64,000 nucleotides of DNA from an uncultured delta proteobacterium (lineage in GTDB: Bacteria; Desulfobacterota; Binatia; DP-6): the NCBI GenBank assembly GCA_963815115.1, contig CAWFFN010000009.1, forward strand, positions 1,408,001 to 1,472,000. Direction: 5' to 3'. Position numbers and translations under genes: made by a program. The notes under the pieces are model-generated. The model made no database searches and was not told the origin of the DNA. It saw only the letters and a list, made by a program, of their open reading frames with translations. Shown one piece after another: positions 1-64,000 of the stretch. Each line of letters opens with the position of its first letter. Within the stretch, counting starts at the first letter, position 1.

Positions 1-721
1 CGAGATGTTCAACGATCGCCTGTTCCGCTTCTGGAGCGACCTGGAGGAGGCCCTGCGCACCGGCAAGCCGCAGAACGAGGTCAAGCACGCCGGCGCCTCG
101 ATGTTCCAGGAGCTGTATAGCGAGCCGGCGCGCCTCGAGCAGTTCATGGCCGCGATGAGCGGCCTCTCGCGCCCCAACTTCGTGGCGCTCGCCGAGCGGT
201 TCGACTTCGGTCCCTACCGCACGCTGTGCGACGTGGGCGGCGCGTCCGCGGTGCTGTCGTGTGCGGTCGCCGCGCGCCATCCGCACCTGCGCTGCATCTC
301 GTTCGACCTGCCACAGGTGGAACCCATCGCGCGTGCCGCCATCGCGCGCCGCGGGCTCGCCGACCGCGTCACGACCCGGTCCGGCGACTTCTTCCGGGAT
401 CCGCTGCCGCGCGCCGACGTGATCACGATGGGCATGATCCTGCACGACTGGAACCTCGACAAGAAGAAGGGGCTGATCCGGGCCGCCTACGAGGCGCTCT
501 CCCCTGGCGGCGTCTTCATTGCGGTGGAGCACCTCATCGACGACCAGCGCCGGGAGAACGGGTTCGGCCTGCTGATGTCGCTCAACATGCTGATCGAGTT
601 CGGCGACGCCTTCGACTTCACGGGTGCGGATTTCCTCGCCTGGTGCTCCGAGGCCGGCTTCCGGCGCTGCACGATCCTGCCGCTCGGCGGTCCGGCGGCC
701 GCGGGCGTCGCGTACAAGTAG
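1..721 (+). CDS. SAM-dependent O-methyltransferase (Methyltransf_2 family), 5'-truncated by window edge
   Basis: DVGG motif I, GDFF, ILHDW and LxPGG motifs; frame is open to the window start. Confidence 0.85.
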   Translation, partial: EMFNDRLFRFWSDLEEALRTGKPQNEVKHAGASMFQELYSEPARLEQFMAAMSGLSRPNFVALAERFDFGPYRTLCDVGGASAVLSCAVAARHPHLRCISFDLPQVEPIARAAIARRGLADRVTTRSGDFFRDPLPRADVITMGMILHDWNLDKKKGLIRAAYEALSPGGVFIAVEHLIDDQRRENGFGLLMSLNMLIEFGDAFDFTGADFLAWCSEAGFRRCTILPLGGPAAAGVAYK

Positions 722-736
722 GTACCGGCAGCGAGG

Positions 737-863
737 CTAGGAGAGCGACCCGAGACGTCGTCTCGGGTCGAGACGGAGGGCGAGGATCAGACTCGATGAA
801 CCGTGCGTTCGTCGTGCCGCGAGCGGCGAAGCCGCCGCGGCAAACGTCTCGGGTCTCCCTCCT
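737..863. mobile_element. Putative MITE (121-bp body 741-861) with 18-bp terminal inverted repeats and CTAG target duplication
   Basis: 741-758 GAGAGCGACCCGAGACGT vs reverse complement of 844-861 GAGGGAGACCCGAGACGT (16/18). CTAG at 737-740; the second CTAG is rebuilt as CT(862-863)+AG(2401-2402) after removing the IS. Confidence 0.65.
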
Positions 864-884
864 GATATGGAACGACCCGTCAAG

Positions 885-1165
885 CGTACCAACGTCCTCA
901 TTGATTCTGCACGCGGTTGCGGCGACGGAGCAGAGCGAGCGACGGTCGAAGGGCAGCATCGACGGTTGATCACGCTGATATTCGCGGATCGGCCCCGAGG
1001 GCGCGCCAGCATAATCGTGATCCGTCGGGAGCTGCCTCGGACTAGTGTCGCGGGTCTGGCCAGGGGCCTGTCGCATAGGAGGCACGAGGATTCTCCTTCC
1101 CGTGAGCCCTCCGACCCCCGCTCGCTCTGCTCGTCCCCGCCGCCTCATGTGTCGTTCGTCCTCTC
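885..1165 (-). ncRNA. Putative bridge RNA/seekRNA in the IS 3' non-coding end (boundaries approximate)
   Basis: About 300-nt non-coding end downstream of tnp containing CCTCCTA (matches target), CTAG and ATATCAG (matches donor junction). Confidence 0.65.
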
Positions 1166-1172
1166 GCCCTGG

Positions 1173-2297
1173 TTACGCCGCGTGGGAAGCTTCGTCCTGC
1201 TCGACCTGGACCCCGATCGCCCACACGAAGCCCAACAGCTCGCGGCCGACGGCGGTGATGACCTTGGGGATCGGCTTCCCCTTCCCGCTGAGATGGCGGT
1301 AGCGCGCATGCAGCCGATGTTGTGCCGTCCAGGCGATCGCTTTGGTCTCCTCACTGAGCCCACGCTGGCGGACGCGCAGGGTGTGCCCGACCGCCGGGCG
1401 ATGCCGATAGGCATGGGCCGCCTCCATCAGGATGCGGCGCAGGTGGGCATTGCCCGTCTTGGTGATCGCCCCGCGCCGCGTCTTGGGCCCGCTCGAGCGC
1501 TCGCGCGGGACGGCCCCGCTGTAGCCCATGAGCGCGCCGGCGTGTGCGAAGCGGGAGAGCTGGCCGACCTCGGTCACGATCGTCACGGCGCCGAGCGCCG
1601 CGATGCCGCGCAGCGCTTGGAGGGCCGCAATCACGGCCCGCTGCGGCGCGGGGGCTGCCGCGACCACGGCGGCGAGCGCCCGTTCGAGGCGGGCGATCCG
1701 CTCGGTCGCATGGTCGACCTCGTGGCGGTAGTCCACGAGCGTCGCCTCCTGCGCGGGCGCCTCGAAGCGCACGGTGAGCAGCCACGCGCTGTGCTTCGCG
1801 CCCCACGCCTTGCGACCGGCGGGGGCCCGGCGCCCGTGGCGCAGCAAGAACTTGCTCAACCGATGCCGCGCGCGCAGCTGGTCCTGCTTCGCCGCTTCGC
1901 GGGCGCGCACCAGATCGCGCAGGGCCTCGTGGCCGGCGTCGGGCACCCACACCGCCGTCAAATCCCCGCTGCGGTAGCTCCGCGCCAGCTTCTCGGCATC
2001 ACGCCGATCGGTCTTCACCCGATCGCCGGCTTTCACCGGCACGAGCGTTGGCGCGATCACATCGCAGTGGACGTTGAGCGCGGTCAGCTGCCGGTGCACG
2101 ACGTAGCCGGTCGGGCCGGCCTCGTAGCACACGCGCAGCCGCTCCCGTGGCCCGAGCTTCGTGACCAAGCGACGCACGGCCTCCGGGGTGTTGGGGATCG
2201 TCCCCAGCGAGCGTACCGTCCCATCCGCCTCCGCGACCGCACCCGCGATCGTCTCGGCATGTACATCCAGGCCCACGAATCGGCTATCCTCCGTCAT
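1173..2297 (-). CDS. IS110 family transposase (DEDD RuvC-like + Tnp20 domain), 374 aa
   Basis: VGLDVH, CYEAGPTG, KTDRRDA, ERSSG and GxITKTGN motifs; AAAGGAG SD before the ATG at 2297. Confidence 0.95.
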   Translation of the reverse strand: MTEDSRFVGLDVHAETIAGAVAEADGTVRSLGTIPNTPEAVRRLVTKLGPRERLRVCYEAGPTGYVVHRQLTALNVHCDVIAPTLVPVKAGDRVKTDRRDAEKLARSYRSGDLTAVWVPDAGHEALRDLVRAREAAKQDQLRARHRLSKFLLRHGRRAPAGRKAWGAKHSAWLLTVRFEAPAQEATLVDYRHEVDHATERIARLERALAAVVAAAPAPQRAVIAALQALRGIAALGAVTIVTEVGQLSRFAHAGALMGYSGAVPRERSSGPKTRRGAITKTGNAHLRRILMEAAHAYRHRPAVGHTLRVRQRGLSEETKAIAWTAQHRLHARYRHLSGKGKPIPKVITAVGRELLGFVWAIGVQVEQDEASHAA

Positions 2298-2398
2298 CGA
2301 CCGGCTCCTTTCGCATGTAGCTCTGCGCTCCGGGTTGCTGATCCGATCCGCAGCGTAACCTACGACGCTGCGAATCGGAGCCGGTCGTTCCATTGTGA

Positions 2399-3262
2399 CT
2401 AGCCGAGGAAGTCCAGCGTCGCGCGCGCGACCTCCGCGGGCTTCTCCTCGTGCACCAGGAGGCGCCCGCCCGCAATCTCCACGAGGCGGGCGTCGGGGAG
2501 CTGGTGCACCATCCTGCGGGCGTACTCGACGGGGAAGGTGGGGTCGTCGGCGCCCCAGAGCAGCTCCACCGGCATCCCGATGCGCGCATGGTCCCGCTCG
2601 AGAGCGTCGACCGGCCCCCACGCGAGGCCGCGCAGGTAGCGCGCCATGCCTTCCATCCGTCGCCGGGAGTCGACCATGGGCTGGATCACGTGGTCGTGAA
2701 AATCGCCCTCCAGCAGGCGAAGGTCGGTGAAGCATCCGCCGAATCCCATGCCGGAGCGCACGAACGGCCCCGTCCGCAGCAGCATGCCGAAGAAGGCCAG
2801 CGATCCGGGCAGGGCGATCAGCTGCTGGTAGAGCGGAATCCACGGCGGGCGATGATGGGGAACCTCGGTGTTGATCAGGACCAGCTTCTCGACCCGCGCT
2901 CCGTCTGCCAGCGCAAGGTAGCGCGCGAAGGTGCCACCGGTGTCCTGCGCCAGGACGCTGTAGCGCTCCAGACCCAGACGGTCGGCCAACGCCTTCAGCG
3001 TCTGTCCCTGCCCCGGGAAGCTGAAGTCGGTGGCATCCGTCCATTCCGACTCGCCCATGCCGGGAAGGTCCGGCACCCAGCAGGTATGGTGCTGCGACAG
3101 CTCGGGTAGCACCTTGCGCCAGGTGAAGCCGGAGAGGGGGAAGCCGTGCACGAGGAGCAGCGGCGAGCCGCGACCGAACCGCCGGCAGGCGAGGCGCGCC
3201 GTGCCGGTGTCCACCCGCTCCACCGGCGCATCGAGGTAGAACCGCGCGATCGCCTCGGCCAT
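2399..3262 (-). CDS. Alpha/beta hydrolase (epoxide hydrolase/haloalkane dehalogenase-like)
   Basis: HGFP oxyanion motif, DLPGMGES, Asp nucleophile elbow AQDTGG. Confidence 0.85.
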   Translation of the reverse strand: MAEAIARFYLDAPVERVDTGTARLACRRFGRGSPLLLVHGFPLSGFTWRKVLPELSQHHTCWVPDLPGMGESEWTDATDFSFPGQGQTLKALADRLGLERYSVLAQDTGGTFARYLALADGARVEKLVLINTEVPHHRPPWIPLYQQLIALPGSLAFFGMLLRTGPFVRSGMGFGGCFTDLRLLEGDFHDHVIQPMVDSRRRMEGMARYLRGLAWGPVDALERDHARIGMPVELLWGADDPTFPVEYARRMVHQLPDARLVEIAGGRLLVHEEKPAEVARATLDFLG

Positions 3263-3280
3263 GGCTCCTCGCCGAGAGAG

Positions 3281-3794
3281 CTACTTCTTCTTGCAGCGCG
3301 GATCGCCCGCCTGGATCGTCGCCAGCTGCTCGTCGGTCAACCCGAGCCCGGCGGCACCGATGACGAATCCGCACACGAGGTCGTGGTTCTGTGCCAGCAG
3401 CCGGTGGCAGGCCTGGCAGGAGCCGAGCGCGTTCGCCACCTCGCCCTTGCCGTCTGCGAGGATCTTGCTGCGCCCATCTGGAGTCGGCTCGAGCCTCACG
3501 AACTCCCAGTCGTTGCCATCCGGATTGAACCCGTGCCGCCGCTTGATCATGGCCTCGAGCGGAAGAACCTGAAGGATGGTCCCGACCGGATAGCCCTCGG
3601 CGGGTAACTCCCCGGTCTCCGACATGGCGACGGCCCGGCGGAGCTTCGCCGGGTTGCGATTGAAGACGAAGAAGTTCCTGCCCGCGGGCTTCTTGCCCTT
3701 GAGCAGGCAGCGGAAGTCTCTCGGCCTGGCATGCGGCTCCGGCGGCGACGGCGAGGGCCAGCACCAGCGAGACGGAGAGCGCGAGCAGACGCAT
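3281..3794 (-). CDS. Secreted cytochrome P460/c'-beta-like heme protein; frameshift near 3722
   Basis: Signal peptide MRLLALSVSLVLALA in one frame; YPVGTI, AMIKR, DWEF and C-terminal CQACH in another. Confidence 0.65.
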
Positions 3795-3945
3795 GATACA
3801 GGGCCTATCCGTAGGGGTGTTTTCGAGTCAATGGATACATCGGGCGAGCGGTCGAACGTGCGACCCGGCCGCCCGGGCGGCCGCTCGAACCGCGGCGGCC
3901 GCTCCCGCCTTGAGGTCCCGGCCGCTGCTCGGGTAGTGCATCCTC

Positions 3946-6492
3946 GTGCGCCTCCGGCTGCCCCTGGCAATCGCGAGCGTAGTCCTCGCCGCGGCCGGTG
4001 CTCTCGCGGGCTCCGCCGGCGAGGTCACCATTCTTCGCGATCGCTGGGGCGTGCCGCACATCTTCGAGAGCGGTCGCGGCGCGAGCGACCGCTCCGCCTA
4101 TGCCAACGGCTATGCCCAGGCGGAGGATCGCCTCTTCGAGATGGACATCCTGCGACGAGCCGGCAGCGGTCGCCTCGCCGAGGCGCTCGGTCCGAGCTAC
4201 CTCTTGATGGACGAGGTGGTGCGGCGCGATGGCTACACCGCCACGGAACGCCGCCGGTTGTTCGGACGCCTCGCGGCACGCGATCGGCGCGCGCTCGAGG
4301 CCTATCGCGACGGCGTGAACGCGTTCATCGCGGAGGCAGCCGCCGACCCGAAGCGCCTCCCCATCGAGTTCGGCGGGATCGTTCCTACCCCGTGGACGAT
4401 CGAGGACTCGGTGGCGGCGGCGGTGCTCGAGCTGCTCGTCGAGGGAGCGAACGGCGGCCAGGAGGTGCTGCAGGCCGATCTGCTGCTCGATCTCCTCGCC
4501 CGCTTTCCGGAGGCCGAGGCGCGCGGAATCTTCGACGACCTCCTGTGGAGCGACGAGCCCGCGGCGCCGACGACGATCGCCGCCGCCGACGCGCCCTCGC
4601 GGCGCGCCAACCGTGATCGCATCGAGCGCTTCGCCGCCGCCCAGCTCGATCTCGTGCGGACCCACGCGGCGGCCATCCGGCGGGCGGCCGCCTCGCTGCG
4701 GCAGGAGCAGGGTCTCATGGGCGGTCTCGGCGGCCAGCCGCCGTTCCCGCTCGGGCTGCACCGTCACGCGAGCAACGCCATCGTGGTGAGCCCGGCGTTC
4801 TCGGCGACCGGCCATCCCATCCTGCTCGGCGGCCCGCAGACCGGGCTCGACGTGCCCAGCTTCTTCTGGGAGGTCGGCCTCCACGACGGCTCCTACGAGG
4901 CCGAGGGGGTGATCGCGCCGGCGGGGCCCGGCGTGCTGATCGGGCGCGGGCGGAACTTCGCGCTGACGCTGACCTCCGGCATCGACGACGCGGTCGACAC
5001 CTACGTCGAGATCCTCGACCCGCAGGATCCCGCGCGCTACCGCTTCAAGGGACGGTGGAAGCGCTTCGAGCGCCGCGTGGAGACGTTCAAGGTCGCCGGC
5101 CAGAGCGACGTCACGCTCGAGGTGCTGCGCAGCGTCCACGGGCCCGTCTTCTTCGTCGATCGCGACGGCGGCCTCGCCTTCAGCCGCCGGGCGGCCTTCC
5201 GCGGTCACGAGCTCGAGTCGGCTGCCGCGCTGCTCGGCCTGGGTCGCGTTCGCAGCCTCCGTGACTTCCGCCGCCTGGCCGATGGCATGTCGATGTCGTT
5301 CAACTTCCACTACGCCGACACGGCCGGGAACATCGCCTACTTCCATCGTGGCCGCCTTCCGCGCCGCCCGCCGCGCACCGATCCCCGCCTGCCGCTCGAC
5401 GGCGGCGGCGCGATGGAGTGGCGCGGCATCGACGTACCCGCCCGCCTGCCGGCCGTGGTCAATCCGCGACGCGGCTTCATCGCCAACTGGAACAACAAGC
5501 CCGTGGCGGACTGGTCCGCGGGCGAGCAGCGCGAGCTGTGGGGCGTCGCGGACCGGGTGCAGGGCCTCAGCGACGCGCTCGACTCCGCCCGCGCCGCCGG
5601 CAAGAAGGTTTCCGTCGACGACGTCAAGGAGCTCATGCGTCACGCCGCGGGGTCCGACGTCTTCGCCGTCCGGATCGCGCCGTTCCTCGAGGACGCGGTG
5701 GCGTCACTGCCCGCCGTCCCGGAGAACGATGCGCTCCGCGAAGCGGTCGGACGGGTGCGCGCGTGGGTGGACGCGGGCGCATCGCTCGCAGCGGTGCCCG
5801 ACGGCCACGGCGTGGTGCCGCTTCCCGGCGCCGCCATCTATACCGCCGTTCGCACCGCGGCCCAGACGGCGATCTTCGGCGACGAGCTCGGGAGCGCGTT
5901 CCGCGCGATGTACTTCCCGGACGTGCTCGTCGGCGACCAGGAGGACGACCACGGATCGTTCGGGACGCCGGACGCGCTCTTCCTGCGGGTGCTCCTCGCC
6001 GCCGGTCCGGTGGCGGGAGGACCGCCGGCGGACGGCGTGCTCCCGGTGTCGCGCGACTACTTCGCCGACGCCGGCACCGGCGCGGCGCACAGCCGCGCCG
6101 ACGTGCTCGCGGGCGCGTTGCGCGCCGCGCTCGCGACCCTGGGGTCCCGCTTCGGCACCGCCGACCAGTCGCGCTGGCAGCTCCCGGCGCTGCGCGAGAC
6201 CTACCGCGATCTCGGGATCGTCTCGGCCGTCTTCGGACCCACCGAGATGGAGCGGGAGAATCGCGGCTCGTTCAATCTCGTGGTCGATCTCGGTGCGCCG
6301 GTGCGCGGCGAGATCGTCGTCCCGCCGGGCGAATCGGGCACCGTCACGGCGTCGGACGTCGACGAGCCCCCGCACCTGCGCGATCAGCTGCCACTCTACG
6401 AGTCGTTCGGCTACCGGCGGCAGCCGTTCGCGCCCGGGGAGCTCGAGCCGCCGGTGACCGCGAAGACGATCCGGGTCGTCCGCGCGCGCTGA
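3946..6492 (+). CDS. Penicillin acylase family (Ntn hydrolase, peptidase S45)
   Basis: Signal peptide, RDRWGVPHI, GYAQAEDRLF, SN nucleophile (HASNA), HGP, NWNNKP. Confidence 0.9.
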   Translation: MRLRLPLAIASVVLAAAGALAGSAGEVTILRDRWGVPHIFESGRGASDRSAYANGYAQAEDRLFEMDILRRAGSGRLAEALGPSYLLMDEVVRRDGYTATERRRLFGRLAARDRRALEAYRDGVNAFIAEAAADPKRLPIEFGGIVPTPWTIEDSVAAAVLELLVEGANGGQEVLQADLLLDLLARFPEAEARGIFDDLLWSDEPAAPTTIAAADAPSRRANRDRIERFAAAQLDLVRTHAAAIRRAAASLRQEQGLMGGLGGQPPFPLGLHRHASNAIVVSPAFSATGHPILLGGPQTGLDVPSFFWEVGLHDGSYEAEGVIAPAGPGVLIGRGRNFALTLTSGIDDAVDTYVEILDPQDPARYRFKGRWKRFERRVETFKVAGQSDVTLEVLRSVHGPVFFVDRDGGLAFSRRAAFRGHELESAAALLGLGRVRSLRDFRRLADGMSMSFNFHYADTAGNIAYFHRGRLPRRPPRTDPRLPLDGGGAMEWRGIDVPARLPAVVNPRRGFIANWNNKPVADWSAGEQRELWGVADRVQGLSDALDSARAAGKKVSVDDVKELMRHAAGSDVFAVRIAPFLEDAVASLPAVPENDALREAVGRVRAWVDAGASLAAVPDGHGVVPLPGAAIYTAVRTAAQTAIFGDELGSAFRAMYFPDVLVGDQEDDHGSFGTPDALFLRVLLAAGPVAGGPPADGVLPVSRDYFADAGTGAAHSRADVLAGALRAALATLGSRFGTADQSRWQLPALRETYRDLGIVSAVFGPTEMERENRGSFNLVVDLGAPVRGEIVVPPGESGTVTASDVDEPPHLRDQLPLYESFGYRRQPFAPGELEPPVTAKTIRVVRAR

Positions 6493-6563
6493 CGCAGCGA
6501 CCTCGATCGGGCCGTGGACGTGCGGGCTGGTGTGCCCGCCGGTCGCTTGCTAGAGGACGGGCC

Positions 6564-7421
6564 GTGGACGACGTCCTCGTGACGAGCCAGATGTGTCGCC
6601 CGGCACGGCTTGCGGGACTGGTCGACCATCTGTGGAACAGCACCGGGATCATCCCGGACCGCCGCGAACGCGTGCTGCCCACGGGCACCTTCGAGCTCGT
6701 GCTCGCGCTCGGCGAGCGCCATCGTCTGGTCGGCCCCGGAGGGACTTCCGTCCTGCCGGTCGCGTCGTTCGGCGGCCTCCAGGCCCGCCCGTTCGTGCTC
6801 GAGCACCCGGATCGGTGCGACACGCTGGGGATCGTGCTCCGGCCGGCCGGTGCCTATGCGCTCCTGGGCCGGCCCCTGTCGGAAATCAGCGGCCTGATGC
6901 TGGACGGCCGCGACGTGGTCGGGAGCGGCGTGGAGGAGCTCGTCGAGCGCTGCGCCGGCAGCCCCAGATCCCGAGATCGCTTCACGCTGATCGGGCGCTG
7001 GCTGATGGAACGCTTCGCCCGCGCCCAGGTGCCCGATCGAGCCGTCGCGTGGATGGCGGCGGAGATCGAGCGAAGCGGAGGGGAGCGTCGGGTCGGAGCG
7101 CTCCAGAAGGAGACCGGCCTCTCGAAGGCTCGCGTCATCGACCGGTTCCGCGAGCAGATCGGAGCGCGACCGAAGCTCTACGCGCGCCTCGTCCGCTTCC
7201 GCCGCGTCCTCGACCGCTTGCAGGCGGGGCACGTCGCACTCACCGACGTCGCCCTCGAGGCGGGCTACTACGACCAGGCGCACATGAACGCGGAGTTTCG
7301 CGAGTTCGCGGGCATGTCGCCGACGGCGTTCATCCGAGCCCTGTACCGGGGGGGCGCCGGGAACACGGCGCGCGAGCCGTCCGGTCCGAGCGCCGCGCGC
7401 GAATCGATCGACGCGGTGTGA
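6564..7421 (+). CDS. AraC family transcriptional regulator
   Basis: ERVLPTG N-terminus; PKLYARLVRF and GYYDQAHMxxEF in the HTH; start inferred. Confidence 0.85.
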   Translation: MDDVLVTSQMCRPARLAGLVDHLWNSTGIIPDRRERVLPTGTFELVLALGERHRLVGPGGTSVLPVASFGGLQARPFVLEHPDRCDTLGIVLRPAGAYALLGRPLSEISGLMLDGRDVVGSGVEELVERCAGSPRSRDRFTLIGRWLMERFARAQVPDRAVAWMAAEIERSGGERRVGALQKETGLSKARVIDRFREQIGARPKLYARLVRFRRVLDRLQAGHVALTDVALEAGYYDQAHMNAEFREFAGMSPTAFIRALYRGGAGNTAREPSGPSAARESIDAV

Positions 7422-7437
7422 CGCCGGCGCCCTGCGC

Positions 7438-8112
7438 TCACGAGCCGGGCGCCGGACGTTCGCGCACGGCCGACGCCGAGCGGGCGAGCAGCTCGGGAAC
7501 ACGCTCGGGGTCGAGGGGGTCGCGACCGTCGAGCGCCAGCTCGAGGTGCTCGATCCGGTCGTTGCCCCAGAACAGCCGGTCTCCCCCGAGCATCGTCGGC
7601 ACCCCGAACACCCCGCGCGCGATGGCGTCGCCGGTGTGCCGGCGAAGCGCTTCCTTGGCGGCCGGCTCGCTCGCGCGCGCGACCAGCCCGCGCCCGTCGA
7701 GGCCGCGGCCATCGAGCGCCAGCGCGATCGCGTCGGCCGATCCGAGATCGATCCCGCTGGCCCAGCCGGCCGACCAGAGCGCGTCGACCACGTCCCCCTG
7801 GCGGTCGCCGGCGACCTCCGGCAGCGCCACCCGGAGTGCGGTCACGGGATTGAAGGGGTGGTGCGCCGGGAAGGTGAAGGGGACGCCCTGCAGCGCCGCG
7901 ATACGCAGGCAATCCATCACCAGCCACCCGCGCTTCGCCGGTATCTCCGCCGGCCCGCGCTGACCGCCATGGTTCAGCAGCGCGGCAAAGAGCACGGGAT
8001 GCAGCGTGAGTCCGATGCCTCGTCGCTGACAGAGCGCGCGTACCCGGGGCCACGCCAGGTACGAGTACGGCGAGATGAAGTCGAAGAAGAACTCGACCCG
8101 CGCGGTAGCCAC
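7438..8112 (-). CDS. 2-hydroxychromene-2-carboxylate isomerase/DsbA family protein
   Basis: FFFDFISPYSY, GVFGVPT, FWGNDR. Confidence 0.9.
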   Translation of the reverse strand: MATARVEFFFDFISPYSYLAWPRVRALCQRRGIGLTLHPVLFAALLNHGGQRGPAEIPAKRGWLVMDCLRIAALQGVPFTFPAHHPFNPVTALRVALPEVAGDRQGDVVDALWSAGWASGIDLGSADAIALALDGRGLDGRGLVARASEPAAKEALRRHTGDAIARGVFGVPTMLGGDRLFWGNDRIEHLELALDGRDPLDPERVPELLARSASAVRERPAPGS

Positions 8113-8218
8113 CGCACAGAGTCTAGAGCAAGGCGCTCGAGCCCGCCATGCGGGATGACGAGCGCCGGAGATAATTGCCTATTGACCGCTCCGGAGCCTG
8201 CGTGGGAGGTATGCTGGC

Positions 8219-9887
8219 ATGGCCGAGCTGGCGGCGAACGAGCTGCTCCCGCTCTCCGCGCCCGCCGCGGGACGGCCGCTCCGCGTCGTGCTCGTGACGT
8301 TCTACAACTACGAGTCGCACGCGATCAGGATCTTTCATCCTCTCCTTCGCCGGCGCGGGCACGACGTCCACTCGATCTTCTTCAAGAACTACTTCACCTA
8401 CCAGGTTCCGACCTCGACCGAGGAGGACATGGTCGTCGACCTGGTCTCGCGGCTGCGGCCCGACGTCGTCGGGATGAGCGTGTGGTCGACCTACTTCCGT
8501 CTCGCGGGGCGGCTGACCGATCGCATCAAGGCGGCGGTCGACCCGGTGGTGGTGTGGGGGGGCATCCATCCCCAGACCCGTCCGCTGGACTGCCTCGAGC
8601 ACGCCGACGTCGCCTGCATGGGCGAGGGTGAGCACGTGCTCGCCGAGCTCACCGACCGCGTCGGGCTCGACGAGCCCTGGGACGATCTGCACGGCTGCTG
8701 GGTCAGGACCGCCGACGGCGTCCGGCGCAATCCGCCGCGCATGCTCATCCCGGATCTCGACGTGCTGCCTCCCGCCGATCTCTCGCCGGACAACAAGTAC
8801 TATCTCGGCGTGAACGCCTGGCGCGACGTCGAGCGCTGGAACGAGCTGGCCCTGTTCTACGACGTCATGGGATGTCGCGGCTGCCCGTTCGAGTGCACGT
8901 TCTGCATCCACAACTTCACCCGGACGGCGACGAAGGGCCTCGGCACCTACCTGCGCCGCCGCAGCGTCGATCACGTCATCGCGGAGCTGCGCGAGGCTCG
9001 CCGCCTGCGCCCGCGCTTGCGAGCCGTCGCCTTCAGCGACGACATCTTCGCGCCGCCCCGGCCGTGGCTGGAGGAGTTCTGCGCGCGCTACAAGGCGGAG
9101 ATCGGCCTGCCCTTCATCATCTACTCCTTTCCGGGGATGGTCGACGAGCAGCGGACCAGGCTGCTGAGCGAAGCCGGCCTCTGGTCGTCCACGATGGGCA
9201 TCCAGTCGGGCTCCGAGCGCATCCGCAAGGAGTGCTACGAGCGCGAGACGTCGGACGAGGAGATCATCCGCGCCTGCGAGATCCTCGAGCGACACGGCGT
9301 CGAGCGGAATCTCGACTTCATCGGTGACAATCCGTACGAGACCGAGGCCGACCACCGCGCAACGGTGGACCTGCTCTGCCGCCTGCCCAAGCCGTTCTAC
9401 TTCAACTACTTCTCGCTGACGTACTTTCCCGGCGTCGACCTCACCGAGCGCGCCTTGAAGGACGGTCACATCGCTGCGGACGACGTCGAGGACGTGGCCC
9501 AGAAGGGATATCACTTCTACGGCGGTGCCCTGATGAACGTGCGCACGCCGGAGCAGTTGCGTTGGGACGTCGCGTACACCTTCGCGGTCCACGGCGTGCC
9601 GCGCGCGGTGATACATCGATTGCTCGACTCGATGCTCTTCATGCGGCGGATCGACATGTTCGCGCAGATGGCACGTGCGCTGCGCGCCACCGTCCGCCGC
9701 AAGGCGCATCTGGTCGAGCGGCTGACGGGACGTCCGGACGTCCTCGATCTCCTGATCGCCAAACACCAATCGCGATCAGACCTTCGGCGAAGACCTCTGC
9801 ATCCAGCCCAACATCGACAGCTCGCCGTTCAGCCAGCCGCCGTCCCGCCGGCCTCGCGTGGTGGCGGCCGGGGCACCCGGCTCGTAG
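8219..9887 (+). CDS. B12-binding radical SAM protein; probable +1 frameshift near 9761
   Basis: WGGIHP and GEGE cobalamin domain, RGCPFECTFC, DDIF, GIQSGS; a codon-typical C-terminus continues in the shifted frame to TAG 9885-9887. Confidence 0.85.
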
Positions 9888-10272
9888 CGACCGCCGGACT
9901 GCCCTCGGCCCGGGCGCGCGATGCGGCGCCCCGGAAGAGAAGACGCGGGCGAAGGCCGCGATCCGGGTACCCTCCGACCTTCGTCGCACGCCCGCTGGCA
10001 GGGATTTCTCACCCATCAGTCGTAGCCGTCGTGCACGATCGCGCTACTCTCGCTCGAGTGGGGCCAGCCCGCGCGTTCACCCGGGCTCTTCCCTCACTTC
10101 ACCGTTGACCTGAGGGCGGTGCTCCGCGTACGTCATGGGTCTGATGCGGCACGCGTCTCCTCTCGTCGGCTCGATGATGGGCTCACGCTGGTCGCACCGC
10201 TCCTCATCGCTGTAGCGCGAGGTGTCCGACCTACTCCGTGTGCAAGCGGTGAGCGAGCAAGGGGGTTCCGGA

Positions 10273-12973
10273 ATGTTCGGATGGACGAAGCCTCTGAGGA
10301 TGCGAGCCCGCAGCAGGTCTCGAGCAACGAGTCTCCGCGCGGCGCTGGTCGTCGCCCTGCTCGGCTCCATCGGGTGGTCGGTGCCGGCGTTCGCGCAATG
10401 CGGCGGAACGCAGCTGTGCGCTCCGGGCGCTGGCGACTGCAGGATATCCGCGGACTGTACGATCACCATTCCGGACGCCGGGCTGACCATCGACCTCGGC
10501 GCCCGCAAGCTGGTGATCACGAAGACCCTCACGGTCGCGGGACCGGCAGGCGCGAGCCTCGCCATCAACGCCGGGAGCTTCCTCCTCGACGGAGGCACCA
10601 TCGCCGCGCCCGGCGCCGACGGCGTTGCGGGCAACTTGACGATCAATCTCACCGCCGACGCCACGGTGCAGAACAACGGCCTCATCGACGTCAGCGCCGC
10701 GATCTCCGGGGGTTCGGTCGACATCGAAGCGCTCGGCGGCAACATGAACTTCGCGGGACGCATCAAGGCCAATGCCACGACGCGTGCAGGCGACGGCGGA
10801 GAAATCACGCTGTTCGGTCTCGGCAACCTCACGGCAAGCGGTTCGATGGACGCCTCCGCGGGCGACATGGGGTTCGGGGGCAGCATCGACCTGACCTCCG
10901 AGAACGGCTTCACGAGCGTGAGCAACGTGCTGAACGCCGCGGGGGGACGGCGGCGACGTCAGCGTCTTCGCGGGCACCACGCTCAACCTCCCGGCGTCCG
11001 CGACGATGATGGTGAACGCCAACGGCGACGCGGGCAGCGGCGGTGAGATCGACCTGGAGTCCGGCGGCGACATGGTCGTCAACGCGGACTCGGACGGCAC
11101 GGGCTCGCCGGCCGCCAGCAGTCAGGACATGCAGGCCGGAGGCGACGGCGCCGACGTCAGCATGACGTCCGACACCGGCAGCATCACCTTGAACGGCAAG
11201 ATCGACGCCAGCGGCGCGGCCGGTGGCACGGGCGGCAACATCGACCTGGAGGCGACCGTCAACCTCAACTACTCGAAGCAGCTGTTCGCCATGTCGACGG
11301 GCGACGGAGCCTTCGGCGGCGACGTGAACCTCTTCGCGGGCGGCAACCTGACGATGCCGCAGCAGGTGAACACGAACGGCGGGACCGGGAGCGGCGGTAC
11401 CGTCGAGGCCACGGCCGGCGAGCTGCTGACGGTGTCCGCGCAGGTGATCACCGACGGCACGCAGGGCGGAGGCGCCACGCTCCTCTACGGGTGCACGGTG
11501 AACATCACGCCGTCGGGCCTGCTCTCCGCGCTCGGTCCCGGCGGTTCGTTCGCGGGGACCAACACCATCCAGGCCAGCTCCACGATGACCATCAACGGGA
11601 CGCTCAAGGCGGGCGTGCAGAACCTGCTCCAGTACAGGATGGCGCCCGCGCCGACGATCGGATCGAAGGCCGTCGTCCAGCCCGCGGCGACGATCCAGCT
11701 CACCCCGTCGCTCCCCTGCTGCGTCAACTGCCCGGTCACGACCACGACCACGACCACCAGCACGACGTCCACCTCGTCGGTCACGACCACGACCAAGACC
11801 ACCACGACCGGACCCGGGACCACCACCACGACGCTCGGGGCGACCTGCGGCGATCACGTGGTGAACGGCAACGAGCAGTGCGACGGCGGCGACTGCTGCT
11901 CCGCGACGTGCACCTTCCAAGCGCCGGGAAGCCCGTGCACGAGCGACAACAACGCCTGCACCTCGGACGTATGCAACGCGACCGGCACCTGCACGCACCC
12001 CGCCGGCAACGCCAACGCCGTGTGCCGGACCGCCAGCGGCCAGTGCGACGCGCCCGAGAGCTGCAACGGCACGTCGCCCAACTGTCCGCCCGACATCGCG
12101 GCGACCGCGGGCACGCCGTGCCGGCCGTCTGCCGGGATGTGCGACGTCGCCGAGACCTGCGACGGGACGTCGAAGTCCTGTCCGGCGGATGCGAAGCGAA
12201 CCGACGAGTGCCGTCCGGCGAACGGAGCATGCGACGTGGCCGAGAACTGCGACGGCGTGAACAACGCATGCCCGCCCGACGTGAAGAAGCCGAACGGGAC
12301 GGACTGCTCGCCCGATGCCTGCACGACCGGGGCGGTCTGCGCCGGCGGCACCTGCTCGGGCGGCACGCAGGTCACGTGCCCGTCCTGCGAGTCCTGTGAT
12401 CCCAGCGACGGAGCGTGCGTGGTGCAGCCGCGATCGAGCTGCACCCTGCCGGTGAAGTCGGGCAAGGCCGCCTTCCAGGTGAAGAAGTCCTCGAAGGGAG
12501 CCAAGGGCGACCAGGTGGTGTGGAAGTGGGTGACCGGCGGCGCGACCACGACCGGTGAGTTCGGCAATCCGCTCGCCAGCGATGGTGTGACGTTGTGTGT
12601 CTACGACCGCTCGCAGGCCACGCCGAGCCTGCTCTTCAGCGCCGACGTCGCGGCGGGGGGAACGTGCGACACCAAGCCCTGCTGGAAGGCCAACAAGGAC
12701 AAGGGATTCAGCTTCGCGAGCAAGACCGGCGACACCACGGGCGGGGTGGTCAACCTGAAGCTCGTGTCAGGGGAAGCCGGCAAGGCGAAGATCCAGGTGA
12801 AGGGGAAGGGTACGGCGCTCTCGGGGCGGCCGTTCGGGATCCCGCAGCCGCCGCTCGACGTGCCCATCACGGTGCAGCTGCAGTCGGAGAGCGGCGCGTG
12901 CTGGGAGGCCCACTTCTCGCAAGCCGGCCTCGACAAGAACGACGACCAGCAGTTCAGCGGCAAGGCAGACTGA
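10273..12973 (+). CDS. Large secreted protein: Gly-rich beta-helix-like repeats, Thr linker, Cys-rich/disintegrin-like repeats, C-terminal beta domain; frameshift near 10945
   Basis: Signal peptide ending PAFA; GGxGGxI repeats continue across two frames at a G-run. Confidence 0.8.
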
Positions 12974-12984
12974 CGATGTGAAGG

Positions 12985-13017
12985 CGACGCGGGCCGGCAG
13001 ACCGCCGGCCCGCGTCG
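12985..13017. terminator. Perfect 14-bp hairpin between convergent genes
   Basis: CGACGCGGGCCGGC-agacc-GCCGGCCCGCGTCG; no U-tract. Confidence 0.6.
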
Positions 13018-13018
13018 A

Positions 13019-13270
13019 TCACTGCGACTCGCACTGGCTGGTGCAGCCCGCGTACGCGTCGTGGCAGCTCTGGTCGCACTGGCGGTAGAGATACGATTCC
13101 TGCTGCCGCCCGGAATCCCGCTCCACCTGACAGTCCTGCTTGCAGGACCGGAGGGTGATGCTGCAGTTCTGCTTGCACTTCTGCTTCACCTCGTCCTTCG
13201 CCCATCCGGACCTGGGCAGCGCCAGGCTGGCGGCAAGGACGAGCATGCAGGCGATTCGGCGTCTGCTCAT
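13019..13270 (-). CDS. Small secreted Cys-rich protein (83 aa)
   Basis: Signal peptide; two Cx3Cx6Cx3C motifs. Confidence 0.75.
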   Translation of the reverse strand: MSRRRIACMLVLAASLALPRSGWAKDEVKQKCKQNCSITLRSCKQDCQVERDSGRQQESYLYRQCDQSCHDAYAGCTSQCESQ

Positions 13271-13476
13271 GGCGCCGCCTCTCTAGCGCCCCGATCCCGT
13301 TCTGCACAAGGCGACGGATCGGCGCCGCACTGACCCCTGCCCGATGGCGGGACGACGGTCGGGCCCTGCCGCCCCCTCACGGTCGATCTGCCGCGCCGGA
13401 TGGAGGTCGAGTGATTGCCATTCGTCTGGGCGTCCCACCCGGCACGATTGCCATATTGCCAACTTGACAAGGAGAT

Positions 13477-16400
13477 GTGATCGACGCTAAGACCCCAACT
13501 TCCGCGAAGAGTCCGAAGGGGGGCGGCATTCCGCGCGAACGGACATCGCTGCTGGTCGTGGTCATGGGTTTCGCGGCAGCGGCGCTGGCGGCCAGCGCTG
13601 CCGGCGGCGCGGTCCAGCGTCGATGCATCGCCGGCAAGATCAAGTGCATCTCGACGGCAGCGGGAGCGCTGCTGACGTGCGAGCAGAAGGCGGAGCAACC
13701 CGGAAACTCGACAGATCCGAATGACAAGGGGTGTGTCGAAAAGGCGACGTCGAAGTTCGACGGCGACGGCGATCCGGCCAAGAGCTGCTTCGGGAAGCTC
13801 GAGAGAAAGCGCAAGAGCGACTGCGTCACGATTGACGACCGCGTTCTGGCCGGCGCGCTGGCCCAATCCTGTGTCGCTGGCCTCGTGGCCGCCATAGACC
13901 CGCCGCCGCTCGATCAGACGAAGTGTGGCGTCGGCAAGAAGAAGTGCATCGCCACCGCCCTGAAGGGTCTCCTCGCCTGCCACCGGAAGTCCGCCACGCC
14001 TGGGGAGTCGCCCGACCCGAACGCCAAGGGATGCCTCGACGAGGCGCGAGCGAAGTTCAGCGGCGGGGCCGAGCCGTCCAGGGGCTGCTTCGTCAAGCTC
14101 GAGCGCAAGTCGAAGAACGATTGCATCCCGCCGCTCGGAAACGCCGGCGCCGTGGAGGCCATCGCCGAGGCGTGCGTCATGGACATCGAAGCGCTGCTCG
14201 ACGGCGCCACGACGACCTCGACGACCGTCACGACGACCTCGACGTCCACGACGACGCTACCGCCGTTCATTCACATCGATGGGCGCGTCCTGTCGGTGGC
14301 CGGGACGCCAATTCCCAAGGCGGACGTTCGCATCGGACGGTCACCGATCGTGACCACGGCTGCGAGCGACGGATTCTTCGTTGCCGACGTGCCCGTCGAT
14401 GAGATGACCGGCGATGTGCTGCTCCTCGAGGCCCACGCGGATGGATTCACCGATGGACTGGTGAAGATTCCGGGCGACGGGAGCGCCGCCTCCGTGGTCA
14501 CCGTGACGCTGCAACGTGTCGCCGTGGACATGACGGCCGACGACCCGGACATCGGGATCGTGGCCGAGACCTCCGATGCCAAGCTGACGATTCCCGGCGG
14601 GGTGCTCCCCACGTCGAACCCGGTACGCGTCGAGTTCACGCCGCTCGATCCGACCGGTCCCGAGATCGCGGCGTTCCCCGGTCGGGACTTCCTGGCGGGC
14701 GCGGCCGCCACTGCCGCCAACAACGGGACCGGCCGTACCCTTCTCGAGAGCCTCGTCCTCGCGGAGGTCCGGGTCACCGATCTCGTGAGTGGCACGCCGG
14801 TCACGGATCTCCGCGGGCTCGCCACCCTCGAGCTGAGGCTCCCCGACGCCGTGCAAAATACCGTCGAGGCCGGGGGGCGGGTGCCGTGGTGGTTCTTCGA
14901 CGAGCGCGCGGGCGTGTGGCTGCAAGACGGGGAAGCGGAGATCTTCATCGGTCCCGACGGGGCGAAATGGGTCCGTGCGACGGCCCGGCATTTCACCTGG
15001 TGGAACGCGGACAACCCGATCGAAACGCACACGTGCTTCAAGGCTCGCTTCGTGCGTGCGGCCGACGGCGCTCCTCTCGGTGACCTTGGTGCGTTCGCCG
15101 AAGGAGTGACCTACGTCGGCAGCTCGCCCGCCCGGTACACAGGCTACGATACGGCCGATGGCGAGACGGCCTGCTTCACGGTCAAGCGAGGTGGACCACA
15201 GGCCCAGTCAGTGCGGATAAGCGTCGTCGAGGGGGGCAGGCGCGGGTACCTGCGCGACACGGGAGGTGGCGTGTACGACGTCGTGGACGACCCCGCCTCG
15301 GCGACGGCCTTCGACGATCCGGCGGTTGCCGCGAGCTGCCTGTGGAACCTCGACACGGCCGACTGCGAAGACCTCGGCACCCTTCGCGTCAATCTGAACC
15401 GGGGTCCCGTCCTGTCGGTGACTCCCAGTGCGTCGATCGCCTGCCCCTCCCGACCCACGGTGACCGTCGACGTGCTGGCGACCGATCCCGAAGGGGATCC
15501 TGTCACCCTGACGTTCACACCGACGGGAGGGACGTTTGCCTCGCCCGTCTGGACGCTGCCGGCCACACCGGGAGTCTACGAGCTGCGCATCGACGCCACG
15601 GACGCGCTCGGCGCAACCTCCTCGCGAACCGTCTCGGTCCGGGTCGCACAGAACTGTCCTCCCGAGATCACGAGCTTCGACGTTCCTGCGCTCATCGACC
15701 CGAAAACCACGCCGGTGGTGATGCTGTCGGCGACGGCGACCGATCCCGACCCGGGCACGGTGCTGGTGTACACCTGGCGGATCGGAGCAACGGAGCTCAT
15801 CGGACCTGCCGTAACCTGGCCCGTGCGTGGCGGCGGGGGAGTGTCCGTGAGCGTCTCCGTGTCGGATGGCATCGACACGGTCTCGCGCTCGACCTTCATC
15901 CCGATCCTCAACGCCTCGCCCATCGTCAGCGCCTTGACGGTCGACCCCGCCGTTCTGACCTGCACGACGACGCAGGCGACGATCACGACGACTGCCTCGG
16001 ACCCGGATGGCGACCCTCTCACCTATGCCTGGAGCACGAATCTTGGAACCATCGACCAGGTCGATGCGCCCACGACCACCTGGTCGCGCCCCGCGGCTCC
16101 GCAGCTCTTTGCGTCGATCAATCTCGTCGTGAGTGATCCGTACGGCGGCTCGGCGAGCCGCTACGTGTTCCTGACAGTACCGAACGACTATCCCCGGGTG
16201 ACGATCAGCGCCGATCGCGTCATGGTGTCCCCGGGCGACGTGGTCATGCTCAGCGCCGTCGCGAGCGACGACGGCACGATCGTCAGCTACCAGTGGTCGG
16301 CACCGGCAGGTACCTTGATCCCGAACGGCGCTAGCGCGACCTGGACGGCGCCAGCGTTTCAGGTGAGCCTGCCGTACTATATCAGCGTGACGGTCACCGA

Positions 16401-17550
16401 CGACTGTGGCGCAACGCGGTCGGCATACACGCGCATCGACGTGGTCAGCGTGTCGACGACCTCGACGATAACTTTCCCGACCACGACCAGCACCACGACG
16501 AGTACCACCACCACCAGTACAACCACCACCAGTACGACACTCACCACGACCACCACCTCGTCGACGACCACGACGTCATCCACGACGACGACCACGTCGA
16601 GCCCTACCACCACGACGCGGCCACCTTCCACGATCCTGGAGTTCACTTTCGGCACCGCCGGTGGAACCTGCGGTCGGACGCTGAACGGTAGCTTCATGAC
16701 GATCGGGAACCTCACCTGTGGCACCCTGCGCATCGGAGGTGGCACGTCCGCGGCCCCCGAGTTCCCCCTGGCCGACGGGACGACGAGCCGGTTCTCGCTC
16801 AGCTGCGCCGGCTCGAACTGCACGATCGGCCCGATATCCACCTCCCCCTCCGTCAACACGGCAATGCCCGACTGCACCGACACCGGCTGCTTGCTCGGCG
16901 CGCCGCTTCCGATGCCGAATCCCGTGTCCCCCGCCCTGAGCGCGTGCGCGTTGAACACCTGGACCGCTCCCGCCAGTGGCACGGTCAATCTCGCCGCAGG
17001 CGACTCGACGTTGACTGCCCTGCTCAGCGCCGACGTGTATCTCACCGGCAATCTGACCCAGCCGTGTCCTCGCTGCACGGCCGTCGGTACCCCCACGAGC
17101 CCTGGCTTTGGAACCTGCGACCGCGGCCCGCGCGCGGGATTGGCGTGCACGACGACGAACTCGGCGGGACTGACACGCGACTGCCAGACCGGCGGTGCGA
17201 GTCCCCCAACGAAGCCGTGCACACCCGGGGGCGGCCTCTGCATCGACGGGACGCACGTTGGCCAGCTTCCTCTTGGGGGCCTGCTGGCTACCGGGGTAGT
17301 CGCGACGACGGCCGCCAGCGGACTGTTCTGCCCGGGCCAGTCCTTGGAAGGATGCTTCGGGAGTGCGGCATGTCGGGAAATCGAGCAGGATGGATCGCCG
17401 GCGGGCGGTCTCACGCCAGGGGTTTCGGCTCCCGTGGTGCTGGTCTCCAACCTCTGCGTGCCGGCGAGCGGTAGCGCGCAGGTGAACGCCTCGCTCGGCC
17501 TGCCCGGCCCCGGTACGATCTCCCTGGCTGGCCAGTTCAAGTTGAACTGA
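13477..17550 (+). CDS. Large secreted multidomain protein (Cys-rich helical repeats, carboxypeptidase-regulatory-like, PKD/Ig repeats, Thr linkers, Cys-rich C-terminus)
   Basis: 1357-aa ORF; HFTWWNAD; repeated ATDPDGDxLxYxW; poly-Thr tracts; start uncertain. Confidence 0.85.
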   Translation: MIDAKTPTSAKSPKGGGIPRERTSLLVVVMGFAAAALAASAAGGAVQRRCIAGKIKCISTAAGALLTCEQKAEQPGNSTDPNDKGCVEKATSKFDGDGDPAKSCFGKLERKRKSDCVTIDDRVLAGALAQSCVAGLVAAIDPPPLDQTKCGVGKKKCIATALKGLLACHRKSATPGESPDPNAKGCLDEARAKFSGGAEPSRGCFVKLERKSKNDCIPPLGNAGAVEAIAEACVMDIEALLDGATTTSTTVTTTSTSTTTLPPFIHIDGRVLSVAGTPIPKADVRIGRSPIVTTAASDGFFVADVPVDEMTGDVLLLEAHADGFTDGLVKIPGDGSAASVVTVTLQRVAVDMTADDPDIGIVAETSDAKLTIPGGVLPTSNPVRVEFTPLDPTGPEIAAFPGRDFLAGAAATAANNGTGRTLLESLVLAEVRVTDLVSGTPVTDLRGLATLELRLPDAVQNTVEAGGRVPWWFFDERAGVWLQDGEAEIFIGPDGAKWVRATARHFTWWNADNPIETHTCFKARFVRAADGAPLGDLGAFAEGVTYVGSSPARYTGYDTADGETACFTVKRGGPQAQSVRISVVEGGRRGYLRDTGGGVYDVVDDPASATAFDDPAVAASCLWNLDTADCEDLGTLRVNLNRGPVLSVTPSASIACPSRPTVTVDVLATDPEGDPVTLTFTPTGGTFASPVWTLPATPGVYELRIDATDALGATSSRTVSVRVAQNCPPEITSFDVPALIDPKTTPVVMLSATATDPDPGTVLVYTWRIGATELIGPAVTWPVRGGGGVSVSVSVSDGIDTVSRSTFIPILNASPIVSALTVDPAVLTCTTTQATITTTASDPDGDPLTYAWSTNLGTIDQVDAPTTTWSRPAAPQLFASINLVVSDPYGGSASRYVFLTVPNDYPRVTISADRVMVSPGDVVMLSAVASDDGTIVSYQWSAPAGTLIPNGASATWTAPAFQVSLPYYISVTVTDDCGATRSAYTRIDVVSVSTTSTITFPTTTSTTTSTTTTSTTTTSTTLTTTTTSSTTTTSSTTTTTSSPTTTTRPPSTILEFTFGTAGGTCGRTLNGSFMTIGNLTCGTLRIGGGTSAAPEFPLADGTTSRFSLSCAGSNCTIGPISTSPSVNTAMPDCTDTGCLLGAPLPMPNPVSPALSACALNTWTAPASGTVNLAAGDSTLTALLSADVYLTGNLTQPCPRCTAVGTPTSPGFGTCDRGPRAGLACTTTNSAGLTRDCQTGGASPPTKPCTPGGGLCIDGTHVGQLPLGGLLATGVVATTAASGLFCPGQSLEGCFGSAACREIEQDGSPAGGLTPGVSAPVVLVSNLCVPASGSAQVNASLGLPGPGTISLAGQFKLN

Positions 17551-17713
17551 GGGTCGCCCGTCGCAACCGAGCCGTGAGAATGGCCGGCTGAATCGGCTGA
17601 CGCGGGAGCCCGCAATCGTCGCGTGACCTCCGCCACGCCACTGGAACCCACCCCGTGGATGTGACAATCTAGCCTGTCCGAGCGGACGGGTTCCTGGGGC
17701 AAAGGAGGAGGTC

Positions 17714-18121
17714 ATGGGGAGGACGGCCACCGCGCTGGTCGGGTTCGCCGGCTGGTTCGCGTTGCTCAGCATCGCGCTCGGCCTCTATCGCGTTGCGCTC
17801 GTGCTGGGCAGGAGCAAGGCGGTCAACACGTTCGCCACCGACGGGCAGGATCTCGATCCGCTCGGTCATCGGCTGACGCGCGCTCGCAACAACTGCTACG
17901 AGACGCTGCCGGCGTTCGCGGCGCTGGCGCTCGGCGCGAGCATCGGCGGCCGTCTCGATGTGACGGATCCGCTCGCGATGTGGGTGCTCTACGCCCGGAT
18001 CGGACAGTCGTTGACCCACATCGTCTCGACCAGCGTGCCCGCCGTCCAGCTGCGCGCGGTCTTCTTCTTCGCCCAGATCCTGATCTACCTCTGGTGGGCG
18101 GCGCGGCTTCTCGGCTACTGA
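17714..18121 (+). CDS. MAPEG family membrane protein
   Basis: RARNNCYETLPxF, ARIGQS; strong AAGGAGG SD. Confidence 0.85.
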   Translation: MGRTATALVGFAGWFALLSIALGLYRVALVLGRSKAVNTFATDGQDLDPLGHRLTRARNNCYETLPAFAALALGASIGGRLDVTDPLAMWVLYARIGQSLTHIVSTSVPAVQLRAVFFFAQILIYLWWAARLLGY

Positions 18122-18241
18122 GCGCGGGGACGGAAGCCCGGAACGGGCACGGATCGCCGGCCGAGGGACGCCGTCCCATCGTCTCGTGCTCCCCTCGCCG
18201 ATGCCATTGACAGCAGTGGCGCACCCGGCGACAAGCCGGCC

Positions 18242-18794
18242 ATGCGCCCGATCGTGCTGACCCTGCTTCTCTGGCCGGCGCTCGCGGCCGCCGGCGTGCT
18301 GAACGTCGAGTTCAAGTTCACGCCCTTCACGGGGGACGCCGCGAAGGCGGACCACGTCGAGTCCGTCGCCGGACAGGCGCGCGTGCTGCTGAACGGCGTG
18401 CCCCATACCGATCAGCCGGCTCGCGAAGCTGGTGGCGGACCGCGTGGGATGGTTCGTTCCGCCGTACGATGCGATCTACAAGGCCCTCGACGCGCAGCAG
18501 GGCGTGAAGACCGCCGAGGTGCGCAAGGCGAAGTGTCTCGATGCCGCCCACGCCGCCGGCGTGCGCTTCCCCGCGCCTGCCGCCGACCAGCTCGAGTTCC
18601 TCACGCCTGGAGGTCCCGAGGTGGTGGTGCAGCGCAAGGACGGGACGCCGCTCTACATGCCGGACGAGGCGGCCTTCGCGAAGATCAAGGGGGACGAGAA
18701 GCAGATGTGCGCCAGCGTGGCGCTCATGGTGGCGTTCCCGCCGCGGCTGGTCGTCGTGAAGACGCCGGAAGGGGCGTGGCAGAGCGTTTCCTGA
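18242..18794 (+). pseudogene. Secreted hypothetical protein broken by a frameshift or internal deletion near 18420
   Basis: Signal peptide and codon-typical N-terminus in one frame; codon-typical C-terminus in the 18432-18794 frame. Confidence 0.5.
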
Positions 18795-19698
18795 GACCGC
18801 GGTCCCAGGGCGGGATGCCGGCGAAGCGCGCGACGAGGAAGTCCACGAAGGCGCGCACGGCCAGGGGCACGTGGCGGCGAGTCGGTTGCAGCACCCACAC
18901 CGCCGGATCGCCGTCGAGCTGATCGGGAAGCACTTCCTCGAGCCGGCCCTCGCGCAGGTCGTCGGCGACCAGGAACGTCGGCAGGAGAGCGATGCCGCAG
19001 CCGTCCAGGGCGAGGACGCGCAGCACGTCGCCGTTGTTCGACATCACCGGCCCGTGGACGCGTACCAGCCGGCGGCCGTCGCGGGTGCGGAACGGCCAGT
19101 CGCAGCCCGACGCCATGTAGGCGTAGCCGATGCAGCGATGGCCGGCGAGCTCGTCGGGCGTGGCCGGCGTGCCGTGGCGGGCGAGATACCCGTGAGCGGC
19201 GCACAGGACGCGCCGGCTGGCGCACAGGCGGCGCGCGACCAGCGACGAGTCGCGCAGCTCGGCGACGCGGACCGCCACGTCGAACCCCTCCGCGAGGAGG
19301 TCGACGAAGCGGTCGTCGAGGACGAGGTCGACCTCGACGTCGGGATTGCGCGCCAGGAACGCGCTCACCACCGGGCCGATGTGGCGCTGGCCGAAGCTCA
19401 TCGGGGCGCTGACCCGGACGCGGCCGCGCGGCGTCGCCTGGCGCTCGGCGACCTCGCGCTCGGCGTCCTCGAGGTCGGCGAGGATGCGCTGGCAGCGCTC
19501 GTGGAAGCGCTGGCCCGCCTCGGTGAGGCGCACCTGCCGCGTGGTGCGGTGGAGGAGGCGGACGCCGAGCCGATCCTCCAGCGCGCGCACCTGCTTGCTC
19601 ACCGCCGCCACCGACAGCCCCAGCGCCCGCGCCGCACCGGCGAAGCTCCCCGCCGCCACCACGCCCTCGAACGCCGGGATGCCCGCGAGCCGGTCCAT
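18724..19698 (-). CDS. LysR family transcriptional regulator (CrgA-like)
   Basis: GSFAGAA...VSKQVRALEDRLGVRLLHRTTR HTH; divergent from pirin. Confidence 0.92.
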   Translation of the reverse strand: MDRLAGIPAFEGVVAAGSFAGAARALGLSVAAVSKQVRALEDRLGVRLLHRTTRQVRLTEAGQRFHERCQRILADLEDAEREVAERQATPRGRVRVSAPMSFGQRHIGPVVSAFLARNPDVEVDLVLDDRFVDLLAEGFDVAVRVAELRDSSLVARRLCASRRVLCAAHGYLARHGTPATPDELAGHRCIGYAYMASGCDWPFRTRDGRRLVRVHGPVMSNNGDVLRVLALDGCGIALLPTFLVADDLREGRLEEVLPDQLDGDPAVWVLQPTRRHVPLAVRAFVDFLVARFAGIPPWDRGLRKRSATPLPASSRRPAAAGTPP

Positions 19699-19789
19699 GA
19701 GCCCTCCGCCGCACCGTCAACCTCGCGTCAACGGTGCCTTGCCGGAGAGCCCCCTTACCATGACCGCGGCCCGGGCCTAAGAAGCGGTC

Positions 19790-20491
19790 ATGATCACGGT
19801 ACGACCGGCAAAGGAGCGCGGGCGGACGCGGCTCGACTGGCTGGACAGCTGGCACAGCTTCTCGTTCGGCGACTACTACGACCCCGCCCACATGGGGTTC
19901 GGCCCCCTGCGGGTCATCAACGACGACGTCGTGGACGCCGGCCGGGGGTTCGGAACCCATCCGCATCGCGACATGGAGATCCTCACCTGGGTGCTCGACG
20001 GCGAGCTCCAGCACCGCGACAGCCTCGGCACCGGCTCGGTGATCCGTCCGGGCGAGGTGCAGATCATGAGCGCGGGCACCGGCATCCAGCACAGCGAGTT
20101 CAACCCGTCGCCGCTGGAGCCGGTACGCCTGCTGCAGATCTGGATCCTGCCGGAGCAGCGAGGCCTGCCGCCGCGCTACGACCAGCAGGAGGTGGCGCTC
20201 GAGCAGGGTGTGCTGCGCCAGATCGCGGCCCGCGAGCCCGAGGCCGGCGCCGTGCGTCTCTTCCAGGATGCGTCGGTGCACGCCGCGCGGCTCGCAGGCG
20301 GGCAGCGTGTCGAGCATGCTCTCCGCACCGGACGGACGGCGTGGGTACAGGTCGCACGAGGCGCGGTCCGATTGGATGGAACCTCGCTTCGCGAAGGCGA
20401 CGGCGCCGCGGTCACGGGGCAGGATCGGCTCGCCATCCAGGCCGATGGCGACGCCGAGGTGCTGGTGTTCGATCTGTCGATGCGGCACTGA
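19790..20491 (+). CDS. Pirin family protein (YhhW-like)
   Basis: HSFSFGDYYD, GFGTHPHRDMEI, MSAGTGIQHSE. Confidence 0.93.
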   Translation: MITVRPAKERGRTRLDWLDSWHSFSFGDYYDPAHMGFGPLRVINDDVVDAGRGFGTHPHRDMEILTWVLDGELQHRDSLGTGSVIRPGEVQIMSAGTGIQHSEFNPSPLEPVRLLQIWILPEQRGLPPRYDQQEVALEQGVLRQIAAREPEAGAVRLFQDASVHAARLAGGQRVEHALRTGRTAWVQVARGAVRLDGTSLREGDGAAVTGQDRLAIQADGDAEVLVFDLSMRH

Positions 20492-20517
20492 CACCGCCGT
20501 GGTAGGGTGTGGGCGCG

Positions 20518-20928
20518 ATGCGCGCCCACACCGACTACCTCTGGTTCAACACGACGAAGCGCCACGAGCTGGTGAACATCACCGACCGCGTGGCCGAGGT
20601 CGTCGCGGCGTCCCGGGTGCAGGAGGGCATGTGCCTCGTCTCCGCGATGCACATCACCGCCGGCATCTGGGTGAACGACGAGGAGAGCGGGCTCAAGCAC
20701 GACGTGATGGAGTGGCTCGAGCGGCTCGCACCCAGAGGGGACTACCGCCACCACCAGACGGGCGAGGACAACGCGGACGCGCATCTGAAGCGCACCCTGA
20801 TCCATCATCAGGTGATCCTGCCCGTCACCAAGGGCGCCCTCGATCTCGGTCCCTGGGAGCAGGTGTTCTACGCCGAGTTCGACGGCCGGCGGAAGAAGCG
20901 CGTGGTGGTGAAGATCCTCGGCGAGTGA
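20518..20928 (+). CDS. yjbQ: YjbQ/UPF0047 family protein
   Basis: [28 protein letters not shown]. Confidence 0.88.
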
Positions 20929-20946
20929 CCCGTCCCCCGGAGGCGC

Positions 20947-22083
20947 ATGATCGACGGAGAGTGTGATTCCCGGTTCGCGGCGGTGCGGGACACGTTCGCG
21001 GCCAGCTTCGCGGCCGGCCGCGAGGTCGGAGCGTCGTTCGCGGCCACGATCGGCGGCCGGCTGGTCGTCGATCTGTGGGGCGGCCACGCCGACGCGGCCC
21101 GGACGCGGCCGTGGCAGCGTGACACCATCGTCAACGTCTTCTCGACCACCAAGGCGATGACGGCGCTGTGCGCGCACCTCCTCGTCGACCGCGGCCTCCT
21201 CGACCTCGATGCGCCGGTGGCTCGCTACTGGCCGGAGTTCGCCGCGGCCGGCAAGGAGGCGCTGCCGGTGCGCATGCTGCTCAGCCACACGGCCGGTCTC
21301 GCGGCGGTCCGCCCGCGCATCTCGCTGGACACGGTCTACGACTGGGACCGCTATGCCGCCGTCATCGCCGCCGAGGCGCCGTGGTGGGAGCCCGGCACCG
21401 CCAACGGCTATCACGCCCTCACCTTCGGCCATCTCGTCGGCGAGCTGATCCGTCGCATCAGCGGCAAGAGCGTGGGGCAGTTTCTCCGCGACGAGGTGAC
21501 CGGGCCGCTCGGTGCCGACTTCCACGTCGGACTGCGCGCGTCCGAGGAGAGCCGCTGCGCCGAGATGATCGCACCGACGATCGCGGAGGAGGCGGCGGCC
21601 GGAGTTCCCGATCCGCCGCCCGGCTCGCTGCGCGCCAAGGTGTTCGGCAACCCCCCGCTGCACCCCGCGAAGGCCAACACCAGCGCGTGGCGCCGCGCCG
21701 AGATCCCGGCCGCCAACGGGCATGGCAATGCGCGCTCGGTGGCACGCGTGCTGGCCGCGCTCGCCTGCGGGGGCGGCGTCGACGGCGTGCGCCTGCTGAG
21801 TGCCGGTTCGATCGCCCGCGCGATCGAGCCGCAGGCCTACGACCGCGACCTCGTCCTCGGCTTCAAGATCAAGTGGGGACTCGGCTTCATGCTCACGAGC
21901 GCCGAGCTGCCGCTCAGCCCGAATCCCCGCGCGTTCGGGCACGGCGGGTGGGGAGGATCGCTCGGCTTCGCCGACCTCGACGCGGGGGTCAGCTGGGCCT
22001 ACGTGATGAACAAGATGGCCCCCGGCACGGCGGGCGACACTCGTGGGGGCTCACTGATGGCGGCGCTGTACGGCGCGCTCTGA
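20947..22083 (+). CDS. Serine hydrolase, beta-lactamase fold (family VIII esterase)
   Basis: SxxK motif (FSTTK), LLSHTAG, YHALTFG, FGHGGWGG. Confidence 0.9.
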   Translation: MIDGECDSRFAAVRDTFAASFAAGREVGASFAATIGGRLVVDLWGGHADAARTRPWQRDTIVNVFSTTKAMTALCAHLLVDRGLLDLDAPVARYWPEFAAAGKEALPVRMLLSHTAGLAAVRPRISLDTVYDWDRYAAVIAAEAPWWEPGTANGYHALTFGHLVGELIRRISGKSVGQFLRDEVTGPLGADFHVGLRASEESRCAEMIAPTIAEEAAAGVPDPPPGSLRAKVFGNPPLHPAKANTSAWRRAEIPAANGHGNARSVARVLAALACGGGVDGVRLLSAGSIARAIEPQAYDRDLVLGFKIKWGLGFMLTSAELPLSPNPRAFGHGGWGGSLGFADLDAGVSWAYVMNKMAPGTAGDTRGGSLMAALYGAL

Positions 22084-22097
22084 CCCGGAGGAACTGC

Positions 22098-22517
22098 ATG
22101 GAAGACGTTGCCCGACCACGCGATCGATGGGTCACGGTGCTGGCGGTCCTGATGGGACTCACCGCGCTGTCGAACTTCTGGAAGCCCGTCGCACAGACGA
22201 TGGCGCCCGGGAGCGACGCCGGGTTCGTGTTCTTCGGCACGCGTCTTCACGGCGTGGCGAACGCCGTCATGGGCCCGCTGTTCGGCGTCCTCCTGGCGGC
22301 CTATGCCTACGGAGCGTGGACGCTCCGGCGCTGGGTCGTCCCGCTCGCCTTCGCCTACGCGGGCTACGTGATCGTCAACCTGCTCCTGTACACGGCGAAC
22401 ACGCCTGCGGAGCAGATGCCGCCCATGCTCGGGATGATCGCGTACGCCGCGGTCGCCATCGGCGTCTCTGCGGGCGGCGCGTACCATCTCTGGAGCCGGC
22501 GCGCAGCGCTCCGCTGA
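22098..22517 (+). CDS. Hypothetical membrane protein (about 4 TM)
   Basis: GGAGG SD; hydrophobic segments. Confidence 0.7.
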   Translation: MEDVARPRDRWVTVLAVLMGLTALSNFWKPVAQTMAPGSDAGFVFFGTRLHGVANAVMGPLFGVLLAAYAYGAWTLRRWVVPLAFAYAGYVIVNLLLYTANTPAEQMPPMLGMIAYAAVAIGVSAGGAYHLWSRRAALR

Positions 22518-22541
22518 CGGGCCGGCTCCGCTGTCGGCGCG

Positions 22542-23000
22542 CTAGCGTCCGATGGTCCAGAGCGAGAAGATCGCGCTGGCCCCGCCGCACACGGCGAGCC
22601 CGATCCGGTCGCCCAGCGAGAGGCCGCGCTCGGCGGCGACGTCGGCCCGCGCGCCGAGCCGGCGTTCGCGGGCGATCAGGAACAGCGGGAACGTGACGCT
22701 GATCGCGATCAGCAAGCCGAGGATCACGTAGAGCCAGGGCAGGCGGACGTCGAGCCGCCGCGCCTCCACGACCATGAAGATCGCCGCGGCGAGGAAGAAG
22801 AGACCCAGGTCGACGGTGATCGAGGTGCTGGCCGGGCTCGCGAGGGTCTCCGGCCAGAACCGGCCGGTCGCCAGCACGAATCCGAGCAGCCAGCCGTCCT
22901 GAGCATGGAAGTACGAGACGTTCTGACTCCACGTCCCGATCAGGGCGAGGAGCGCGATGGCGCCGTAGACCCAGCACAGGAGCATGCGAGCGCGCGTCAT
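22542..23000 (-). CDS. DUF2834-like membrane protein
   Basis: SITVDL, EARRL, AISVTFPLFLIARERR. Confidence 0.75.
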   Translation of the reverse strand: MTRARMLLCWVYGAIALLALIGTWSQNVSYFHAQDGWLLGFVLATGRFWPETLASPASTSITVDLGLFFLAAAIFMVVEARRLDVRLPWLYVILGLLIAISVTFPLFLIARERRLGARADVAAERGLSLGDRIGLAVCGGASAIFSLWTIGR

Positions 23001-23093
23001 GCCACCTCGTACCACGGCTCGGGACGGCGCGTGAATCGAGGGTGCGGCTCCGCCCGTCGCGTTCGTGCGACCGTCCCGATCCGTTTCGGCGGG

Positions 23094-23501
23094 TCAGCCC
23101 GGGTAGCGTTCGAAGGCGGGCACTCCCTCGGGAAGCTGATGGAACGTCTGCTTGTCGATGGTGAAGATCACCATCTGCGGCGCGCCGAAGACGCCGGGAT
23201 CATCGAGCGTCCCGACCTTGATGAGCGCCGCTCCCGGCAGCGCCGCCGTCCTGGTCGTCAGGTGCGTCCCGCACTCGCCGCAGAATTCACGCGTCACCGG
23301 GTTCGGGATGTCACTCCGGCGGAACTGCTTGGGCGCGCCCTTGACGTACGAGAAGCCCGAGTCGGGCATCCCCATGACGACGTTGGGATGGCCGCCGGAG
23401 ATGTACTGGCATTCCCGACAATGACACTGGCCCTTGAAGAGCGGGTCGCCCGCGGCCTGGTATCGGACTGCCCCGCAGTAGCATCCGCCTTTCACTTCCA
23501 T
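23094..23501 (-). CDS. GFA family protein (CENP-V/Gfa)
   Basis: GGCYCGAVRY, CHCREC, FCGECGT. Confidence 0.9.
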   Translation of the reverse strand: MEVKGGCYCGAVRYQAAGDPLFKGQCHCRECQYISGGHPNVVMGMPDSGFSYVKGAPKQFRRSDIPNPVTREFCGECGTHLTTRTAALPGAALIKVGTLDDPGVFGAPQMVIFTIDKQTFHQLPEGVPAFERYPG

Positions 23502-23695
23502 GACGTCCTCCGTTTCTGGCGTGCGCTCATGCGGCGCACGCCGTCAAAAGGCTTTTTCCCGACGAAGGACCCTAGCACCGCTGCGAAGCGTTCGCATACC
23601 ACCCGGCGATCTCGTTCGGGATCGAGGGAGCTCCGGCTGCGCGGCGCTTCACTCGACCTCGTGCGTCGATCCCGCTACAACGAAGCAATCCCCGG

Positions 23696-25705
23696 ATGGA
23701 TACCTACACGCTCCGCGCACGCTCGGACGCTCAGCCCTCGCCACGATTCCGCATCGACTATGCGGGCGAGCTGAACGAGGCGCAGCATCGCGCCGCGACC
23801 ACCGTCGACGGCCCCGTGCTGGTGATCGCGGGCGCGGGAAGCGGCAAGACGCGTACGCTGGTGTACCGCGTGGCGCGCCTCGTCGAGTCGGGCGTGCCGC
23901 CGGCCCAGATTCTGCTCCTCACCTTCACGCGCAAGGCGTCCGAGGAGATGCTCGGTCGCGCCTCCGTCCTGGTGGGCGGCAACTGCGACCGGGTCGCGGG
24001 TGGCACCTTCCACTCCTTCGCGAACAGCGTGCTGCGCCGGGCGGGTCGCCCGGTCGGTCTCGAACCCGGTTTCACCATCCTCGACCGCAGCGACGCGGAG
24101 GACGTGGTGAACCTGCTGCGCAGTCGCGCGGGGCTCGACCGGAAGGACCGCCGCTTCCCTCGCAAGGGCGCCATCCTCGAGATGCTGAGCATGGCGGTGA
24201 ACCGCAGCCGGAGCGTTCCCGACACCATCGCGGAGGGCTGGCCGCACCTGATGGACCACCTCGACGACCTCGTGAGCCTGGGCGAGAAGTACCAGCGCTA
24301 CAAGCGCGAACGGGGCCTGGTCGACTACGACGACCTCCTGGTGCTCCTGCGCGATCTCCTGCGGGACGTCCCGGAGACCGCCGAGCGGTTGTCGCGCACC
24401 TACCGCTACGTCATGGTCGACGAGTACCAGGACACCAACCGGCTGCAGGCCGAGATCGTGCGCGGGCTCGCGGTCACGCACGACAACGTGATGGCGGTGG
24501 GTGACGACAGCCAGAGCATCTACTCGTTCCGCGGTGCCAACTTCCGCAACATCATGGACTTCATGCAGCTCTTCCCGGGCACCACGCTGGTGAAGCTCGA
24601 GGAGAACTACCGCTCGACCCCGCCGATCCTGAACCTCGCCAACGCCATCATCGACCGGGCGGCCGAGAAGTACACCAAGGTGCTGCGGGCGCAGGCGAAG
24701 ACCGGCCAGCGGCCGCTCCTGGTGCGCTGCCCCGACGACCGCGCCCAGTCGCGCTTCATCTGCCAGCGCATCCTCGAGCTCCGCGAGGAGGGCGTCTCGC
24801 TCGACGACGTCGCGGTGCTGTTCCGCTCCAGCTATCACTCCTTCGATCTCGAGCTCGAGCTGCAGCGGCACGACATCCCGTTCGTCAAGCGCGGCGGCTT
24901 CAAGTTCATCGAGACGGCACACGTGAAGGACGTGCTCGCCCACCTGCGCGTGGTCGCGAACCCGCGCGACGCGGTCTCGTGGCACCGGGTGCTCCTGCTG
25001 CTCGACGGGCTGGGTCCGCGCACCGCCGAGGACGTCGTGCGGCACGTCGGCGACGCCGGCGGGGTCGTGGATGCGGCGGATCGACTGGCCGACTATCCGC
25101 GCCGGGGGGCGTACACCAAGGAGCTCGGACGCCTGGCCCAGCTCCTGCGCGACGTCGCCGGGGAGGAGCGCCGGCCGGGCGATCAGGTCGAGCAGGTGGT
25201 GAGCTTCTACGCGCCCATGCTCCGCCACCTCCACCCCGACGACTTCCCCAAGCGCGAGAAGGACCTCGAGCACTTTCTCACGATCGCGGCGCGCTACCGC
25301 AGCCTGCCGTCGCTCCTCACCGACATGGCGCTCGAGCCGCCCTCGGACAGCGTGGGCGACGTCCTCGCGGCCGAGGTCGACGAGGGACTGCTGACGCTCT
25401 CGACCATCCACTCCGCCAAGGGCCTGGAGTGGCGAGCGGTGTTCGTGATCGGTCTGATCGACGGCCGCTTCCCGTCCTACCAGAACCTGCGCGACGCGGA
25501 GGAGGTGGAGGAGGAGCGCCGGCTCCTCTACGTCGCCGTCACGCGTGCCAAGGAGCACCTCTACCTCACGTATCCCATCGACATCTACGACCGCGCGACG
25601 GGCATGGTGCTCGGCAAGCCGTCGCGCTTCATCGAGGGCTTTCCCTCCTCGGTGCTGGGCGGGATGCAGGTGGTCGAGGAGGAGGACGAGATCGAGCCCG
25701 CCTGA
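23696..25705 (+). CDS. UvrD/PcrA-family ATP-dependent helicase
   Basis: AGAGSGKT, TFH, VDEYQD, VGDDSQSIYSFRGA, NYRS, STIHSAKGLEW, EERRLLYVAVTRA. Confidence 0.95.
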   Translation: MDTYTLRARSDAQPSPRFRIDYAGELNEAQHRAATTVDGPVLVIAGAGSGKTRTLVYRVARLVESGVPPAQILLLTFTRKASEEMLGRASVLVGGNCDRVAGGTFHSFANSVLRRAGRPVGLEPGFTILDRSDAEDVVNLLRSRAGLDRKDRRFPRKGAILEMLSMAVNRSRSVPDTIAEGWPHLMDHLDDLVSLGEKYQRYKRERGLVDYDDLLVLLRDLLRDVPETAERLSRTYRYVMVDEYQDTNRLQAEIVRGLAVTHDNVMAVGDDSQSIYSFRGANFRNIMDFMQLFPGTTLVKLEENYRSTPPILNLANAIIDRAAEKYTKVLRAQAKTGQRPLLVRCPDDRAQSRFICQRILELREEGVSLDDVAVLFRSSYHSFDLELELQRHDIPFVKRGGFKFIETAHVKDVLAHLRVVANPRDAVSWHRVLLLLDGLGPRTAEDVVRHVGDAGGVVDAADRLADYPRRGAYTKELGRLAQLLRDVAGEERRPGDQVEQVVSFYAPMLRHLHPDDFPKREKDLEHFLTIAARYRSLPSLLTDMALEPPSDSVGDVLAAEVDEGLLTLSTIHSAKGLEWRAVFVIGLIDGRFPSYQNLRDAEEVEEERRLLYVAVTRAKEHLYLTYPIDIYDRATGMVLGKPSRFIEGFPSSVLGGMQVVEEEDEIEPA

Positions 25706-25746
25706 GAGGCCGCAACGAGCGGGCCGGGCGGGTGTTGCAGGGGGAC

Positions 25747-26745
25747 GTGCGCTCCCGGATCGCCCTTGCCGCCCTGCTCGTCGGAGCGGCGGTCGCCTCT
25801 CCGGTGGAGGTCGCGCAGGCTCAGTACCCCTACGACGACCCGGGCGACGCGGCGCCGTCACTCGACAGCTACCAGCAGGCGCTCAGCCCCTATGGCTCCT
25901 GGCAGACCGATCCGGGCTACGGCCAGTACTGGCAGCCGCGGGTAGCGGCGGGCTGGCAGCCCTACTCGGAGGGCCAGTGGATCTGGACGGCGTACGGATG
26001 GACGTGGGTCTCGGACGAGCCGTGGAGCTGGACGTTCCACTACGGCCGGTGGGCGTACCTTCCGCCTCGGGGCTGGGTATGGATCCCGGGAACCGTCTGG
26101 GGACCCGCGTGGGTGAGCTGGGTGTCCTACGGCGGCTACATCGGCTGGGCACCGCTCTCCCCGTTCGGCGGGCCGGGCTTCAACGATTTCGTGTTCGTCC
26201 GCAACGCCGACTTCTGCGCGCCGCGACTTCGGACGGCGATCGTCAGGCGGGAGTTCCTTCCGCCGGCCGTCGTCACGCGCTGGCACGATCACGTCGTGCG
26301 CTCTCCCGAGCGGCGCTTCATCGAGGAGGTGTCGCGCCATCCGGTGCGCGTCATGCGCGACCGGCCGGCGAGCACGCTGCCTCCGCGGCAGCGCGCCGAC
26401 CGTGAGCCTGCGCTGCGGGGGGAGGATCCACCGGCGCCCGAGCACGCGGAGCGTCCGTGGTTCCGCCCGCCGCGCGGCGATCGGCCGCGCGGCGATGCTC
26501 CGCCCGCGGTGCAGCAGTCGCCACGGTTCGACGGCGATCGGCGCGTGCCGCGTTCGGCAAGCACGGCGGCCGACCCACCGTCTCGACGCGGCGGCATGCG
26601 ACCACCGCCCGGAGCGCACGGCGGCGGGGGCGGCGATGCTCCGCGACCGCGCCCCGCGGATCGTGGCGGTACCGGACGTGTCTTCTCCCATGGATCGGCG
26701 CCACCCGCGTCGGGCGGTGAGCCCACGCGCGCGCCCCACAAGTGA
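25747..26745 (+). CDS. Secreted DUF6600-like Trp/Tyr/Gly-rich protein with low-complexity tail
   Basis: LSPYGSW, GWTWVSDEPW, HYGRW, WGPAWV; start inferred. Confidence 0.75.
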   Translation: MRSRIALAALLVGAAVASPVEVAQAQYPYDDPGDAAPSLDSYQQALSPYGSWQTDPGYGQYWQPRVAAGWQPYSEGQWIWTAYGWTWVSDEPWSWTFHYGRWAYLPPRGWVWIPGTVWGPAWVSWVSYGGYIGWAPLSPFGGPGFNDFVFVRNADFCAPRLRTAIVRREFLPPAVVTRWHDHVVRSPERRFIEEVSRHPVRVMRDRPASTLPPRQRADREPALRGEDPPAPEHAERPWFRPPRGDRPRGDAPPAVQQSPRFDGDRRVPRSASTAADPPSRRGGMRPPPGAHGGGGGDAPRPRPADRGGTGRVFSHGSAPPASGGEPTRAPHK

Positions 26746-26753
26746 GCGGCTGC

Positions 26754-27593
26754 TCAGGGCCGTCGCGCAATCAGCTGCACGAGGCGCAGACGGCCGTCGG
26801 CGAGCGCCGCGGCGAGCGCGCCGCGCTCCTGCGAGAGGCGCCTCGAGTCGTCGTCGGTCGCGGCTTCGAGGCGAGCGTGTAACCGGGCGCGCGCTGCGCC
26901 GACGCGCGCGGAGCGCTCGCCTGCGTCGGCCACGGGGCGGACCGCGAGATCGACGAAGCCCGCGTTCCCGAGCGCGTCACGTCGATCATCGACGGTCGCG
27001 AAGCGCCAGCCGCCGACGACGGGCGCCGCACCGTCGCAAACGAGATCCTGCATCACCAGGTACCCGCCGGGGCGCACGACCCGGCGAGCTTCGGCGAGTG
27101 CGGCCGGCACGTCGCGCATCTGCGGCAGCGTCTCGACGACCCAGACGTGCGTGAAACGCGCGTCGCGGAAGGGCAGGGCCCCGGCCTCGGCACAGACATG
27201 GTGAACCTGACCGTGCAGCGCGGCGCGTCGGGTGAGCGCCCTGCCTCCTGACGCGACCTCGGCATCACCCGTGGTCGCCACGGCGGTGCAGCCGAGCCTG
27301 CCGGCGAGCCAGCGGGCGGTGGAGCCGAGGCCACCGCCGAGATCGAGCACCAGCTCGTACTTGCGGAAGATGCCATGTGCGCTGAGTGCCTCCAGCAGCT
27401 GGACCCCGCTGCCGCTCGGCCGCTCGAGGCCGAGGTAGGGGAGGCCGCGCGGGGCCGGAGCGGCGGCCGTCAATCGGCGCGTCAGATCCTCGATCATTGC
27501 GGCCAGGCGCGCCTCGCGCACCTGCCCGAGATAGCTGCTGCGCTGCACCCGGGTCCAGCCGCGCCCCGGAGGCGGCCTGGTTGCCTTCCTCAT
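26754..27593 (-). CDS. Class I SAM-dependent methyltransferase
   Basis: VLDLGGGLG, LPFRDARF, RVVRPGG; alternative start 27497. Confidence 0.75.
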   Translation of the reverse strand: MRKATRPPPGRGWTRVQRSSYLGQVREARLAAMIEDLTRRLTAAAPAPRGLPYLGLERPSGSGVQLLEALSAHGIFRKYELVLDLGGGLGSTARWLAGRLGCTAVATTGDAEVASGGRALTRRAALHGQVHHVCAEAGALPFRDARFTHVWVVETLPQMRDVPAALAEARRVVRPGGYLVMQDLVCDGAAPVVGGWRFATVDDRRDALGNAGFVDLAVRPVADAGERSARVGAARARLHARLEAATDDDSRRLSQERGALAAALADGRLRLVQLIARRP

Positions 27594-27616
27594 CGCCCCT
27601 GGGTACCGTCTGTCCA

Positions 27617-27960
27617 GTGTCTGCCCGCCTGCTCCTGGCGCTGGCCCTCGCCCTGGGTGTCCAGACCGTGTACGCGAATCCCGCCGTGTCGGCGGCCGAG
27701 CTGCGCGCGCTGAGCTGCTGCGGGCACTGTCCCGAGCCTCTGTCGCTGCCGTCCGCGCGGAGCTGCTGCGGCGTGACGGCCACCGCCAGCGGTCCCGCGG
27801 AAGCTCCCACGACCCGGGTCCCTGCCCCCCCTCCGGCCCGGTCGCGGCGCTGGCGGCTGCCGTCGTCTCGCCACCCGCGAGCTGGGTGCGGACGACGCGG
27901 GTGCGGCGGGCGGGCTCCGGCCCCCCGACCTTCCTCGCGCAGCGCCATCTGCTGCTCTGA
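27617..27960 (+). CDS. Small Cys-rich leader ORF (DUF2946/CruR-like); frameshift at the C-run near 27826-27831
   Basis: Hydrophobic N-terminus, CCGHC and CC motifs, C-terminus RRAGSGPPTFLAQRHLLL*. Confidence 0.55.
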
Positions 27961-28074
27961 TCGGTCTCCCTCGCGCCCGCCGGGCCCGCACGGTCCGGCG
28001 ACCACGCTCGACGTGTGCCCGCCGGGCGCGTCCCCAGCGTGTCACCAACGACGTGAAGGGAGAGACCGATCATC

Positions 28075-29400
28075 ATGCTGCTCGACATCCGTGTCGCCCG
28101 CGCGATCCTCGCGCTGGCCACGCCGCTCACGCTCGCGCCGGCCCGCGCGACGGCAGAGCCGTCCGCCGCCCGCTTGCGCCTCGCCGACGTCCTGGCGCTC
28201 GCCCGGCAGGAGAACCCGGAGATCCTTGCGGCCCGGGCGAGAGCCCGCGCGGCCGAGTCCGGGCCCACCCGGGCGCGAGCCTGGGACGATCCCGTCGTCT
28301 CCTGGGAAGCGTGGAACGCCCCGAACAACTTCAACGTCGCGCACGCCGACAACAACATCTTCCGGCTCGCGCAGCGGATTCCCTTCCCCGGCAAGAAGGG
28401 GCTCGCGGCGGCCTCGGCGGCGGAGGACGCGCGCGCGATGGCGCGCAGCGCCGACGCCGTGGCGCTCGACGTCGAGGCCGCCGTCAAGCGCGCCTACTGG
28501 AGCCTGTGGCAGGCACAGCAGCGCGTTGCGGTCTACCAGCGCCAGCGTGTGCTGGCGGAGCGCTTCGCGAAGACGGCCGCGGAACGCTATACCACCGGCG
28601 GCGTGCCGCAGGCCGACGTCCTGCGGGCGCAGGTGGAGCTCAGCCACGCCATCACCGACGTGCAAACCGGCGCGCTCGCCATCGACACGGCGCGCGCCGG
28701 GCTGAACGCGCTTCTCAGCCGGCCGCCCGGCGACATGCTCGGGGATCCCGAGGACGCGGGCCTGCCGGAGCCCCCGCCCGCGGCCGACGCCCTGATCGAC
28801 GCCGCGCTCGCGCAGCGTCCCGAGCTGGCGGCGCAGGGCGCGACCATCGCGCGTGAGCAGCGCGCCCTCGATCTGGCGCGCAAGGCCTATCTCCCCGACT
28901 TCGAGCTGAGTGTCGGCCGCTTCGTCAACTACGGTGCCCGCGACGGGTTCGGGGCCATGGCGTCGGTCACGGTGCCGATCGCGAACAAGCCGAAGTACGA
29001 CGCCGGCGTCTCGGAGGCCACGGCGCGTATCGCGTCGGCGGAGGCCGACCGGCGGCGCCTCGAGGTCGGCGTGCGCCGCGACGTCGAGCAGGCCTGGTTG
29101 CGCGTGCGCACCGCGAAGCTCCGGCATGACCTCTTCGCCAGCACGCATCTCCCGCAGGCGGAGCAGGCGATGGCGGTGACCGAGGCCGCGTATGCGTCGG
29201 GGAGCGTCGACCTGCTCTCCCTGCTCGACACTCTGCGCGCCGTCGAGGCTGTCCACCTCGACCACATCGACAGCGCCGCGGAGATCGAGACGGCGTGGGC
29301 CGATCTCGAGCGCGCGGTCGGTGGACCGCTCCCCGCCGAACCCTCGACACCGACCGCAGCGACACCACATGGTGCCGCGGGGGGGCGCCGGCATGGGTAG
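28075..29400 (+). CDS. TolC-family outer membrane efflux protein (CusC/CzcC-like)
   Basis: NPEILAAR, QRIPFPGK, RPEL, YLPDF; first gene of the RND operon. Confidence 0.88.
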   Translation: MLLDIRVARAILALATPLTLAPARATAEPSAARLRLADVLALARQENPEILAARARARAAESGPTRARAWDDPVVSWEAWNAPNNFNVAHADNNIFRLAQRIPFPGKKGLAAASAAEDARAMARSADAVALDVEAAVKRAYWSLWQAQQRVAVYQRQRVLAERFAKTAAERYTTGGVPQADVLRAQVELSHAITDVQTGALAIDTARAGLNALLSRPPGDMLGDPEDAGLPEPPPAADALIDAALAQRPELAAQGATIAREQRALDLARKAYLPDFELSVGRFVNYGARDGFGAMASVTVPIANKPKYDAGVSEATARIASAEADRRRLEVGVRRDVEQAWLRVRTAKLRHDLFASTHLPQAEQAMAVTEAAYASGSVDLLSLLDTLRAVEAVHLDHIDSAAEIETAWADLERAVGGPLPAEPSTPTAATPHGAAGGRRHG

Positions 29401-30622
29401 GCGGGTAGTCGCGGTGCTCGCCCTGTGCACCCTCGCCGCGCTCGGTGCCGTCTGGTGGCACTGGCACGGGCCCGCGGGAGAGCCGCTCCCGCCGTCCCAC
29501 GGCGCGGCGGCGAAGAAACGGAAGTACCAGTGCGCGATGCACCCGCAGATCGTCTCCGACGCACCGGGGACCTGCCCCATCTGCGGGATGAAGCTCCAGC
29601 CGGTCGAGGACGAGCCGACGGCCGGATCGCGGGCCGATCGCAGGATCGCCTTCTATCGCCATCCCATGCGCCCCGACGTCACCTCGCCGACGCCAGCCAA
29701 GGACGAGATGGGCATGGCCTACACGCCGGTCTACGAGGACGAGCTGTCGGGCGGTGGGGGCGGCGGCGTCCCCGGGCACGCGCCGTTCGCGCTCTCGACG
29801 GCGCGCCAGCAGCTGATCGGCGTGCGGCGCGCGAAGGTCGAGTACCGCTCCCTCGCGATCGCGATCCGGGCGATCGGGACCGTCGCCTACGACCCGGGCC
29901 TGTACCAGGCCGTGGTCGAGTACCGGCAAGCGGTGCGGGCGAGGGAGCAGCTCGCACAGAGCACGTTGCCCGAGGCGCTGTCGGGTGCCGACGGGCTGGT
30001 GCGCGCCGCCGCCATCAAGCTCCGGCAGAAGGGCGTCCCCGAGGGGCAGCTCGCCGCCGTCGCCCGGGGCGGGGGCGACCCGACCAACCTGCTGCTGCCC
30101 GGCAAGAACGTCTGGGTGTACGCCCAGGTCTACGAGTACGAGCTCGGGCTGGTGCGCGTCGGGCAGCCCGTTGCGATCACCGCCCCCTCGCTACCCGGCC
30201 GCCGCTTCACCGCCCGCATCGCGGCCATCGATCCGATCCTCGACCCGGCGACCCGCACGGCCCGCGTACGTGTGCTGGTGGCGACCCCGCAGGCCGATCT
30301 GCGCCCGGAGAGCTTCGTCGACGTCACCATCGAGGTGCCGCTGGGCAACCGGCTCGCCGTGCCCGAAGACGCGGTGCTCGACACCGGGACGCGCCGTATC
30401 GTCTTCGTGGTGCATGGCGAGGGCGAGTTCGAACCGCGCGCCGTGGAGCTCGGCCGCGACGCCCAGGGTTTCTACGAGGTGCTGTCCGGCCTCAGCGCAG
30501 GCGAGGAGGTCGTCGTGGCGGCGAACTTCCTGATCGACTCGGAGTCGCGCTTCCGGGCCGCGCTGCGCTCGTTCGACGGCGGCGCGGGCACGGGGCCGCG
30601 GCGGCACGAGGCGCCCCGATGA
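29393..30622 (+). CDS. cusB: CusB-like periplasmic adaptor with heavy-metal-binding domains
   Basis: YQCAMHP...CPICGMKL, YRHPM...DEMGM, ANFLIDSES. Confidence 0.85.
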   Translation: MGRRVVAVLALCTLAALGAVWWHWHGPAGEPLPPSHGAAAKKRKYQCAMHPQIVSDAPGTCPICGMKLQPVEDEPTAGSRADRRIAFYRHPMRPDVTSPTPAKDEMGMAYTPVYEDELSGGGGGGVPGHAPFALSTARQQLIGVRRAKVEYRSLAIAIRAIGTVAYDPGLYQAVVEYRQAVRAREQLAQSTLPEALSGADGLVRAAAIKLRQKGVPEGQLAAVARGGGDPTNLLLPGKNVWVYAQVYEYELGLVRVGQPVAITAPSLPGRRFTARIAAIDPILDPATRTARVRVLVATPQADLRPESFVDVTIEVPLGNRLAVPEDAVLDTGTRRIVFVVHGEGEFEPRAVELGRDAQGFYEVLSGLSAGEEVVVAANFLIDSESRFRAALRSFDGGAGTGPRRHEAPR

Positions 30623-33600
30623 TCGAGCGAGTCATCGAGTTCAGCGCGAAGAACCGCGTCCTCGTGCTGCTGCTCACCGGCGCCGCGCTCCTCGGCGCCC
30701 TGTGGTGCATCCGGAGCATCCCGCTGGACGCCATCCCCGACCTCTCCGACACCCAGGTGATCGTCTTCTCGCGCTGGGACCGCAGCCCCGACGTCATCGA
30801 GGACCAGGTCACCTATCCGATCGTCACGGCGCTGCTGGGCGCGCCCAAGGTGAAGACGATCCGTGCCTTCTCCGATTTCGGCTACAGCTACGTCTACGTC
30901 ATCTTCCAGGACGGCACCGACCTCTACTGGGCGCGCTCGCGCGTCCTCGAATACCTGAGCAAGATTCAAGCGCGCCTGCCGCAGGGGGTGGAGACCGAGC
31001 TCGGCCCCGATGCCACCAGCGTCGGCTGGGTGTACCAGTACGCGCTGGTCGACCGGACGGGCCAGCACGACCTGGCGAGTCTCCGCAGCCTCCAGGACTG
31101 GTACCTGCGCTACCACCTGCAGTCGGTGCCGGGCGTGGCCGAGGTGGCGGCCGTGGGCGGCTTCGTCAAGCAGTATCAGGTCACCGTCGACCCGAACCGA
31201 CTGCTCGCCTACGGCATCCCGCTGCCGCAGGTGATCGACGCGGTCCGCAAGGGCAACGCCGAGACCGGCGGCCGCCTGCTCGAGTTCGCGGGCGCCGAGT
31301 ACATGGTGCGGGGGCGCGGCTACGTCACGTCGGCCGACGACATCGAGCGCATCGTCGTCAAGAGCGAGGCGGCGACCGGCACGCCGATCCTGGTGCGGCA
31401 GGTCGCCCAGGTCACGCTCGGTCCCGACATCCGCCGCGGGGTCGCCGACCTCGACGGCGAGGGCGACACGGTCGGCGGCATCGTCGTCATGCGGCAGGGC
31501 GAGAACGCGCTGGCGGTGATCGAGCGCGTGCGCGCACGGCTCGCCGAGCTCCGCCCCACGCTCCCGCCCGGGGTCGAGATCGTCACCACGTACGACCGCT
31601 CCGACCTGATCCACCGCGCCATCGACACCCTCCTGCACGCGCTGCGCGAGGGAATGGTGATCGTGAGCCTCGTCATCCTGGTCTTCCTGTGGCACGTGCC
31701 CTCGGCCATCATCCCCATCGTCACCATCCCGGTGTCGGTGCTGCTCGCGTTCATCCCGCTCTACCTGATGGGGGTGACCTCCAACGTCATGTCGCTGGCG
31801 GGCATCGCCATCTCGATCGGCGTGCTGGTGGATGGCGCCATCGTCGAGGTCGAGAACGCATACACGCGGCTGCACCAGTGGATCGCCGGCGGGCGGCAGG
31901 GCGACTTCCACGAGGTGCGTTTGGGGGCGCTCAAGGAGGTCGGGCCGTCGGTCTTCTTCTCGCTGCTCGTGATCTCGGTGGCATTCCTGCCGGTGTTCAC
32001 GCTGATCGACCAGGAGGGCCGGCTCTTCAAGCCCCTCGCCTACTCGAAGACCCTCACCATGGCGCTGGCGGCGGTGCTCGCCATCACTCTCGACCCGGCG
32101 CTGCGCATGCTCTTCACCCGCATGGACCCGTTCACGTTCCGTCCGCGCGCCCTGGCGCGGCTGATGACCACAGTGGCGGTCGGACGGTACTACGCCGAGG
32201 GGCGGCACCCGATCAGCCGCGTCCTGTTTGCGGTCTACGAGCCCGTGTGCCGGTTCGTGCTGCGCCACCGCGCCCTGACGCTCGGGGCGGCCCTGCTGCT
32301 CGTCGCCTCGACGGTGCCGGTCTTTCTCCGGCTCGGCTCCGAGTTCATGCCGCCGCTCAACGAGGGCGCCTTCCTCTACATGCCGACCGCGCTACCGGGC
32401 ATGTCGGTCACCGAAGCGCAGCGCATTCTCCAGGTCCAGGACAAGGTTCTCCGCGGGTTCCCGGAGGTGGAGCGCGTGTTCGGCAAGGCTGGCCGCGCGA
32501 CGACGCCGACCGACCCGGCGCCGTTCTCCATGGTGGAGACGACGGTCCTGCTCAAGCCGGAAGCCGAATGGCGCCCGGTGAAACGCTGGTACGCCGGCTA
32601 TCCGAAACCGCTGCGGTGGCTGTTCTCGATCGGCCTGCCCGAGCACGTGACCTTCGACGAGCTGCGCGACGAGATGGACGCGGCGCTGCGCTTCCCCGGG
32701 CATCCCGAACATCTGGACGATGCCGATCCGCAACCGCATCGACATGCTGTCGACGGGCGTGCGCACGCCGATCGGCATCAAGATACTCGGGCCGGACCTC
32801 GAGGTGGTGCAGCGTATCGGCGAGGACATCGAGCGCATCGTGCGCGACGTCCCGGGCACGCGCACGGTGCTCGCCGAGCGGACGGCGGGCGGCTACTACC
32901 TGGACTTCGTGCTCCGGCGCGACGCCCTGGCGCGCTACGGGCTGTCCGTCGAGGACGCCCAGACGATCGTCACGTCCGCGATCGGAGGCGAGACCGTCAC
33001 CACGACCGTCGAGGGCCGCGAGCGCTACGGCGTGAACGTGCGCTACGGGCGCGAGTTCCGTGACAACGTCGAAGCGCTCCGCCGCGTGCTGGTGCCGACG
33101 CCATCGGGCGCGCAGGTGCCGATGGCGCAGATCGCCGACATCCAGCTCCGCGAAGGACCGTCGATGATCCGCGACGAGAACGGGCAGCTCGCCGGCTACG
33201 TCTTCGTCGACATGACGGGGCGGGACGTCGGCGGATACGTCCAGGAGGCGAGGGCGCGCGTCGCCGCGCAGCTCGACCTGCCGACGGGCTACACGCTCGT
33301 GTGGAGCGGGCAGTACGAGAACCTGGCGCGCGTCCGCGAACGCCTCAAGGTGGTGATCCCGCTCACCCTCGCGCTGATCACGCTCCTGCTCTACCTGAAC
33401 ACCAAGTCGGGCGTGAAGACCGCGATCGTGCTTCTCGCGGTGCCGTTCTCGCTCATCGGCGCGGTCTGGCTGCTCTGGGGGCTCGGCTACAACCTGTCGA
33501 TCGCGGTCTGGGTGGGGATGATCGCGCTCATGGGGCTCGACGCCGAGACCGGGGTCTTCATGCTCCTCTTCCTCGATCTTTCATACGACGAGCGCGTGCG

Positions 33601-33913
33601 CGCCGGCCGCATGCGCACCGCGTCCGACCTCGAGGAGGCGATCGTGCACGGAGCCGTGAAGCGCGTGCGCCCGAAGCTGATGACCGTGGTGGCGGCGTTC
33701 ATGGGGCTGCTGCCCATCATGTGGTCCACGGGCGCCGGCGCCGACGTGATGAAGCGCATCGCGGCGCCGATGGTGGGTGGGCTCGCCACCAGCTTCCTGC
33801 TCGAGCTGCTCGTCTATCCGGTGCTGTACGCCATCTGGAAGTGGCGCTTCGTGATGCAGCGCGGGGCGCAAGTGCCGCCGCCACTGACGGCGTTGCGGAC
33901 GAACGCAGGATGA
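30619..33913 (+). CDS. cusA: CusA/CzcA heavy-metal RND permease; single frameshift near 32698
   Basis: PLDAIPDLSDTQV, GPDAT, Cu-binding Met triad equivalents (LYMP, FSMVET, IDMLSTG), RVRPKLMT. Confidence 0.9.
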
Positions 33914-33971
33914 GCACGACGATCGACGCAGGCAGAGCGGCGCATCCGGGGAACGGCACGGTGGGCACCAA

Positions 33972-34031
33972 TTGACGCCGGTTGCGCAGGTGTGTACAGA
34001 ACAGGCGGGACAGACGAGTTGTACAAGTCGT
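33972..34031 (+). promoter_or_regulatory. TA promoter with TGTACA operator palindromes
   Basis: TTGACG-N17-TACAGA; TGTACA at 33993-33998; near-perfect palindrome ACGAGTTGTACAAGTCGT at 34014-34031. Confidence 0.65.
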
Positions 34032-34060
34032 ACTAGACCGAACCGAGCCAAGAGGGCAGA

Positions 34061-34444
34061 ATGCAGCACGTCTCGACGAGCGAGGCCCGCAAGGACTTCG
34101 CGGAGATCATCAACAAGGTCGCGTACGGCAAGGAGCCGGTCATCATCGGCCGCCGGGGCAAGGAGCTGGCGGCGGTCATCCCAATGCGGGACCTCCGGCT
34201 GCTGGAACGGCTGATCGAGGAAGAAGAGGACCGGCTTGACGTCGCAGAGGCCTCCCGCATCGAGGCCGAGGAGCCCGAGTCGATCCCGTGGGATGAGGTA
34301 CGGCGTGACCTCCTCGAGGGAGCGACGCTCCCGGCACCGACGCGTAAGAGAACGGCCGCGTCGTACGGAACCAGGAATCCTGCGCGCGCCGCTACTCGCG
34401 CCATTCCGTCGAAGGCTCGCGACCGCAAGCGACGGGCTCGCTGA
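34061..34444 (+). CDS. Phd/YefM family antitoxin
   Basis: STSEARKDFAEII...VIIGRRGKELAAVI. Confidence 0.88.
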   Translation: MQHVSTSEARKDFAEIINKVAYGKEPVIIGRRGKELAAVIPMRDLRLLERLIEEEEDRLDVAEASRIEAEEPESIPWDEVRRDLLEGATLPAPTRKRTAASYGTRNPARAATRAIPSKARDRKRRAR

Positions 34445-34483
34445 CGCCCTCACCGTAGAAGCCGATACGGGCACCGCCCCGCC

Positions 34484-34765
34484 ATGACCTCCTCCCAGGC
34501 ACGGCGGTACCGCGTCGACATCAAGCCCAGCGCCCGGCGCGCCGCACAACGCCTTCCCGCGCGCGCGCGGGTCAGGCTGGTGGCCGCGATCGACGCGCTC
34601 GGGGACAATCCACGACCGGACGGCTGCAAGAAGGTCGCGGGGGTTGAGCATCTGTATCGTGCCCGCGTGGGGGACTACCGGATCGTGTACGAAGTGCACG
34701 ACGAGGTGCTGCACGTCTTGGTGATCCGGGTCGGCCACCGGAGTGACGTTTACCGAGGCCTGTAG
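34484..34765 (+). CDS. RelE/ParE family toxin
   Basis: [29 protein letters not shown]. Confidence 0.92.
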
Positions 34766-34836
34766 TTGCCTCCCTGTCCCCTTCATCCCATCGTCGCCAC
34801 CATGTGCCTCGTGCGACAGCAGGCAGGAACCACGTC

Positions 34837-35163
34837 ATGACCGTGGCACGCTCGGTGCTGCTCTTCGTCCTCGCGGGCCTGTGCGAGATCGGCGGTGGTT
34901 GGCTGGTGTGGCAATGGCTACGCGCCGGACGACCCGCGGGCTGGGGACTCGCCGGGGCCGCCGTGCTGGTGCTGTACGGCGTCATCCCCACGCTGCAGCC
35001 GGCCCCCTTCGGGCGCACCTACGCGACCTACGGCGGGTTCTTCATCGCGCTCTCGCTGCTCTGGGGCTGGGCGATGGACGGCACGCCTCCCGATGCGGCC
35101 GACGTCGTGGGGGCCACGATCGCGCTCGGCGGGGTGGCCCTGATGATGTACTGGCCGCGGTGA
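34837..35163 (+). CDS. ynfA: YnfA/UPF0060 small membrane protein
   Basis: [24 protein letters not shown]. Confidence 0.88.
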
Positions 35164-35187
35164 CTCTCTCGCGCTACAAGACCGCCC

Positions 35188-36573
35188 GTGGCCGGGATCA
35201 TCCGATACGGAACCTATGTCCCCTACTTCCGCCTGACGCGCGCCGCGATCGGCGCCGGCAAGGGTGAGCGTGCCGTCGCCAGCTACGACGAGGACGCGGT
35301 GTCGCTGGCGGTCGAGGCGGCACGCGACGCGGTCCGCGGCGGTGCGGCGCCCGACGCGCTGCTCTTCGCGACCCTCAGCCCGCCCTACGCCGAGAAGCTC
35401 AACGCGGCGACGATCCAGGCGGCGCTCGACCTGCCCGAGCAGATGGTCGCCGCCGATCTGGGTAGCTCGTCGCGTGCCGGGCTCAGCGGCCTGCTGCTCG
35501 GGCTCGACCTCGCGGCCGCGGGGCGGCGCGTGCTGGTCTGCGCCAGCGACGTCGTCATCGGCGCGCCGGGCGGGGCGCGCGAGACCCAGGGCGGCGACGC
35601 GGGGGTGGCGTTCGTCGCGGGCGGGGACGCCGAGGCCATCGCGCGGCTGGTCGGCCGCGCCTCGACGACGCTCGAGATCCTGGACGTCTGGCGGCTGCCC
35701 GAGGAGCGCTTCGGCCGCCAGTGGGAGGAGCGCTTCACGGCCGACACGATGGCGCCGGCGATCACCGACACGGCGACGCGCGCGCTGGCGAGCGCTGGCG
35801 TCGAGGCGGCGTCGCTCGCGACGGTCATCCTCGACGGGACCGGTCCGCGCAGCATGGCCGGGCTGCCGAAGGCGCTCGGGCTCCGGCCGGAGCAGGTTGC
35901 CGACCCGCTGTCGGCGAGCGTCGGGCGCGCGGGCGTCGCGCACGCCGGGCTTCTGCTGGCGCGTGCTCTCGACCAGGCGAAGCCCGGCGACCGTATCCTC
36001 GTCGTGGGCGCGGCGGATGGCGCCGATGCGCTCGTCTTCGAGGTCACGGGCGCGATCAAGGACGCGCGACCGGCCCGGACGGTCGATCGCTGGATCGCGT
36101 CGAAGCGCAACGACCTGGCCTACAACACCTACCTCAAGTGGCGCGGCATCCTGCCCTTCGAGCCGCCGCGCCGGCCCGACCCCGAGCGGCCCGCGGCGCC
36201 CCCGATGCGGCGTCACGAGCGCTGGAAGCTCGCCTTCGTCGGCTCGCGCTGCACGAAATGCCAGGCCGGACACCTCCCGCCGCAGCGCGTGTGCGTCAAG
36301 TGCGGAGCGGTGGACCAGATGCGTGACGAGCGCTTCGCCGACACGTCGTGCGCCGTGGCCACCTACACCCTCGACCATCTGGCGTACTCGCTCCAGCCGC
36401 CCGTGGTGGCCGCCTTCGTCGACTACGAGGGGGGCGGCCGCTTCTCGTGCGAGCTCACCGACGTCGATCCGAAGCGGGTGGCGATCGGGGATCGGCTCGA
36501 GATGACGTTCCGCCGGCTGTTCACCGCGCAGGGCGTGCACAACTACTTCTGGAAGGCGCGTCCGGGGCGCTGA
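35188..36573 (+). CDS. HMG-CoA-synthase-like thiolase-fold protein fused to a DUF35 Zn-ribbon/OB-fold domain
   Basis: DEDAVSLAVEAA; C-terminal CTKC...CVKC, MTFRRL...YFWKA. Confidence 0.88.
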   Translation: MAGIIRYGTYVPYFRLTRAAIGAGKGERAVASYDEDAVSLAVEAARDAVRGGAAPDALLFATLSPPYAEKLNAATIQAALDLPEQMVAADLGSSSRAGLSGLLLGLDLAAAGRRVLVCASDVVIGAPGGARETQGGDAGVAFVAGGDAEAIARLVGRASTTLEILDVWRLPEERFGRQWEERFTADTMAPAITDTATRALASAGVEAASLATVILDGTGPRSMAGLPKALGLRPEQVADPLSASVGRAGVAHAGLLLARALDQAKPGDRILVVGAADGADALVFEVTGAIKDARPARTVDRWIASKRNDLAYNTYLKWRGILPFEPPRRPDPERPAAPPMRRHERWKLAFVGSRCTKCQAGHLPPQRVCVKCGAVDQMRDERFADTSCAVATYTLDHLAYSLQPPVVAAFVDYEGGGRFSCELTDVDPKRVAIGDRLEMTFRRLFTAQGVHNYFWKARPGR

Positions 36574-36640
36574 GGCGGATCCGGGCGCGGCTGGTCGCCA
36601 CCGATCCGCATCCCTCAGGCCGGAACGGCCCTCGGCCGCC

Positions 36641-38401
36641 TCACCCGGCGACCTGTCGAGCCGCCCGCACGCGCTCGTAGATCGCTCGGAGACGTTCGTC
36701 CCGGTCGTGATCGGGATACATCGAGCTACAGCGGGCCGCGGTGGCCGTCGCGCTCGTGACGTCGTCGGCGAGTAGCAGCACCTCGACCAGGGTCGTACAA
36801 GCGGGCTGCAAGTCGGGATCGACCTGCAGCGCCCGCTCGAGGTGGCGCCGCGCCGCCTCGAGCTGCAACCGCCGCAGGGCGGTCACGCCGAGGCTGAGCT
36901 CGCGGTAGGGTGACCGGGGGCTCGCCACCAGCCGGTCGGGCAACCTCGCGGTCTCTCGCACGAGCAGCTGGGAGACGGAGTCCCGATAGAGCGAACGCCA
37001 GCGGCCGGTCCGCACGAGGTCCGTGAGGACGTCGCTCGACTGCCAGCGCGGCCACAGCACGAAATCCGCACCGCTGCCTTCGATGACGTCGATCCAGCCC
37101 GGCTTCCGATCGAGGACGGTCAGGTAGTCGACGTACGTATCGTCGCCGTATGCCGTCTCGGCGCGACCGTCGATGAACACCTTGAGCCGACCCTGGGTGC
37201 GCAGGTCCACGTAACCGCCCCATCGGTAGTAGGCGAAGACGTTTCCCGAGAGCCCGTTGGCGTCGATGAAATTCAGGGTCTCGACCGGAAACTCGTAGTC
37301 CGCCGTGAGGTAGTGGAACGCGGACGACGTCTTCGGATACGGCGCCAGCCAGACAACGGCCAGGACGAGCGCGCCCAGGGCCGGCACCAGCGCAGGGATC
37401 CGGGCGCGTCGGGAGACCCCGAGACGCGCCAGCGCGAGACCCAGCACGAGGGTCTCCGCCATTCCGAAGAGCGGCACGAAGCGGCGACTGCGCAGCGACA
37501 TCGCGAGAGCCATCGCGCCGATCACGATCGCCACCCAGGGAGCTGCCGAGCGGCGCAGCTCGGCATCCGCCGTCACGACCAGCGTCGCGGCGACGAATGC
37601 GCCGATCCCGTACGGGTAGAGCCACGATCGGAGCCCGCCCGGCTCGAACGGCGGCAACCATTCGGCGACCCGGTGGATGGGCGACGTCGGATCGAATGCG
37701 TGCTGGAACGCACGCTCGACGGCCGCGCCGCCGTGGGGATTGATCATCGTCACGGCGCAGCAGGCGGCCGCCAGGAGCAGCGCCCGCCGACGGTGCTCGC
37801 GCCGTCGAACGCTCGGGAACAGCACGACCGGCAGGGTGAGGAGACCCAGCACGAAGCTGGCGTGGAGGTTCGCCCAGATCAGGAAGACGATCGGAAGCCA
37901 CGGCCGCGGCTGCGGGCGGCCGAGGGTGGCGTCGAGGACGAGCGCCCAACCGAGGAGCGCATAGAGCTGCGGGCGCACGTCGAGGAATGGCGCCGCCACC
38001 GCCAGACCGAAGGTCGCGGCGGCCCAGCCGGCCAGGCGATCGCCGGAGAGGCGCACCAGGAGCCGGAACAGGATCAGCCACGCGGCGACGATCACGAGCC
38101 ACTTCCAGTATGCGAGGCTCTCCAATCCGAACGCGCGGGCCCAGAGATACAGCAGGACGTCCGCGAGCCACGAGTCGTTCAGCCAGTAGCGGCCGGCCGT
38201 CGTGTAGCTGAACGGATCCGGTGCCCGGACGGCCCCGTGCTCGACGATCCACCGCCCGCCCGCGATGTGCCACCACAGGTCCGCGCCCTGCAGGCCCGTG
38301 AAGCCGAACGACCAGAACGTGAGGCCCGCGGCGAGATACCACGTGGCCGCGGTCAGCCGGTCGGAATCGCGATGGCGCGACGTCTTCCCCGCGCTCGGCA
38401 C
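36641..38401 (-). CDS. Polytopic membrane protein, GT-C-like, with C-terminal TPR-like helices
   Basis: DLWWH, DPFSYT, RPQ, WANLH, EW, WGGY, FIDGR motifs; about 10 TM segments. Confidence 0.65.
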   Translation of the reverse strand: MPSAGKTSRHRDSDRLTAATWYLAAGLTFWSFGFTGLQGADLWWHIAGGRWIVEHGAVRAPDPFSYTTAGRYWLNDSWLADVLLYLWARAFGLESLAYWKWLVIVAAWLILFRLLVRLSGDRLAGWAAATFGLAVAAPFLDVRPQLYALLGWALVLDATLGRPQPRPWLPIVFLIWANLHASFVLGLLTLPVVLFPSVRRREHRRRALLLAAACCAVTMINPHGGAAVERAFQHAFDPTSPIHRVAEWLPPFEPGGLRSWLYPYGIGAFVAATLVVTADAELRRSAAPWVAIVIGAMALAMSLRSRRFVPLFGMAETLVLGLALARLGVSRRARIPALVPALGALVLAVVWLAPYPKTSSAFHYLTADYEFPVETLNFIDANGLSGNVFAYYRWGGYVDLRTQGRLKVFIDGRAETAYGDDTYVDYLTVLDRKPGWIDVIEGSGADFVLWPRWQSSDVLTDLVRTGRWRSLYRDSVSQLLVRETARLPDRLVASPRSPYRELSLGVTALRRLQLEAARRHLERALQVDPDLQPACTTLVEVLLLADDVTSATATAARCSSMYPDHDRDERLRAIYERVRAARQVAG

Positions 38402-38487
38402 CTCCCCGCCTCAACCGCCCGCCATCCGCGCATGCATGCCTCAGAGAAGCCGGCGGGGGTGGTGCAAGTCAATTCGCCGTCAGGACG

Positions 38488-39171
38488 TCAGCCGCGGCTC
38501 CCGTTGAGGCCCGGCTTCGCCTCCAGCGTGTGCCGGTCGATCCAGGTGTACTCCCTGCCGAGGGCCGCGGCCGTCGCCGCGGCGAGCCCCTCGTCGATCT
38601 CCGGGGGCAGGGCGGCGGCGTACATCACGGGCGACGGCTGCTCGTCGCCGATCTTCAGCTCGAGCCAGCCGACCTGCGCGCCGTCGCTCGATCGGAGGGC
38701 GGCGCGATACGTGCCGGAGAGCTCGTCGTCGTGCTCCACGCGGCGGGTGAGCTCCGCGCGCCCCCAGCGGGGCCGGCGCACGAAGACGTCGCTGCGGAGC
38801 GGCATCGAGCCCGCGGGCGCGATGACGAGACGGATCGCATCGTGGTCCCAGAACGGCTCGACGCGCCCGACGACCGGTGATTCCGGCGAGTCCGTGCTGC
38901 GAACGACCGCGCGCCCGGGACCCTCGAGCCAGATGCCCTCGCCGCGCGAGGGACCACGGTTCACGACCAGCTCGGGCACCGTGAAGGCGGGGAGCCACCG
39001 CGTCGACGTGACCAGCGCGGGCTGGTCGTCCCCGCGCATCTCATCGACCATGAGGCCGCCCCGGACGATGTGCGCGCCGAACGATGCTCCCGGCTCGACC
39101 GGAAGACGCTGATAGGGGCTGCATCCGGCCCCGAGAGCAAGCACCAGCCCGAGGACCCATGACCTGCGCAT
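38488..39171 (-). CDS. Lipoprotein of unknown function (paralog of 42295-43028)
   Basis: Lipobox GAGC; shared GRVEPxWD...IRL, GTYxAxL and VGWL motifs. Confidence 0.75.
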   Translation of the reverse strand: MRRSWVLGLVLALGAGCSPYQRLPVEPGASFGAHIVRGGLMVDEMRGDDQPALVTSTRWLPAFTVPELVVNRGPSRGEGIWLEGPGRAVVRSTDSPESPVVGRVEPFWDHDAIRLVIAPAGSMPLRSDVFVRRPRWGRAELTRRVEHDDELSGTYRAALRSSDGAQVGWLELKIGDEQPSPVMYAAALPPEIDEGLAAATAAALGREYTWIDRHTLEAKPGLNGSRG

Positions 39172-39185
39172 GTGGTGTCGTCGGG

Positions 39186-39277
39186 AGCATTTCGCGTGCC
39201 CGGCGCGACCATGGCTGGTTGGCAAGGGGTTCAACCGCGGGGTGTCCAGTTCTGGACCGCACCGTCGCATCCTGCGC
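39186..39277 (-). promoter_or_regulatory. Sigma-54 promoter plus tandem enhancer sites
   Basis: GGGCACGCGAAATGCT (GG-N10-GC, 39201-39186); sites GTCCAGTTCTGGAC 39244-39257 and GTCGCATCCTGCGC 39264-39277. Confidence 0.7.
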
Positions 39278-39450
39278 ACGGCGAGGACCGTCCTGCCGCG
39301 TGCCGGTAGATCGTGGTGACACCTCCTTCAGCTCCTCTCCGACGTCGACTGACTGCGCGAACGCGCCGTCCGCGCGGAGCCAGATGACCGCGGCTGCGGC
39401 CGCGGCGAGGCGGAACGCTGCGCGGAACCAGCGCGCGGCGCGCGACCACG

Positions 39451-40783
39451 TCACTGCGAGGTCGGATCGGAGAGCCAGCGGCTGAGCGTCTGGCGGGACA
39501 CGCCGAGCTTCTGCGCGGCGAGCGCCTTGTTGCCGTTGCAGAGGCCGACCACCCGCGTCACGTAGGCGAGCTCCAGCTCCTCCACGGTCATGATGCGATC
39601 GGCGCTCTGCGGCAGCTCCGTCAGCCCCGCGAGCGCCGCGCGCTCCACCTGGCCGAGGAGCTCGACACCGATCACGCTGCCGTCGGCCATCACCGCGGCC
39701 GAGGCCACGGCGGTCCTCAGCTCGCGCACGTTCCCCGGCCAGCGGTGGTTCCGCAGCAGGGCCTCGGCCTCGGGCGAGAACCCGTCCAGCGGCTTGCGGA
39801 ACTGCCGCGCGCACTCCTCGAGGAACGCGCGCGCCAGCAGGAGGACGTCGTCGCCGCGATCGCGCAGCGGCGGCAGCGTGATCGTCATCCCGGCGAGCCG
39901 GTAGTACAGGTCGCGGCGAAAGCCGGTGGCGCCTTCCAGCGACTGGTGGGTGGCGGCGACGACCCGGCAGTCGACGGTCAGGAGCCTCGTCCCGCCGACG
40001 CGGCGGAACTCGCGCGACTCGACGAAGCGAAGCAGCTTCGCCTGGGCGGAGCCCGGGAGATCACCGATCTCGTCCAGGAAGAGCGTGCCGCCGTCGGCCA
40101 GCTCGACGAGGCCGCGCTTCTGCTCGCGCGCGTCGGAGAAGGCGCCGCGCTCGTGACCGAAGAGCTCGCTCTCCACGAGGGATTCGGGGATGGCCGAGCA
40201 GTTGAGCTCGATGAACGGTCCCTTCGCGCGTTGCGAGCGACGGTGGAGGAAGCGGGCCGCGAGCTCCTTCCCGGTGCCGGTCTCGCCCTGGATGAGGACG
40301 ACCGGCATCGGCTGGGCCGCCACCCGCTCCAGCCGCTCCATGGCGGCGCGCATGGCGGGGCTGTCGTAAAGCAGGTCGGCGCGCTGGCCGCTCAGGTAGG
40401 CGACCTGGCGCTCGAGCTGCTCGGTGTGCAGCGCGTTCTTGACCGAGGCGAGGACCTCCTCGACGTCGAACGGCTTGCGGATGAAGTCGAAGGCGCCCAG
40501 CCGCAGCGCGCTCACCGCGCTGTCGACGTCGCCGTGGGCCGTGATGACGATGGCCTTCGGCATCGGGACGCGCTCGCGCGCGGCGCGCAGCACGTCGAGG
40601 CCGTCCATGTCGCCCAGGCGCAGGTCGATCAGCACGCAGTCCGGCGTCTCCTGGGCGAGCCCGGCGAGCGCGTCGGCGCCGCTGGCGGCCGACTGGACGT
40701 CGTAGCCGGCACCCTCCAGCGCCATGCGTGAGCGAGCGCCGGATGAGGCCCTCGTCGTCGACGATGAGGACGGACTGCCGCAC
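39451..40783 (-). CDS. Sigma-54-dependent response regulator (REC-AAA+-Fis HTH); frameshift near 40727
   Basis: VLIVDDE, GETGTGKE, ESELFGHERGAFSDA, LFLDEIG, WPGNVREL. Confidence 0.92.
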
Positions 40784-42213
40784 TACGCCTCCGCCCGCGG
40801 GAGTACCACCTCGAACGCCGTCCCGCGACCGTTCTGCGGCAGGACGTCGATCCGACCGCCGTGCTCGCGGACGATGTTCCGGCTGACTGCCAGCCCGAGC
40901 CCGTTGCCGTTCGGCTTGGTGGTGAAGAAGGGATGGAAGAGGCGAGCGCGCACCTCGGGCTTCATCCCCGTGCCGTGATCGGACACGACGAACCGGAGCC
41001 GATCGTCGAGCACCTCGGTGCGCAGCTCCACGGCTTCGCCCGGCGGCGAGGCCTCGCAGCCGTTGACCAGCAGGTTGACGAGCACCTGCTCGATCAGGTC
41101 CGGATCGAGCCGCCACTCCAGCTCGGGCGGGAGCCCGCGGGTACGGATGGGACGCCCCGCGGCGCCCGGCGCGAGCTGCGCCGTGCGCACCGCGCCCTCG
41201 ATCACGCGCCGCACCGAGACGTCTCCCATGCGGGGCTCGAGCGGTCGCGCATACGACATGAGCCGCCGGACGGTGTTGGCGACCCGTCCGAGCTGCCGCT
41301 CCATCTCCGCGAGCTCCGCTCTGAGCTGATCCGGCGGCACCGGGCCGCGCTGCAGCGCCTGCAGCATGCCGCGCACGCCGGTCACCGGGTTCAGCGTCTC
41401 GTGCGCGATCTCGGAGGCGATCTCCCCCAGCTCCGACAGCTTCTCGGCCTGCTGCAGCGCGCCCTCCTGCCGGCGCACGCGCTCGAGCAGCGCGTTCACC
41501 TGGGCCTCGAGCATGCCGAGCTCGTTGCCGTCCACCTGGATCGGATCGCCGACGTCCGCGGCGCCGAGCCGCAGGACGAGCCGGTAGATCGGCCGGGCTG
41601 CGTAGCGCGACAACATGAAGCCCAGGCAGAGCGAGAACACGGCGCCGAGCCCCGTCAGCCAGAGCACGAAGGTGCGACCGCTGGCGATGTCGGCCTCGGC
41701 CGACGCGCGTCGCTCGTGCATGTCGGTGGCCCCGAGGCGGAAAAGCTCCTCGCCGCTGGCGAGCAATCGCTCGACGTCGGCCGACATGGTGACGAACACG
41801 CGGCGGGCCTCGTCCGGACGACCCTCCTTCTGCAGCTGGACGACCCGGTCCGCGGCCGCGGTGTACTCGGACCACCCGGAGCGCATGCCGTCGAGCAGCG
41901 CGCGCTCGGTGTCCGTCCGCACGAAGGTGCCCATCTCGTCGAACCAGGCGGAGAACTCGGCGCGATGCGGGCGGATCGCGTCCAGTGTCGCCTGGTCGCC
42001 GGAGAGCAGGTAGTCCGCGAGCCGGCTCTTTTCGCGCACCAGCGTCTCCAGCTTGGCCGCGAGGTCGAGTCCCTGGACGCTGCGGTCCGACAGGCGCTGC
42101 GCCGCGCGCTCGGCCTCGGACAGGGAATGCTGGCCCCACCACGAGGACACGAGGACCGCCGCCAGCACGACCGCGTATGCGAGCATGAGGCGCCCGACCA
42201 GGCTCGGCTTCAT
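40783..42213 (-). CDS. Sensor histidine kinase with four-helix-bundle periplasmic domain
   Basis: Two TM segments, IAHETLNP H-box, QVLVNLLVN, DHGTGM, PFFTTK, GLGL. Confidence 0.92.
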   Translation of the reverse strand: MKPSLVGRLMLAYAVVLAAVLVSSWWGQHSLSEAERAAQRLSDRSVQGLDLAAKLETLVREKSRLADYLLSGDQATLDAIRPHRAEFSAWFDEMGTFVRTDTERALLDGMRSGWSEYTAAADRVVQLQKEGRPDEARRVFVTMSADVERLLASGEELFRLGATDMHERRASAEADIASGRTFVLWLTGLGAVFSLCLGFMLSRYAARPIYRLVLRLGAADVGDPIQVDGNELGMLEAQVNALLERVRRQEGALQQAEKLSELGEIASEIAHETLNPVTGVRGMLQALQRGPVPPDQLRAELAEMERQLGRVANTVRRLMSYARPLEPRMGDVSVRRVIEGAVRTAQLAPGAAGRPIRTRGLPPELEWRLDPDLIEQVLVNLLVNGCEASPPGEAVELRTEVLDDRLRFVVSDHGTGMKPEVRARLFHPFFTTKPNGNGLGLAVSRNIVREHGGRIDVLPQNGRGTAFEVVLPRAEA

Positions 42214-42294
42214 GGTCCCGGTCGAGACTCTGCGCGCCGGGCGGCCGTCCGGCAAGTCGTGACTCGACCATTGCCGCGTCATGGACCTGGCTGC

Positions 42295-43028
42295 TCAGCG
42301 GCGCTCCGGGGCTCGCGCCACGCTGCGGAGGTGCATCCCGATCCAGTCGACCTCCTGACCCAGAGTCTCCGCGGCCGCCACCGCCATGCCCTCGCCGATG
42401 GTCGGTGGCAGGACGCCCTCGCAGTTCGCCATGATCGAGGCCCACGGGCTGACCTGGATCCGGAGCCAGCCGACGTCACGACCCTCCGGGTCGTGGAGCT
42501 CCGCCTGGTAGGTGCCTCGCAGGTCCATGGAGGTCTCGCGCCAGTCGCGTGAGCTCGTCCATGCCCGCGCACGTCGTCCACACGCGAGAAGACGTCGCTC
42601 GTGAGCGGCGGACCGTCGACCGGTCGCAACGTGAGCCGGATCGCCTGGTCGTCCCAGCTCGGCTCGACGCGACCGGACACCGGTCCCTCGTCGGACGTCC
42701 CGCGGTGGACCACGATGGGACCCGTGCCGACGAGCCGGCGATCGCCGCCCGGCCCGTTGAGGTGCAGGTCGAACTCGGGGTTGGTCAGGCTCGACCATCC
42801 ACCTTCCGGCTCGAGCAATCCGGTGTCGCCGTTCTGCATGCGATCGACCACCAGGCCGCCGTGCACGGTGTGTACGGCGAAGGTGAGGTCCGGTGCGACC
42901 GGGATCGGGCGTGCGTCGACTGCGCAGCCGCTGCCCAGAAGGCTGGCGGCAAGGAGCGCCACCAGGCCGCGCCTGCCGGACGCCACGCTCCGGTACATCT
43001 GCCTTGCTGCTGTCGATGAAGTCGTCAT
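42295..43028 (-). CDS. Lipoprotein of unknown function; frameshift(s) near 42562
   Basis: Lipobox GSGC; the paralog of 38488-39171 is restored by joining two frames. Confidence 0.7.
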
Positions 43029-43108
43029 GGCGTCCCGCCGATGCAGGTTCCGTGCACGTCGTGGCGGCTCGAGAACGGACGGTACGCACGGGCGTCGCCG
43101 TGCGCGCC

Positions 43109-43201
43109 GTGAGGTTCTGGACTGCCGCGTCGCATTCTGGACGGCGGCCGCGCGCGCATCGCGCGGCGCGGCGCACGATCGGCCGGGGCACGCTTCGTGC
43201 T
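43109..43201 (+). promoter_or_regulatory. Tandem enhancer sites plus sigma-54 promoter of the RND operon
   Basis: GTGAGGTTCTGGAC 43109-43122, GTCGCATTCTGGAC 43129-43142; GGGCACGCTTCGTGCT 43186-43201. Confidence 0.72.
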
Positions 43202-43218
43202 GACCGGGTCAGGCGATC

Positions 43219-46200
43219 ATGCCCGGCTTCTCGCTGCGCAACCCGCACACCATCATCGTCGGCGCGCTGATCGTCGCGCTGCTCGGGCTGACCGCGTTCG
43301 CGCGCATGCCGGTCGACGTCTTCCCGAATCTCAAGATCCCGGCGGTCGTGGTCGCGACCTTCTATCCCGGCATGCCGCCGCACGGAGATCGAGCGCGACA
43401 TCACGACCCGCTTCGAGCGCTTCTTCACGCTCGGCAGCGACATCGAGCACATCGAGTCGCGCTCGCTGCCCGGCGTGAGCATCATCAAGGTCTTCTTCCA
43501 CCCGAGCGCCAACGTCGACACGGCCGCCGCCTCGCTCGCCAACCTGGCGATGGCCGATCTGCGCCATCTGCCGCCGGGGACGCTGCCGCCGCTGGTGCTC
43601 AAGTCCGACGCCTCGTCGCTGCCGGTGACGCTCGTCACCGTGGCGGGCGAGGGCTTCTCCGAGGCGCAGCTGCGCGATCAGGCGCAGTACAACATCCGCA
43701 ACCAGCTGGCGACGGTCGCGGGCGCGTCGGTGCCGCCGCCCTTCGGCGGCAAGTACCGCCAGATCATGGTCTACGCCGACCGCGAGGCGCTCGAGGCGCG
43801 CGGCCTGACGCCTGATGGACGTCGTCCACTCGCTCAACGACGCCAACCTGATCATCCCGGCCGGCGACGCGAAGATCGGCGACACCGACTACTTCATCAC
43901 CACCAACAGCATGATCGAGGACCCGGACGGGATCGACGACGTGCCGGTCAAGGTCGGGCGACGGCCAGGCGCCGGTGCTGGTCCGCGACGTCGGCCACGC
44001 CGAGGACGCCGCGCAGATCCAGCAGAACGTGGTCCGCATCGACGGCCAGCGCTCGGTCTACGTGCCGGTGCTGAAGCAGGGCAACGCCAACACCATCGCG
44101 GTCGTGGACGGCGTGCGCGCGCTGCTGCCGAAGGTCGTCGGCCTGCCGGACGGGATGCAAGCTCGGCGCCATCTTCGATCAGTCGAGCTACATCCGCGGC
44201 GGCGATCGCGCAGCCTCGAGCACGAGGCCGCGTCGGCCGCGGTGCTGGCCTCGCTGGTGATCCTGCTCTTCCTCGGCAGCTTCAAGTCGACCCTCGCGAT
44301 CTTCGTCTCGATCCCGCTCTCGATCCTGGCGGCGGCCTTCGGCCTCTTCCTGAACGGCTCGACGATCAACGTGATGACCCTCGGCGGCTTCGCGCTCGCG
44401 ATCGGCCGGCTGGTGGACGACTCGGTGGTCGTGCTCGAGAACATCAACCGCCACCTGGCGCAGGGCAAGAGCCCGCAGCAGGCGGCGCGCGACGGCGCGG
44501 AGGAGGTGGCGCTCGCCGGTGCTGGCGTCGACCATCACGACCGTCATCGTCTTCTTCCCGGTGATGTTCCTGTTCGGCGTGGCGAAGTACCTGTTCAGCG
44601 CGCTCTCGCTGGCCGTCGTGCTCTCGATGCTCGCCTCCTACGTCGTCGCCATGACCGTGATCCCGATCTACTGCGCGCGCTTCCTCACCGTGGAGGAGGC
44701 GCGCGCCGAGGAGCAGGGCACCGGCCACGGCCGGCTCGGCTGGTTCATCCGCGGCTACGAGCGCTTCGCCGGCCGCTACGAGCGGCTGCTCGAGCGCGCG
44801 CTCGACCACAAGCTGCGCGGTGATCGGCGCCGTGACGGTGCTCTTCGTCGTCGCCATGCTCGGCGCGCGGCTGATCGGCACGGAGCTCTTCCCGCGCACC
44901 GACGCCGGCCAGTTCATCATCAACCTGCGCGCGCCGCCCGGCTCGCGCATCGAGGTGACCGAGGCGCTCACCGAGCAGGTCGAGCAGGTCGATCCGCGAC
45001 GTCATCCCGCCGCACGACCTCTCCATGGTCGTGTCGAACCTCGGGCTCGCGCCCGGGCTTCTCGGCGATCTACTCGTCCAACGCCGCGAGCGACTCGGGC
45101 TTCGTCATGGTGAGCCTGAAGCCGGACCACGAGCGGCTCGACCTGGGAGTACATGCGTCGCGCTCCGCGGAGGCGCTGCGGCACGCGGGTGCCGCAGGTG
45201 CAGACGTTCTTCCAGTCGGGCAGCATCATCGACGCGGTGCTGAACTTCGGGCTGGCGGCGCCGATCGACGTCCAGCTGAGCGGGCCGGACTACGACGGCG
45301 CTGCACGCCGCGGCGCAGGCAGGTGGCGCGGCACGGTGCGCCAGGTGCCCGAGGTGGCCGACGTCTTCGTCCCGCAGGAGTCCGGCTATCCGACGCTCCA
45401 GGTGCGGGTCGACCGGGTGAAGGCCGCGCGGCTCGGCCTCTCGCCAGCGCGACGTGGTGACCAACGTCATCACCGCGCTCACCTCGAACCAGATGATCGC
45501 GCCGTCGATCTGGATCGATCCGAAGAACGGCAACGACTACTTCCTCACCGTCCAGTATCCCGAGCAGGACATCCAGCTCGCTCGACACGCTGCTCAACAT
45601 TCCCGTGCGCGGCCGCGCGTCGACCAGCGACGGCCACGAGGACGCGCTCCTGCTGCGCAACGTCGCCACGATCACGCACGACCACCGAGCCCGCGGAGGC
45701 GGCGCACTACAACATCCAGCGCGTGGTCGACGTGCTGGTCGTCGCCGCGCGGCGACGACATGGGCGGCACGCAGGCGGCCATCCAGCGCGCGCTCGCGGG
45801 CACGCCGCTGCCGAAGGACGTGCAGGTCACCTATCGCGGGTCGGTGTCGGCGATGCAGGCGTCGTTCTCGAGCTTCGGCTTCGGCCTCGGCGATGGCGCT
45901 CGTCCTGCTCTACCTCGTGATGGTGGCGCAGTTCCGGTCGTTCCTCGATCCCTTCATCATCATGTTCTCCGTGCCGATGGGCCTGATCGGCGTCGTCGCC
46001 GTGCTGCTCGCCACCGGCACGACGCTCAACATCGAGTCGTTCATGGGGACGATCGTGATGGTGGGCATCGTGGTGTCCAACTCGATCCTGCTGGTCGACT
46101 TCGCCAACCAGCGCCGCCGCGAGGGCGCGCCGCTGCGGCGGGCGATCGTCGAGGCGTCGCGCATCCGCATGCGGCCGATCGTCATGACCGCGCTCGCGAC

Positions 46201-46369
46201 GGTCGTCGGGCTGCTGCCGATCGCGCTCAAGCTGGGCGAGGGCTCCGAGGCGTCGGCGCCGCTGGCGCGCGCGGCGGTGGGCGGCCTCGCGGTGTCGACG
46301 GTGCTGACGCTGGTGCTGGTGCCGGCGATCTACGAGCTGCTCTACGCCCGCCGCGCGGTGCAGGCATGA
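43219..46369 (+). CDS. RND efflux permease (AcrB/AcrD/AcrF family), more than 10 frameshifts (sequence error or pseudogene)
   Basis: MPVDVFP, IGRLVDDSVVVLENI, GIVVSNSILLVD and RMRPIVMT found in successive frames. Confidence 0.8.
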
Positions 46370-47474
46370 GGGCTGTCGCGGTGGTCGTGGCGTGCCTGGC
46401 GGCGGCGCTCTGGCTGGCGGCGTGCGGCGAGCGCGAGGCCGTGCCCGGCGGTCGAACCGGCACGTCCGACCGTGACGGTCGTACGCCCGGAGCGCGGCGA
46501 CGTCAGCCGCACGATCACCCTGCCGGGCGACCTCGCCGGTCTCAACGAGGCGGCGCTCTACGCCAAGGTGACCGGCTACCTGAAGCGCATCGACGTCGAC
46601 AAGGGCGACTGGGTGCAGCAAGGGCCAGACCCTCGCCGTGATCGAGGTCCCGGAGCTCGAGCAGAAGCTGAAGCGCGCCCGGGCGAACCTCGACGTGCAG
46701 CGGGTGACCTACGAGCGCCTGCAGCGGCGTGTGGACGACCGACCGGCGGCTGGTCGCGCGCGAGGACGTCGACGTCGCGCAGGGCAAGTTCCAGCAGGCG
46801 CAGGCCGAGGTGGAGGAGCTCGAGGCGATGGTCGGCTACACGCACATCGTCGCGCCGTTCGACGGCGTGATCACCGCGCGCTACGTCGACCCCGGCGCGC
46901 TGATCCAGGCCAGCGCGCACGCGGCGAGCACGGGTGCGAGCGGCGGCTCCGTGCCGGTGGTGCGCATCGCCGACATCGACACGCTGCGGGTCTACGTCTA
47001 CGTCCCGGAGGAGGAGACGAGCCTCATCAAGCGCGGCATGCCGGCCACGCTCCGGCTGCGCGAGTTCCCGGGACGCGAGTTCACCGGCAGAGTCGCGCCG
47101 CTTCGCCACCGCGCTCGACCTCTCGACGCGCACGATGCTCACCGAGGTCGACCTGCGCCAACGCCGGCCACGAGCTCTATCCGGGCATGTACGCCGACGT
47201 CACGCTCGAGCTCGAGCGGCATCGCGATGCGCTGACGGTTCCCGCCACGGCGGTCGGGACCGCGGGCGCCGCGCGCTTCGTGTACGTCGTGCGCGACGGC
47301 GAGCTGGCGAAGGTGCCGGTGACCACCGGCATCCGCGAGGCCGGCTCGGTGGAGATCGTCTCCGGGCTCGCGGGCGAGGAGCAGGTGGTGACCAGCATCA
47401 GCCCGGCCCTCGCCGAGGGCGGCAAGGTGCGAGCCGTCGTGGCGGGGGCGAGCGGGCCGCAGGACGTGGGCTGA
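46366..47474 (+). CDS. RND periplasmic adaptor subunit, frameshifted
   Basis: YAKVTGYL, IVAPFDGVIT, LYPGMYA across frames; ATGA overlap with the permease. Confidence 0.8.
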
Positions 47475-47479
47475 GCCGT

Positions 47480-48864
47480 GTGCCGCCGCGCCTCGGCCGC
47501 TTGCTGCTCGTCGCCGGCTGCTGTCTCCTGGCGGTCGTCCGCGGCCGCCGAGGAGCGAGCCGATCGCGCCGGGCGAGGAGCTGACCCTCGAGCGCGCCGT
47601 CGCGCTCGCGCTCGAGCACCATCCGGCGCGCATGGCCGCCGAGGCGCGGGCCGGCGCCGCCCGCGAGCGGATCGGCGAGGCCAGCGCCTCGCTGCTGCCG
47701 CAGGTCTTCGGCGTGACCGAGTACCTGCGCGCGACCGACAACGGCATCGGCGACACGAGCCTACCTCGCCGCGCCCGGCGTGACGCGGGCGCCGAGCGAG
47801 GGGCGGCACGTGAATCAGCTCACCGACACCTTCGACAACTACCTGGCCGCCGTGTCCGCCTACCAGTATCTCTTCGACTTCGGCCGGACGCGTGGGCTCG
47901 TCGAGCAGCGCGACGCGGAAGCCGACGCCGAAGCGGCGCGCTCCCGCCTGGTCGAGCTCGACCTCGTCTTCCAGGTGTCGCAGGCCTACTTCGACCTGGT
48001 CGCCGCGAAGGAGATCGTCACGGTGTTCGAGCAGGCCGTCGCCCAGCGTGACGGAGCACCTGCGCGAGGCGCAGGTGAAGTCGCAGGCTGGCCTCAAGCC
48101 GGAGATCGACGTCTACACCGCGCAGTCCGACCTGGCGCGCGCCCAGCTCCAGCTCGTCGACGCGCGCAACGGGGTCGCCACGGCGAAGGTGGCGCTCGAC
48201 AACGCGATGGGACTCGGGGACCAGGCGCCGGAGTACACCCAGAGCGAGCAGCTTTCCCCCGGGCACATCACCGAGACCGCGGAGCACTATCTCGAGCGCG
48301 CCCTCGAGCAGCGTCCCGATCTGAAGATGCTGGTCGACGAGGCGCGGGCGGCGGGCGCGGAGATCAAGCAGTATCGGAGCGACTACCTGCCGAGGGTCGG
48401 CGGCGTCGCCGGCTACAACGTGCGCGGCCAGGACGCGACCCCGGGCAACAACTACTACGTCGGCCTGGTCGTCACGTGGCCGATCTTCAACGGCTTCCTC
48501 ACCGACCACCAGGTGGAGGAGGCCAGGCTGAAGCCAGGACGCCGTCAAGCACGGGATCGAGGACCTGCGCCAGCAGATCGTGCTCCAGGTGAAGCGGTCG
48601 TTCCTCGACTGGCAGGCGTCGCTCGACCGCATTCACCAGGCCGACGCGACCCTGGCCGCGTCGCGCGTCGAGCTCGAGCTGGCGGAGAAGCGCTACGACA
48701 CCGGGCTCGGATCGATCATCGAGCTGACCGATGCCCAGCGGCGGTTCACCGAGGACGGCGCGGCGCAGGTGAAGGCGCTGGCCGGCTTCTCGATCGCCAG
48801 GGCGGCCCTGAATCGGGACGCGGGGTGCTGCCTGCCCGACGAGCCGGTGACGCACGGTGGGTGA
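47480..48864 (+). CDS. TolC family outer membrane protein, frameshifted
   Basis: LFDFGRT, RPDL, DYLP, RYDTGLGSIIELTDAQ across frames. Confidence 0.8.
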
Positions 48865-48876
48865 CCTGGATGGGCC

Positions 48877-48968
48877 GTCCAGATTGCGACGGCGGCGTCC
48901 AGAATCTTACATCGCCGGCGGCTGACGGCGACGGTCTCCACGAGGCCGCGGCTTACACGGGATTTGCT
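48877..48968 (+). promoter_or_regulatory. Third tandem enhancer (inverted) with degenerate sigma-54 promoter
   Basis: GTCCAGATTGCGAC 48877-48890, GTCCAGAATCTTAC 48897-48910; TTACACGGGATTTGCT 48953-48968. Confidence 0.55.
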
Positions 48969-48989
48969 TCATCCGGGCGTCGAGCAACC

Positions 48990-49632
48990 ATGCCCGCCGA
49001 GCTCCCGGACGTCGAGCAGCTCCGCCTCCGCCTCGCCGCAGTCGAGCGGCGGACGGCGAGGCTCCGCTGGATCGGGGTGGCGCTCGCGGTGGCGGTCGCG
49101 GCCGCCGGAGCCGTAGCCGTTCGGCGCGGAGCGCTCTCCCGCGACGGGAGCCTGGAGGGCCGGGCAGGTCGTGCTGCACGATGCGACCGGAGCCGTGCGC
49201 GCCGTCCTCGGGGTCCGCAGCGACGGCAGCGTCGGATTGATGCTCGCCGACGGCGAGGCGCGGCCCCGTGCCATGCTGGGCGTGGCGCGGGACGGCGGCC
49301 CGGCGCTCGGCCTGAGCGACCGGCAGGGCCGCCTGCGCGCCGCCTTCGCGGTGGCGGCCGACGGCTCGGCGAACGTCGGCTTCCTCGACCAGGATCAGAC
49401 GGTGCGCACCACGCTCGGCACGTCGGAGAACGGGGCGCCCGCGCTCAGCCTGGTGGACGACGACCATCGCGTGCGGGCCGCGTTGCAGGCCGACACCGAC
49501 GGCACGTCGCTGCTGCGGCTCTTCGACGGCGCCGGCAAGCCGCGCGTCGCACTCGGCCTGAACCACGACGCGCCGAGCCTCGTCCTGCTCGACGAGGACG
49601 GCGAGCTGCTCGGCGAGGTGCCGGGCCGGTAG
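48990..49632 (+). CDS. Membrane-anchored protein with about 6.5 tandem 23-aa beta repeats; frameshift near 49160
   Basis: Coiled coil plus TM segment, then LxLxDxxGxxRxxLxxxxDG repeats. Confidence 0.7.
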
Positions 49633-49635
49633 CGC

Positions 49636-49684
49636 GTGTAATGTGCTCTGTAACATTCATTGTTATGATCTAGAGATAGTTCAT
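49636..49684 (+). promoter_or_regulatory. AT-rich direct-repeat array resembling Pho boxes
   Basis: GTGTAAT (49636), CTGTAAC (49648), TTGTTAT (49660) upstream of the porin. Confidence 0.45.
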
Positions 49685-49752
49685 CGCCATCGGACTTCAC
49701 GCTAGCATGCCAGCGGCGCGGGGCTCTTGCGCGCCGCCAGGAGGATGACTCG

Positions 49753-51415
49753 ATGATCCGGCCGTACTGCGCTGTCGCTCGCTGCGCTGCTCGCTCCGTT
49801 CGCGATCGTTCCCACCGTCTTCGCCCAGCAGACGACCGAGCAGCGCCTGCAGGCGCTCGAGGGCCAGCTGCGGGACGCCCTCCAGCAGCTCGGCGAACAG
49901 CGCGAGGCGACCCGGCGCGCGCAGCAGCAGATCGGCGAGCTACAGCGCCAGCTCGACCAGCGACAGGCGGGCGCCCCCGCGTCGCGCGCCTCCCGGCAGG
50001 CCGCTCCCGCGGCGACGTCGCGCACGGTCGACCGCGCAGATCGAGGACAAGGTCCGCGCCGAGGTGGCGCGCACGCAGGAAGAGGATCGCGCGAAGCAGC
50101 AGCAGCTCGAGACCCAGGTCGCGCAGATGAAGCCGGCCTGGGACGACTACGCGCAGAAGTGGCTCAACAAGTTCAAGATCAGCACGCTCTTCTACTCGGA
50201 CTGGGCTTTCTACAGCCAGACCGGATTCGGCCCGCAGTTCCTCACCCAGCTCAACCCGCCCGGACCGGGGAACGACAACTACAACTCCTTCGACATCACG
50301 CGTGCCTACATCAACCTCTTCTTCACGCCCGACGAGGATTTCACGTTCCGGGTGACGCCCAACATCTTCCGCGCGCAAGGCGGCGGTACGAACCAGACGA
50401 CGGGCAAGAACGGCGGCATCGGCAGCAACCTGAACGGGAACCTCAGCTACCGGCTGAAGTACGGCTACATCGACTGGAACACGCCCTTCAAGAGACTCGC
50501 GGAGTACTACGTGCCGGCCTTGGCCCCCATGAACGACGCCAAGATCACCTTCGGCCAGCAGCCGAATCCACTGATCGACTGGGAGGAGAATCTCTACGGC
50601 TATCGCTTCACCAGCCTCGTCCCGTGGAACTATCTCAGCCTGAGCTCCACGCAGGTCGGGATCGCCAGCAAGGGACCGATCAAGTTCGACGGCCTCCAGT
50701 ACCTGGACTACGACCTCGGAATCTACAACAACGCGAACTTCCACCAGAACGAGCAGAGCGCAGCCAAGAGCGGCATGATCCGGGTCTCCGGCTATCCATT
50801 CGGCGCCAGGTCACGTTTCGACGGGCTCGGGGTCACCGGCTTCTACCAGTACGGGTTCCGAACACGACGCCCGACGCAGCGACCTGAACACCCACATCTA
50901 CCGGACTGCTGCCCTGCTGCATTACAGCACCGACTGGTGGAGCATCGCCGGGGAGTACGACCAGGGTCACAACGCGTTCACGTCGAGCAATCTCTTCTCG
51001 GGCAGCGGGCCGGCCGATGAGTTCGGCCTCGCCAAGACGCCCTTCGCGGACTTCGACAAGATGGTGAAGGCGATGCAGAACAACGACCGCACCACCCAGC
51101 AGGGCGTCGACGTTCTTCGGCCACGTGGACATCCAGGACACCCCGTTCTCGGTCTTCGGGCTCTGGCAGCTCTTCTATCCCAACACGCAGGTCAGCAATA
51201 ATCCGCTGGACTTCCAGCGCTTCGTCGCGGGCGTCGGGTACAAGTACAGCCGGTACCTGCGCCTCGCCCTCGATGTCCAGTATCTGGCGTACCTCCACTC
51301 GCAGTTCACGTTCCCGCTCTCCGAGGGGAAGCAGTTCGGACTCACGTCCCCGGTCAAGGATGCGGTCCCGCCGGACATCCTGGCCGTCTTCCTGAACCTC
51401 GAGTTCAACTACTGA
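49753..51415 (+). CDS. Outer-membrane porin-like protein with N-terminal coiled coil (possibly phosphate-selective); several frameshifts
   Basis: FDITRAYINL, RLKYGYIDW, ITFGQQP; C-terminal LNLEFNY beta-signal. Confidence 0.65.
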
Positions 51416-51447
51416 GCCAGGCGAGCTAGACTCCGCCTCGTACTGGC

Positions 51448-51698
51448 ATGCGAAGGGTCTTGCTCGCGACCCTCGGTATGCTCGCGGCGTGTGCTCCTCC
51501 CACGCCGCATGCCCCGAGGGTCACCACGGCGGCCGGGCGGGAGTGCGTCCAGACCTGCCGGTCGCTCTACAGCGACTGCCTGGGGGCGATAGGGGTCGGC
51601 GGGAACTACTGGAGCTTCAACCAGCGAAATTCGCATGGTCAGGCCCGGAATTGCGATGAGAACCTCGCATCGTGCTATGCCACTTGGCTTCGTCCTAG
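51448..51698 (+). CDS. Small Cys-rich lipoprotein (3' end uncertain; the ORF as read runs to 51888)
   Basis: Lipobox LAAC; CVQTCRSLYSDC...CDENLASCYAT. Confidence 0.55.
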
Positions 51699-51811
51699 CC
51701 GGGAAGCACGCCCAAGCCGGCTGCGTCCGGTCAGCGCTGACTCGCCGCCGAACTCCGCAGAGCTGGCGCTCTTCCTGAACGTCGAGTTCGACGACCGAAG
51801 GCGGCTCGGCC

Positions 51812-61830: not shown

Positions 61831-62652
61831 TCACTCGCAGGTGCACCCGCCGGTGGTGGCCAGACGGAGACACTTGCGGCCTGCGGGACAGCCGCCGTTG
61901 CACGCGGGCGCGCTGCTGCCGCAGGCCTCGAGGCAGCCGCAGGGCGTGTCGGAAGACGACTGGCCGCAGATCTGGGTGACGTTGGGGCAGAAGCCGCCGC
62001 ACGCTGCTCCGGCCGGATTCCCGGTGCACTGCTTCTGGATCGGGACGCAGTCGCATTTGGTCGGACCGGTGGCGAGACACCGCGTCTGCTCGGGGCAGCT
62101 TCCCCCGCACAGGCCGGTGGCGTCGGGCGCCTTGCACGGCTGGAGCGTCGTGCTGGTCGTGCTCGTGGTACTGGTGGTGGTCGGCGTGACGACGGTCTTC
62201 TCGACCGGTGCGCAGAGGATCTGCGGCCGGTTGACGCGGATGTTGCCCTCGAAGCCGAACTGATCCTCGAGATTGACGACGATGCTGCCGCTCTTGAACC
62301 CGGCCAGCTTGGTGCACGCCGGATCGAGACAGGTGCGAGCCGCCATCTTGTAGCACTTGAAGTGCGGCACGGGGCTCGGCTGGATGGGACCGGTCGGACA
62401 GGTGGTGGGGATGCAGACCCCTGCCGCCGATGGCGCGCAGCAGCTCTTCTGGGTCGGCAGGCACAGCAGCGTGGGGCTGAGCTTCACCACCAGCGATCGG
62501 CCGAACTGATCGTCGGTGATGACCCTCTGCGTGATCGCTTTCCCCCTGATCTGGTAGCACTGGAGGTGCGAGTGCCGCGAGTCGAACTGGGCGGAGGCGG
62601 ACGCGGCGAGTAGCAGGGCGACGGCGGTGGTAGCCGGACGTGTGATGGACAT
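61831..62652 (-). CDS. Secreted Cys-rich protein with Thr linker (paralogous architecture to 60819-61538)
   Basis: GGAGGAG SD; HxxCY...DQFG...LCxP twice; CGGxCP repeats. Confidence 0.78.
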   Translation of the reverse strand: MSITRPATTAVALLLAASASAQFDSRHSHLQCYQIRGKAITQRVITDDQFGRSLVVKLSPTLLCLPTQKSCCAPSAAGVCIPTTCPTGPIQPSPVPHFKCYKMAARTCLDPACTKLAGFKSGSIVVNLEDQFGFEGNIRVNRPQILCAPVEKTVVTPTTTSTTSTTSTTLQPCKAPDATGLCGGSCPEQTRCLATGPTKCDCVPIQKQCTGNPAGAACGGFCPNVTQICGQSSSDTPCGCLEACGSSAPACNGGCPAGRKCLRLATTGGCTCE

Positions 62653-62942
62653 CGATACTCCTCCTGGTTTGACGGACGGGCTTGGGTAGGGCCGTCGGAA
62701 TCCGCGGCGCGCGACGGCGGTCCGCGAACGCGCGGCATTCCGCGTGCTGAACCCCGTGCTGCGGCGTCCGCGGTCGTACGTCATCAGGAGGAACATCCGA
62801 CGGCACGCGTGTTCCATTCTCACGCGGATCGGTGATTGGCCCTCGGGCTTCGGGTCGATCGTGTTCGCCGGCAGAGTGGGCCCGGAGAGGGCCGCGGCGA
62901 TCAGGACGGCGGACTCGGGGTGCAGGCCTGACGCGCCCGCGA

Positions 62943-63833
62943 TCACCCGCCAATGGTGTCGAGTTCGTGCACGGCGTCGGCGGGCAGCTCGATGCCGGCC
63001 CCCGCGACGTTCTCCCGCAAGTGGGCAACCGACGACGTCCCGGGGATGAGAAGGGTGCTGGGCGAGCGGTTCAGGAGCCAGGCGAGCGCGATCTGGAAGG
63101 GTGTGGCGTCGAGCCGGGAGGCGACGCGGTCGAGCACGTCGGATTGCACGGGCTTGAAGCCGCCGAGTGGGAAGAAGGACGTGTAGGCGATGCCCTCGCG
63201 GGCGCACCGGTCGACCAGCTCGTCGTCGGCACGGTTGGCCAGGTTGTAGAAGTTCTGCACGGAGACGATCGGTGCGATCGACTGCGCTTCGGTGAGCTGC
63301 TCCGGCGACACGCCACTGACGCCGAGGTGCCGGATGAGGCCCTGCTGCTGCAGCTCCGCGAGGACGGCGAACGGTTCGGCGATCGAACCGGGTGTGGGCT
63401 CGAAGATTCCTCCGACGCGGAGGTTGACGATATCGAGCGCGTCGAGTCCGAGGCGTTCGAGGTTCTCGTGGACGGCCGTGATCAGTTCCTGGCGGGAGAG
63501 CGCGGGGGGCCAGGACTTGTCGGCGCCACGCCGGGCGCCGACCTTCGTGGCGATGTGCACGCCGTCCGGGTAGGGATGCAGAGCCTCACGGATGAGCTCG
63601 TTGACGATGTAGGGGCCGTAGTAGTCGCTGGTGTCGATGTGAGTGATTCCCAGCTCGACCGCAGCGCGCAGCACCGCGATCGCCTGTTTCCGATCCCGTG
63701 GGGGTCCCCACACCCCGGGACCGGCGAGCTGCATGGCTCCGTAGCCGACGCGGCTGACCGTGAGATCATCGGCGAGCTTCAGGTTCCCGCCCGGGAGCGA
63801 CGTCGGCACGATCGGACCTTTCGTGTCGGGCAT
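62943..63833 (-). CDS. Aldo/keto reductase
   Basis: GYGAMQL, IDTSDYYG, ATKVG, IRHLGVS, LIPGTSSVAHLREN. Confidence 0.92.
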   Translation of the reverse strand: MPDTKGPIVPTSLPGGNLKLADDLTVSRVGYGAMQLAGPGVWGPPRDRKQAIAVLRAAVELGITHIDTSDYYGPYIVNELIREALHPYPDGVHIATKVGARRGADKSWPPALSRQELITAVHENLERLGLDALDIVNLRVGGIFEPTPGSIAEPFAVLAELQQQGLIRHLGVSGVSPEQLTEAQSIAPIVSVQNFYNLANRADDELVDRCAREGIAYTSFFPLGGFKPVQSDVLDRVASRLDATPFQIALAWLLNRSPSTLLIPGTSSVAHLRENVAGAGIELPADAVHELDTIGG

Positions 63834-64000
63834 GGCACGAGCGTGCCACGCGCACGCACCCGAGGCGATCCCCTCACGACGGCTGGCGGAGTCTCGTCCT
63901 GTTGGCCACACGTCCCGCGTGCGCTAGGCTCCCCCACGCGCATGCCGCTCGCTTCGCCACCTCCGGGCCCGCGCCCGGCGTGGTACCGCCGCCTGCCGCC

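Follow-up and report, generated by a model that had tools for sequence, protein, structure and literature searches.

Is the segment at 864-2398 of the window (the whole 64,000-nucleotide stretch of DNA analysed, whose positions are used as coordinates throughout) a mobile element directed by an RNA that it encodes, and which parts of its target and of its own ends would such an RNA read? The initial annotation had proposed an intact RNA-guided recombinase of the IS110/IS1111 group with recognisable guides. Our analysis indicates that 864-2398 is very probably an IS110-family insertion sequence with an IS1111-type layout that moves by RNA-guided recombination. The element and its ends comprise the following features:

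864-2398, minus strand: whole insertion sequence, 1535 bp, delimited by the core duplication and subterminal repeats and by the end geometry of relatives
862-863, no strand: core dinucleotide CT (AG on the minus strand), copy at the RNA-gene end, from the junction sequence
2399-2400, no strand: core dinucleotide CT, copy at the transposase-start end, from the junction sequence
2383-2393, minus strand: left subterminal inverted repeat, ATGGAACGACC on the minus strand, perfect 11-bp match
867-877, minus strand: right subterminal inverted repeat, perfect 11-bp match
737-863, plus strand: MITE-like dispersed repeat whose last bases resume at 2401-2402, from its copies in the genome

On the plus strand, the junction at the RNA-gene end reads tccctcCT at 856-863 followed by gatatgg from 864, and the other junction reads ttgtga at 2393-2398, CT at 2399-2400 and agccga from 2401. 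Excising 864-2398 together with one CT therefore yields the 14-mer target put forward in the initial annotation, and abutting the element ends gives the circle junction that it had described. These ends are not arbitrary: the perfect 11-bp repeats lie 3 nt and 5 nt from them, with the 5-nt extension TCACA (2398-2394) preceding the left repeat and the 3-nt extension ATC (866-864, minus strand) following the right one. The same layout of 5-nt extension, 3-nt extension and AG core (in transposase orientation) recurs in relatives whose ends were located, and AG is found at both junctions in nearly all relatives. As in these relatives, terminal inverted repeats are absent and the core occurs once per junction, with no target duplication. 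Subterminal repeats of 11 bp fall within the 7-17 bp typical of IS1111 elements, and the non-coding sequence is also distributed as in that group, with 309 nt past the stop codon versus 101 nt ahead of the start codon. Contigs from four DNA sequencing runs compared with 600-2700 gave fragments only; two contigs of run X4 match up to 2399 and 2401 and then diverge, which fits the end and adds little.

The protein supports assignment to RNA-guided recombinases of this group, as had been proposed.

2297-1176, minus strand (stop codon 1175-1173): transposase, 374 aa, from Pfam, NCBIfam and alignment to IS621 and ISCro4 chains

It matches both Pfam domains of the group, the N-terminal DEDD RuvC-like domain (PF01548, E 1.5e-14) and the C-terminal Transposase_20 domain (PF02371, E 5.1e-17), and scores 234.1 bits against a cut-off of 140 for the NCBIfam model NF033542 ('IS110 family RNA-guided transposase'). 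The catalytic residues D11, E59, D97 and D100 and the serine of S269-G270 (G--P----SG motif) align with the IS621 and ISCro4 chains, the N-terminal part of this alignment being weak when taken alone. At 374 aa the protein exceeds the 330-350 aa range of the IS1111 cluster, as given in the excerpts of Siddiquee et al. used here (PMC11187229); protein matches among the relatives span about 360-374 residues. At the level of sequence the element appears intact, as had been claimed: the reading frame is uninterrupted, none of the D/E/D/D/S residues is lost, and conservation is higher in the RNA than in the gene.

The insertion site is the far terminus of the MITE-like repeat, at its CTAG-then-GAGG end in minus-strand reading, and the CT at 2399-2400 is shared with the stop codon of a neighbouring hydrolase gene (2401-2399, minus strand). 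As a single mobile element that leaves this stop codon intact, the insertion has little consequence for the biology of the host genome. That 6.9-Mb genome contains the element once (one match) and has 31 CTAGGAGG sites, several of which coincide with free ends of the MITE-like repeat, so there is no evident sign that the element has been active recently in this host. A search with the left flank in 31 genomes (G000 included) did not find an empty orthologous site, and paralogous repeat ends in the element's own genome were therefore used instead. The same search found the methyltransferase gene, and the hydrolase was adjacent in none of the seven loci examined. Plasmid records held no DNA copy, near or distant, above 80% coverage. 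The closest copy, L092, lies on a metagenome contig and is 94.5% identical in nucleotide sequence from end to end, with the same guide. Its target, CTAG joined to GAGGC, matches all eight guide bases in a different context.

Folding of the 3' non-coding end, where the guides had been placed, supports an RNA gene downstream of the transposase.

1144-919, minus strand: bridge/seek RNA gene, 226 nt, from the fold, the consensus fold and covariation

The single-sequence fold has z = -4.0, and the predicted RNA consists of a long basal stem (1143-1106 with 954-919) bearing target-binding and donor-binding arms. A consensus fold of 20 relatives contains 33 pairs, 21 of them showing compensatory changes. 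For a 49-pair structure, pairing reaches 73.7% versus 66.5% after shuffling, and both-side changes occur in 26 pairs versus 17.8, a value as high being seen in 0 of 500 shuffles. With a hidden Markov model of the RNA, 75 of the 80 metagenome loci show it downstream of the gene. Scanning 500-2800 against Rfam 15 with E up to 10 returned four weak matches, all far below gathering scores, and no match within 919-1144. The three guide stretches named in the initial annotation sit in internal loops between conserved helices and not in the paired stems of the family structure. The single-sequence minimum-energy fold pairs part of the long guide (GCCUC) with GAGGC; keeping all four loop sides open, as in the family structure, gives an energy of -112.0 versus a minimum of -125.1, a cost of 13 kcal/mol. 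From work on IS621, ISEc11 and ISEc21, we infer that the RNA would be produced, bound by the protein and used to direct recombination.

As expected for an IS110 element, the RNA loops are complementary to both target and donor, and three of the four expected guides covary with the sequences that they would read. The loop sides concerned are as follows:

1083-1076, minus strand: long target guide GCCUCCUA, 5' side of the target loop, from covariation with flanks
1045-1042, minus strand: short target guide CUAG, 3' side of the target loop, from covariation with flanks
981-975, minus strand: donor guide AUAUCAG, 3' side of the donor loop, from covariation with the element end
1019-1010, minus strand: 5' side of the donor loop, CACGAUUAUG, from comparison of relatives' loop sides with their ends

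The motifs reported earlier, CCTCCTA at 1082-1076, CTAG at 1045-1042 and ATATCAG at 981-975 (minus strand), are all exact. In transposase orientation the long guide complements T, the AG core and GAGG on the target top strand, and the short guide CUAG reproduces the core and, before it, the final 2 nt of the other flank. That these guides vary together with the flanks among relatives was confirmed by permutation over 54 distinct insertion sites in 28 guide classes: the long guide matches 4.02 of 6 flank bases (shuffled, 1.76 +/- 0.29) and the short guide 1.87 of 2 (shuffled, 0.75 +/- 0.16), and in neither case were any of 10000 shuffles as high, these being counts and not probabilities because the shuffles keep relatedness among the elements. 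Of the 80 metagenome loci, the 26 with group-A-type ends entered these guide counts; the group-B loci among them were left out, as were L072 and L075 (broken genes, L075 also being without 2 nt of the extension) and loci with spurious repeat pairing (L117, L118, L120, L121, L124, L130, L132, L142, L147 and L156). L013 was left out of the site test because just 1 nt of its left flank lies on the contig. A smaller set of relatives was also run in the target-guide permutation test.

Individual substitutions illustrate the same correspondence. Guides begin with GCC in the window's element and L092, with GGC in L096 and L015, which have GAGC flanks, and with GAC in L095, which has a GAGT flank; in L112, CCGCCCC accompanies a GGGCGG flank, versus CCUCCCC with GGGAGG. 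As a 4-nt palindrome, CTAG says little alone, and its support as a guide comes from the joint variation of short guide and flank in relatives (UUAG with TT, UAAG with TA and GCAG with GC). One relative occurs with identical RNA at 21 loci of one Hoeflea MAG and in another genome (L074), and the consensus of these targets is that predicted from their guides. Read in transposase orientation, the RNA carries the top-strand match first and the bottom-strand match 3' of it, which is the order of IS1111 seekRNAs in the excerpts of PMC11187229. We posit that the 5' loop side GCCUCCUA would pair across the AG core into the flank adjoining the RNA-gene end, and the 3' loop side CUAG with the other strand, spanning the core plus 2 nt of the flank opposite. 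Between them they may define a target of about 8 bp (CTAG, then GAGG) in which insertion follows CTAG.

On the donor side, AUAUCAG corresponds to the final 5 nt of the element at its RNA-gene end together with the core, and this guide, already proposed from the window alone, is a perfect match to the element end at 56 of 60 loci, among them cases in which a C-to-U change in the guide accompanies atc-to-att ends. Matches average 4.72 of 5 (shuffled, 3.48 +/- 0.27; 0 of 5000 as high). The guide would thereby recognise the last 5 nt and core at the joined ends of the excised circle. The initial annotation had called the left-donor guide only weakly recognisable, a caution that proved right: a covarying contiguous guide was not found there. 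Its AUUAUG (1015-1010) is rejected as such a guide, as this loop side does not follow the element end. TCACA ends occur with AUUAUG, ACCAUG, ACUAUG and AUUGUG, and ACCAUG with five different ends. For a left-donor guide, no covarying pair emerged when complementarity was compared column by position across 18 donor classes, and local alignment of loop side to end gave a weak signal, 10.19 versus 9.18 +/- 0.47, with 141 of 5000 shuffles as high. The perfect AUUGUG of L011 seems fortuitous, since the same loop sequence accompanies other ends in L103, L105 and L110. Matches of this loop to the subterminal repeat are confined to group B. The multiloop ACGG was also considered as a left-donor guide and rejected, being conserved and not covarying. 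One candidate guide of 4 nt is GAUU (1016-1013), which would cover the core and 2 nt of the end and form one G-U pair. Recognition of the transposase-start end probably relies on a very short guide, on the protein via the subterminal repeat, or on both.

Joining the ends would also assemble a promoter.

883-878, minus strand: -35-like TTGACG just inside the right subterminal repeat, from the sequence and its conservation in relatives

At the joined ends, TTGACG is followed by a 17-nt spacer and CACAAT (2397-2392), giving 9 of 12 matches, and the -35 box beside the subterminal repeat is conserved in relatives. A promoter and terminator scan of the linear element gave no site of either kind, including no T-run terminator. 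The -35 TTGACG and -10-like CACAAT of the circle junction would drive expression of transposase and RNA from the circle only; that circles form and use such a promoter is what we infer from work on IS621, ISEc11 and ISEc21.

These features place the element among systems described in 2024, to which it is a well-supported but ordinary addition. With IS621 (Durrant et al. 2024, PMC11208160, in the excerpts used here; structures 8wt6 and others) it shares a DEDD/Ser recombinase, a CT core and two RNA internal loops that recognise target and donor on both strands over the core. With CT taken as the core, the target-guide geometry is equal, IS621 combining a long guide for the left target with one of 4 nt for the right target. 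It differs from IS621, as described there, in that the IS621 RNA gene precedes the recombinase gene on the CT-core strand, whereas here it follows the gene on the AG strand; in subterminal repeats of 2-3 bp versus 11 bp; and in having three demonstrable guides where IS621 has four. Protein similarity to IS621 is low (E 3.5e-7), mainly in the C-terminal domain. With ISEc11, ISPa11 and ISKpn4, according to the excerpts of Siddiquee et al. 2024 (PMC11187229), it has in common a long non-coding region after the gene, subterminal repeats, the order of top- and bottom-strand matches in the RNA, natural redirection of relatives by guide change and a circle-junction promoter (here a sequence potential); its 374-aa transposase lies outside the length range of that cluster. 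The annotated ISSso6 of a Shigella plasmid (NZ_CP026829.1) is a named relative with 40.3% protein identity and the same RNA family downstream (nhmmer E 5.7e-19); its donor guide is likewise AUAUCAG, its end is atc, and the 5-nt/3-nt/AG geometry is shared. ISEc45 has 45.2% protein identity and a weak match in the RNA region (E 3.3e-4). Both differ from the window's element in their enterobacterial plasmid hosts, subterminal repeats and targets. IS1111-type elements reportedly insert site-specifically into the terminus of another mobile element; the host element here is a small MITE-like repeat.

What is new is this target, the tip of a MITE-like repeat, together with the sequence-predicted promoter at the joined ends and a named relative, ISSso6, with the same RNA. 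The element is a further example of RNA-guided homing to another mobile element's tip. Its relatives provide a clean natural data set for an experimentally undissected clade, with 28 guide classes at 54 sites and single-base switches of guide and target. The target specificity is very short, about 8 bp, and the data suggest that one donor end may not be RNA-read; both points bear on reprogramming and on how much specificity such RNAs supply.

It is very improbable that the guide matches reflect chance or shared ancestry of element and flank, the protein alone recognising the target and the 3' region being no more than a stable hairpin that acts, for instance, to terminate transcription or stabilise the mRNA. 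The matches are short, at 4-8 nt each, CTAG is palindromic and many registers were open to choice when the guides were first proposed, yet guide columns vary with the flanks over the 28 classes, single bases of guide and flank switch together among close relatives, the guides lie in loops between helices with compensatory changes, and the scan found no T-run terminator. Less improbable, though still unlikely, is that a real IS110-family element is now inactive in this host, as a domesticated or stranded copy whose gene and RNA are kept only through recent arrival. Such a copy would be single despite free matching sites, including repeat ends with CTAGGAGG, would have a donor loop 5' side without a clear match to its end, and would show no promoter-like site in linear form, all of which are observed here. 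Site-specific elements are commonly low in copy number, however, and a junction promoter would silence the integrated copy by design. The open frame with all catalytic residues also argues against inactivity, as do the open frames of all the closest relatives (L092-L096). Between the window's element and L092 the gene differs at 64 of 1122 nt, with 39 synonymous and 19 non-synonymous codon differences, a comparison in which purifying selection is visible, and the RNA is almost invariant, with one difference in about 200 nt.

Within the favoured reading of an RNA-guided element, it is possible, if tentative, that the RNA is a three-guide variant, reading the target and the donor's RNA-gene end only, while the protein reads the transposase-start end via the subterminal repeat and the 5-nt extension is constrained as a -10 box instead of a guide target. 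Such a variant would explain why the 5' side of the donor loop lacks covariation with the extension, and group-A extensions together with the repeat's AT all fit CAnnAT (CACAAT, CATAAT, CAAGAT, CAGGAT, CAAAAT, CAGAAT and CACTAT), placed 17-18 nt from the conserved TTGACA-like box; many IS1111 RNAs also place donor-binding bases unlike IS621, according to the excerpts of Durrant et al. (PMC11208160). Against it, the group-A extension always begins with TC, and positions 1016-1013 of the loop carry an almost invariant GA and then YU or CC, so a 4-nt guide including the core may exist beyond the reach of covariation. Group B GGUC, moreover, fits the core G plus ACC, and the published IS621 work has four guides. 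Extended to the clade, which besides the window's element and ISSso6 takes in over 100 relatives from soil and sediment metagenomes, the same tentative reading would be of an asymmetric guide RNA, with long guides for one target flank and one donor end only, both addressing the RNA-gene-end junction. The opposite flank would be read over 2 nt plus the core, and the transposase-start end, without a contiguous guide, via the subterminal repeat, its extension serving as the -10 box. AA in place of the AG core at one junction occurs at all three sites with UU-core guides and at none of 43 with other guides; if the asymmetric reading is true, these AA-core insertions would show whose core base each product keeps.

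Sequence comparisons confirm the observation made in the initial annotation and support its interpretation that positions 864–2398 (minus strand, 1535 bp) are an RNA-guided insertion sequence of the IS110 family. Within these bounds lies a single open frame of 374 codons (2297–1176, minus strand; stop codon 1173–1175), with AAGGAG and a 101-nt leader upstream and 309 nt of non-coding sequence downstream. The encoded transposase carries DEDD_Tnp_IS110 and Transposase_20 domains (Pfam), scores 234 bits against the NCBIfam model 'IS110 family RNA-guided transposase' (cut-off 140) and matches the solved structures of ISCro4 (E 1.1e-8) and IS621 (E 3.5e-7), with D11, E59, D97, D100 and the serine of S269-G270 occupying the catalytic positions in these alignments. 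The element is present once in its 6.9-Mb genome, with the following surroundings:

5–721, plus strand: O-methyltransferase gene, neighbour of the element
737–863 with 2399–2402: MITE-like repeat unit, 129 bp from 737, its far end split by the element directly after CTAG
3262–2399, minus strand: alpha/beta hydrolase gene, neighbour of the element

The same genome has another eight sequences that partially match IS110-family transposase genes, with no more than 40% identity (at C5:1374955-1380821, C5:75889-76281 and C9:342978-430006 on its contigs C5 and C9); four of them are near-identical copies on C9.

Each junction has one copy of the CT core, and the copy at 2399–2400 overlaps the hydrolase stop codon, leaving it unbroken. 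A perfect 11-bp inverted repeat (867–877 and 2383–2393) lies 3 nt and 5 nt inside the respective ends. In transposase orientation the order runs from the flank through AG, the 5-nt extension and one repeat to the second repeat, the 3-nt extension, AG and the other flank. Every relative with pairable ends, drawn from 71 reference-genome and 80 metagenome loci, has the same layout. A decayed relative (L075) has a broken frame and a 5-nt extension short by 2 nt; once the missing 2 nt are allowed for, its target and guides agree with those of loci L103-L108.

The RNA stretch (1144–919) has a fold z of -4.0, and the consensus fold of 20 aligned relatives contains 33 pairs, of which 21 are kept through changes on both sides. 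The derived structure comprises:

Basal stem: long
Target arm: GGAG/CUCC, CCUCG/CGAGG, internal loop, UGCG/CGCG
Donor arm: CGACGG/CCGUCG, AUCA/UGAU, internal loop, short apical stem

It is paired at 73.7% across an alignment in which the basal stem is partly out of register, versus 66.5% in shuffles, none of 500 reaching the observed value. An HMM of the RNA locates it downstream of the transposase gene at 75 of the 80 metagenome loci, with one match in the element's own genome. Each of the four candidate guide stretches forms one side of a loop between supported helices. When the window RNA is folded alone, some of the long guide is base-paired elsewhere and keeping the loops open costs 13 kcal/mol, a modelled cost that would be expected of a protein-held RNA and is no proof of one.

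The two target guides of the initial annotation, CCTCCTA and CTAG, were placed exactly, and their columns change with the flanks across relatives. The target reads CTAG|GAGG in transposase orientation, with AG as core. The long guide GCCUCCUA (1083–1076, 5' side of the target loop) is the complement of T, the AG core and GAGG, and its columns follow the flank in relatives (GGCUCCUA with GAGCC, GACUCCUA with GAGTC, CCGCCCCU with GGGCGG, CACCACUA with TGGTG and GAAUGCUU with CATTC). The short guide CUAG (1045–1042, 3' side) equals the final two flank bases plus core, and is replaced by UUAG, UAAG and GCAG where flanks end in TT, TA and GC, respectively. Over 54 distinct sites in 28 guide classes, the long guide matched 4.02 of 6 flank bases (class-shuffled 1.76 +/- 0.29) and the short guide 1.87 of 2 (0.75 +/- 0.16), with 0 of 10000 shuffles as high in either case, counts that are not probabilities because the shuffles ignore relatedness; the test was also done on a smaller set of 34 sites. 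We consider single-base guide switches between close relatives a stronger argument than these counts. One relative, whose RNA is identical at all 21 loci that it occupies in a single Hoeflea MAG and at L074 in another genome, shows the target consensus that its two guides predict.

The initial annotation proposed comparison with other copies. One such copy, on a metagenome contig (L092), shows 94.5% identity from end to end, shares the ends and the guide, and lies between ...CTCTCTAG and GAGGCCGAC..., that is, at the same 8-bp target (8 of 8 guide bases matched) with a different left flanking sequence. The two genes carry 64 differences in 1122 positions (39 synonymous and 19 non-synonymous codons), the RNAs a single one in about 200 nt; judged from this pair, the gene is under constraint and the RNA even more so.

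Two other loci, L097 and L098, share a right flank (aagctttacc), have unlike left flanks and carry a guide that mismatches the first flank base, which may reflect insertion into repeated sequence or rearrangement. At three of the 54 sites (L011, L021, L022) AA replaces AG at the junction next to the RNA gene, the other junction reading AG. In each of these the long guide has UU at its core positions; eight further UU-guide sites read AG, and none of 43 sites with other guides reads AA. This suggests the use of AA-core targets, with each product retaining the core base of one partner.

The donor guide AUAUCAG (981–975), likewise placed exactly in the initial annotation, equals the element's final 5 nt followed by the core; it has no mismatch at 56 of 60 loci and tracks ends in atc, att, gag and cag. 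The weak left-donor guide AUUAUG (1015–1010; 5 of 6 to the end) is rejected, as its loop side varies with a fixed end: the constant end TCACA occurs with AUUAUG, ACCAUG, ACUAUG or AUUGUG, ACCAUG is found with five different ends, and column and local-alignment tests were both unconvincing. A possible 4-nt guide is GAUU (1016–1013), corresponding to two end bases plus core with one G-U pair; the two end bases facing it show no variation among relatives. In the window's group, the 5-nt extension and AT of the repeat always read CAnnAT, which end joining places 17–18 nt from a conserved TTGACA-like box. By analogy with ISEc11 and ISEc21, for which PMC11187229 describes junction promoters, the joined ends would form such a promoter.

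Read on the CT-core strand, the guide geometry of the element equals that of IS621 (PMC11208160): the left-target guide is long, the right-target guide has 4 nt, and both cover the core. Unlike in IS621, gene and RNA are encoded on the opposite strand with the RNA 3' of the gene, a strand and order matching the published IS1111 arrangement (PMC11187229, PMC11208160). At 374 aa the transposase falls outside the 330–350 aa given for IS1111 (PMC11187229), and we therefore assign the element to the IS110 family, with an architecture of the IS1111 type. Two relatives bear names, ISEc45 with 45% identity and ISSso6 with 40%, the latter having the same RNA and donor guide.

The element has inserted at the tip of a dispersed repeat. 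The genome contains 28 occurrences of CTAGGAG followed by 2–6 bases and ACCCGAGAC, frequently in inverted pairs ~300 bp apart, and 39 ends when the pattern is relaxed. Related genomes also have the repeat in abundance. The majority of ends have the sequence CTAGGAGA or CTAGGAGC, and several read CTAGGAGG without an insertion. The units, of ~130 and 300 bp, have terminal inverted repeats starting CTAGGAG..GACCCGAGAC and a hairpin within (examples at C9:1161570/1161873, C9:555209/555514 and, on contig C12, C12:618802/619106). Possibly the CTAG represents the target duplication of a parent element resembling IS5 or IS630. Among L017, L023, L055, L057, L018, L019 and many metagenome loci, alphaproteobacterial relatives are inserted at CTAG then TGGTnnnnnnCTnACnnTTGGTnCCC-like sequence and sphingomonad relatives before GGGGCCTGAGGGCCGCCTTG. 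These right flanks resemble the ends of other mobile elements, and homing to element ends may therefore be a habit of the clade. Inside the window's repeat unit lies a G+C-rich hairpin, CCGCGAGCGGCGAAGCCGCCGCGG (817–841); Rfam matches to 814–879 are weak, at chance level.
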